From positions 20,584,001-20,648,000 of the forward strand of contig NC_043016.1 of assembly GCF_006345805.1 (NCBI RefSeq): 64,000 nt of DNA, in the 5' to 3' direction. The DNA comes from Octopus sinensis. Its lineage: Eukaryota. This document shows, in pieces, positions 1-64,000 of this stretch. Within the stretch, counting starts at the first letter, position 1, and every line of letters begins with the position of its first letter. The position numbers and the translations under genes were made by a program. A model generated the notes under the pieces. The model was not told where the DNA came from. It did not search any database and saw only the letters and a program-made list of their open reading frames with translations.

Positions 1-89
1 ATAGCATTGTTGTACTTTGTCTAACATATTTTGTTAAGAGACAGATAATAAATTTCATGGAATATTTTGCTATTTCAAAAGGAACTTAC

Positions 90-171
90 TCTCATCCAAA
101 TTGTCAGCGGCCGTTAATGGTATTTGGTTCCAAAGAAGGGATGCTGCATCTTCTTTTGGTGGATCAGGGAT
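90..171 (-). CDS. MEA1: MEA1-like protein, downstream coding exon (IPDPPKEDAASLLWNQIPLTAADNLDE)
   Basis: Acceptor TGTTTTCAG|ATC and donor GAGA|GTAAGT; 82 nt; in frame with the phase-0 donor at 7719. IPDPP matches the MEA1 LPDPP motif. C-terminal exon(s) lie outside the window. Confidence 0.7.
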
Positions 172-1879
172 CTGAAAACAATTATAATAATCAAAATATA
201 TATGTAGTTTTTCAATACAGTTCAATGAAATAGTTCACATAGAAATGACAAGTGGTTTCAGCTTGATTTAAGATTTGAAACTTTTGGGTAGAACTTGGAA
301 AAAAACAAAATAAAAAAAAAACAGGCTCCATAATATTTAAAACAGATCTAAGGAGTAATCATGAGTAATACCAGTGCTTTTGGCTATGTTAAAGAGCCAA
401 GTAGTGATTTTTTCTCTACAAAAAGCAGAATAATTTTATTCCCATCAATGACCTTCATCAATTCACAATTATATATTTGATTATCCATTGATTATTCATC
501 ATAATTAATTATCCATCAATATATCTTTAATTATTCATCATTATATTTTTAATTATCCATCACTGTAACTTTATCAATCTATCATTATACACTTATTGTT
601 GTGTCATGGGAGGTTCATTATGCCAATAATAATAAACATACACACTGGTTCAATATCACTTATTTATTGTTAGTCAATCATTAATTATCTAACCAACTAA
701 CTAATCGATCTTTATCTAATTTATTGGTTAAACAATCATTTGGTTGAAATTTAAAGGGCTGTCAGTGATACACTTAGGGTAGAGATCAGAGACAATAAAA
801 TTTCATAGATCACTATCATAATTATTTATGTATCCAACGAGGATTAGAGAAAGCAATAAAAATGGGAAGACAGTGAAAGAAAAAGAAAGAAGAAGGATTA
901 TAAGGGAGGATTAGTCTTTGCAAATTCACCAAAGATAACCAAAGCTCAGGCTGGCCTCAAAAGCCCTGTGACCATTCAAGTGCTTTAAATTAGTATATAT
1001 GTTATCACACACACCTACATACACTCATGCAAGTTTAAGCAATATATTATTTTATACATTCTCAAACACATGAATATATAGACCTAAAACTTTTAAATAT
1101 ATATATATATATAAACAACTTATAAACAAGTTGGCAAGCTTTCCTCGATTTCAGCTCTACGTGTTTTTTGTAGCGAATAAATAATATGTGGAAATTGACG
1201 ATTTAAAAGTCTGTTATCACAGCATATTGGCATAGAAATAATTTTCTTTAGCCCTTGTTTATAAGTTGTTTATAATTTTAACCTTAAAGGTATTTTACTA
1301 AGCTGCCACATTTTTTGATGGAATTTTTTTCTGTAAAAAAACTTCATCCTATATTAGTAGTATATATATATATATATATATATACATACACATATATATG
1401 ATACATACATACACATTTACACACACACACATAAATGTGTATACATATATATTATAAACAAACATAGGAATTAAGATGACAGCATTACATTTATTAATCA
1501 GTTATGATCATTTTGAAAATTAGCGGAATCATTATATCAATTACAGTGCTGGACTATGTTAAAACAGAATTATGTAAATCCATATGATATTAAATGAAAG
1601 TCTCATCAACCATCTCTTAAGACTGGTTATAAGGGTAATACTAATGTAAATACCCAAATTTGGTTAAATAAATATAACGAGAGGGAGTGGTTTAGAAGAT
1701 GAGCACAATAAATTAAATAGAAAGTTGTCACACTATCAGAGCAACACTCAAAGGAGAGCTGCAATGAGAGGGATGACAGATGGAAGGGGTGATCTAAGAA
1801 ATGAAATAGGGTGAAGGGCTCATTTGTGCATATATATATATATACACACACACAGTGCTTTTAGAAATCAGTTTCACAG

Positions 1880-2520
1880 AGATGGTCAGGTTTTCTCAAG
1901 AACTTCATATCACCAGTCATCCCAATCTTTTGGCATCTCTTCTGTGAGGTAAACTTTTATCACTTCATTCTATGTCCTCCGGGGGCTTCCTCTTTTGCAC
2001 ACTTCATCCACATTAAGTGATCAGCACTTCTTTATACAACTGTCCTCACCCATATGCAAGCCATGGCCATACCAGCACAGTCTTCTCTCTTGCACAATAT
2101 GTCTGATTCCTCTTATGTCCAGGTTTTCTCTCAGAACATTTTAACTATATCTTCCATGCACACTTACATTGCACATCCAATAAGTGTGCATATTTGCTTC
2201 ATTTCTTCCCAGTCTTCTTAAATCCTCTGTATCCAAGGCCTATATCACATTACTATGTAGCATTGTGGTTCTAACACAACTGTCATACAATCAGCTCTGC
2301 ACTCTATGGGAAAAACTTTTGTTTCTAGCAGCAGTAGTAGCTCCATGAACTTTCTCTAATCTGTTTGTAATTTGGTTAATGTATTTTTGGAGTAACACCC
2401 CTGTGCTAATTACATCTGCTAGGTAGCAAAAGCTTCAACTATTTCTTGTGAGTGATCCAAGCATTCAAATAGACTATTTCCAGTGAGTTCCCTGTAACTA
2501 CGGCTCAAGTGTATCTAGCA
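1880..2520 (-). mobile_element. Decayed RTE-clade LINE 3' fragment
   Basis: Reverse complement resembles the RTE 3' coding region at 5300-7000 (ETW, WYGH-type motifs); many stops. Confidence 0.55.
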
Positions 2521-2563
2521 CATACAAAACTTATGTTCCCTGTTAGTCTGCTCATTATTCCAC

Positions 2564-2912
2564 ACTAGCACTATGACCCGGCAACACTGGGTCAGTGCTA
2601 GTGCATGCATATACAGCTGCGTGCGTGCACACATACACGAGAGTACTGTCCAAATCTCCGACCAATCACATACAGCTAGCTGGCATTCAATTGGCGTATC
2701 AAGTTTCGGGCATTTTGATTGGATTTTGGATAGAAAATTCACCAAAAATCACTTCTATTGATTTTTTTAATGGCTTTGCGGGGTGACTGGGGAAATGTAA
2801 AGATGTGCACGACCACCCTTGGACGGTTTTAAACGACCATAGAAAGTGTGAGCCCTCTAACTGAAAAATTGTGGATTTGTATAAAGGACACACACAGAGA
2901 CATTTTGCCGTT
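2564..2912 (-). mobile_element. Non-autonomous Helitron-like element
   Basis: Terminal GC-rich hairpin with CTAG (2562-2603); the other end resembles the acacacagac motif near the 5' ends of other Helitrons here. Confidence 0.5.
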
Positions 2913-5739
2913 TGTCTTTGGGTTACACTGGGTAGAGAGTATGGAGTTAATATCTACTTTATGCATACTGAGAAAGGCTATTTCTGTGAAGAGACCAGGC
3001 TCCTGTCTTCTTTCCTACTAACTAAAACCTTAGTCCTTGCTAACCCTATCTTAAGGCCTCTTGAACCTAGGTTTAGATTCCATGCTGAGCATTCATTTTC
3101 TCTCATTTATCGTTATCAGCTGTGGTTAAAAAAATACCTGTACTTTCTTCAACCTGTTCTTATGTTGTTTACTTTAGTTTTGCAACAAACACCTACCATA
3201 CTAATAACATCTTTTTGGTAACAAAAGCTATCAACTACTTAAGAGATTCTATTTCAGGTGTGTTCATAGTGTGTACTGCTCTAGCGTATATGTCATGTAT
3301 GAAGCTTTTGTTCTCTGTTAGACTGGCTGCAACTTCATTACATCTCTTACGAGTCCATAGCTTACATTAGGTACTGCACTTGGAGTTTATAACTACTCCT
3401 TCCTTGTAGAGTGAGCAAGATCATTTCCCTCAAGATATCAGGGTCCTGTCTTCTTTATTACTAAAACTTTAGCTTTTGCTAAGTTTTCCCTGAGGTGTCT
3501 AAATTCTGTTTTTCTTTCCTCATATCCTGTGTCTAAAACTTCACTTTTTTCCATGCTATATGTTAAGTGGTAGCAATGTTAAGCAATCATAGTGAAAATG
3601 TGCCTTTTTTCCACCTTTTGTTTTGCTTGGATATTTTATATGGCCTCATGTCTTTGGCATGAGGCAACCATACTGCTTGGTCATATGCAGTGCACCTGAC
3701 CAACCCTCCCCCACTACCTATACAGAATGCTCTCTCTCTCTCTCTCTCTCCCACTTCTATCTAGTGGTCTATCTCCTGATAAATGTGGCAAGTGTGAAGC
3801 AAATGAATGACAGTGAAGTAGATGCAGGTTGAAATTTATTTCAAATTATATACAATATGTTTGGGAAATGTGCATGCAAGCTTTCTTTTCAGATGCAGAA
3901 TGCTGTCCTCCACTCCTGTGTCTCCTTTGGTGCACACCTTCCACACACTTAGAGTCGGCACGTTCCATGTGGGTACATTGAAAGGTAGGTCTGGTGAGAT
4001 TTTTGAGATGCTTGAACAGTGGTGTGTAGATGTGTGTTGCATCCAAGAAGTAACATGGAGGAGGTTCTGCCAAATTTCTCACAGGCAAAGAGTATAGGTA
4101 TAAAATCTTCCGGGTAGGGAACACTGATGGTGTTGGTGGTGTAGGCATACTTCTTGCTGAGAAATTGGTTGATAAGGTAATTGAGATAGTCAGTGTGTGA
4201 TAGAATACTTAGACTAGTTTTTCAAAGTGGAACAGCAACTATTATCTTAGCCTACACCCAACAATGAGGACTACATGATGAACAAAAAGGCCAATTTTAT
4301 GACACCGTTGACAAATGACAGAGAGGTTCTCTTTGTGGCTGGTGACTTCAATGGCATGCATGGTGGCAATGGATTCAGTTTTGGCAATGTGGAGGGAACC
4401 AGGTTGCTGGAGTTTTGTGATGCAAATGACCTTATGATCTGCAACTTCAGGAAACTTTAGCCAGATTGACTACATTCTTACCAGAAAATAGGAAGGAAGA
4501 CTGCTTATAAATGCTAAAATTTTCCCAGGTGAAGAATGTACCCCTCAACACAAGTTAGTCACTAGCAACTTCAGAATCAGGACTAAAAGATAACCTAGAA
4601 GACAACCAGTGTGGAAAAGAAAGATCTTGAAGCTTAAGGATCCTCTGAATGGTCAGAGATTTAGATAAGTGTTACTTGAAGTATTTGATGAAAAAGAGGA
4701 GGATATAGTGACATATAATGTGGAAGACAACTGAAGGTTCCTGCAAGAGAACCTGTTGAGGGCCACAGATCAAATTTGTTGCTGATGCAAAGTCCCTTCT
4801 TGACCTAAGGTGATATTGTGGTGGAATAGTGTGGCTGACAGGGCTATTAGAGAAAAGAAAGACTGGAAGCATGGCAGTAGCAGGTCCAACAGGAATCACC
4901 ACCAAGTGGTAAGTGAGATCTGTGCAAACCATGTACAGGGATGCTGCTAGTAAGGTGAAGGTTGGCTATGAGTATAGCAATGTACAGGAAGGAGTTTACC
5001 AAGGTTCAGTTCTCAGTCCCTTTTCATTTATCCTAGTCCTCCAGGTCTTAGCAGAGGAATTCAAGACCAGCTGGCCCTGAGAGCTCCTCTACACTGATGA
5101 CCTTGTTCTTATAGCTGAATCACTACCTGACCTAGAGAAGAATTTTCAGGTGTGGAAGCAAGGCCTGGAATCTAAGGGCCTAAGAGTTAATTTAGGAAAA
5201 AACTAAAGTTCTAGAAAGTAGGAAAACAGACAAATCATGAGCCCCTTCTGGGAGATCGTCCTGCTTGAAATGTTAGGAGCGTGTTGGTATAAATTCCATA
5301 CACTGTATTCAGTGCAAATTTTGGACACATAAGAGGTGTAGCAGTATCACAGGAAGGTTAATGGTGAATACAGTCTATGTGTGTGGCAAATGTGCAGGTA
5401 CAATAAGCACTAAAAATATGCAGACAATAGACTCCATCAAATCCTTGTAGAGATCATTAGAAGTAGTAGATAGCTTCTGTTGCATGGAAGACCAAATTAG
5501 TAGTAGAAGAGGAAGTTTTGAAAGTGTCGGTGCTAAAATCAGAATGAGCTGGGCAAAGTTCAAAGGGCTTCTACCTTTGTTGGTAACTAAAGGCCTCTCC
5601 TCTAGAGTGAAAGGCAGATTGTATGATGTGTATGTGCAGCTATGTTACATGGCAGTGAAACATGGGCTTTGACTACAGGGAACTTGCGAAGACTTGAAAG
5701 AAATGAAGCTAGCATGTGTCGCAAGTTGAGTAATGTTAA

Positions 5740-6347
5740 TATAGCTATGGTAAGACCTCACCTGGAATTTGCATCACCGGTCTGGAACCCCTATCTTGCC
5801 CAGGATATCAATCGTCTAGAAGCTGTTCAGCGACGTGCAACCAAAAGAATACCCTCCATCAGGCATTTGCCATATCCTGAACGCCTTACTTCCCTGGGCA
5901 TGGACACATTGAAACTCCGACGTCTGGCAGCTGACTTGGCAGACACCATAAAATTATCAACCATCGTACAAACAATAACTCTGAGCACCTTTTCAAACTC
6001 CACCCATCTAACACCCGTGGACATATTTACAAAGTAAGAAAACAGCACAGCTCCCATGACTTCAGGAAACATTTTTTCACGCTGAAAGTTGCTGAAGCAT
6101 GGAACAAACTGCCGGCATCAGTTGTTAGTTGTCGGAGCACTGCATCCTTCAAAACTTCCATGCTTCCTGAGATTCGCCAACACTACACTTGATTTCTCCC
6201 CTCCATACACACACAGGCATGTATCTGACTCATACATTGTTCGCTTTCCAGACATTTCTACATTACTGCATGTACTTTATATGCACTTTCTGACAAGTTG
6301 TGGTGCACCTGAGCACTGTATACAATAATTTCATTATTATTATTATA
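5740..6347 (+). mobile_element. 5'-truncated CR1/L2-type LINE inserted in the RTE
   Basis: MVRPHLEFASPVWNPY...LEAVQRRATK...WNKLP, followed by an (ATT)n tail. Confidence 0.85.
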
Positions 6348-6405
6348 AGATGGAGTGTAAATGATTTAAGAAGGAAACTGGGTATAAGAGGCATCAGATG
6401 TTGTG

Positions 6406-6812
6406 GGATCTTTTCGGTTTGAATGGCAGTTTTTTCTAGCAGTGTCATATGAAGTTGTCACCCATAATTATGACCCTAGTATTGATCTATTGCATTTCAA
6501 TGTTTTAGGGTTAGGGGTGGGGGGAAGGGTATCTTTTTTTCTTCACAAATGTAAATAAACCCAATCTGTTTCTTAAATGAGGGACATATTCATACGGCAC
6601 AGAATGTTTTCACCTCAATAGACGTCATTGATTGGTTGAAATTACAGAAATTGAAGAAAAAACAACAAATATCATACAAACTATAGAATTTTCTCAATAA
6701 AGCTAAGAGAAAAAGATGTTTTATAAACACATTCTCCCAGTATACGAAGTTTAAAAGTGTTTAGTTACGTGGAAATTATTTAAAAAAACTGCCGTTCAAA
6801 CCGAAAAGATCC
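6406..6812. mobile_element. MULE-type MITE, family A
   Basis: TIR GGATCTTTTCGGTTTGAAYGGCAGTTTTT; 9-bp TSD GATGTTGTG; internal TTAGGG repeats. Confidence 0.9.
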
Positions 6813-7719
6813 GATGTTGTGTGCAAGGGAGAAGACTGCACTGGTTAGGTCATGTGATGCATATGGATGAGAGCATGTACATAAAAAGTGCCAAGCTCTA
6901 ATTGTAGAGGGTACCTGTGGAAGGGGTAGACCCAGGAAGATGTGAGACAAAGTGATGAGAAAGGATCTTCAGATGCTGAACGTTACTGAAGAAATGACAA
7001 GGGACCAAGAGATGTAGTTATTTGCTGTACTTGAGAAGACGCGTCAAGCTAAGTAAAATTGCTGTCATCCATACATACAGGCTTGTCTTTTACAGATGCT
7101 GGTGATTCATAAAATGCACTCGTGCCAGTGCTGCGCATACGCACTCGTGCTGGTGACACATAAAGAGCACCAGCACACTCTGTAAAGTGGTTGGCTTTAG
7201 GAAGGGCCTCCAGCCATAGAAACCATGCCACAACAGACAGTTGGAGTCTGGATAACTCCTGTCAAAACCATCCAATGCATGCCAGCATGGAAAACAGAGG
7301 TTAAATGATGATGATGATGATGATAATGAGGTTGGAGTACTGCAAAAAAAAAAAAAAATGTGGTGACTCATCACCACAAACTGAAATGAATATTCAAGTC
7401 TTAATATGAAAAAGAAAACAGCCACACAAAATTATGTGATATATGTGAAAAGAATAGCTACAGTAGAAAACTGAAGCTACACTGCACATTTGAGTCACAA
7501 ACTGAGCGTTGCTGGAGTTCTAGAATAATGTTCTGTATGATTTACTGTAATCAGATCAGTATCACAAGAAACAACTTCAAATATTACCATTGTCTGCTTT
7601 GCTTTCAAGACTGATAAATTAAGGATGACAATGTTTCAGTTGGGTGAACTTCAGTTTATAGAAATCAAAGCTAAATGGAAATAAAAACGAAATTAAAGCA
7701 ATAATATAGTTTAACTTAC

Positions 7720-8031
7720 TGATAATGGTAGTGCACCAGTTTCATCTATTCCTGCACTGAGACTGGAGACAGGGTCATTAGAATTTATTGTTTGAGGCAA
7801 TTCTTCCATGTCTTCAGAAATGTCTCGCGGATGCTGTGCCTCCAGGATCTCAGGATCCTGTGGTAACAGCTCATAACCAGCATATTCTCCATCCAATTCA
7901 CTCTCAGGATCACTTTCAGAGCTGGTTAGCGAAATAACAAAATCTGGAAGGTTCTCGTCATTTTCTACATTGTTGCTATCAGGGTGGTCATCAACGGGTT
8001 TCTCACGGTCTTCTTTAGGAACCGGAGACAT
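7720..8031 (-). CDS. MEA1: MEA1-like protein, first coding exon (MSPVPKEDREK...GYELLPQDPE...GALPLS)
   Basis: Acceptor TTTCATTCCCCAG|AACCATG (exon starts at 8035, ATG at 8031); phase-0 donor TCA|GTAAGT at 7719. The acidic protein has GYELLPQDPE, which resembles the MEA1 GYxYQPLNQDPE motif as recalled. Confidence 0.72.
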
Positions 8032-8709
8032 GGTTCTGGGGAATGAAATCAACATGCATTAAGCAGATGCTTCTAATTATGTTAATCCAAAAAAAGAAAA
8101 AAGAAAAAAAATGGATGGTGATAATCATAATTTATGAAGTCTGATGTAACTGTTCATAAAGGTAAATAAGCAATAAGAATTGCATGATACAATTTGTAAT
8201 AGAGACTGGCTCTGTTTGTTGAATTGAACAATATTTTGACAGCCTAAAACTTTCATATGTAATCATTTTCTCAACACACTCTCAAACTTTAATTATAAAT
8301 TAACAACCTAATTAATTCCTTTTGAACTACCATAAGAAAATTTATGGTATTTATAGGTGGTTTCAATCTCACAGTCACAGTAAGAAAATAAGAACTGTTT
8401 TCTTCAAAACAGTAGTTGAAAAAAAAAAGATAAACTCGAGATTCTGCTAGATATAGTCAAATGAATGATATAAAAATTTAATGATATATCTTAAAATAGT
8501 GTACCATTTAATTATATTAACCCCACCTCTCAGTAGCTAAGAGGGATTAGCTATATTGTTTAAATACCACCTTCTCTCAGTGGTGTAACATACCTTCAAT
8601 TACATATATAAAGTGGCCACTATGTGTGGTTTGCATGTTCCATATTACACCACCATCCTCTATATTTCCATCACAATCTTTCTTACACTATATATATATA
8701 TATATATAT

Positions 8710-9040
8710 TGGTAAAAACGGTAAGATAAAAGAAAGAAAGAGACCTCAATATTATGTAAATAGAGGAATTTATCTGTAAATATATATGACAATTATTCTG
8801 TAGGCAAGATAAAACTCTGAGTTTCGGATGCCGAGGTGGAAATCCACACCACCATCTCTTCAGTTATCCGGCCATCTGAAAAACGCAATGAAATAACAAA
8901 ATCTGGAAGGTTCTCGTCATTTTCTACATTTTCAGATGGCCGGATAACTGAAGAGATGGTGTTGTGGATTTCCACCTCGGCATCCGAAACTCAGAGTTTT
9001 ATCTTGGCTACAGAATAATTGTCACATATTATATTTACAG
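8710..9040. mobile_element. Penelope-like element end in fold-back arrangement, between (TA)n tracts
   Basis: ~110-bp inverted arms (8774-8882 and 8929-9040), homologous to 16413-16490, which lies downstream of a GIY-YIG ORF. Confidence 0.8.
8939..9008 (+). ncRNA. Minimal type-I hammerhead ribozyme motif (mirror copy on the minus strand at ~8803-8872)
   Basis: GCCGGATAA-CUGAAGA-[stem II]-GAAA-CUC A GAG-UU-UUAUCUUGGC; palindromic stem III; GUU cleavage triplet. Confidence 0.65.
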
Positions 9041-9936
9041 GTATATATATATATATATTTCTAATCATTAGAAATGATGATGTTAGAGAATTGTTATTTC
9101 GAAGCATTGTAATATAGAAAATATGAACAATTATAACAGATAGCCGTTCAGTGAAATTATTTTTATTAAATGAAAGATTCGTTATGCATTCAAATACGAT
9201 GGAGATTCAGCTATTTATTATTCAAGGAGAATAGTGATAATTAGCTGAATCTCCATTGATTAAAGCTAATATTCTATTAGTTCTGTAATAATCAACCAGA
9301 GCACTTTTATCAAGATAAACTTAGTGAATTAATCATCAATCTTTAATGGAGTTAACTTCAAAATAATATAACACAGTAAATTATTTTTTGGAATAGGGTT
9401 GGTGGCTGTTCTTCAAATATGTTTTGCTAGGGTCAAAAATTCTGCTTAGCGCCAGCTATCTGCCCATGTACAAGCATGTTCTGCTACTATCAACATTTAT
9501 GAACAAGGTTGTCTAAGTTTAATGACATCTTTGGAAAAGAAGTACCTTTAACCATTCTTTAATTTACAGTATCATTCTGCTACTCACCCTCAGTGATTGA
9601 CAGATTGTTGTCCCACCCACTTTGCATTTCTTAGATGTTAGTAACTCTGATGACAATAATTGACAAAGATAGTGTGATTTTGTTTAGAAATTTTACTTGT
9701 TGATGATCTATTAATTAATCAACATATCACTCCTTGCTTGTTTATTTGGTTAGCCTGATGAGTTGGGAATTGTGTAATATATCATGTAATCTTATGGATG
9801 TTGTGCATACTGCATACCTGACAGTACTACGCTTACATTCAAAGTAAAGTTTCTTAAAGAGTCAATTGTTGCAATACCAGACAATCCATTTATCTGTGTT
9901 TATTATACAAACAGATAAATATATACACCCAGAGAA

Positions 9937-9967
<31 letters not shown>

Positions 9968-10004
9968 TATATATATATATATATATTATCTCCCCCTGGG
10001 CCCT

Positions 10005-10196
10005 GCGCCAGTGGCACGTAAAAGCACCCACTACACTCTCAGAGTGGTTGGCGTTAGGAAGGGCATCCAGCTGTAGAAACTCTGCCAGATCAAGATTGGT
10101 ACCTGGTGCAGCCATCTGGTTCGCCAGCCCTCAGTTGAAATCGTCCAACGCATGCTAGCATGGAAAGCGGATGTTAAACGATGATGATGATGATGA
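10005..10196 (+). mobile_element. RTE-related 3' tail repeat
   Basis: GGCGTTAGGAAGGGCATCCAGCTGTAGAAAC...(GAT)n, homologous to 7150-7325. Confidence 0.75.
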
Positions 10197-10570
10197 TATA
10201 TATTTGTTTTGCAATTTATACAAATGTATCTTTCTCATTTCAAGTCTTATCAGTTACATTGCTTAAACTTTGATGGCTATTTATTTGTGATCAAAGAAGA
10301 CCAAAACTGATTATTAAGAACATTGTGTACTCAAATGTATACTTTACACCTGCGGTTCCACTGGTGACTGATAAGCCAGCCATTGATAAATGTACATGTC
10401 TGCAGATATTGCAGACCAAGCTGCCCCTATTCACTATACTAACATTGGATTTTTGAGCAGCTCACTTAAATTCTGCACAAAAAATGAGAGTTCTTTTCGA
10501 AAACAATCACTCCTTTCTTTACATGTTTCCTTCATTGGTGGTGATGACAAGCATTGCTTTCCCAATTCAA

Positions 10571-10780
10571 CATCATCATCGTTTAATGTCCGCTTTCCAT
10601 GTTAGCATGGCTTGGACGGTTCGACCAGGGTCTGGGAAGCCAGGAGGCTGCACCAGGCCCAGTCTGATCTGGCAGTGTTTCTACAACTGGATGCCCTTCC
10701 TAATGTCAACCACTCCGTGAGTGTAGTGGGTGCTTTTTACGTGCCAGGCGAGGCTGGCAACAGCCACGATCGGTTGGTGC
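10571..10780 (-). mobile_element. RTE-related 3' tail repeat, inverted
   Basis: Reverse complement of the 10005-10196 family. Confidence 0.75.
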
Positions 10781-12455
10781 TTAAGGACATTACACAATAC
10801 TTAATTTGTGTTCTTTGTTTCTACATGGGATTCTTTCCACAAACAAGTTTGCCATATAACATCTACTTTGGGATCCTTTGATTATTCTCCTGAACAATGC
10901 ATCCAGTCTAACATAAATAGCACTTGTGCAGCATTGCTTTCATGCTCAGGACATCAGCTCCCCTTAGTATCTTTGTGTATGGAGTCTGCATAGACCAACG
11001 AATATTCAAAATGTGTCTGAGACATCTTTGACCGAAGAATTCAAGAACCTCTACATATGCCTGTAAAGAGCCCATGTTTCATATGAGTAAAGAAGTGCAT
11101 CAGCACACATGTATAACACTCAGCAACTTTTGTTCAACTTGTGATGCTATGTTGGGACCAGATCTGAGAGTTAAGAGCACTGAAGGAATCAGTTACCTTA
11201 TGAAGCCTTAAAAATATTGGGGTGGCCAAAAAGTCTGTTCGTTTTTTATTTTTTAGGTGAAAATCAAAACAAAGTAAACAATTGTGAAAAATGTAATGGT
11301 CAAATAGCTTTCAGGGGCATTAATGTGGAATACAAATTGCAGCATAACTACAAAATTCTGCCCAGAGCGACTTTGTTTCACCAAACTTTTCTTAAAAATG
11401 CATATATTTATGGAAAATTTCTAGACATTTTAGATTATGTAGAAATAAGATAATTTTTTTATGTAGTGTTTCAGATAATTCTCCGCCTCTAATCTTGATA
11501 AAAGTTTTTGGAAACGTGTTTAAATATTTTATCTCTAACGTAAATCACAACCTCTTGACATTTGTTGCCCCACCCCCTGTGCTCACACCGACCCCCAAAT
11601 TACGCTCAAAATACAACAGTTGCCGACAAAGATACTTATATAGTACAAGAAATTGAAAGGGAACGAACATTACAAGTTGCCCTTCATCTGGGTGGAAAGA
11701 GGTGCCCCATTGAGGACGTTGTGAGCAAACAAGGCGGTGGCATCAATGTAGTGCTATGGAGGGCGCAGGGTGTTTGCAAAGGTCGTGATTTATGTTAGAA
11801 AGGAAATACTTAAATCAGGATCAAAACATATTTTAAACACATAAAAAAAATCTTTACTAAGATTAGAAGAGTAGGATACTGTCAGTAGAAATGATGTATC
11901 AAGGTCCAGTATAATTTCACTTTATAATTCTTTATCGTATTTAGTAATTTCCCAAACAAATTAACATAAGGTTTATTTTTAACGCAAATACCCATAAGAA
12001 AGGGACAAGTTGGAAGGGGTAGCGTAACAAAAATATGGATAGTAAACAAAATCAGCTGTTTGATAAAGTTATTCTAATCTGGGGTTGGGGCATTAGTAGA
12101 ATGTCATTCAGTTCAAGGGGGGCACCGAGCTACAAATGGTTGAGAATTACTGCATTAAACTAAATATAAGTTATTTGCTAAATTAACATGTTCTCTAAAA
12201 AGCGATGTGAAGTAGGATGAGGGAGATTTCATTGTATAATAACGATGTTGATATTAATTTTTAAAGAGTTAACTGCAAGGAAAAACTAAACGATAGATTG
12301 TTACATTTATTCCTGTTCAAAAACAAATGAAATGTAACTTCACAGTGGATGTGGTAAAGAAGTAAATAAACGTGGTAAAATACAATGAAATATTCAATAA
12401 AAGCATGCGAATCGTTGATAGAAACAGAAATAGAAAGATTGTGTTAATGCCTCAC

Positions 12456-12700
12456 CTACTAAGCTACTAGTCAAGGTAAAATATGAAAGCAATCGTCCTG
12501 CATAGATCGAACATTTAATAAAAAGTCTGTTGATAAATTGTTTCCATCTACTACTGTAATAATCTCCCCTTCGATGGTTTAAGAAAATTAAGATTTACTT
12601 CCCTTGTACAACTCTTCTTTCAGCAAAATATAAAACTGAATTCATTAAGCTTGCGAAAGTTCCACTGCTCAGTACGACATATTGGAAACCTTAAAAAAAA
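12456..12700 (-). other. Probable non-coding first exon (5'UTR) of the MEA1-like gene; 5' limit uncertain
   Basis: Strong donor GTAG|GTGAGG at 12455. The coding exon starts with an acceptor 4 nt before the ATG, so an upstream exon is required. Confidence 0.45.
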
Positions 12701-12705
12701 ATCAT

Positions 12706-12889
12706 GGCGATCCTTCGGTATAGGTACCGGAAGTACAAGAAGTGGCTTTGTTTACATTTCTGAAGATAACAGAAACCCTTTTCTCCCACACCTAACCCTA
12801 ACACAAACCCTAACTCCTCATATATTTAAAAAAAAAAAACTTTCTTGAAATGTATCCGGTTCTTCCGGTACCTATACCGAAGTTACGCC
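12706..12889. mobile_element. MULE-type MITE, family B
   Basis: TIR GGCG...CTTCGGTATAGGTACCGGAAG; 9-bp TSD AAAAATCAT; internal CCCTAA repeats. Confidence 0.85.
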
Positions 12890-13102
12890 AAAAATCATAT
12901 ACATAAACTTCGTTAAACTGACTAACATCAAACTAATCCCTATAGTTCCTATTTAATGAACTGTTAAGTGCATAGATCAGTTTGTTAGCTTATGCTGTTG
13001 AACCCAGACCAGTGTTATGCCATTTATATCTGAACAGATGTTCCATCCGTATCCAGCGCTTTCTTCAAAGATGGTGCAATGTTGAACATTATATCCTTTC
13101 TT

Positions 13103-13517
13103 GGATCTTTTCGGTTTGAACGGCAGTTTTTAACATAATTTCTAGGTAACTAAAATATTTTAAACTTCGTATACGGGTAGAATGTGTTTATATAACATCT
13201 TTTTCTCTTGGCTTTATTGAGAAAATTCTATAGTTTGTAACATATTTGTTTTTTTTTACTTCAGCTTCTTCAATTTCAACCAATCAATGACGTCTATAGA
13301 GGTAAAAAGCATTCTGTGCCGTATGAATATGTCCTTCGTTTAAGAAACAGATTGGGTTTATTTACATTTGTGAAGAAAAAAGATACCCTTCCCCCCACCC
13401 CTAACCCTAACCCTAAAACAGATTGAAATGCAATAGATCGATACTAGGGTCATAATTATGGGTGACAATTTCATATGACACCGCTAGAAAAAACTGCCGT
13501 TCAAACCGAAAAGATCC
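13103..13517. mobile_element. MULE-type MITE, family A (opposite orientation to 6406-6812)
   Basis: Same TIRs and internal sequence; flanked by a ~168-bp direct duplication instead of a short TSD. Confidence 0.9.
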
Positions 13518-13849
13518 AATCCCTATAGTTCCTATTTAATGAACTGTTAAGTGCATAGATCAGTTTGTTAACTTATGCTGTTTAACTCAGACCAGTGTTG
13601 AGCCATTTATATTTGAACAGAGGTTCCATCCGTATCCAGCGCTTACTTCAAAGATGGTGCAATGTTGAACATTATTATATCTTTTCTTTTATAAAGACCG
13701 TTGGGTGTGATTTGAAGAAGCTCTAACTGTATCGGAAATTATGCACTACCGAAGTGAGAACTTGAATATTTGAATTGTTTGTGTGATAGTGACGTAATTA
13801 ATAATCAACGATAAACATTTTTGGGCAGCATGTTACTGTCACTAAATTG

Positions 13850-14005
13850 GGCGTAACTTCGGTATAGGTACCGGATACATTTCAAGAAAGTGTTTTTTTT
13901 TTTTTTATATATATGGGGGTTAGGGATAGGGGTGGGAGAAAAGGGTTTCTGTTATCTTCAGAAATGTAAAAAAAGTCACGTGTGTACTTATACCGAAGGA
14001 TCGCC
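13850..14005. mobile_element. MULE-type MITE, family B (inverted relative to 12706-12889)
   Basis: Same TIRs; 8-bp flanking duplication CTAAATTG. Confidence 0.85.
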
Positions 14006-14305
14006 CTAAATTGAGTATAATTTTTTTTTCTTCTGATTATCTGTTTATTTAACTGGGAACGTAACATATACATTTTACAGCAGTTGATAAATAATAATAT
14101 TTGAGAATTAACGAGTTAAAAAAAAAAACATTTGATCACTGCAACATACTGATATATAATACCACAATTTATAATAGTGAGAACAAATGAAGTTAAGGAA
14201 ATAGCAACTCTTGCGAAATTTACCATAGCGTAAACAAAAACGACATCTAGACTCTGAAAGCTCACTTTTTTTGTTAGATTTGCTGTTCTTTTTTTCTAAT
14301 ATATA

Positions 14306-14537
14306 CATTTCTTTACTACCCACAAGGGGCTAAACACAGAAGGGACAAACAAGGACAGACAAACGAATTTAGTCGATTATATCGCCCCCAGTGCGTAACT
14401 GGTACTTTATTTATCGACCCCGAAAGGATGAAAGGCAAAGTCGACCTCGGCGGGATTTGAACTCAGAACGTAACGGCAGACGAAATACGGCTACACATTT
14501 CGCCCGGCGTGCTAACGTTTCTGCCAGCTCGCCGCCT
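14306..14537 (-). mobile_element. tRNA-derived SINE, family 1 (GGCGGCGAGCTGGCAGAAACG head; Meta-like central domain)
   Basis: Multiple near-identical copies in the window; A/B-box-like head; TSD ~TTTTTCTAATATA. Confidence 0.9.
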
Positions 14538-15829
14538 TATCTTTTTTCTAATATACCGTCAGAAAAAAATGTTCTAGAACAGGGGTCGCCAAGCTTTTTC
14601 GATCATCCTCCCCATAGCCACTTCCGCATCGACCTCTCTCCTCATTTAAAATATTTTAATACCCTCTCCTACCCTACCATATCTTAAATGTGTCCTGGGT
14701 TCTGATGCTGGCAATTAAAATGTTAGCTAAAATTAAGAAATTCTATTGAAGATGACACTTTTTACATTGAAAACTATGTGTACGAATATACAGTATTAAA
14801 CTTTCAATGTTTATGAAATCACTTTCACCGTCAGAAAATATGAAAAGTAGTGCATAATTTCCGATACAGTTAGAGCTTCTTCAAATCACACCCAACTGTC
14901 TTTATAAAAGAAAAGATATAATAATGTTCAACATTGCACCATCTTTGAAGTAAGCGCTGGATACGGATGGAACCTCTGTTCAAATATAAATGGCTCAACA
15001 CTGGTCTGGGTTAAACAGCATAAGCTAACAAACTGATCTATGCACTCATCATATTGCTGGAATATTTTTTTATTGAAATTGACAACATTAATATGAGGGA
15101 TGAGTATGACGCTAAGTATTTCAAATAGTTCATCGGGGTGAGCTGGCCTTTCGCACACCGACCCCCATTCGACCCCTTTGCTACCATTCATCCCCTTTAA
15201 TTCCCCGCCGACCCCTAGGGGATCCCATGTTCTAGAATATTCTGTAAACCATTTGAAAGGAAAATTTAACTGATTGACTGAGGTTACAGTCACACGAGTT
15301 TATTGCCTCCTACCCCAAAGCTGGGAAATATGAATTGATGGTTCAAAACACAGTCATTTCACTACAAAAGAACACAAGTTAGTTCTGTAATGCATATTCT
15401 TTCCATTTTTTCCCCTTTAAGAAGCTTTTAGAAATAACAACCAAAAAATCAAATTTGAATACTTGGAGTGAAACAATTGAATACAACCGTTCTTTAAAAA
15501 TTACGATGTTCATTTTTAGGGAGTGAGTTAAGCAGGGAACATATCTTTCCTATTTTTATTTTATAGACTAATAAACCATTTATTTTACAGAACTATTGGT
15601 GCTTACAGCAATGAACTACACTAGTTCCAAGTTAGTCTATGAGTAGTGGTTAAGTGTGTATCAGTATGTGTTCAGATGAACAAATGCGACAGGCATGTGG
15701 ATGCCTTTGAAGTAAACAAATATATGACATCGATTCATAGTTAAAATAATTAATATTAATCACTGTCATGAATTGTTTCGAGTTAAGTCACAACCTTAGC
15801 GTCATTATATGTTCAGAGAAACACCGTTT

Positions 15830-16498
15830 CGACGAAGAACTACGTGGGCCTTACAGAGGGTAATTTCAAGACCAGGTTCAATAACCACACTTTGAGCTTT
15901 AGGCACTGGAACAAAAGAAAAACGACACAATTATCTAATCATATTTGGTCTTTAAGAGATAAAGATGTCGATTATAACATACATTGGAAGATTTTGGCCA
16001 AATGTAAGCCCTATACCAACGGCAGCGGAAGGTGCGGTCTATGCGACATGGAGAGATGGCTTATCTGGAAAAGCAGCTTAGACCCTACTACATGTCTAAA
16101 CTCAAGGACAGAACTTTTCGAATCATGCCCATATGTGACTAAATTTCTGTTGCGTTTTTGGTCCCCTAAAGAAAACAGATAGAACACGCTTTCTATGTTA
16201 TGTCCCAAGAACGTTTTTTTTTACCTCATCATACCTTCTATCATATATTTTTTATATATTTTTTATGTATTTTTATATAATTTTTTTATGGCGAAAAATG
16301 CGAGTGAAGATGTGTACGTTTACATAGCGATGTATAAGTACGCAGGCAAGCAGAGTTATAACACAGTAACTTCCCTTTGTATAACGGTATTTTTTCATAG
16401 CGTTTTCAAATAGCCAGATAACCGAAGAGATGACGTTGTGGATTCCCACTTCGGCATCTGAAACTCAGAGTTTTATCTTGACTATCGAGTAATGTAAC

Positions 16499-16500
<2 letters not shown>
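15830..16500 (+). mobile_element. Penelope-like element 3' part: GIY-YIG endonuclease, then degenerate hammerhead, then (TA)n
   Basis: YVGLTEGNFKTRFNNH...CGLCDME...LNSRTE; CCGAAGA...TGAAACTCAGAGTT at ~16413-16482. Confidence 0.85.
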
Positions 16501-16572
<72 letters not shown>

Positions 16573-16765
16573 ATATATATATATAAAGTTAATATTAATG
16601 GTTGTTACCACCTAAATGTGGTTGTTCCGTACAGAACAATGTTACTGTTCTTTTTTAACCCAAGGAGGACACCTCCTCCAGCTGGTTAACGGCAGGATAT
16701 GTGTATCCGTTATATTGCAAACAAGGGAGCGAACAACTCACATCTAACGGTGACCAGACCAGCTG

Positions 16766-17440
16766 TGTTGTGAGGTTAGCCTTTGTGACCGGATTTCCCG
16801 ATCACATCTCAGTAAGTATGCAGCAGCTACCGGGTGTCCACCCCATGCCGGTCAGCGTACTCGTGTCATGACTCAGAACAACACACGTGATGTAGTTTGT
16901 ACGATAACGGAGACATCATGACTCAGAACAACGCACGTGATGTAGTTTGTACGATGACGGAGACGAGAACGACAAAGAGGTGAATGGAAACTAACGGGAA
17001 GAAGAATGAGGCGAGAGAAGCTGGGCGAACGACGAAGGGACCATCTTTCAGGTGTCGAGGTCCTCATATAGTCAGAGACTGCACGGCACCGAAACCAGAA
17101 GTGGTGTACTACCGGTGTGACTAGCCTGGACACATTGCTAACCAATGTAAACAGGGAAACGGATAGATAGGAGCTACTGCGCCGGTAGCCACCCCGTCAA
17201 CCGATTAGAAGCGCGCTCGCGGTCACTGCCAATAATAAACGTTCGGGTGGGGTCGAGAGAGGCTCGAGCCCTTGGGGATACCGGTTGCACTACAACCTTG
17301 GTGACTGTAAAAATGGTGACTAGGTGAGGTGGTAATCCACATCTGAGCACAGTAGATGGCAGGAAGGTTAGGTGCAGAGGCGAAAGCGGAATACTGTTGA
17401 TAGTGCAAGGGTCGACAGTGAAGGTTCAGGCGATTGTTTA
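16766..17440 (+). mobile_element. Ty3/Gypsy remnant (LTR-like segment, Gag zinc knuckle, protease)
   Basis: YRCD*PGHIANQC knuckle; SLPIINV...ALGDTGCTTTLV protease, homologous to 28895-29176. Confidence 0.7.
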
Positions 17441-17464
17441 CCTAAAAACAAAATCAAACGGGTT

Positions 17465-17667
17465 GGTACTACTTGAGAACAGTGGTCCCGGTGCGCACTC
17501 TCGCGTAGTCGCGCATCCGCGCTAGCTAGTCGTGACTAGTCGATCCTACAACGACTACCTAGCAAGTAAATAAAACACAAAGTAAGAATCGACTAGTCAT
17601 GACTAGCTAGCGCGGATGCGCGACTACGCGAGTGCGCGCACCGGGACCATTGTTCTCAAGTAGTACC
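17465..17667. mobile_element. Palindromic MULE-type MITE, family C
   Basis: ~85-bp TIRs GGTACTACTTGAGAACA...; no clear TSD on this copy. Confidence 0.85.
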
Positions 17668-17729
17668 TTTCCGGGTGGGTAAAACAGTAGAACACAGCGT
17701 CAACAAGCGGTTTCAGTTGTTGACTGCCA

Positions 17730-17862
17730 TGACACTGCATCCTTTAAGGCCCTCATGCTTTCCGAAATCCGTCGAAACTACACCTGATTATATATACACT
17801 TTAGATGAGTTGTAGTGCACCTGAGCACTGTACACAATGTTTATTATTATTATTATTATTAT
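17730..17862 (+). mobile_element. CR1/L2 3' tail
   Basis: Similar to 6138-6347 (GTGCACCTGAGCACTGTA) with an (ATT)n tail. Confidence 0.7.
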
Positions 17863-18196
17863 TTGTCAACACGCGCTTTCTTGCAGACGAAAGAGTTCTC
17901 ATGTTCGGCTTATTACTACGGAAACAGGCATGAATGTGTCTGTGGCTTACGTTTAGCTAAAATTACCTAAAATTTTCAAACTTTAATAGATAATAACTCT
18001 TTACTTATTGAATTATGATGATCAGCCTATAAAGGTGTATCATTACATTGAGTATGAAATTAATTTGAACAGAAATTGACTTTGACAGCCAAAAAGAAAA
18101 GATCCAGGAAAAGGCCGATATGTAAACTAGCGGGGTATTCCATGTAGAGTTTTCAGTAGCACAGAAAATTTTCGGTAGTTGTAGGTGAGAAAGGCA

Positions 18197-18518
18197 GGTA
18201 CTACTTGAGAACAGCGGTCCCGGTACGCGATCTCGCGTACTCGCGCATCCACGCCAGCTAGTCATGACTAGTCGATCCTTACTTTGTGTTTTTTTTGTGT
18301 TATTTACTTTGTTTAAAAAATTATTTACTTTGTGTTTTTATGTTTTATTTACTTTGTTTAAAGAAAATTATTTACTTTGTATAAAAAAAAAATGATTTAT
18401 TTTGTGTTTTATTTACTTTGGTAGGTAGTCGTTGTAGGATCGACTAGTCACGACTAGCTAGCGTGGATACGCGGTTGCGCGTGTGCGTGCACCGGGACCA
18501 CTGTTCGCTAGTAGTACC
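18197..18518. mobile_element. Palindromic MULE-type MITE, family C
   Basis: Same TIRs; 9-bp TSD AGAAAGGCA; spacer expanded by TTTATTTACTTTG repeats. Confidence 0.88.
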
Positions 18519-18961
18519 AGAAAGGCAAGTGAATGAACTTCATAAGCAGACTGCAGCGTTAGAACTCATATTTAAACAATTCTTATTGCATGCAGACCGT
18601 ATCGTATATAAATTATTCCTGCTTAACACAATACGGTCTTAAGAAATATATGAACGATACATTATTACGTTTCACTATTTCTCTATGATTAGTAATCTTT
18701 TTATCTCCACAGAAGACAAACCAATATTATTATTACAATAATTATTTTATTATTCTTGCTGGTGAAGTTATTAAAAAAAAACACAATTACTAATTGAAGG
18801 GAAATTACTATTTGTCTACTAAACAGAGTAACTTCCCTTAAAATATTATTGATTAATAGCATGAAATTAGAGCAGGCATATTCAAGCTATATTCCAGAAG
18901 TTTTGAGATATTTTTAGGAGAACGAGTTATAAATGTCCTAGATGATTGTAAATTTAGTTTA

Positions 18962-19493
18962 TTTATATATATAAAACTGTAGTTGTGTGAGTGTCTGTCC
19001 CCTTCGATTTAGATTCCTTACTCCCACATTTTGCGGTGCAGTTTAACCAAATTCGGTTATCTTATAGTCGTGATTCAAATCGAGCCCGTCTGAGTATTAG
19101 CGCGCGTCTACGATGAGTCTACGATGAGTCTACGATGAGTCTACGATTTTAAAAATAATTTAACATCATTTTTTATTCCATTTTAATGCATAATTTTTCG
19201 TGTGTCGATGGCGGCGGAGTTGGCGTCCATGGTCACACATGCACCTGTTTGCTTCTCCCCCTTCTTCCCTCCCTCGTGAAGCTGTGGGGAAGGGAGTGTA
19301 AGGAAATCAACGTCGTAATGCGTTGTCAAGGAGACCAGCGTTCTTTTAGAACAACGACTTCATGGCTTGAAGACACCAAAACAGAAATGGCTAAGAAAGC
19401 CCGAATTAGCATCTATAAGGGAAGTAACTCTCTAAAAATGCTTATATAGTTATTTCCCTTGCAAACCCGAGCAACGCCGGGCGATACTGCTAG
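18962..19493 (+). mobile_element. Non-autonomous Helitron
   Basis: 3' hairpin CCCGAGCAACGCCGGG followed by CTAG|T; near-identical to 62956-63486. Confidence 0.85.
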
Positions 19494-19609
19494 TCATTAC
19501 TAAACATTTAATAAGCTGACCTGTCAACTTTTGTTAATCCAGAATGAAGGAGATGGCTGTAACAATATTTTGAATAGCCTACTAAACACTGCTTGTCACA
19601 GCCGACCAG

Positions 19610-19985
19610 ATTGCAGAATGCAGTCGGGACGTTTGGAAGCTCACTAAATAATAAAGTTTCGTGCTTATCTCAGCAAAAACGCTACAGAAACTTATGAAAA
19701 GCTCCAGACTGCTTATGGATTATCTTTTTCGCCAGCACAAGAAGATAAACAAACAGAAGAGAAGAAATCTAATGCTCGTAGCTTAGTTTTTCCTTGGGGC
19801 TGGCCGGATCGGAGCGATCTCAAGATTAATCAGCCGAAATTGCTAGGATGATCCGGTTCTTGACTGAAGATTGAAGGCTTCGAATGTCCCGTCCGTGTTT
19901 TTTGTATCGTCTTCTAAATGTTTTACGTTCTTGTCCCAATTTGTATTTTTCTACATATGACATATATATATATATATATATATAT

Positions 19986-20023
<38 letters not shown>

Positions 20024-20820
20024 TATATATATAATAAATTTAAATGATAAGGGTAAAAAATTAAATATTAATTTGATTAATATAAATTTAAAACCAGTGG
20101 CCTAGCATATTGAAAAATCTGAAGATTCAGAAAAATTTTCAGATTTTTCAATATGCCAGACCACTGGTTTTAAATTGATATTAATCGATCAATTTTTTAC
20201 CGTTATCATTTAAATGTACACACACACACATACAAACACAAACCACGCACAAACATATATATGTATACATACATACATACATACGTACATACATACATAC
20301 ATACATACATACATACAGACGACGAGAAGTGAGGGAGGGAGAGGGATGTCAGAACATCAGACCTGATTGAGAAAATTCACAATTTTCAGGATGAAGATCA
20401 TTGCATGTGTATAAAGATAATAAGTATACAGTTTGGAGTTGGTGTGACGACTATACACAGAATTATTCAAGAAGATCTGAACATGTGCAACATTTGTGCA
20501 AAGTTTGTTCCCAGGTTGCTTTCTGACAAGCATCCTGGTAACCAACAAATGAGCATCAAAACTGTCCCTCATTCTCCACTAAGCCCAGACCTTGCTCCCT
20601 GCGACTTTTGGTTGTTCCCCAAGCTAAAAGAAAAACCTCGAGGACAGTCGTTTTGAAAATAAAGGGTGCTGAACTTCCTTGGAGCCTTCACGAAATGGAT
20701 GGAACACTACAACAAGTGTACTGAAGTCAGAGAATCCTATTTTGAAAGCAATTAAAGTTTTGTACTTCTTTGAGATCAATAAACGTCTCACCTCAAAAAT
20801 GTCTGAAAACACTTGGAATT
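19610..20820 (+). mobile_element. Fragmented mariner transposase remnant, interrupted by microsatellites and a fold-back
   Basis: CAKFVPRLL and PHSPLSPDLAPCDFWLFPKLK motifs at 20405-20656. Confidence 0.75.
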
Positions 20821-21249
20821 AATATTGCATCAATACTCTATCTGTTTGGGACTTTATGTTTATGAGTGAAAGACAGTATTTCTTTTAGTGTTCTGGGGTA
20901 AGAAAGGTTGTAGCTGCAGGATTAGTGGGCAGCTGTCTGTGTGTGTAGTAATAAGCAATGGGAGAGTTAGTATCGCAGCGATTTACTGTGTGCTCCTAGT
21001 ACGACCGGGTGCTTTTTCATTTTGAGCTGTTTTTGTTGCTTAGCCCTAGGTTTAAAACCTAGCAAACCCAGAGGTTCCGTGCAGTAGAAACGGGAACGGA
21101 GTTCACCCCATCACTATTTCAAATATATCCAAATTTAAAATTGCTCAATGTAGTGAAATTTAAATTTCCACACTCAAAATGAATATGAAGCAGATTCATC
21201 ATTTGTTTGCATTCTCGTTATTTCAGCTGACCTACAAAGGTTATACTAG

Positions 21250-21479
21250 TGGCGAACTGGCAGAAACGTTAGCACGCCGGGCGAAATTCGTAGCCGTATT
21301 TCGTCTGCCATTACGTTCTGAGTTCAAATTCTCCCGAGGTCGACTTTGCCTTTCATCCCTTCGGGGTCGATTAAATAAGCACCAGTTATGCACTGGGGTC
21401 GATATAATCGACTTAATCCGTTTGTCTGTCCTTGTTTGTCCCGTCTGTGTTTAGCCCCTTGTGGGTAGTAAAGAAATAG
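21250..21479 (+). mobile_element. SINE family 1
   Basis: Homologous to the other copies. Confidence 0.9.
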
Positions 21480-22840
21480 GTATTTTGTTGATATTTCCTG
21501 TTCCTTGGATTGCAAACGTATCCCTTCAAAGTGGGAGTTAGTAATCTGGTTGTTTGTCCATGATAGAATGTTTTGAAGTACGATGTTACTATCACGCCAG
21601 AACTTTCTATTAACATATCCATGCTTGGTCTTCTGCTGATAAATGCTCATCCTTTCATCTGATGATATATTGCTGTGGAGTTGTGCGACTTTTTTGGTCA
21701 TGTACTCTAGGTTATCAGATAAGAAATGCTGGTCAAAGAGCTACTTTCCAAGTCTCATGATGTTGTCAGCCTCATGTACACAAACTTTATTTCATAAAAT
21801 TTGTCATTACAGACAGTACAAAGATTGTGTAGCTTTGCGGGCTGGACAAATGCATTAATGAATGAAAATGAAATAAAATGAATAAATGAGAGACGAAACC
21901 CAACACCCGCCGATTGGATTTTTCTCGAAAACATATTTTCTTTTTTTTTTTCAAATCAATATGAGGTTTCAAACCTCTTACAAGAAAGAGGCACTAAAAC
22001 CTCTTACTTAACATGTTGTTTCTTTTTAAACACACAATTGAGGTTATAAACCACTACAAATAATACAATAAGATTAGGTTTCAAACCCTCTAACGAGGCT
22101 TTTCATCTCCTACACTTCGATATAACCATCGATATATTCATCATTATCTTCAATGCCGCTTGAGTTCCTGTATCCCATGTACACAAACTTGGTGCTTATA
22201 AGATGTTACCGAAGAGATATGATACGACATTCAAAGTAAATCTGGATTGATGTCAAGCCTCTGTCCCCTTGTTTTCATTATAGCTAGAGGCGATCTACGT
22301 CACTTTTGATGTGGAAATCATGTGATTTGATTAGTATCTTCCGGGTTTTCACATCAATGGCTCGGATCTCATCGAGCGTCCAATCAAGTGGCCCAAATGT
22401 CGGTATGAGTACTGGCACTAGAAGCACATTGTGGGTCAGAGTTTTATTGAATGTAGGGAGTTCCGAGGTCCATATTTTCTTTATTCGGCTGTTATATTCT
22501 TTAGTGACACATGCCTTGTTACAGCTGTCATTGTAATATATGTTTCATCCACCCCAAGGTACCCGTACTCTATATCTAGTTAGATATAGGGGACTCAGTT
22601 AGGTCATTGATGGAGATGTTAGTCTGTTTTACAGTTTTCCTCCTTTTCACAACCATATAGCAACATTTATCCTGCCCAAACTTCAAACCTATATCCTTTG
22701 AGGATGTCGTAACCAGGTCAAGGCTCTTTTCCATCTCATGCATATTGTTTGCATATAGCTTTAAGCCACCCACAAAGAAACAGTGTGTAATTTTGGGGTT
22801 TCTGTTTCCTTGTCAACTAGTGAGATATCCTTCCGGCTTC
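21480..22840 (-). mobile_element. Decayed non-LTR retrotransposon (R4/Dong-like RLE clade)
   Basis: LKLYA...IGLKFGQDKC (RT), YLG, and HGYV...SHFEG...EQEISTKY motifs. Confidence 0.6.
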
Positions 22841-22844
22841 CTTA

Positions 22845-22939
22845 TGTATGTATGTAGTATGTATGTATGTATGTATGTATGTATGTATGTATGTATGTAT
22901 GTATGTATGTATGTATGTATGTATGTATGCATGCATGTA

Positions 22940-22993
<54 letters not shown>
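22845..22993. repeat. Compound (TATG)n(TG)n microsatellite, representative of dozens in the window
   Basis: Direct reading; others include 28165-28305, 35505-35630, 36115-36290, 38415-38553, 43383-43630, 52938-53040, 55465-55650 and 60695-60900. Confidence 0.98.
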
Positions 22994-22995
<2 letters not shown>

Positions 22996-23097
22996 CTCTA
23001 TTTAATCATTAAAATTCTTCCTCTGAAGAAGGAGCTGGTTTCTAACGAAGATACAAAGCTCCATCTTTGGAATGTAGATAATGAAATCAATGTCACA

Positions 23098-26000
23098 TTT
23101 TTTTTGTATCCTGGTGTTGGATAAATATTTAACAAAGCAGGGGGAAAGAAGTATTTACACGACGCACTACTATTACTGTTACACGAGGTTAAACGGTCTC
23201 TGTCAACGGCTCACAGTGAATTGCTTACCCGAGATTGCGGACAGCTTTTTATTTCATAGCAATATGTCAGTCAACTTTTAGTCTCATGGGGGTCGTCAGA
23301 ATCCTTCCACAATATCTCCCGTTTTTAGAATTAGTCTCCCTTAACTTCTCCCCTTTTGAAAATTAAATTCCGCTCAGTGTTTCTGTTCTTTTCCGTTTTC
23401 TGGTGCTAGAACGTGTAGTTTCAAATTGTTTGGGTGTCGGTACCTCAAATGAGTCACATAATACGTCCATGGGGATTTAATTTCTCGTGACTATTTTTTC
23501 GTAAATCTTTTTTTAAGTTGGTTAATATGTCTTTTATGTTCGACATTTTTTTCCTTTTACCAGGGATATCATTCTTCTAATTTGTTTAATAATTACACCG
23601 TCCTCCCACCTTTATTTACCATATCTATAGGTTAAAAAAAAAAAACTTTGTCACTTAACTTGAAAAATTTTGAAGATAGTATTTCTCTCATTTTTAAAAA
23701 TGAATTTATCGTTTTCCGATTTTAATTTTATGTCTTGTAATGTGATTGGCAGTTCACGTATGACATTACGCAAAATATTTAAAATTTCATTTTCCGCTCG
23801 CAACGCAGTAATCACAGTATCCTCAAAAGGTTCAGCACTTTTTGAAATCAGTCTTGATAACGAATCAGCGTGTCCCAATTTCTTAGATGGTATATACTCC
23901 ATTTTAAACTCATAGTTTAATAATATAGTACCCCAGCGTTGCAACCTATTAGGAGTATGGGTAGGATTCCTTTCTTCGACCCGTATATAGATAATAACGG
24001 ACGATGATCAGTCTGTTGTCGAAAACTTTTATTGTGTAAAAATCTATGAAATTTTTCCACGGCAAAAATAATCGTTAGAGCTCTCTTTCGATCTGACTGT
24101 AATTTTTCGAGTTGATATCAGAGAACGTGAGGCATGAACCACCGTCTTCATGATACCATCTTTATATTTATGTAGCATTATTGCTCCTATACCGTACTCA
24201 GAGGCATCTGAAGCTACAGTAATCTCCACCGCAGGATCGAAGTGTGCTAGCGACAAATCAGATGTTAATATTTTTTAAGATTCGTCGAACGCCTTCTCAG
24301 ACCAATTTCACTATAATTTTTTAAAATAGATTATTTAGTGGAACTCTTACCTTATGCATATTTGGAATATAATTTTGGCAATAATTTGCCAGTCCCCCAA
24401 AAGCTTGTAATGTCGCTATATTTGTCGGAGGGGGCATATTTTTAATTGCATGTGCCCTCAACGAATCTTGTTGACGTCCATTTCTGTCAATAATTTGTCC
24501 TAAATATTTTATTTTCGTTAAGAAAAATTCACTCTTTTCTTCACTCAAAGTAAAGCCACAATCCCTAATTTTTTCGAACACATATGTTACGTGCTCTACG
24601 TGTTGGTCCCGGGATTCGCTTCTTATGATTATATCATCCAGATATGGAATTGCGAATCCACAGTCCGCTAACATTGCATCCATAATCTGTTCAAAAATTG
24701 CCGGAGCGACTTTTAAGCCAAATGATAACCTGTTGTATTTATACAGTCCTTTATGTGTACTAATTGTTTGGTATTTAGAGCATTCATTGTCTACTCTAAT
24801 TTGTAGTTACGCGACAGAGAGAGATCCAATTAAGAAAATATCTTGCCGCCGTTTAATTTCGCAACTATGTCCTCCGAATTGGTAGCGGATAGTGAAACGA
24901 ATTAAGACACTCGTTTAAACCAGTGGAAAAATCAGTACACACACTTTGATTTTATGATTCTTTTTCTTAACGTATACAGCTGGTGATGCCCAGTGACTAT
25001 ATTCCACTTTTTAGATAGCTCCATTTTTTCTAGTCTCTCTAATTCTTAGTTTATCTATTTTAACGTTGCGAACGGTACAGTTCGTTTTGGTTTAAATACC
25101 GGTATAGTATTTTCTTTTACTTGAAACTTCACTTTTGTTTTGGTGCACAGGCCTTATTCATCAGACAGAACTTCAGGAAAAAATCTTTTAAAATTTCTTT
25201 TTAATTCGCCTGACGACTTATTTCTACTAGCGAAAAACCATTCACATTTTTACAGAAATGATGTATAGGGAGGTCCCATAAGTTAAATAATTCCATCCAG
25301 TCAGTTCCAAATATATTTGTGGTATTATTTAACATAAAAGATTTGGTATTATTTAGCACAAAAACTTTAGCTTTTAAGGTTTTTTCATGAAAAGTAATGT
25401 CACTTACCAATTCGCTCTGAAAATATAATTTTTCCCCAGAAACACCACGTGCAATTTTCAAAGTTTCTTTTAAGCTAGGTCTCCCGATTTTTTTCATGTA
25501 TCTATATTAATTATCGAGTAGGTTTGTGTTATTCATTTTTACATACATAAATTTCCTTTGAGGCTCGTTCGTATTTTTTGTCACCGATAACTTGTTCACG
25601 TAATTTCTGTTCAACTGCTTTTTAGGTTTTGTGAATTTTTATGACCTATCTTACTTGAAGCATCTTATATTTTTAAGCGGACAGTTACTTTTAAAATGTA
25701 GAACACAGCATACATAACATGGATTCGGTCTTGACATTTTTTTCTCTTTTTTCTTATACGTTATCGGTCGATACGCATGAATATGAGAACAATCTTTTTT
25801 TTCAATTCTATCTGTGTAATGTCTTAAATTTATAATCTTTTGGCATTCTTCTGCTACTGCCTGTAGAGTTAATTTTTGGTCCTGTTCTAATTTTGTTAAT
25901 ATCTGGGAACGTATATCTGCATCTTTGCTTACAGTAAGCTCTTGAACAAAATTTAAATATCTGAACATGTCCGGGGTTAATTAATTTAATTTGAATTTTT

Positions 26001-26870
26001 TACTCTCTGTTAACAACCCCAGCATAAGTGACGAAATCTTCATCATCTTTTTTGACCCAATTTAAACATTTTAAACATTGCCCGCAATATTAAGCAAGGA
26101 ACATCTTTCACTGAAAATTTTCGATAAGATATTAATTGCTTCATCGAAATAAATCTCACCTGGTTTCTTCGGCAGAATATAATTACTATATTTTTCGTGT
26201 TCGGCAAGAGATAACTTTCTTAGAAGCAGTCGTACTTTTTTCTCGTCCGTCCAGCTCTTACATTCTTCTTTGAAGATTTCTTCGTATGTTCGAAAATATG
26301 CAGAGAAGGTAATCCCTTCTTCTGGTTTATAACTGAATTCTTCAATTGAGTTTGCTACGCTGCTGGCGAGTACGAACCTGAAGTATTTTCAAACTTCTTC
26401 AACATTAATTCTAGCAACTGTTGATTTTGTCGTTGCTGTTGTAGTTGCTGTTGTAACTGCTGTTATTGCTGTTGTAGTCGCTGCTGTTGCTACAGTTGTT
26501 GAGGCCATGGTTTCGTACAAAAAACAACAACAACAAAAAACAACAAAAAACAAAATGAAAATTCTGAAAGTCTAACATAAACTTCGAACAATTCGTCGCC
26601 TTTTTTATATTCTGGTGTTGGATGTATAATTTAACGAAGCAGGGGGAAAGAAGTATTTACACGACCTACTTCTATTACTGTTAAACAAGGTTAAACGCTC
26701 TCTGCCAACGGTTCTTTTGTTTAGGCACACGGCCTTTATAAAGAGGGGACACCGCAAGGACAGACAGAACAAGACAATGGGGTAAATATAAATATAAATC
26801 GAATGAATTATGAATATGATGAAAATGAGGATGAAATGTCTTACTTGCACCCCAAAGCAAGTAGTTTCAT
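23098..26870 (-). mobile_element. Ty3/Gypsy LTR retrotransposon, decayed (gag-pro-RT-RNaseH; integrase largely deleted)
   Basis: LTR homology 23098-23212 vs 26603-26712; PBS-like GGCGACGA at ~26600; CYVC..LHFKSNC knuckle; YLDDII; DASEYGIGA; RWGTILLNY...HADSLSRL. Confidence 0.9.
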
Positions 26871-26874
26871 TCAG

Positions 26875-27312
26875 TTGTATCTTTTTTTAACACAATATTT
26901 TACTATATGATGATATTTTCGGACAACTGCTTATGAAGTGGGTGATATCTTCAGTGTGAACCCCACAAAGTCTGCATCGGTTGTCACATTTGTGCCCCTG
27001 GTATTTGGTTGATATTTCCTGTTCCTGGATTGCAAACGCATACCCTTCAAAATGGGAGGCAGTAATACCACTATTGGTCCATGATAAACTACTTTGATGA
27101 TCGATGTTACTATCATTTCAAAGCTTTCTACTAACATATCCATGCATAGTCTTCTGCTGATATAGGCTCATCCTTTCATCTGATGATATGTTGCGGTAGA
27201 GTCGTGCGATTTCTTTGGTCATGTATTCTATGTTATCAGACAAAGAATGGTGCTCAAGGATGTACCTTCCAAGTTTCATGATGTTATCAGCCTCACGTAT
27301 GCAAACTTGGTC
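26875..27312 (-). mobile_element. R4/Dong-like RLE fragment, paralogous to 21480-21790
   Basis: Direct homology 27001-27310 vs 21480-21787; CRLCG...EDITH zinc-knuckle region. Confidence 0.6.
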
Positions 27313-27324
27313 AAGGGATGCACT

Positions 27325-27900
27325 TCGACACTTGGTGGTTAAAAGATGTTGCTCTGGCAGTGCTATCGGGAATCATTGCCCGTTCGGGTTAAGTTCTACA
27401 GGTACGGTTCAAGAAATATCAGACCGACTTGCCCGGGATGCAGTCAGAGCGACGAAACGGTTCTGCATGCACTTGTGCAATGTCCAAACATTTCAGACCT
27501 GTGAGATTAAGTCGAACGGCTGCTGTCACATGTGGGACGAATTCGGTCGTCGGCTGAGTCTATCGTGAATATTGCCCCGCCAGGAGAAGGCAAGGCAGAT
27601 TTCTTGTACAGGTGGCTATAGTGAAAGAATGTATGTGGTGGACTCGTGCGAAAGGTTTAGAGACAAACACTTTCCTCTCTGGCCAACCTATCAACTTCTT
27701 CAAGCATCACTTGAAAAGGAAGGTAAGAATAGAGAGGGAAGTTTTGTCTAATGAAAGGTTCAACAAAAGGTGGGGGAATGTGGCAAGTGTGGTACGAATA
27801 AATGACGGGACGACCTTGAGCAGGAACCTATAAAACAAAGAGAGAAAGAGCGCCTTGCTCTCATGTTAATGTTTTTCTTTTTCGTTTCCGAGGTTACCGT
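27325..27900 (+). mobile_element. L1/Tx1-like LINE 3' end
   Basis: CPGC...ETV.HALVQC knuckle, followed by AIVKECMWWTR...F.KRW. Confidence 0.55.
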
Positions 27901-28304
27901 GGTTCTTTTTCCTAGGTTTTTCTTTCCACGGATAAACCTAGTTAATGTTACATTTCCTCCTCCTATTGGGAACTCTTATTGTTAACAACGACTTTTGTGT
28001 TATTTCCCTGTTTACACGTCCAAGGAAAAAAGAAAATAAAAATAAAAGGTTTTTTTCTCCCCTTTTGATCGACTTCGAAGAAGAATTCCATATTGTGTTC
28101 GGCCCTGCATGGCTAATGAAGAAATGTATGTTCGATCGTACGTGCGTACGTACGAATGTACGTACGTATGTATGTATGTATGTATGTATGTATGTATGTA
28201 TGTATGTATGTATGTATGTATGTATGTATGTATGTATTATGTATGTATGTATGTATGTATGTATGTATGTATGTATGTATGTATGTATGTATGTATGTAT
28301 GTAT

Positions 28305-29750
28305 GACGGCCTGACTTTGCCTTTCATTGACTGCACCACGGCCATTAGTGGCAGCACTCCACTCTTCACTTTTTCTTCCACGGAATTAAGATACCCTCTT
28401 TGATCCACCTCTCTACCTCTCCTTCAAACCCGTTCCTGGCATTTCCTTTCACGGTATGCTGATACCAGCGGCGAGCTGGCAGAAATGTTAGCACGACGGG
28501 CGAAATGCGTAGCCGTATTTCATCTGCCGTTACGTTCTGAGTTCAAGTTCCGCCGAGGTCGACTTTGCCTTTCATCCTTTCGGGGTTGATAAATTAAGTA
28601 CCAGTTACGCACTGGGGTCGATATAATCGACTTAATTCGTCTGTCTGTCCTTGTTTGTCTCCTCTGTGTTTAGCTCCTTGTGGGTAGTAAAGAAATAGGT
28701 CTGCTGATACCGGCTTAGCCTGTTCCTCAGCGCCGGAGGTTCTCCTTTCCAGCGCCACTCAACCGTCCACCATCTGAAAATCTTTATTTGCAATGGTGTA
28801 AGCAGTACTATTCTTCCTAGGTCTCTGCCTACTTTCTTGTTGCAGGCTCACAGCGTATGATGCCCCTGCGCTACCAATTAAAACCATGTCTCCACTAACA
28901 ATGACACATACTAGGCGGTTGATCGCGTCCATATCCATTTTCCACAATTACTTGCAGCCTTAGTGTTGTGCCTCGCACCGCCACCTCCACTTCACTGCTA
29001 TCCTTACATCTAATTTCGCTGCCGTCGAGCGCTCTAACACTACTCGTCCCATTCCACTTTTTAGTCACCTTTGAGGTTACGAGAGGCGTTGTACAGCACG
29101 TATCCATGAGGGCTTTGAGTGCCTTTCCTTCAACCTGGACTTCAACTATAGGCAATGACTGTACGAAAGCCTCCACTTACTCACGGGGTAAGTTTGATAG
29201 GCAGCAACTTCTCCGTGGCCTTTCCCCTGGCTGTAGTTTCGAGCGATATGCCTTGTCCGCTTGCACCGATAGCAAATGAGTTCGGGTTTCATCTCTGCGC
29301 AGTCCCTTGCTACGTGCAGTCTCTGGCGTTTGAAATGCTAAAGCTTGAAACGCTACAGCTTCAGAATCGGGACTGTAACGTCTCCCTCACGTCAGGAAGG
29401 TCTGATGGCATCGCTACCGATCTTTATTTTTGCTGATATATCGTGGAAAAAAATACGAGGGGCCGTAATAGCTTGTAGTATGAGGTACAAAGTGCGATTC
29501 ACCTACCCCTCAGATTCCTTTGCAGCGTCGACAGTCTAACTGGGTTACATCCGAAAAACGTCCTACCCACCTAACCTATCGTCAGAACCTAGATCGTACG
29601 TCCACACGCGTCCACAACGATCGCCCTGAAGCGAAGGGACCCACGCTGGTCCTACTTACGTCCATGTGACCTCCATCTAGGACCCTCTTCCGGTAGGGTC
29701 CCCCAGTCATTGACGTCACTGACCCTTTTTCTCCTGGTTCACCTCATCCC
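28305..29750 (-). mobile_element. Ty3/Gypsy remnant (gag-pro and start of RT) with SINE insertion
   Basis: Protease ALMDTCCTTPLV; CYRCKRTRHIARN knuckle; LPLMAVVQ..KGKVRP. Confidence 0.75.
28468..28698 (+). mobile_element. SINE family 1
   Basis: Homology to other copies; TSD TGCTGATACC. Confidence 0.9.
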
Positions 29751-29902
29751 CATATATATATATATATAAAGGTCGTACTGCATTACTACTTGGCATCCTG
29801 TTGCTTATTTTGATTATATAATATATTATATATTATATATATGTATATATATATGTATATATTATATATATATACACACACACACACACCACACACACAC
29901 AC

Positions 29903-29933
<31 letters not shown>

Positions 29934-29970
29934 TATATAATCAAAATAAGCAACAGGATACCAAGTAGTA

Positions 29971-30058
29971 ATGCAGTACGACCTTTTCAAGCGATTCCAT
30001 TTAATTGAACAATGCAATCATTACATCAATTTAAATTCAGTGCCATCTTCAGCTGCAC
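29971..30058 (-). ncRNA. Hammerhead ribozyme motif (PLE type)
   Basis: GUGCAG-CUGAAGA-[long stem II]-GAAA-AGGUCG-UA-CUGCAU; stem I GUGCAG/CUGCAU; one stem III mismatch. Confidence 0.55.
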
Positions 30059-30815
30059 AAATAAATAAATGAAATTTTAACGAGTAGGACACATTAATAT
30101 AATTTTTCTTAAATATTTTAACAGAGCAAGAAGATGAAAGAAATTCATGTTGGCGCTATTGTAACTAAGAATAGACTACATCTTCTAAGAATCGCATGGA
30201 TATAGTGGGGTCATAGGGTTGTAATTCATTTCTAATTCATTTATTTCTTTATTAACTACTAAATCTAAGACTAGAAGACTGTGTCTATTTTAAATAAAGG
30301 ACAAGAGTGAGTTGACAGCTCATGGCTAGGTATGGTCATAAATATTATCATATGTGTCCATTTTCTCCAGGGAGGAAATAAGACATTAGGAGTAGTCAGT
30401 TGGATATATGTAGCTGTCTATAAAAAGAGGTAGGGTAGGGGTAGACTTTAAATCATGATGTTAATTACCAGTTAAAGGGGCCAGCCGCTAAGAAACCTAA
30501 GATGTTAATACAGAGGAAATTTTATTTAGGGGCACTATGGGGGAAATGTATAAAAATAAAATTTAAGAATTTCAAAAATGATTTAACCAAAATAGGTAAA
30601 AGGTGTGTATATCAATTATAAACATTAAAAAGAAGATTACATAGAATCAGTTTAATATCCATTCGTATATTTAATTACTTATTAGGTGGTTTCTATAAAG
30701 ACTGTTCAAGGCATTTACATATGGAATAACTGGAAAGATAAACATACTATCTATCTATTAATTTTAAGCCATGAATCAGAAAAGTGTAAAAATGCATACA
30801 GGCACACACACACAC

Positions 30816-30860
<45 letters not shown>

Positions 30861-31039
30861 CATATATGCACAAATATTTATACGCTTAGACTTATGTAAC
30901 CGAAAAATATCAATTTAAGAACAAGAAAAATAGCAATTTATAAGGGATAAGAGGTTAACAAGTAAGGATATCAAAATAAGAAAACAAAATAATAAGATTC
31001 TGTCCCACTAGGTCACAGAGCGGAAGACCATCCACCATC

Positions 31040-31290
31040 ATCTCAGCAGTGAAGAAAAGTACCGCAGAGCACTGGAGTGGCTGGACCACATTCACCCAAA
31101 ACCCTGAGAACAACAATCAGGTGAAAGGAATGATTGCACATGCAATAGGGGCTAGCGTAAGAACTACCTTGAAGAATCACATTGTAAAGTTTAACAAGAA
31201 ACTATACATGCAGGTTCAAGGTGCAGCCATTGGTGTCGGCGTAGCTGGAGATGTGGCCTGCTTCTTCATGACCTGGTGAGACAGAAGGCT
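31040..31290 (+). mobile_element. Penelope-like RT fragment
   Basis: LKNHIVKFNKKLYMQVQGAAIG...A..FM, the PLE RT motif-4 region. Confidence 0.65.
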
Positions 31291-31347
31291 TAAGAAATCC
31301 TTAGTAGAACAGTCCACAACTCAGAATGCATACACAATGAGATAGAG

Positions 31348-31395
<48 letters not shown>

Positions 31396-32180
31396 ACACA
31401 CGCACACACGCACACACACAATACACATAAAACCACACAAACACAGGAATATGTAGAACACATACATACAAACGTACACACATACATACATATATACACA
31501 ACTTACATGCATGCATGCATATAAACATACATACATACATATGTATGCGCGTACACACTGACCCACACATATGCACACAAACAAACAAAAAGAGCGCAGC
31601 TGAGATAACGGACAGAGTCAACAACTATTGGAAAGGTTGCAAGACGCAACGGAAATTTTAGAAAAATGAAGGAAATGAGTGGAGACTTTACTGGTGAGTG
31701 TTTTAAATTATAAGGCACTAAAAGGGAATGACTCTCCCCAGACACAACAAAATATGCTTCAACACACGAACTCACATAAAGAATCTTGCAAACCAAATTC
31801 CAAAACGAAATAAAATAAGAATTTATGGAAAGCAATAAGAAATACATATAGCCTATATGTAAAGAGACAGGGGATTAAAATTAGAAGCAAGGAAAAGACA
31901 AAAGTAACATGAAAAGAGAGGTGTAATAGGTATGGAAGCACAGAGGACAGTTAAATTTATTCAGACAGAAGAGATTTTATAAGCTGTAATGTTACAGGTG
32001 CTATCGTATGTATGATTTTATAGTTTCTAGTGGGTATATGATTTAGTCAAAAGGAGACTTACATAAAGTCACTACAAATATACATAATATAATCAATAGT
32101 ATAGAAAACCATAGAAAGGAAAATAGCATTAAGTCAGACTAATTAGGCCGGGGTTATCCTGGGATAGTATTATATATATT

Positions 32181-32412
32181 TGGCGGCAAGATGGCAGAAC
32201 CGTTAGCACACCGGGCGAAATGCTTAGCCGTATTTCGTCTGCCGTTACGTTCTGAGTTCAAATTCCGCCGAGGTCGACTGTACCTTTCATCCTTTCGGGG
32301 TCGATAAATTAAGTACCAGTTACGCACTGGGGTCGATATAATCGGCTTGATCCGTTTGTCTGTCCTTGTTTGTCCTCTGTGTGTTTAGCCCCTTGTGGGT
32401 AGTAAAGAAATA
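32181..32412 (+). mobile_element. SINE family 1
   Basis: Homology to other copies; TSD ~AGTATTATATA. Confidence 0.9.
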
Positions 32413-32579
32413 AGTATTATATATAGCCCACCACATACCACAACACATAGAATGTAACATATGTAACGCAATATAATTTACCGTATAACATCAAAGTTCA
32501 TGTATGGTAACTATAAAAGTTAGTTTCGAAAATACTTAAATGTACGGGTGTCGCTATGCATGCATATTACCGTTAGGTA

Positions 32580-33730
32580 TTCAACATGCAGTAAAAGAAC
32601 AAAAAGGTGAGTACATAAAATTACTGCATCCAAAAGACTTAAAACTTAGACCTATTACAGCTGGTCCAGCATGCCCTACCCGCCGTCTAATCAATTTTAC
32701 TGACATTGTTTTGAAACCACTATGTACCTACATAGCAAGTTTCATCTAGGATGACATCGACCTCCTGTCCCATCTTCTCAAAACAACTGAAACAAATTCA
32801 CTTCTACTTAGTTTTAATGTGGTAAGCCTCTACACCAATATTCCACATGATTTAGGAATAATGGCGATTAGACACCGGGCAGAAAAAAACATAGAGAAGT
32901 AATCCCCAACAGATTCACAGTGCCATTTATATTAGACACAGTCAGACTTATTCTGAAAAACAACATATTCTTCTTCAATGGAAAGAATTACACACACATT
33001 AAAGGCACGGCGATGGGAACGAGGTTTGCTCCCGTTTACGCGAACTCTGCAATGGGATATCTAGAACAATTCTACCAAGAAGTAGAAGAAAACTATAGCA
33101 CTGGATTTAGAAATTATATTGAAAAGGCATGGAAGAGATACCTTGATGATTGTTTCATAATCTGGACAGAATCTCTAAGTGCTCTGGAAGAGTTCAAAAT
33201 CCTCTTGGACAACCCTAACCCATCTCTCCAATTTACAAAGGAGATGAGTAGTACCAAATTACCATTCCTAGATAAAATGGTAATTAAAAAGGACACCACC
33301 ATTACCACAGATATATTCGACAAACACATGGACACACATCGAAACCTAAATTTTAAGTCGTACCATCCACCACATACAAAACGCAACATTCCATATTGCC
33401 TAACCAGAAGAATTTGTACCATTATAGAAAATGCAAATATCCGGAAAAAACGCCTAACAGAACTGTAGTGGGAATATATAGTCAGTATAAGGTGTTGATG
33501 CGGTTGCGTGTATGTAGGACTGCATACTGTCTTAGTATGCAGTCCTACAAATTATATTCACCTTGGACGGTCGTACCGATGATCTACGGACAATTACGTA
33601 ATTTGTTGATAGTGAAACATGTATACGAATAATCCATATTTCTATTACTTTTTCTTTTGTCTTGCTCGATTACGTTTTGGTTGTTTTGCTAAATTTTTCC
33701 TGAGAACATTTCTTCGTGGTTTCCCTCTAA
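32580..33730 (+). mobile_element. Penelope-like RT remnant with 3' hammerhead, ending at (TA)n
   Basis: LRPITAGP, SLYTNIP, KGTAMGTRFAPVYAN, RYLDDCF, LPFLD, SYHPPH motifs. Confidence 0.88.
33572..33627 (+). ncRNA. Hammerhead ribozyme motif (core variant CCGAUGA)
   Basis: CGUA-CCGAUGA-[stem II]-GAAA-CAUG-UA-UACG; palindromic stem III ACAUGU. Confidence 0.6.
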
Positions 33731-33873
33731 TATATATATATACACACATACTGCATGAATACATGCATGCATACATACATACTTACGTGCATGCATACAG
33801 ACATACATATATCCGTTTAGATAATTTATGTATATATATATATATATAACAAAGTGGAGTTGTGTGTGTTGTG

Positions 33874-33905
<32 letters not shown>

Positions 33906-33964
33906 TTGAGTAAGAAAATGGAAGTTTAAATGTATATGAATTAATTATTAACATATTGTTAATT

Positions 33965-34073
33965 AAGCCTACAATTGTTTCAATCTACACTCAATGCAAA
34001 TTATAAACATATAGAATAAAATAAGATAAAATAAATTTGCATTTTGAAGATTTTGAGTAAAATATCATCAGGA
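33965..34073 (-). ncRNA. Hammerhead ribozyme motif with a large stem II insert (mirror copy on + at 34079-34185)
   Basis: CUGAUGA...GAAA-CAAUUG-UA-GGCUU; palindromic stem III; GUA triplet. Confidence 0.6.
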
Positions 34074-34997
34074 TCATTGGCCCTGATAATATTTTACTCA
34101 AAATCTCCAAAATGCAAGCTTATTTTATTTTATTCTATAGGTTTGTAATTTTCATTAAGTATAAATTGAAACAATTTGTAGGCTTAATTAACAATATGTT
34201 AATAAATTAATTTATGTCCATTTAAACTTTCCACTTTTTAACTTAATAATACTTGATATCTATAATATACCTATTTATATTGAAGAGATATTTCTCAACA
34301 ATATAAGGTATTAAACCAAAGTATCTTGGATGAAATCATCCATTTAAGAACTTAATATATCCCCGCAGTGAATATATATATATATATTCCAATTTAGCTT
34401 CGGAATGCACTCTTAAAAGCTCCTATGCTTCTCATTGTCGGCCACCGCTAGTTAATTCCATCCGCCTGGGTAATCCAAAGGTATGGGTATACGCGCGGAA
34501 CTCCTATGGAACTAAATAGGCTTCATTAATGCATCACAACATGTTTCTGCACCCTATGCATTCATTAGGTTACAGATTTTCATATTCATAACATATTACT
34601 TAAGATTACTTTTAATATTTATCAATCTGAAATTTTTCTCATCTCCATTTCAATGTGGATGTTTTTTCTGCCAGCCAGATTTCCTGACTTTAAGAACATT
34701 CACTGTTTTACACCAATTAAACCATTCGATTGTTGGGTATTACTTGCGACTTATCAAAGATAAAAAAAAGGGAACAAAGAACCCACCGACCTCTTCCCAA
34801 TAAACGAAATGGTCAAACCTCTTCATCGACTGCTTGTTGTGTATCATGAAAGAAGAAACATGGACAAAAACAAAATGACATAAGAGGATAGAGAATATAG
34901 TATTCAACTACATTTCTTGCTCATGGTAACCACATTTCCTTTAGAAGATACTGCTGTATAGATTATATTGGAGATAATGACGATCTATCTTCTATCA

Positions 34998-35152
34998 TAA
35001 GTCCTATGTTTTCATCATTCCCCAAGATCATTTATCATTAATTTGAAGGTAAGAAAACACAAAACTTTTATTACAATAAGTCTTATGTTTCCATCATCTT
35101 CTAAGATCATTTATCATTAATTTGGAGGTAAGGCAACATAAATCTTTTATTA
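34998..35152. repeat. Tandem duplication, ~78-bp unit x2
   Basis: TAAGTCYTATGTTTYCATCAT...AAGATCATTTATCATTAATTTG repeated. Confidence 0.8.
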
Positions 35153-35538
35153 TCTTTTGATGCTTTTCTAAAATTTTATACATATATTTTTTTTATTTCT
35201 GTAATGCCCTGCTAGGCTATTTTTGTATGAATCAATTAATACTTGCTAAACTGGCACCTACAAATCTCATAGAGGGGCGTACTGTTTATTTATAGGAATT
35301 GTGCCTTCCTAATTTACCAAAAGTTTTCTGGTTTGACTATGCATTCTAATGCACGTCAGTGATCTTTAATTGACTTTAATCTCTTCCTTGAAACTATTTT
35401 TTGTATATCAGTTGATTAGTATTGGTGATGTACCACCGCGATCTTTAAGAGTCGTTAATTTCTTCTGTGTATCTATTTTTTTGTATACCACGGGATTAAT
35501 ATTAGTAATGTATATATGTATATATATATATGTATATA

Positions 35539-35631
<93 letters not shown>

Positions 35632-35881
35632 TTAAGAGAGGTAATGGTGTCAGTAAGACCCAAAGGTGTCAGGTAATACTGAGTAAGTGCTATGGATAGA
35701 CCGTAGGTTCGGTGATTATGCGAATAAGGAGTCCAACGTAGGTCATATATCAGCGTGTGTATATATATATATTAAAAAATTTTTTCAGAAAGATAAAAAC
35801 CAAGGCTGTGAAGATTTTAGAACATTGTTTTTTTTTTTTATCTCATTCTAAAAAAAGATTATATATATATATATATATATA

Positions 35882-35924
<43 letters not shown>

Positions 35925-36151
35925 AAAGGTCGTTAGAATTCCTTTTATTTCTTCATTATTATTAGCGCTTTCGTTCCTCTCTAGAACTTGTCAAATACAA
36001 TTTTGTGAATGTACAAACAGCTTGTTCATTTATATAAAACAGACGTTTTTTTTTGGGTTTTGTTTAGAAGAGAACATTGTTTTTGTTTTTTTGGGTGAGG
36101 TTCCAATACAATGGAGAGAGATAGATAGAAATATAGGTAGGTAGATAGGCT

Positions 36152-36189
<38 letters not shown>

Positions 36190-36197
36190 GATAGATG

Positions 36198-36248
<51 letters not shown>

Positions 36249-36289
36249 GGATAGGTGGATAGATAGTCAGATAGATAGTGGATAGATAG

Positions 36290-37670
36290 TGACATCCCTC
36301 CTCTCACACATTCACGACATCAATCATACTCTCCGTTTATTTAACTTTTTCTCCTTCCCTCCTGGCCCATCTCAAATTCTGTCCACTCTCGACATTAAAT
36401 TTCTGTACACAGTAATCCCGCACAACGAAGGTCATTTTGTGTTAAAACACTTCCTGGAACTTCATTCACACTTCTTCGTTTGGCCGAACTTGTCCTCTCT
36501 CTTGACTGCTTATCGTTTGCGGGTGAGTTTTACTAACAGATCTCGGGAGTGGCCATGAACGGAAATGGGCTCCAACTATGCGAACCTATTCATTGGCTAT
36601 GTTGAGGCCCAAATATCCTCACAGTTCATTAGTCCCACTCCTGAGCCATACGGTAGTTATATCGATGAGTACATGGGCGCGACCCCACTCTCTCATTAAC
36701 ATCTTGACTCCGTCCTCTCCTTCGTCCAGTCCTTCCATCTTGCCCTTGAATTCTCCTGCACTGTCTCCAACTCCGTCGAATTTCTTGACATTTCCGTTAG
36801 CATGCGCCACTACACTCTTACCATCTCAATCCGCTACAAGCACACAGAATCACACTTCCACTTTAACGTATTCTCCTCTTACCCTACCTACACCAAGCTC
36901 TTCATCCCTTACTCGTAGTTCATCCGTCTACGCAGGCTTTGCAGTGATGACGTGACTCATGGCTTGCTACTTCATCAACTCATGGCTTGCTACTTCATCC
37001 TACGTGGATATTCCCTCACCGTCCACACTTCCCTTGTCCGAGTACGATCCGTTGACTGTGCCTCTGCTGTCTCTTGTCACACCCGCCCCACCCTTACCTG
37101 CCTCATTTCCCCCTCATCTACCACCACTTCACCCTACCCTCTAACGCACCATTCTCTAAGCCTTCCGTCGACTCCAGGCTAAGTCCTCCACCATATACAT
37201 CTTCCCTAACCCACCCCTTCTCTCCATCAGATGTGCCCAAAACCTGTGTGACCTCCTGGTCCACAGTTCCTTCCCTACTCCTGGTTTCCAGCCTGACTCC
37301 TTCCCTTGTTCTCGCCCACGCTGTCGCACCCGTTCCTACCTATCCAACACCACTGTCCTAAATGTCAATTCACCGATTCTTTTACTTGCACTTCCAGTAA
37401 TGTTATCTAGTATATCTCCTGCTCGCTCTGTCCTTCCCTGTACATGAGTCAAACGGATGCCGCTTGGCCTACGTGTTGACTGAGCACCTCCGAGACATCA
37501 AACTCGGCAATGACACTCCAGTCTCGCACCATTTCCGCTCCAGCAGCAATTTCCTACAACATCTGTCTGTGTTCGGACTGTCTTTGCACAGAGGCCAGCT
37601 GAACTCCCGCCTTCGGCGTGAACAGGAATTATTCTTCTCCCTTCATTCCTTTGTAGCTTATAGACTTTAA
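36290..37670 (+). mobile_element. Penelope-like element remnant (RT and GIY-YIG)
   Basis: LDIKFLYTVIPH, GVAM..MGSNYANLF, YID, EFLDI, C.RPRCRT, SSNVI..ISC, EHLRDI motifs with frameshifts. Confidence 0.85.
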
Positions 37671-38415
37671 TTGCAACCTCTCTTCTCACACACCTCCCAC
37701 CTTCAACTGCTCCTCCTCCCCACCCCACACATACACACCGCCTAACTCGGTATCTTCATCTCACACACCACTACACAAACACTCATGCACACTGGTCAAC
37801 TCAGTACCCACATGACACACCATTACGCACACACCCACACATACTTTCCCACTCCATACATTACGACAATTAGAAATATTAAGAAATATAATCTAAAAAA
37901 GACTATTTTTGTATTCAACTATTGTTGACGTCACTGGATAACTAAAGAATAAAAAAATAAACAAGAATTATACGTTGGGATTATTTGAAACAGAGACTTT
38001 AAATCACAACAATTAGTTGTCTATTCATCAAATGTACTAAACATTTTAGAATTAACCTTATTATTTAATATATGAAAAGTTATTATAACTAAGAACTGAA
38101 ATATTTGTATGTCTTTCTAAATTTATGGCAACATCTTATTGTAAATTTCCCATTAAAATTTAATAAAATTAATTGAGAAGTGATTATATAATACATTTCT
38201 TGAAACCAGCGATCACATGGAGAATTACAAATATTGTACGATAGTGCATAGCTAATAATGGACCACTTTAAATCAATCTTTAATCTTTAATTTTTAATTA
38301 CTAATTATCAATTATTATATTTTATCCAGAAAAACTCATTAATTGAAGTATTATATTTATCCATAATTTATTTTCTCATTGCGTTTTTCCAAGAAAGATA
38401 GATGCTATTGAATTG

Positions 38416-38453
<38 letters not shown>

Positions 38454-38462
38454 ATCTATCTA

Positions 38463-38554
<92 letters not shown>

Positions 38555-39221
38555 TTACAGTTATATCGATATACATGAAATTATCATCTTAGACATGTAT
38601 AAAGTGCATTCTTATAAAACAACATTGATTTTTACACTATCGTTTCCAGGTTGTATGTCAGTGAGTTAATACATTAAAATTACATTAATATACATAGTCA
38701 CATCGATATTCATAAAAATTACAATCTTAGACATTCATGTAGTTTACAACAACATTATTTTATAAATCGACGTTGTTTGTTCATGTTCACAAGCTCATCC
38801 ATGTAATCATTCTCGACATCATCTACGACTTTTTAGCATTTTTTTATAAAGAGGATTTCTCAAATCCCATGAAAGAATTTTTAATCTTATGGTTACATGT
38901 TAAGATCATTTCTGAATGTCTATTAATTTGTTGCTCTCGTCTGAACACAAGTTACAGACTCGGGATTGTCCATCGTAAGGTTTAGTATTTCCCAATACAG
39001 ACTATTTTGTTGCATACTCCGTTCCGCTTCGTTTTAATTTCCAAATGAGACTCACTAATGAAGCGCAGCGACTCTCGCGGTCACTAGAAAAAGACGTCAT
39101 ATAGTTTCTTAAGCGGGTTTTCACATATTTTTGTACATCTGTGCGTAAAAAAATTATATATATATATTATATACACTCACAAATTTATATACTTATATAC
39201 ATGCATATATGATCAATATTT

Positions 39222-40044
39222 AATCAATAAGTGTCCGGACTGTTGCCATAGTAATGAAGCTAAAGCACGCAAATTGAAGCCACTTGGCACAGATCGACCT
39301 TGAACGCTGCTGTGCATACGCAGTAACTTTTAACATTCTACCTCACTTCCGCTGTTTACAGTAGTGGTTGGAAGGAAGGTGTGTAGCGTGTGTAGCATTG
39401 ACCACGACAGAGAAAATTGTGCAGAGAATCTGCATCAAATTTAGCCAAAACCTTGGCGATACCTGCTCAGAGGCCTATACAAAGTTTTCAAAAACTTTTC
39501 ATCGTTTTCGACCCAATCAAGGAGATCTTGTGCAACTGAATCCCGAGTATGTTTTTGGTCAGCTGAAAGCAGTTTTGGCACAAACTTGGCAGACACGTGT
39601 CTCATACTCAAATCTTCAGTGAAAATGGGCTGAATTAAACCGTAACTAATCTGCACATCCTCTGATAACTCATGGTTGGTGAACCGACAATTTCCCCTCA
39701 CAGTTGCATGCACATATGTGATGTTTTTTTTCTCCCAGAACGTTTGTCAATATCGACATTTCTTCAGCCATCTTGGAAACGTCCGAATCACTCGTACACT
39801 CTCTGCAACTTTGCATAGGCCTCTGAGCAGGTATCGCCATGACAACTTTCTCTGTCATGGTCAATGCGATGATCACACGCTACACACCTTCCTACCAAGC
39901 ACTGCTTTAAACAACAGAAGTGAGCTAGACGTTAAAACTTAGTGCGCATGCATAGCAGAGTTCAAAGTCAATCTATGCCAAGCGGCTTTACTCTGCGTAC
40001 TTTAGCTTCCTTACTATGGCAACAGTCTGGATACTTATTGATCA
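39222..40044. mobile_element. Mariner-derived fold-back element (two 5' ends facing each other)
   Basis: ~250-bp inverted arms; internal VSAKFVPKLL on the minus strand. Confidence 0.8.
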
Positions 40045-40189
40045 GATATTGAACACGTATATATATAAAGATATTTATGGGTGGTCTTGGGGGGGGGGTT
40101 ACCATAGACCGGCCCTCACTATCTTTATATAGATACTCCAATACTCTATAACTCAGAGTGTGCTTCTGTTTCGGATTAATGATTTACTG

Positions 40190-40235
<46 letters not shown>

Positions 40236-40279
40236 ATATAATATATATATATGTATGTATGTATGTATGTATATATATC

Positions 40280-40398
40280 ACGTGATCATGTGACCGACCA
40301 GGCTATCAGATGTTGCTACACATCGCTGGTCACAATGAGCTTCGTACTGTTTTAGCCTTCAAATGACGCCACCCCGCTGGCTAAGCGAGCAAGGCCAT
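40280..40398 (+). mobile_element. Probable SINE 3' tail fragment
   Basis: GC-richer island between microsatellites, resembling an Octopus SINE tail from memory; single copy here. Confidence 0.4.
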
Positions 40399-40558
40399 GT
40401 ATATATAAAAACACACCACACACACACATATATATAATATATACACATATATAGTATATAATATATAACATATATATACATATATATATGCATATATATA
40501 TATATATACATATAATACAAATATACATGCATATTATATATATATATATATAATATAA

Positions 40559-40609
<51 letters not shown>

Positions 40610-40674
40610 GTATATATATATGTATACATATATATGTTATATATATATTATGTATATATATATATATATATATA

Positions 40675-41963
40675 CGAGGGGCGTTCAATAAGTAATGCCC
40701 TGACCCACTTCCCATAGCAGTAGAGCAACGAAACTTGGCACAGTTATTAGTCTTTTTCTACATAGGAACCACTCAGAGGTACGCATTTCTCCCATCGTTT
40801 GATTGCAGCTCTGGAGACCATTTTTGTAGAAGACCCCAGCTTGTTCCTCCAACCACGACGTGACTTCAGAAATCAAGGCTGCATACTCGGGGAAACGCGT
40901 TCCTTTCAAAAACAACTTAATGGCTGGGAAGAGTGAAAGGAAAATGAGGGTGCAAGGTCAGGAGAGTATGAGGGATGGGGGAGGAGTTCATAGCCGCACG
41001 CCTGTGCTTCTGATCTGGCGACAAGCGAGTTGTGGACCGGAGCGTTGTCCTGCAAGAGGAGGATGCTTTGCTGATCTTGCCCCGCCTCTTGATTTTGATA
41101 GCTTCTCTTAATTTCCTCAAAAGTGAAGCATAATAGGCTCCTGTAATTGGGTACCCTTTGCCAGGAAATCTGTCATCACTACTCCGTCCTGGTCCCAGAA
41201 GACTGTGAGCATGGCCTATCCAGGGAGGGCTGCACCCTTGCCTTCTTTGGAGGAGGTGAGTCACGGTGCTTCCACTGCATTGACTGGGCTTTGTCTCTGG
41301 ATCATAGTGATGGACCCAGGTTTCATCCTGTGTAATCAGTCTTTTGAAAAATTTTGACTCATCTTCTTGGCCATCTCCAAATCACCCTCGAGCACTCGAC
41401 GCATTCTTGCTTCTGGAAAGGTGTGAGCAACCTGGAAATCCATCTGGCAGACACCTTTTGCATATGCAAATGGTCATGAATGATAGTTTCCACAGACCAG
41501 GTACTAATCTTGACCTCATGGGCTATTTGGCGATTAGTTATGCGTCGATCTTCCAAAATGGCAGCCTTAACTTGACGGACATATGCCTCATCAATGGCAG
41601 AAGGGGGGCGACCAGATCTGGGAGCTGTTTCCACAGAGTTCCGACCATGTTTGAATTCACGATGCCAGCGTTTTACAAGGTCATATGATGGGGCATCATC
41701 ACCATAAGTTACTTTCATTTCATCAAAAGTCTCTCATGGTGTGCGTCCTTTCAATTACAAAAACCAGATCACTGCTCGACACTCAACAGGCTTCATTTCA
41801 CACTTGACTCAGTTCAAACACCTGTAAATCAGAAACCACAGTTAGTTCAGAGCTGTAATTTTCCACTCAATCTATAGAGATATAAATAATTACACATGCA
41901 AAATTACAGCTAGATCAAACAACTGCAAGTAGGTTAGAGGTATTACTTATTGAACGTCCCTCG
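40675..41963 (-). mobile_element. Full-length mariner, ~1.29 kb, transposase frameshifted
   Basis: TIR CGAGGGGCGTTCAATAAGTAAT; TA TSDs; VSARWISRLL and YYASLLRKLREAI motifs. Confidence 0.92.
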
Positions 41964-43379
41964 TAAATATAAATATGTTTATGTGTATATGCATATGCGT
42001 ACATATATAAATAAATTAATATATATATATATGTGTGTGTGTTTGTGTGTGTGTACGTGTGTGTGTGTATGCACTCATGTGTGCATATAAGTGTATATAT
42101 ATGTATGTGTATGTATTTGTGTTTGCACGTACAGCTACACAATTATAAATGCGCGCATGAGATATATTCCTTCATTTGAAACATGCGATGATTATAGTCT
42201 CTAGCTTTTTTTTTACTTTTGCGTGTTGCTTGTTTAACGGCTTCAAATATTTCATATTGCACAAAAATTTATAGCTACAAAAATCTGATTTAATGATACC
42301 TCTTTGCTTCCAATTAATTCTTCAGATGCGAGTAAAAATTCGATTCTTTTTGGAACCATAAACAAACGGTGGAACTTCGATTGCACCTGGCGGGGTATTT
42401 TTTATATGCGCCTGGAAAAAAGTTATTCTCCATCCCGTAGTTACGTTACTTGTGAGTGGCCGTGATTAACTAACTCATCACTCGTGAAGTTGTGCCCTCT
42501 AGTAGATAGGAATGAAGTGTTGGTGTTGCCACATTAGTGTTTGTCCCCGTGAAGGGTTAACGGAGCGCAAAAGGGTGGTCATAATAGTTTGTCGGCTGCC
42601 ACCACATATACACGTACAGAAACATACACATACGCATTCGCACTCATGCATGCACACTCACGAATGGACGCACGCACACATACTCACCCCCACACACATG
42701 CTATGGGCCCCTGACATTTTGATGGAGCCGTAAGGGTGTCGTGGTGACAGCGTATCTTGGGCATTTTATACTTGTTTGAGCCCGTCCCTCTCCAGCCGAT
42801 TTCTTTTAGAACAGAGAAAGACAAACAGTCAAAAGAAAGAGTTAGAGAAACGGAAGAAACCAAGACTTATGCTTTATTTATCGACCCCGAAAGGCTGAAA
42901 GGTAAAGTTGATTTCAGCGGCATTTTCATCTTTCTGCTCTCATAACATGTATTATTTCGTTTTGTCAATGATCAATTGGAAAAAAATATGATTAATGCTG
43001 GGAAAAGCCAGAAGGGGAATCTGGCCAAAAATAATTAAGATGTAGGTTTCTTCCTTGCCAAGCAAAACCTCACCAGTTTGAATGAACTTCCTCAGTAAAA
43101 TATTAAAGAATTACTAATTGACAAATTAAATTGGACGTGTTTTCTCATTATTGTCTTAAAGATGATTGCCACTTATGATTTGCTAAACTAATTATACGAA
43201 TTAATTAGTTTTATTATTTAAGTAACATTCAAATATTGCTTCCAACATAGATATTTTAAGAAAACCAACTATGGATTCGAATCCAAGAGAAGGGCTTTGA
43301 CTTAAGTTCTTCAGTTCTTTAATCTGAGTAGTAAAAAAACTTTTTAAAATCTAAAACTTCTGAACATAATCACTGTTCA

Positions 43380-43447
<68 letters not shown>

Positions 43448-43547
43448 AGGAGATAAGAGAGAGCAAGAGAGAGAGAGAGCGAGAGAGAGAAAGAGGGAGA
43501 ATGAGAGAGAAAGAGAGAGAGGGTGTGGTGTGTATGTTTGTGTGTGT

Positions 43548-43597
<50 letters not shown>

Positions 43598-45353
43598 TGT
43601 GTGTGGGTGTGTGAGAGAGAGAGAGAGAGAATGGTTTTTACTGGTATCCGAAATCATCGGTGAAATTAAAAATTTTCATATTATGTTTTTGGTAAAGTAG
43701 ACAATGATAAAAATATACACATCAGTCGAAAATTAAATTATAGAGCAATATATTTATAAAAATGGCTTTTTAAAATAGTTAATATTATCCTTATAAGAAA
43801 TATTGATTACTGAAGGATTATAAAATATTACTTGTACAGAAAAACAGGTAACAAAAAAAACGACAAAAAAAAACCCAAAAAAAAACCCAAACAAAACGCA
43901 AACTAACCTGTTCTCTTCAAATATTTTAATTACAAATTGTATAAGTTTTAGTGTAAAGCAACAAAAATGTATTATTTGTTAATTGAAACTTTATCACATA
44001 AAATATTTTCAACTGTAAAACTTGGAAATGAATTTGGAATAACAATTTCAATAGTTTGACGGTTGACTCACTAAACATCCGATTCGAATTCATACCTTGC
44101 AAAAAAGTTAGTCATATTCTTTGAACTAAGTGGCACTAATTTAGGCTTTAGTTCATTTAATGATACTATTATGTAGTCCCATTGTTTTCTGCATTTGCTG
44201 TTTGTTTTTCAGAAAGTCACTTTTACAAATTTTCCCGTTCTGCGATATAGAAAAATTTGTATCAACACACAAACTTTATTTCGTTTTCTTATTATCTTTG
44301 AGATGGCCTCATAAAAAAAGCCTTAATTATATTTATTTAGACCATTAGTAGTAATTACCATTAAAATACTAGGAAAGCATTCACATTCTAGCAATTTCTT
44401 ATAGATTTATGTGAATACAGCAAATTTAAACACAGATAAACGTTTGCATTTGAATAATTTAGTCGACAGAGGTAGGTAGATATTAAAAACAGAAATGCAT
44501 TTGAACTGTTGAGCTTTGGGAAGTAAACAATACTTGGTTGATTTGAATTCTGATAATTACAAAGAAATCAGACAGGATATATGTCTACTATTTACGTATA
44601 ATAGCGTAATGACATCGACGAAACTGCACAGAAATTGCCTGTTCTAATATCATTATCTCTTAAATTGAGCACAGCATTTGCGTGTGAAACATAACTATCT
44701 AATGTTGCTATTAATGTCACCAGGTGACCTGGACACAACTACCGGACGGAATGTATTCTCTTTTGAATTGAGAACTAAATGGCTTCAAAGGACATTCACA
44801 AGACACAATTGTTCTGGATATATTATTGCAGAGAAAGGTGAGGTTAATGTAGATAAACAAGTCTAATGGTTTCAGTTCTTCTGTTTAAATAGCTACATTG
44901 AGAACCATCATATTTTGATGAGGAACATATCAACAGTCGTCGTCATTGAATAAGTGAGCGTTTTCACGAAGCAATTCGAGGAATATTAAAGAATTCACAA
45001 ATGAATGAAAATGGTTTTTGTTGCAGAAAAAATTGTTCTTAATTGCTTTCGAGCGTCACAGCAATTTATGGTTAATTGCTGCACTAATGGCTTTGGTGTC
45101 ACTGATAGTAGAAGTAGCATTTGTGATGATAGTTTTGAGTCAGATATGAAATATATCTTTCGGTTTATTTCAAAGAGACGCCATACCATTTTCTGTGTGA
45201 ACCTATTTCACTCTTAAATGATTATTTCTATTATTCCATTATCACTGAAGAAATCGTCTAATTGGAACTTTATGAAGTTTAATGTAAGTTCACGTAAACA
45301 TTTTCGTTTAGGCTGATATCTGATATCCGCTTTGTTGTTATTGCTATATATAT

Positions 45354-45422
<69 letters not shown>

Positions 45423-45517
45423 GTATATCAATATTCTTTTATTTTGTTTCGACTGCGGCCATACAAACGTACGTACATACATACATACATACATACATAC
45501 ATACATACATACATACA

Positions 45518-45550
<33 letters not shown>

Positions 45551-46020
45551 GTGCATGTATAATTGTGTGTGTGTGTGTAAAACAACAATAAGAATGTTAT
45601 TTAAAATTATTGATATGTAACTAATCACGGCAGAGAATGCAAACCTAATATTTGTCAGCGAAACCGAATATGCGCGTCGTTTCAATTCCTGTTGTTAGCT
45701 GCTAAACTTAATTCCCCATATCTTAAAAAGAGATTTCCTGTTTCCCACGAAATTGGTCGAAACAAATTCGGTAAGGATTCTTTTATGGGTTGAGTTAAAA
45801 CGGATTTATATATGGTAGCTTTTTTTTTTTTTTATATGAACAATATATTCTAAATCTGAATACCTAAAAACATTGTTGGTTCTAGCAATGAAATATTTAA
45901 TGTGATATATTACTTCATTTTGATAATAAAATAAATGGAAAGTTTTTATCTGTTCGTCACCCCTCAAACACATACACGGATGTGCATGCCTTATGTGGAC
46001 AAAGATATTACTCTTTACTA

Positions 46021-46420
46021 TTTTACTTGTTTCAGTCATTTGACTGCGGCCATGCTGGAGCACCGCCTTTAATCGAGCAACTCGACCCCGGGACTTATTC
46101 TTTTGTAAGCCCAGTACTTATTCTATCGGTCTCTTTTTGCCGAACCGCTAAGTAACGGGGGACATAAACACACCAGCATCGGTTGTCAATCAATGCTAGG
46201 GGGACAAACACAGACACACAAACACACACACGCATATATGTATATATACATATATACGATGGGGCTTCTTTCAGTTTCCGTCTACCAAATCCACTCACCA
46301 GGCTTTGGTCGGCCCGGGGCTATAGCAGAAGACACTTGCCCAAGATGCCACGCAGTGGGACTGAACCCGGAACCATGTGGTTGGTAAACAAACTACTTAC
46401 CACACAGCCTCTCCTGCGCC
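46021..46420 (-). mobile_element. tRNA-derived SINE, family 2 (OR-like, head GGCGCAGGAGTGGCTGTGTGGTAAG)
   Basis: Multiple copies; B-box GGTTCAGTCCC; internal microsatellite. Confidence 0.88.
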
Positions 46421-47428
46421 TATATGTAAACTTTCAAATTGGGTGTAAATAAATATTTGTTGAACTTGTGTTTTTTCCTATAATATAGCAGCAATAGCAT
46501 TATTTCAGTAAGATGTATTAACTAGATTTCATGAAAGTTTTAATTATTAAGTTTTAATTATTAAGATGAAATATCTATGTTGCTTATGTTGATGATATAA
46601 GCCTAACGTGCCATTCAGATTAATACTTCTAATAGACCATTGGACATATAGGACATTTTTGAAAGATTTCAAACCAAGCTCCCAGTCTGAGGAGAACAGT
46701 CTCTTGGCATAATGTAGTGCCAATTATCCACAAAGGGTACGAGTGAAAAATATTTATTTGTCTAGGTAAGAAACTAGAGGAAACAAAGATCCAAATCCAC
46801 GAGTACCGCCTCAAGTGGTTGCTCTATCAGCTACTACATAATCTCATATTACCCTCCCCCTTCCTGCTGTGAAGGGTTTCGTTAGCTGATTGAAGGCCAC
46901 GGATTTTTGACAAGATTACTTATTGACGAGATGGTTAATTGCAGCAAATCATTTAAAATAGTTTCATCCGAAAAGTAATCAATCCGTTGGGTATTTATCT
47001 TTCATTTACTCTTTCTATATTTCTTCAAAAATCTTGTCCGAAAAATTAATGTACGGTTCAACTTGAGGACCATAGCCCTATTGCTCTCTTATCATCTGCA
47101 ATATTCTTGTAATACAACAATCTTTAACACCCAAGTTTTATATTAAACACATTCATAACATTTATACTATAACTACTGCATGTCTAACCCTGGTCTAACC
47201 CTAGTTGCTTGATTTTTTGAAGCTAAAACAATAACCTCAGACTGTATCATAGATCTTTTATATTAATAAGTGAAAAACTTTCACTTATATAAACACGTAT
47301 ACCACAAATAAATAATTAATTTTTAATAATTCCTTTTTTTAAGCAATGACAACTAAATTTCTCCCAAATCTTTCCTTACTATCTTAATTAAGAAATATGC
47401 ATTATATGCCGTAGGTCAAAATATACAA

Positions 47429-48030
47429 TCTATATATATAGAATTGTAAAATTGTGTGTGTGTGTGTCCTCCATGCACGGTCAAAACGCTGGATTAATCT
47501 GTTCCAAATTTGGCAAGAAAGTTTTTCATTACTCGGGGGAGGTTCTAGGGGATCAAATTTTGGCCCTTTTCCATATAGAGAGCTGTAGCATCTTCAACCC
47601 CAGTATACGACCTTCCGATTTTTTTCAGCGGATTCCTATGTTTTCGATGACGGAAACTCCGAATATGCAAAAAACCATGTTTTCAAAATTTTAAATTTCC
47701 CTCTCCTCCAATTTTAAATTTTTACGTAGATTAAGAATTAGGATAAAAAAAATTTTAATTTCAAATTTTCTATGAAGGACTCCAAAATTGATCCATACGT
47801 CCCTCGCCACGCCATGTCGTTGTCAAAAAGTGAAAATGAACTACTAAAAGTAACAGCTAAATATCTGGAAAATTTCTGTGTTTGTATGTGCGCGTGCGCA
47901 GCAATTTCTCCAGCTTATGCGAATGAACAGAGAAAGTAAACAGAAATTCCTCCTTTTCGCCTTCGGCCCAGTGCGTCCATGCTGCCAACAAAGCACGCGG
48001 AATTCTGTTCTTGATTCGACGGTCATTCGG
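47429..48030 (+). mobile_element. Helitron-like 5' segment
   Basis: A|TCTATATATATA...TTGTGTGTG start, as in the other Helitrons here. Confidence 0.45.
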
Positions 48031-48034
48031 AATG

Positions 48035-48605
48035 CTCAAGCAGCCATATTCCTACCACTCTATGTCACGCTGGTGAGACCCATATTGGAGTATGGGATTC
48101 AAGCCTCTTCCCCTTATCTCCTCAAAGACATACAGCATCTCGAAAGAGTCCAGAAGCTGGCTACCCGCATGGTTCATGGTCTCAAAAATTTGTCCTACGA
48201 AGAAAGGCTGAGGACGCTCGACCTTTATTCTCTTGAAAATCGACGACGCCGTGGTGATCTCATTCTCGCTCACAACATCATAAGCGGAAAGTGTAACCTC
48301 TCGAAAGAGCTATTTTTCACTCCTGCTCCTGAGCGTGGGCTTGCGGGGTCACTCCGAAAAGCTCTATCTACGACGATTTCATCTCAATCGAAGGAGAGGG
48401 GCTTTCTCCGTCCGGGTTGCGGATCTGTGGAATAAGCTGCCGGACGAGATTGCGAAGATGCCGACGACCGCTCGGTTCAAAGTCTCTCTTGACCAGAAAT
48501 GGCCTGAACTCTTTGTATGACCACCCTCTCTGTACATAACTCCCTGTCCCCCCACATGGCTTTGCTTTTGCTTTTTGAGCCAATAAAAATTGAATTGAAT
48601 TGAAA
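48035..48605 (+). mobile_element. 5'-truncated CR1-type LINE
   Basis: LYVTLVRPILEY...LERVQKLAT...RRRRGDLI...WNKLP; (TTGAA)n tail. Confidence 0.88.
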
Positions 48606-49824
48606 AAAAAAAAATTCCTTTTGCAAAAGAGAGTGTGGCGTTTTCTCTCTTTTTCAATATTTAATTAGAAGATAGAATATGTTGTTACCAAAAACGTTAA
48701 ACCTTTACTAACTTGATCGATCTGTCACTGAACCAGGATTTTAATATCATTTGATACACACTTTGCTATCATCTCTATGGAGAATTGCAAACATGGCATA
48801 TAAAAATAACTTGTCTTAATAGATTTTTTATGAGTACATTTCCGTAAATGTTTTTCTTGTGACTACCCCCACTACCGACTCCTGCACATATACGCACGCG
48901 GATACACATGGACGAAGTCTCATTTTGGAATAAAGAATACAAACATAGGTGCTGAGCCAGTGACTAAACTTGTATCTTGTTGGAATTAGTCCAATGAATT
49001 GACAGTAAGGTATGTAAGAAGTACTTTTCTGTAACAAAATTTCTGTGTACGGTCCTGTCGCGCGCGCATTCACACCAACGCGTTCACACAAAGGTTGGCT
49101 GCTGATAAAACATAATTGTGATTGGATAAAAAGTCAGTAAATGTTTAGAATAACACCATACTCACTAAATACTAACCCTAAACCCTAAATTCGCTTATAG
49201 CTGGTTGCAGGGTCACTAAGACCCTGCAACCCAAACGGTCGCAGGGAGCCCCCGCGAAGAACTGGAATTACTATAATGTAAAACTTATGTAACTTTCAGA
49301 TGAAAAAGAAACAGTAAGTTCTCTAAATAACGAAAGGTCTTCATACGGACGCATGCCCAGTGGTCATTCATTCATTCGGTTCTTTAGGCAATATACATTG
49401 TAGGATATCTTTCAATTTATGCGATAAACTTTATAAATTTTAAAGTTCATTATTCCTGTGACATACGTTAAAGATATGAGTTATTCAAATAATTCTTCGT
49501 GGAATGGACCTAATAAAATTAGCTAGAGTCCACTTGATATTTCATATTTAAATCTGATGTGACTCATTCTACTTGGATAGGGATTAGAAAATATTATATC
49601 TTGATAAACTTCCAATACATATTTCGGATATCTTTGGAATAATCGCCTTTTAAACTTGGATATGGATTGAAAAATATCATATGCTAACTTATATTACCTA
49701 TTTTAAATATTTTTAGAGCAACTCGATTTATTAAGACTGGATATTTTTATTTTAAAACAGATGTGAGTAATTATACTTGGACAGAGATTTAAAAATATTG
49801 TACGCTGATAACTAACATTACATA

Positions 49825-50435
49825 CTAGCCGGCAAAATATGCGGGGGGGGCGACACCTCACTTGCCAGAGGGGGATGCGGCCCTTCTATACTCTTCCCAA
49901 CACCTTTCTCAATTATCCAACCGGGTAAAAGGGAAGGGGGTTGAGAAACCTCTCCCCTACCCTTCCAACTTCTCCCCCTCTCTCGAGCATCCCCCTTAAC
50001 CCTCCTACTACTCACCCGCCATAAAGGTCTAAAGGTTGTACATGTTCATACTAGAAACTGGAAAGGGTAGAGGCGATGTCATGCACCCTACACGAGCCGA
50101 GCTAACGTTGCACCCTACACCAGGCCGAGTCAGCACTCTCCATTTTCCCATCTAAATCTACACATTTTAATCCACGTTTGACTCGCTTGTTACAGGTAGA
50201 GTAATATTTATGAAGAAAATATTCCTGATATTTAATTAATCAACAATTTGTATCTCGCCAGTCAGAAGTCCGATAGTAACCGGACTGTGCTAAGAACATT
50301 TCTTGCTACGTTACCTTGCCTATGATCTATATTGGTTTAATTTGGTCCATTGATTTGGTCAGCAGAGGAAGACATACGCGTGCGTGCGCGCACACACACA
50401 CACATACATAGGGCCGAGATAGTTATTTGTATAGA
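49825..50435 (-). mobile_element. Putative non-autonomous Helitron
   Basis: CTAG|T 3' end and A|TCTATAC 5' end on the minus strand. Confidence 0.4.
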
Positions 50436-50562
50436 TTTTAGATATTCTTGGAACACTTCAACGCAATGTAAGCGGGATGAGCTGTAGCACAACAATTAAA
50501 TTAAGTTTAGTAAGGTCAGTATATCCAATAGTAGTTGTAACATCATACTTTCCATTTCAAGA

Positions 50563-51245
50563 ATGCCACCCAAGAAGGGTGCTGGGCTGTCACAGAAGAC
50601 CTCTGGTGTAAAGCACAAAGGCAGCTGCATGCCTTAGTGAGTTAGAGAAAGAACGAAATCAGAGGATGTCACAAAACCAAGCAAGGATGGCAACTGCTCA
50701 GCAAATGGAATCTTCAGAGCATTGTACTTAGCAGTTAGCACAAAACCAAGCAAGGATGGTAACTGCTTGGCAAATGGAATCCTCAGAGCATCGTGATGAG
50801 AGGCTAGCACAAAACCAAGCGAGGATGGTGACTGCTCGGCAAATGGAGTCTGCGGGTCATCGTGCTGAGAGGCTAGACCAAGACAACACAATCTTCCAGT
50901 TTTTCTCAGTCACATGCTGCTTTCTCTTATGATCCTTCAAAAAGTTACAACAATCATTCAGTAGCATTGGTTTAGGAACTCTCTGTTTGTGTTCCCACTG
51001 TGGTGCGAAGAAATTTCCTGCTGAAACTTCTGATATGTACTGTTCCAATGGCAAAATGAGGCTGCCCTTGGTACAACCTCCTTCACACTCTCTTAAAGAT
51101 CTATTTGAAGCTAATGTACCCAATTCAAGAGGATTTCTAGACAACATCCGACAGTACAACCCAGCCTTTCAAACGACCTCCATTGGAGCAAATAAGAAAG
51201 CTGCGGAGCCTGGATTTATGCCTAATTTTAAAGTGCAAGAACACT
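50563..51245 (+). pseudogene. Helitron Rep/helicase N-terminal remnant with 69-bp tandem repeats
   Basis: CSHCGAKKF..E...CSNGK..LP...FLDNIRQYNPAFQTTSIG...GFMPNFKVQ; repeat starts at 50671, 50740 and 50809. Confidence 0.8.
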
Positions 51246-51771
51246 GTCATTTATATTTTTTACCTGTTTTATTAGTTTCTAGATTAAGTAAAACCCTGAT
51301 AATTATATACATATATATTATTGTTGTATGGTATTATAATAGCGAAAGATAGTCTTCGACATAAATAAGTTTGGTTTAATATTATTTGAGATATATAGAA
51401 ACATATATCGATAGTTGTAGGTTCTACTTAATTATTGTGTCCGTTATAATTTTGTTTTTAATTATAATTGATATGTAGTTGAATGGCTAATGCTTTGAAT
51501 TAATTTTTTTTAACAATCCAGCCGTCCTTCTACACGGAACTTCGTCTATCGTCAAACCATTGGCTCTGCTGAAGCTTGTATAAGGGAATTGAATTGTTTA
51601 TATATGAAAAAAGTATATAAATCGAAACAAATTGTTGGCATTTTTGGAGTTTTAATAATTGTTTATGTTATATTATATTCATAGTATATTATGTTATTTA
51701 TATTATCAATAAATTATTGGATTGGCAATTGTATCTCTCTATTCAATTTATTGTTCATATATATATATATA

Positions 51772-51835
<64 letters not shown>

Positions 51836-51836
<1 letters not shown>

Positions 51837-52199
51837 TAGCAGTATCACCCGGTGTTGCTTGGGTTTGTTTCGACCCTTTAGAATTGGAATTTTTGAAAAG
51901 TAAAAATTTTGCATTATGCAACTTGTTATTCTCTTCAAGTGAACATTTTCCCAGTTGAAATACACCGAAAAATGGTGACACAGCAGTCAAAAATCGTAAA
52001 AAATAGGGATTTTCATAGAAAAAAAAGCACCTTTTTGATGTAAATAATTTTTGGTGTTAACATGGTCCGATTTGAATTTTATCTTCTATCATACTCTCAA
52101 TTTTGGTCAACTTGCGCTGCAGGGTCTCGAAGGAGATAGTGTTAGTTGAAGGCTACCAAACCTGCCACACACAGACAACTTCAGCTTTATATATATAGA
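51836..52199 (-). mobile_element. Non-autonomous Helitron
   Basis: 3' hairpin and CTAG shared with the 19493 family; A|TCTATATATAT 5' end. Confidence 0.8.
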
Positions 52200-52937
52200 T
52201 TTGCTACACACTACTTTCCATCCTTAATAATGAAACTTGGTAGATCCAAAAGTTAAACACACAGTCACACGCACAGATACACACACAGACACACTAGTTG
52301 AGTTTTATATATATAGATTTCTCAACCGGGATTTCAGGGGAGATTTTGAGGGAGTCGCTGGCGATGTATCGTGATGATCAAAAATCCGGCCTGCTAAAAT
52401 TTGGTTAAAGTGATTCAAACTGAAGACTCAATACAAAATGGTTACATTTAATTCAAAGCGTTAAAGATGTTATGAAAACAATTGGTATGTGTTCACAAAG
52501 TCCAAACGATTAATACGAAAAAACCCTCCAGGCTACATCCCGAAAATTCATTTCTTTGCCGAATTTCTACAATGTTTACGGCGATTCGTTTTTATATCTT
52601 GATTTTTTTTTTTTCATGCAATTTACGCATCCTTGCACGCGTGGTGAACACAGTTCACATCAAACAGCTGACTGAGTAAAGTTCACTATTCAATGCATGG
52701 GATAAGGCCTAAACAAACACATTATCGATTTTTGCACTTGTGAGATGAATTTCGGAACAGAAATAGCGCAGTTCAATTTTCAATCGCCTAAACTTTAAGT
52801 GACCCATTTTGGGTGGTCCTACGATTTGTTGACAAGGAGATGTGCCGGGAAGTTAAACACACAAACACACACACAGATACACACACAGACACACAAGTTG
52901 AGTTTTATATATATATAGATACACACACACACACACA

Positions 52938-53040
<103 letters not shown>

Positions 53041-55090
53041 GGATAGGCTGTATAGTTAAGAAGTTAATTTCGCAACCAGCCTCGGATTCAGGCCCACTGC
53101 GTGTTATATTGGGGAAGTGTCTTCTATTATAACCTCAGGCCAGCCAATACCTTATGAGGTATCCGTTGTTTATATGTATATGTGCATATGTAATGTTCTC
53201 TGAACCGTTTCTTATTGTTTATACACAATAAGCACAGAGGTTTTTATATATTCAAGTTAGTTGCTAGAGTTACTATTAAAGCTTCTCAATATTCCAGAAC
53301 TAGTCATACTCTGGAAGTTAGAAATATAAAACAAATAATTATGAACTTTCTGGATTATACACTAACTTTTATTTTTCATTTCTTAAATTCGGGTTTAATG
53401 ATTTAGAGTTTTGCACATTTGAAAGCAATAATCATGGACACATCGGTCAGAATTTTCTGTAACTTCTGTTTCGGCGGCGTATAAAGGCCTGCTTCGTTTG
53501 TCGAAAAAAAAGAGACGTGTCACATTCTATCTTCCTCTTCTCTGGATAAATTGCTCAAGCAAGTAGGTACTCTTTTGGGACGTAATTCTTCCAAGTTTTG
53601 TTTGGTGTTGAGCGATGTCCAGTATTCCTTTCAGTTTGCGAAGCAAAGAATGAATTATTAGCGTCCTTTTTTATATTGTATACATTTGTATTTTCGTTCG
53701 TCAAATTGCGACTTTCTCATATTCATAACAGTGTCAACTTGTTTAATTGTTTTTTTTTTTCTATTTCAACTTTCGATTGAAGGGATGGGGGAACAAGTTG
53801 ATTACACCGTCTAAACACTTCATTGATACTTATTTTATTGACCCAAAAAGGCAAATCGATATCTACGAAATTTGAACGCAGAATGTAATGAGTCGGAAGA
53901 AATACCGCAACGCAATTTTTTCCAATGCTCGAATAATTCTGCCAGCTCATCACCTTCTAATGCTTTCTGAATTAGGGATAATTCCAAAAAAGGAGAGCGT
54001 TAGTCGATACTAACGATCCTTGTACTTCGCCTTATCGACTTTAGCTTGATGAAATGCAAAGTTGACCTCGGCAGGATTTGACATCAGAACGTAAAGGGGA
54101 GCCAGAATAATTAGCAAAAGGTATTTCCTCCGACGGTCTAAAAACTCTAACAAAAGAAACGTAACCGAAAACAAAGTAGAACGAATGTGGAAGTCAATAA
54201 CAGGCATATATAGATCCTTGCCAACCTGCCCTGTTACATTAGACAGAAAAAGACATCTTGTACACCATCTAAAAATCCGTCGCTTTCATTTCACACCGCA
54301 AGACAATCTCCAGTTCAAAAATAAAAGAAAGACTGCATAAAAAAAAAAAAATCTAAACGATTATTGATAATCTTAATTAATCTTTTTTCTCTTATCAGTC
54401 TGCGGTCGCCTAGGCAACTAATCAAGGTGAGGATTTAATTAATCAAGTGCAGAGAAAAAGGTGCCATACCGACTGGACGATATCTTCTGCATCACGAACA
54501 TCCTGCTGACAACTGCTGTAATCATGATTGAAGGCAGAGTGGGATCGGTAAGTGGTAGGGGGGGTTGTATGTGAGGGCGTGGCTGGGATAGTCGGTGCAT
54601 ATGTATAGGTTAGTGGATGGTGAAGATACACGGAAGACTGTGTGTAGGAAATGTAAAAGTATAGTGGATTTGTCTTTTTTTCTTTTTCTAGACTACAAAG
54701 TTTCTCACTTTGATTCTGCTGCTGCTGCTGCTCTCTTTGTTTTCGCGTTTGTTTGGTGTTTTTGCTGTTTATCTTGTTTTGTTGTTGTTGATATCATTGT
54801 TGTTGACGTGTCACAATCTCTGGTTTCACTTTCAGTCTTTTATTTTTCGCATCTTCGCTATCAAATCTTTCAGTCCATTCTCTTGGACAATAATAACAAC
54901 CTACCATTTACAGTATATGGCCGCTAATAAAACCATTGATACTACAATTGAAAAAATATCGTTACCACCACCACGGATGTTTTGCGTTCTTGTACCATTT
55001 TGTATATATATATATATATATACCCTGGTAACTATTTATCTATTTTTCCGTGTTAATTCTTAACAAGGGAAAAATACACACACACACACA

Positions 55091-55146
<56 letters not shown>

Positions 55147-55160
55147 TATATATACACACA

Positions 55161-55193
<33 letters not shown>

Positions 55194-55287
55194 CGACGGG
55201 CTTCTTTCAGTTTCCGTCTACCGAATCCACTCACAAGGCTTTGGTCGGCCCGAGGCTATAGTAGAAGACACTTACCCAAGGTGCCAC
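55194..55287 (-). mobile_element. SINE family 2 fragment
   Basis: Homologous to 46255-46350. Confidence 0.8.
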
Positions 55288-55473
55288 TCACTGGGAAATC
55301 CATCTCCTATTATTAATTAATACTACTACCCTAACTGCCTCTGCAAAGTTCCTGAAGTAAATCCAATGGAAGGGTACCACAACTATAGATGACAACAGGT
55401 AGCCTAAACTGTGCCGGTGCTCTACTCAGCATTTAAACACCCTAATCTAATTATATGTATTGATCTCATATAT

Positions 55474-55576
<103 letters not shown>

Positions 55577-55613
55577 ATATATATACATATATACATATAT
55601 ATATAATATACAT

Positions 55614-55649
<36 letters not shown>

Positions 55650-55980
55650 TGGTAAAAATGGTAAGTTTCTTTGTGCTTGTTTATCTGTTGATGTGAATAT
55701 ATGTACTCAATCATACACATATATGCATGTTCGTACCTGCACTGCATCTACACTATATATACATACTCACAAAATACTTTATACATATACTTATTGAAAA
55801 CAGCTTATATGCATCAAATCGTGCATGGATATATCTATAAATACAGAGAAGTATGTGTGTAAATACACACACACATATACACACACACACACCCACTCAA
55901 TAATAATATTTTATAAGCTTAAAGCTTATTAGCGATCACCGTGTATTGACTAAAGTAAATAGTCTAACATTGGGGTATAT

Positions 55981-56206
55981 ACATTTCTTTATTGCCCACA
56001 AGGGGCTAAACATAGAGGGGACAAACAAGGACAGACAAACGGATTAAGTCGATTACATCGACCACCAGTGCGTAACTGGTACTTTATTTATCTATTCCGA
56101 AAGGATGAAAGGCAAAGTTGACCTCGGCGGAATTTGAACTCAGAACGTAACGGCAGACGAAATACGGCTAAGCATTTCGCCCGGTGTGCTAACGTTTCTG
56201 CCAGCT
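55981..56206 (-). mobile_element. SINE family 1
   Basis: Homologous to the other copies. Confidence 0.9.
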
Positions 56207-56587
56207 GCGCTCGACGGAAAAAAGTTGGGGTTGCCGTATCAATACACGGTGATCGCTTATAAGCTTTAAGCTTATAAAATATTATTACTATTATTATTAT
56301 TTACAGAATTGTAAAATTCGGCACCGCTTACCACGTAATTGCAGAAAACGCACATATAAACTTTTTTTATAAAAACAACACTATGAAGTACTTAAATCTA
56401 ACGGAAAGAAGCCAGGGGATACGTTAGCGTAATTATAGTACACTTGTCGCGAATACATAGAGGTGTAAGTCCGTGTCCCATGATGATGATAATGATGATA
56501 TGTGTGCGTGCTTACTGTATTCGAATTTCTGAAAGTCCTACTTTTTTTTTCCGTCGAGGGCTTATATGCCCCAAAATAGACTCTCTC

Positions 56588-56950
56588 TTTTACTTGTTTC
56601 AGTCATTTGACTGCGGCCATGCTGGAGCACCGCCTTTAATCGAGCAACTCGACCCCGGGACTTATTCTTTTGTAAGCCCAGTACTTATTCTATCGGTCTC
56701 TTTTGCCGAACCGCTAAGTAACGGGGACATAAATACACCAGCATCGGTTGACACACAAGCTCGCACACATATATATATACATATATACGACGGGCTTCTT
56801 TCAGTTTCCGTCTACCAAATCCACTCACAAGGCTTTGGTCGGCCCGAGGCTATAGTAGAAGACACTTGCCCAAGGTGCCACGCAGTAGGACTGAACCCGG
56901 AACCATGTGGTTGGTAGACAAGCTACTTACCACACAGCCACTCCTGCGCC
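56588..56950 (-). mobile_element. SINE family 2
   Basis: Near-identical to 46021-46420. Confidence 0.9.
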
Positions 56951-57058
56951 TATTCACTTTAGTCAATACACGGCGATCGTTTATAAAATATTATTATTAT
57001 TATTTACAGAATTGTAAAATTCGGCACCACTTACCAACTAATCGCCCCCCCCCATGTA

Positions 57059-58349
57059 CAGGGTGTCCCAAAATTAAGGCAATCAGCTTTTTTCAATTTT
57101 GTCAAAGCAAAATATTCTTATATTTCGGGTTCGAGCGTTGCAATGCTATGGTAAAGGAAGCATAATCATGGCACTACCACATTTATTCGATATGACCACC
57201 CTTTGTCTTGAATCACAGCTTTAAGTCGAGGTACCTTAAGTCTAGGTGCGAATGCATCACACGCGGCATGCAGCTGATCTTGCAGAATCGAAGTGTTCCT
57301 GGTGTAGTTTTACCTCCAGAGCATCGAGCGAAGTAGGAGGAGTGCTCGAGACCCGTGTCTCCGAAATGGACCAAACTGAAGAATCCAACGGGTTGAGATT
57401 CGGGCTTCCTGAGGGCCAGTCATCCTTGCCTATGAATGACGGGATGCTTTTCTGAATCCAGTGGTATGTCTGTTTGGGGCTGTGGGATGGTGACGAGTCT
57501 TGTTGGAAGCTCCAGGGTGTGCCTTGAAAGTGCTTATTCTCCCATGGAAGCAGTTCACCTTCCAGAATGTCGCTAATGTATCGTTGGATATTAATTTTAA
57601 CACCCGAGGGCACAAAAGCAAGGGGAAGATCTTCAAGTGGCTATTACAGCCGCCCAAATCATAACTGACTGTGGATTTTGACGTCGATTTACGAGTCTAC
57701 TCCTAACGGAGCCAGATACTCTCCAAAGTCGGTCATTCTGGAGGTTTACTTTCTGTTTGATGTCAAATTTCTTTTCATGAGAGAACACCAGTTTGGATAG
57801 CGTGACTTCATCAATCCGACACAAGAAAAGACGATTACTCTTTAGTCTCATGCGTGAGCTCATGACGGCCGATCATCTTGTAGGGGTGGGTCCTGAGATA
57901 CTCCTACAGCGCTCGATGCATCGGTGTTCGGCTTATTTTTGCTGAGGCAGCCAATTTTCCGATGGAATGACGAGGATTTCGCCGTATCTTTTCTCTGGTA
58001 CTTTGATAAGCTGAGGGGACCGCAAACTTCTTTTTCAGACGCGTCCAGGTCGATATGTGGTGGAACCAGTTTCTTGAAATTTCTTGACAATTTTCCAGAC
58101 TGTTGTTCGGTAAATTTTAAGTTTTTTTTTTATTGCCATAGCTGTATTATTTCACCTTCTTTGTGGAGGGTTATGATTGTATTTCGGTCTATGGCAATTA
58201 TCTAATTAATAAATCTGAATTTATTTAGTCTGAAATAGAATGAAGACACACTAAGCTTTTATAGTGATGTATAATTTTCATATCTTATCACATTTATTTA
58301 TAGTTATTAACGCCCGAAATTTCAATTGCCTTAATTTCGGGACACCCTG
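57059..58349 (-). mobile_element. Tc1/mariner DD37D (maT) transposon, decayed
   Basis: TIR CAGGGTGTCCC.AAATTAAGGCAAT; TA TSD; 37 residues between the D of FQQD and the D of NPLD. Confidence 0.9.
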
Positions 58350-58357
58350 TATGTCTT

Positions 58358-58575
58358 CCTTTTACTTGTTTCAGTCATTACACCGCAGCGATGCTGGGGC
58401 ACCAACTTGAAGAATTTTTAGTCGAATAAATCGACCTCTGTACTTGCTTTTTGTTCATTTTGCTACTTATTCTATCGGTTTCTTTTTGCCGAACGAACCG
58501 TTGGGTACCGGGATGGAAACACCAACTACAATTGTCAAGCGGTAGTGGAGGACAAACAGAGACACAAAAGCACTC
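58358..58575 (-). mobile_element. SINE family 2, 3' half (older copy)
   Basis: TTTTACTTGTTTCAGTCATT... homology. Confidence 0.7.
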
Positions 58576-58706
58576 ACATACACACGCGCGCGCGCGCGCG
58601 TGCAAAAACCTTGAGTTAAAGAGGGAGTAATACGTGTCCAGAAGACATTAATTAATGATAAACAAATAGCGAATTACGAGAGGCGTAAGTTTGTTTTATA
58701 AATTTA

Positions 58707-59003
58707 CAAGCAGTATCGCCCGGCGTTGCTCGGGTTTGTAAGGGAAATAACTATATAAGCATTTTTAGAGAGTTATAGCCAAAAAATAGCAAAAAAATGC
58801 ATTAAAAATGGAAAAAAAATTATGGTAATTTTTTTTTTAAATCGTAGACTCATCGTAGACGCACGCTAATACCCAGAAGGGCTCGATATGAATCACGACT
58901 ATAAGATACCCGGTTTTGGTTAAACTGCACCGCAAAATGTGGGAGTAGTTAGGAATCTAAATCGTAGGAGACAGACACACAACTTCACTTTTATATATAA
59001 AGA
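58707..59003 (-). mobile_element. Non-autonomous Helitron (internally deleted relative of 18962-19493)
   Basis: Both ends are reverse complements of the family ends. Confidence 0.85.
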
Positions 59004-59166
59004 TATCCCATGGAATGAAAAAATTCCTAGGTTTAAAATTCAATAACGATTGTTTGTTACGTATACGCACACATACAAACATATAAATCTATAATTATAT
59101 ATATACACACTAAATACATACATGCAACATATATATAAACACACACCTATGTAAATGTATATATGT

Positions 59167-59350
59167 GGAGGCGCAATGGCCCAGTGGTTAGGGCAGCGGA
59201 CTTGCGGTTTCGATTCCCAGACCGGGCGTTGTGTGTGTTTATTGAGCGAAAACGCCTAAAAGCTCCACGAGGCTCCGGCAGGGTGTGGTGGTGATCCCTG
59301 CTGTACTCTTTCACCACATGGCCGCAGTCAAATGACTGAAACAAGTACAA
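59167..59350 (+). mobile_element. tRNA-derived SINE, family 3 (head GGAGGCGCAATGGCCCAGTGGTTAGG)
   Basis: A box TGGCCCAGTGG and B box GTTTCGATTCC; joined to a family-2 tail. Confidence 0.7.
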
Positions 59351-59912
59351 AAAAAAATACATGCATATACACATATATACATACACACACACACACCATA
59401 TATATATATAGATAGATACATACACATATGTGAAGCATACATACACCTTCATATATGTATACGTATGCACACACAGGCGAGCGGATACTCATATACATAC
59501 GAATGTATATACATTCACGTGCATACATGAATGTACACATTTCTACATACATGCATACATACATCTTTACATATATGACATTAGGAGTTGAAAGTTAAAT
59601 TTAATTGTCAACTCCTAGTATCTGGAAGCTAGCTGCATTAGATCTTTTGATGATGGCAAGAGGATAGATAAATATTGTAGCTAAATTACTAATCTCATGA
59701 CCTCCCTCCCCACTGTGTTTCCACTTCTGCCATTCCAAAATTGTAGTTGTTTCTATTTAAGCTTATTCTGCCACATTAGTAGCATCATGGAATTTTTTCC
59801 TTCTCTAACTCTAATACCGGACTGGCTTGGTGCATCAACTTAAGTACCCTATTCAACTGAGTCCTAATTATTTCTATAAATAAATACATACATACATACA
59901 TACATACATACA

Positions 59913-59944
<32 letters not shown>

Positions 59945-60259
59945 CATATATATATAAATACACACACACACACACATATGTATAGGGAAAATAGGACAAA
60001 GAAGAAAATGCTAAAATAATTTTATTATGAACATTTTAGTACCGGTTTCAGCCTTTGAGACCTTTTGAGTAAAGCACGAAAAACAATTAAATTATGGAAA
60101 AATTAATTGAAATGTTTTTTAAAAAAATATTTCCATAGTTTTCAAAGTCGTGAGACATTATCCTTTTTTTGTGTGTGTCTCTCTCTTTTACTTTAGTGAA
60201 GCCTCAGTAGGTAGGGAGTAGCAGATACTTTCTCACTCTTTTACTCTTTACTCTTTTAC

Positions 60260-60636
60260 TCTTTTACTTGTTTCAGTCATTTGACTGCGGCCATGCTGGA
60301 GCACCGCCTTTAGTCGAGCAAATCGACCCCGGGACTTATTCTATCAGTCTCTTTTGCCGAACCGCTAAGTGACGGGGACGTAAACACACACCAGCATCGG
60401 TTGTCAAGCGATGTTGGGGGACAAACACAGGCACACAAACATATACACGCACACATATACATATACATATATACGACAGGCTTCTTTCAGTTTCCGTCTA
60501 CCAAATCCACTCACAAGGCATTGGTCGGCCCGGGGCTGTAGCAGAAGACACTTGCCCAAGATGCCACGCAGTGGGATTGAACCCAGAACCATGTGGCTGG
60601 TTAGCAAGCTACTTACCACACAGCCACTCCTGCGCC
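60260..60636 (-). mobile_element. SINE family 2
   Basis: Homology to other copies; (TTTTACTC)n tail. Confidence 0.9.
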
Positions 60637-60691
60637 TATAATATTTAAATATTTCTTCAGATCTGCTACTCCCTACCTACCGAGCTTTTAC

Positions 60692-60848
<157 letters not shown>

Positions 60849-61077
60849 GAGAGAGAGAGAGAGAGAGAGAGAGCAGAAGAAGAGAGAGAGAGAGAGAGAG
60901 TGAGAGACCATACACACGAAAAAAGGAAAATGTCCCACGTATTTGAAAACTATGGAAATATTAAAAAAAAACATGCATTTAATTTTTCCACAAATGAATT
61001 GTTTTTCATGCTTTATTCTCGCTTGAAAAAGTTAGAAAGACTGAAACCGGTACTATATATATATATATATATATATA

Positions 61078-61614
61078 GTGAGGTTTTGTGAGGAGATAGA
61101 TTCCTCTTTAAAGGGATGTCAACATCCAAGCGTCCTCCGGTTTTATCGTATATATCGATGAACTTTCTGGAATCCTGCTTTTCTCTGGTAGTATTAGTGT
61201 TTATCATTTATTGGGCACCAGTATTATACACATTATGGAATTCCAGTATTTCGTATAGATCCTTACTTCTCATCGATATATGTGGATATAGTTATAGTAA
61301 TATATCATGAAGAAAATGGAGACTTTGAACACAGCATAATCAATTTATTTACATTTTGTCAATCATATAAGCCTACGATAGTTTCCATATCAATCTTCAT
61401 GTAAATTACAGTTAAAATTGCATTATGAAATAAACGAAAGTAGATATTTCTTCGGGGTGAAAATTGACACATTTGTTTTTACTTCCTAATAGATTGAGCG
61501 TTCATCAACAGACTAAAATACCAACACGCGTTTATTTATGCGTGCGTGTTAGTATGTTTGAAACAAAGAAACCGTTATTGGTGTATGTTGTTTTCCAGTT
61601 TCAGCTCTTGAGCT
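61078..61614 (-). mobile_element. Putative PLE end with degenerate hammerhead (61369-61457), abutting (TA)n
   Basis: Minus strand reads CCGAAGA...GAAA-CUAUCG-UA-GGCUU, similar in layout to 33965-34073. Confidence 0.45.
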
Positions 61615-62049
61615 AGAGACTTGGGAGTAATTGTGGACAACAACATAAGTATATATACTTATTTTTCATTTATACATTTATCATTAAGTAAATCTATTTA
61701 TTTAGTTTTAATCTATATTATCAATTGTGAGAACAATTAAGCACTTGAAATTTTGCCTCCGTTTAAACATAAAATACTATCCCGACACATTTTCATTACA
61801 AACAAATATTGAGTCGGGTATGTGTGGAAGAGATTCGTTGATCTCCAGGAGAAATAGCGAATATACTCCTCATATGTAGGTTGAAATTCAGCTTGCTTTG
61901 TGTCACGAAATGTATGATAAGCCCTGACACTGAATTCAGAATATATGTACAGTAACTAATGGCACTATGATATTTCGAGTTCTCTACGTATTAAATCCAT
62001 TGTGTCTAGGCGGTGTCATTTTAATTCTTCTCCAAAGTATTTTTCACTT

Positions 62050-62230
62050 ACCAAAATCTCATTGATTTCTCAATGTACCACTTAAAACAGATGAAACCCC
62101 CCATACTTCCGCATCTAACAATATCAGAGACTTGGGAGTAATTGTGGATAACAACATAAGCTGGGCCGCTCATATAAACAGCAAAGTTGACATGATCCGC
62201 AGAATGTGTTCCTGGATTCTCAGAACTTAC
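62050..62230 (+). mobile_element. CR1-type RT fragment
   Basis: RDLGVIVDNNISWAAHI motif. Confidence 0.65.
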
Positions 62231-62360
62231 CCGTCGAGAGATATCCACACATTCATCCTTCAACCTTTGAGAAAAAATCTCATAAAACATTTCTACTGCT
62301 GTTGTTTGTAGCCTCAAACCCTGCAAAGCAGTCTTGTGATACGCAGGATGTTGACCGTTA

Positions 62361-62596
62361 AGGCGGCGAGCTGGCAGAAACGTTAGCACGCCGGGCGAAA
62401 TGCGTAGCCGTATTTCGTCTGCCGTTACGTTCTGAGTTCAAATTCCGCCGAGGTCGACTTTGCCTTTCATCCTTTCGGGGTCGATAAATTAAGTACCAGT
62501 TACGCACTGGGGTGGTCGATGTAATCGACTTAATCCGTTTGTCTGTCCTTGTTTGTCCCCTCTGTGTTTAGCCCCTTGTGGGTAATAAAGAAATAG
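62361..62596 (+). mobile_element. SINE family 1, young copy
   Basis: 15-bp TSD AGGATGTTGACCGTT. Confidence 0.92.
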
Positions 62597-62955
62597 GATG
62601 TTGACCGTTCAAGGAAGTGTGACCCACAGATTAATCTGACTGAGTACCATACAGCACAATTCGGGATGCACTTCTGAATCGTAAGGGGTGCAGCGTAGCA
62701 TTCTGCATATGTTGTGCACTCTACCGATCAAATGATTTTTGAACGCTACAGATATCGATGGTAGCAACAGCACAAGCAGTGAAGATGGTTCGATCAGAAT
62801 GTCGCTTGGACGAGATGATCAATATTTCGCCAAGGGGTTGTAATTGAGAAACAGTGGTGGCTATTTTACAGTATCTTGGTCCTTCCTGAGAGATTGCTAC
62901 TCTTAAGTGCATACATATATATCAGAGATATTGTGGTTATAAACGAAACAATATA

Positions 62956-63486
62956 TCTATATATATAAAACTGTAGTTGTGTGAGTGTCTGACCCCTTCG
63001 ATTTAGATTCCTAACTACTCCCACATTTTGCGGTGCAGTTTAACCAAATTCGGGTATCGTATAGTCGTGATTCATATCGAGCCCGTCTGAGTATTAGCGC
63101 GCGTCTACGATGAGTCTACGATTTTAAAAATAATTTAACATAATTTTTTGATTCCATTTTAATGCATAATTTTTCGTGTGTCGATGGCGGCGGAGTTGGC
63201 GTCCATGGTCACACCTGCACCTGTTTGCTTCTCCCCCTTCTTCCCTCCCTCGTGAAGCTGTGGGGAAGGAAATTAAGGAAATTAAGGAAATTAAGGAAAT
63301 TAACGTCGTAAAGCGTTGTCAAGGAGACCAGCGTTCTTTTAGAACAACGACTTCATGGCTTGAAGACACCAAAACAGAAATGGCTAAGAAAGCCCGAATT
63401 GGCATCTATGAGGGAAGTAACTCTCTAAAAATGCTTATATAGTTATTTCCCTTACAAACCCGAGCAACGCCGGGCGATACTGCTAG
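62956..63486 (+). mobile_element. Non-autonomous Helitron
   Basis: A|TC...hairpin-CTAG|T; near-identical to 18962-19493. Confidence 0.88.
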
Positions 63487-63911
63487 TATTTGATATAAGC
63501 GTAAACAACACAGTTTTTTTTTTCTGGCAAACAAGACAGCACGACCTAAAACTTCGAACATGAATTAAAAATACAATCTGGTACAAGAATTAATAAACAT
63601 AACAGATATACTTATAAAAATACGAAAATTGTTATAAACACAAAGAATATAATAAATTATAGTTAATTTATAACAAAACAACAAAATATGATTGATAAAA
63701 ATATAAATAAACACGTCATCATATCTTTTTTTATCAACTATAATTCATAAACAATTTCACACTTTAATGACAAATATCGAAAAGTTATAATTAACAACTT
63801 TATTTCCAAGAAATCTTTTAGTCGCGGTTCAATCGTCGTTTTATACTATTGCACAAAACACAATTATAATTTTAATCTCTTTTACATTTCATATTTTTAA
63901 TATATATGTAT

Positions 63912-63942
<31 letters not shown>

Positions 63943-64000
63943 TACATATACATACACGTGTACACTACTGTTGTGCTACAATTTAATATGTGTAAATCAT

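Follow-up and report, generated by a model that had tools for sequence, protein, structure and literature searches.

A Penelope-like hairpin near a MEA1 exon

The window analysed here is a 64,000-nucleotide stretch of the Octopus sinensis genome (assembly GCF_006345805.1, contig NC_043016.1, positions 20,584,001 to 20,648,000). It carries two exons of a MEA1 gene on its minus strand, together with a hairpin built of Penelope-like element (PLE) sequence. The features are as follows.

90-171, minus strand: next MEA1 exon; a contig of a run presumed to be RNA has a loose end that maps to 150-167, the boundaries are AG/GT and the frame continues
7720-8037, minus strand: MEA1 exon with its ATG at 8031, by protein identity; the exact span of the same contig
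7931-7971, plus strand: donor of the filler, inside a coding exon of MEA1; the plus strand here is antisense to the mRNA
8689-8709, no strand: left (TA)n target tract, from the sequence
8710-8773, minus strand: 64-nt 3' tail of the PLE pLTR (long 3' end); it ends many genomic copies and matches long elements
8774-8893, minus strand: left arm, a 5'-truncated PLE pLTR fragment in reverse orientation (sequence comparison)
8808-8868, minus strand: type-I minimal hammerhead motif, sense on the MEA1 strand (motif and helix scan)
8890-8930, plus strand: filler, read as templated; identical to 7931-7971, with microhomology to the arms at GAAA (8890-8893) and TT (8929-8930)
8929-9040, plus strand: right arm, a 5'-truncated PLE pLTR fragment with the short 3' end and no tail (sequence comparison)
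8943-9003, plus strand: type-I minimal hammerhead motif (CUGAAGA, stem II, one extra nt, GAAA, 4-bp stem III with a 1-nt loop, GUU)
9042-9058, no strand: right (TA)n target tract, from the sequence
15787-16500, plus strand: separate 5'-truncated PLE copy (end of the GIY-YIG ORF plus pLTR) belonging to a related subfamily; the arms did not come from it

The 104 codons of the donor exon match, without a single difference, a part of the protein that bears the name male-enhanced antigen 1. This named protein, 100% identical to the exon, carries PF06910 (E 6e-17), while Pfam on the exon alone and an Atlas search returned nothing informative. Besides 7720-8037, the contig from the presumed RNA run includes sequence of the exon at 90-171, and its 106 upstream letters do not fall anywhere in 7300-9900, so that the hairpin unit is probably situated in the first MEA1 intron; the long double-stranded RNA that the first-pass annotation had envisaged in the MEA1 pre-mRNA is accordingly plausible, with its loop in the same sense as the exon. 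On the minus strand near 12454 a candidate 5' splice site (AG/GTGAGG) was noticed by eye, which could end the missing 106-nt first exon. Between the two MEA1 exons, in intron sequence at 5375-6192, there are fragments that we take to resemble the ends of LINE reverse transcriptases.

The two inverted arms of about 110 bp that had been described at this site were confirmed, being 97% complementary over 101 nt (8782-8882 against 8929-9029), and the RNA of the unit is predicted to fold with a minimum free energy of -191.7 kcal/mol (z -27). What had been overlooked is the 64-nt tail: the left arm extends outward through this optional 3' end to about 8710 and inward to 8893, where it shares GAAA with the 41-nt filler, and the right arm shares TT with it. 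The tailed left arm reaches further 5' than the untailed one. Both ends of the insertion lie within the (TA)n tracts already recorded on either side of the unit, where a target-site duplication is not readable. The arms had also been called homologous to the end of the GIY-YIG Penelope copy at 16413-16490. They are indeed related to it (84-85% identity over 16403-16500); however, copies elsewhere in the genome reach 97%, which rules the window's own copy out as their source.

Two further groups of inverted repeats were observed in the window. A 205-nt pair (13545-13749 and 14847-15051, 98% identical, 1.1 kb apart) contains nested duplicated pieces, has a related sequence at 12935-13092, and looks like a non-autonomous DNA transposon. 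The other, at 17464-17668 and 18196-18519 and at 17516-17616, comprises nested inverted repeats and a strong local hairpin, with a sub-threshold Rfam miRNA match.

The exact copy of exon sequence reported in the loop was borne out. Positions 8890-8930 are identical over 41 nt, on the same strand, to 7931-7971, 959 bp away, and the identity is not extendable on either side. When the first 30 nt of the filler were searched against the 2.72-Gb genome with up to 2 mismatches, only the loop and the donor were found (reversed control 0). This excludes chance and an origin in the element, and the filler is thus no part of an element consensus. At the divergence of the arms the probability that 41 nt remain unchanged without selection is 0.3-0.5, so that the perfect identity of filler and exon needs no selection.

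The parent family and its head-to-head insertions

The parent of the arms appears, from its sequence, to be an EN+ Penelope-like element with an RT and C-terminal GIY-YIG ORF, pLTRs, a tail at one end and an inverted 5'-truncated partner, and the PLE origin, the hammerhead motifs and the inverted 5'-truncated arms put forward at first pass are all supported. Long copies at two loci (L094 and L095) contain 717-aa open frames with FDIVDFY, MGSYDG, YKDD, YVGLTE and CGLC, which we take to be RT and GIY-YIG motifs. Atlas neighbours carry GIY-YIG and RVT_1. Pfam gave no match on the 717-aa ORF, its score on the fragment in the window was 21.5 bits (below the 22.6 cutoff), and a PDB sequence search with the PLE ORF returned nothing relevant. 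A Cys cluster, which bears on the Zn-finger-like linker motif of the Neptune clade, precedes the GIY-YIG region in the long ORF, and the motif regular expression did not match it. In L095 a pLTR stands on both sides of the ORF, and the arms match both at 84-88%. The family is large, with 19,213 first-look candidates for the endonuclease region. Across 30 genomic loci, two of which are the same insertion, it shows two alternative 3' ends, the short one or one with the 64-nt tail added, each joining (TA)n, and solo copies end at either boundary.

That PLEs have inverted pLTRs, one-sided tails and hammerheads and insert into microsatellites is established in the accessible text of PMC8557442 and PMC3846280. 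The octopus family resembles EN+ PLEs as these sources portray them in its RT and GIY-YIG ORF, its pLTRs with a type-I hammerhead, its 5' truncation and its inverted 5'-truncated partner; together with PMC11167929 they also provide parallels for the tail at one end only, the AT-rich or (TA)n targets and the two RT start sites bounding the tail. In contrast, the tail measures 64 nt here as against 30-40 nt in the PLEs so described. Those accounts, as far as accessible, report host DNA captured between pLTRs but mention no short fillers at the inverted junction taken, as here, from no more than 2 kb away or from the ORF start.

The architecture seen at MEA1 is widespread. Exact-anchor patterns recovered 219 head-to-head pairs with an anchor gap of 100-150 nt and 58 with a gap of 151-200 nt, as against 0 in the reversed controls, so that the genome holds at least 277 such fold-backs, a lower bound. 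We analysed 98 loci, the MEA1 locus included, the larger set contributing every one of its 50 listed loci (from contigs C1 to C4 only) and the smaller set 48 of its 50, with 2.7-8.6 kb of flank searched per locus; an insertion identical to that of L125 (L091) and a near-duplicate of another C27 locus were left out. Junctions and fillers were found to differ from locus to locus, and an amplified MITE-like unit is ruled out by these differences and by the unique filler at MEA1.

One tailed and one untailed arm were present at 95 of the 98 loci by regular expression and at 97 after two corrections made by eye (p 6e-28 against a coin toss); no such count is given for PLEs in the accessible parts of the earlier descriptions. 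Arms within a locus share subfamily marks, differing by a median of 3 positions as against 10 between loci (87 of 98 loci). The arms reach equally far 5' in 62 loci, the tailed arm reaches further in 19 and the untailed arm in 16, and in those 16 the untailed arm holds 6-115 nt of element sequence absent from its partner. Truncation points are symmetric in 63 of the 98 loci (permutation mean 27, maximum 39). At the junctions themselves the arms overlap in 38 loci, meet bluntly in 4, and are separated by 1-9 nt in 15 and by at least 10 nt in 41.

Several loci showed more complex arrangements. At L113 (G000:C3:147485471) both arms are untailed and the host flanks are mirrored on both sides, which reflects either a longer inverted duplication centred on the PLE junction or an assembly error. 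At L140 (3383-4041) a second, inverted copy of the complete head-to-head insertion lies some 200 bp from the first, on the other side of a TA tract, and an apparent local donor there was dropped as a duplicate of the insertion. One fold-back junction was listed twice, at G000:C27:10006524 and C27:10365167, 360 kb apart, as a segmental duplication or a haplotig. Many head-to-head pairs include the ORF end (e.g. G000:C2:175672127/175675121), and inverted arms of at least 1 kb therefore occur as well.

Many of the fillers of at least 10 nt duplicate arm sequence. Ten others map to the start of the element ORF, within L094 1767-2440 of 1767-3946, or the leading 31% of the ORF region (uniform model, p 8e-6; the boundary was set after the mapping), and no ORF copy was present in the fetched flanks of any of the ten. 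Since the ORF start lies downstream of the RT start sites and is unreachable by continuous cDNA synthesis, a jump onto element RNA is the best reading of these fillers.

A local host donor was found for four loci of the 98-locus set, namely MEA1, L067 (30 nt exact, inverted, 354 bp away; two places genome-wide), L103 (29 nt exact, 1.7 kb away; four places genome-wide) and L159 (86% over 85 nt, about 0.4 kb away, other copies of that repeat reaching 73-79%). A separate pattern search added L133 (38 nt with 1 mismatch, 713 bp away; two places genome-wide). As a control, the fillers with local donors reached at most 13-15 nt in 57-58 foreign flanks. Local capture is thus seen in at least 3 of the 97 other loci, a lower bound given the length of flank searched, and the earlier caution that the MEA1 filler might be a one-off accident does not hold. 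Candidates at L109 and L163 were not counted as local donors, nor was one at L126, a simple repeat matched equally well in 6 of 57 controls. The filler of L137 has no second genomic copy at 2 mismatches and no BLAST match to long elements, and those of L148 and L132 are likewise without an assigned source.

The donors lie on both sides of the insertions, in both orientations, 0.35-1.7 kb away. By inspection only one of the five, that in MEA1, is recognisably exonic, the other four being AT-rich single-copy DNA, dispersed repeats or a decayed frame. The expectation that loops derive from nearby sequence is therefore upheld in part of the loci, and an enrichment for exons or for one strand is not. 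The L133 donor (2915-3130) falls in a 71-aa frame that resembles the end of a decayed Helitron or PIF1 helicase, and Pfam on this frame gave no match for the helicase reading.

Origin of the filled junctions

We consider it most probable that the hairpin is a single head-to-head PLE insertion into (TA)n, in which the loop is likely a templated filler picked by microhomology during the joining of cDNA ends, and that it probably has no selected function. From the arm anatomy, the tail asymmetry, the microhomologies, the unique donor and the recurrence across loci, all of them directly observed, we infer the following integration steps. The GIY-YIG endonuclease would cut both strands in a TA tract, and each 3' end would prime reverse transcription, one at each internal start site and probably on the same RNA, giving one tailed and one untailed arm. 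Both cDNAs would stop after about 110-185 nt, and a free cDNA end could then jump by 1-4 nt of microhomology to the arm itself, to element RNA just downstream of the starts or to host sequence within about 2 kb, before the ends are united, either at once or following a short snap-back. Two routes fit at MEA1. In one, the left cDNA would have used GAAA to prime on the sense strand of MEA1, either pre-mRNA or a displaced DNA strand, with closure at TT; in the other, the right cDNA would have used TT to prime on flank DNA of the plus strand, with closure at GAAA. Either the PLE RT or Pol theta would have been the polymerase. RNA or DNA of MEA1 fits equally well as the template, and for fillers copied from RNA the priming polarity read from microhomology gave too noisy a signal. 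A unique nearby donor and microhomology at the filler ends, by which templated junction insertions are recognised, are both present at the MEA1 locus.

In vitro, the anole PLE protein was shown to cut and extend both target strands, to prefer AT-rich DNA and to begin reverse transcription at two adjacent sites, between which the tail lies (PMC11167929). The presence of one tailed and one untailed arm at 97 of the 98 loci fits one RT start site per target end, and the near-even split of the further-reaching arm between untailed and tailed is expected of two separate cDNAs. The same outline is known from L1 twin priming, described also with 3' switching, in which, according to the accessible text of bioRxiv 10.1101/2024.08.27.596794 and PMC11702581, both target ends prime cDNA on one RNA, microcomplementarity joins them, and a cDNA end occasionally switches to element RNA further downstream or to genomic DNA close by. 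Unlike the octopus arms, which copy nearly the same part of the RNA and so yield a long palindrome, the two L1 cDNAs of these accounts copy different parts and yield a 5' inversion. Priming by minimal base pairing and fillers that are flank-derived or patchwork are also features of Pol theta end joining as set out in the available portion of PMC12426944. Its insertions are there given as generally below 25 bp, and the RNA-derived fillers here point instead to the RT. In the part of bioRxiv 10.1101/2024.08.27.596794 that could be consulted, L1 templated-insertion donors lie typically within 15 bp of the site, with 22 cases in about 3,600 insertions, in contrast to the distances and the frequency of local donors found here. 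With its 41 nt the MEA1 filler exceeds the typical Pol theta insert, and its donor, at 959 bp, lies farther off than L1 donors typically do; both points count against the reading that we prefer.

A more specific form of the jump, which we hold to be possible but doubtful, is that the PLE RT itself switches to host RNA being transcribed where the element integrates, in which case the filler would be cDNA of the MEA1 pre-mRNA. Such a capture would agree with the ten fillers attributed to element RNA and with the match of 4 nt on the further-reaching arm. If it is true, head-to-head PLE insertions would routinely record RNA present at the target locus, and the genome would be seeded with many long, locus-specific dsRNA hairpins whose loops are sometimes exonic.

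It was also suggested that the polymerase jumped onto nearby host sequence and then folded back. The template jump is supported. In a pure fold-back, however, a cDNA begun at the tailed start would jump to the host, copy itself and join the TA tract through ATA microhomology at the short boundary, and this we regard as unlikely. It would account for the symmetric truncation points and for the tailed arm reaching further 5' at MEA1, and self-priming has been proposed for inverted PLE junctions in the accessible text of PMC3846280. It would likewise explain mirrored non-element bases, five of which are present at L152 and others, noted by eye, at L079 and L157, as well as the mirrored flanks of L113; an automated search for mirroring of at least 3 nt was noisy, with 3 of 41 junctions positive as against about 1 by chance, one of the three being a subfamily artefact. 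Yet in the 16 loci where the untailed arm carries element sequence missing from the tailed arm, copying one arm from the other is insufficient alone, and solo copies also end at either boundary. Conversely, symmetric stops and the mirrored bases of L152 indicate that a plain joining of two cDNAs is incomplete, which suggests that snap-back synthesis often helps to join them.

Near-perfect palindromes are fragile, and the centre of an existing hairpin might have broken (for example as a cruciform) and received local filler from Pol theta end joining after integration, independently of the PLE. Templated insertions flanked by microhomology are indeed a hallmark of Pol theta in the available part of PMC12426944; the ten fillers from the element ORF start, for which there is no local DNA copy, tie filler formation to integration instead, and such later repair is very improbable.

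The loop junction structure is that of the genome assembly. The public runs listed included none recorded as RNA. Among the contigs listed from four public runs none spans the loop junctions or an empty site, contigs breaking at TA tracts, and contigs of three DNA runs (X1, X4 and X6) pass unbroken through the donor, a weak hint, since contigs drop such links, that those runs may lack the filler copy or have had it pruned. An assembly artefact is nonetheless scarcely credible given the biological microhomology at both filler ends, the differences between the arms in tail and substitutions, and the recurrence of this architecture at independent loci where the local donors are likewise unique.

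Hammerhead motifs and the meaning of the junctions

A type-I hammerhead had been noted in each arm. Each arm does contain the motif, and yet only one copy is in sense on each strand (8943-9003 on plus, 8868-8808 on minus; 0 in 20 shuffles). Rfam on window positions 1-25000 reported no hammerhead family at E up to 1, its only matches being repeat-driven miRNA ones below the gathering score. The hammerhead is the minimum free energy fold of the isolated arm and costs 93 kcal/mol within the full hairpin on either strand, so that self-cleavage is predicted to be blocked there. The canonical CUGAAGA core is found on both arms in only 2 of the 98 loci, MEA1 among them, and the CUGA variant in 20 of 196 arms, where it is concordant within loci and tracks subfamily. 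In 144 of the 196 arms the core reads CCGAAGA instead, and the dominant subfamily seems, as far as sequence can tell, to spread with a non-canonical or dead hammerhead. Non-LTR retrozymes are likewise PLE-derived and non-coding with a type-I hammerhead, in the accessible text of bioRxiv 10.64898/2026.07.22.740005; unlike the single inverted pair with its unique junction found here, they consist of directly repeated units in tandem, every one of which has a hammerhead, and the hairpin is not assigned to them.

The most far-reaching proposal made for this hairpin was that of a guide-like or small-RNA cassette, in which a plus-strand transcript would present the antisense loop beside a hammerhead, or yield small RNAs, and so regulate MEA1. 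The perfect identity of filler and exon, the canonical core on both arms and the probable position within a MEA1 intron might be taken to favour it. The loop, however, ends 17 nt before the hammerhead core and belongs to neither stem I nor stem III, and no GAGUH-UUAUC-type substrate site is present in the two MEA1 exons checked, so that a trans-acting guide ribozyme against MEA1 is not supported. Dicer products are expected from the arms and not from the loop, and CUGA is a subfamily trait common to both arms in most loci. With the hammerhead predicted to be buried, the fillers of varied origin and the local donors in both orientations, four of the five not recognisably exonic, a functional cassette is most unlikely.

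The building of inverted pLTR structures in PLEs is stated to be open in the accessible text of PMC8557442, and the steps that follow the initiation of reverse transcription are unvalidated (PMC11167929). Among the titles and abstract openings of the open-access literature searched, none dealt with local or ORF-start fillers at inverted PLE junctions. The hundreds of natural junctions in this genome constrain the mechanism, with one arm per RT start, a shared template, symmetric stops and fillers from element RNA or host sequence, and the in vitro system already available for PLEs lends itself to testing the predictions that follow. Many introns of this genome would accordingly carry near-perfect dsRNA stems of at least 100 bp, which are likely ADAR or Dicer substrates. 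The single hairpin near the MEA1 exon is itself probably a neutral scar. A locally filled junction is likely a real and recurrent by-product of PLE integration, and a regulatory cassette is unlikely; the value of the finding thus lies in what it tells of the mechanism by which PLEs integrate, and not in gene regulation by an RNA guide.
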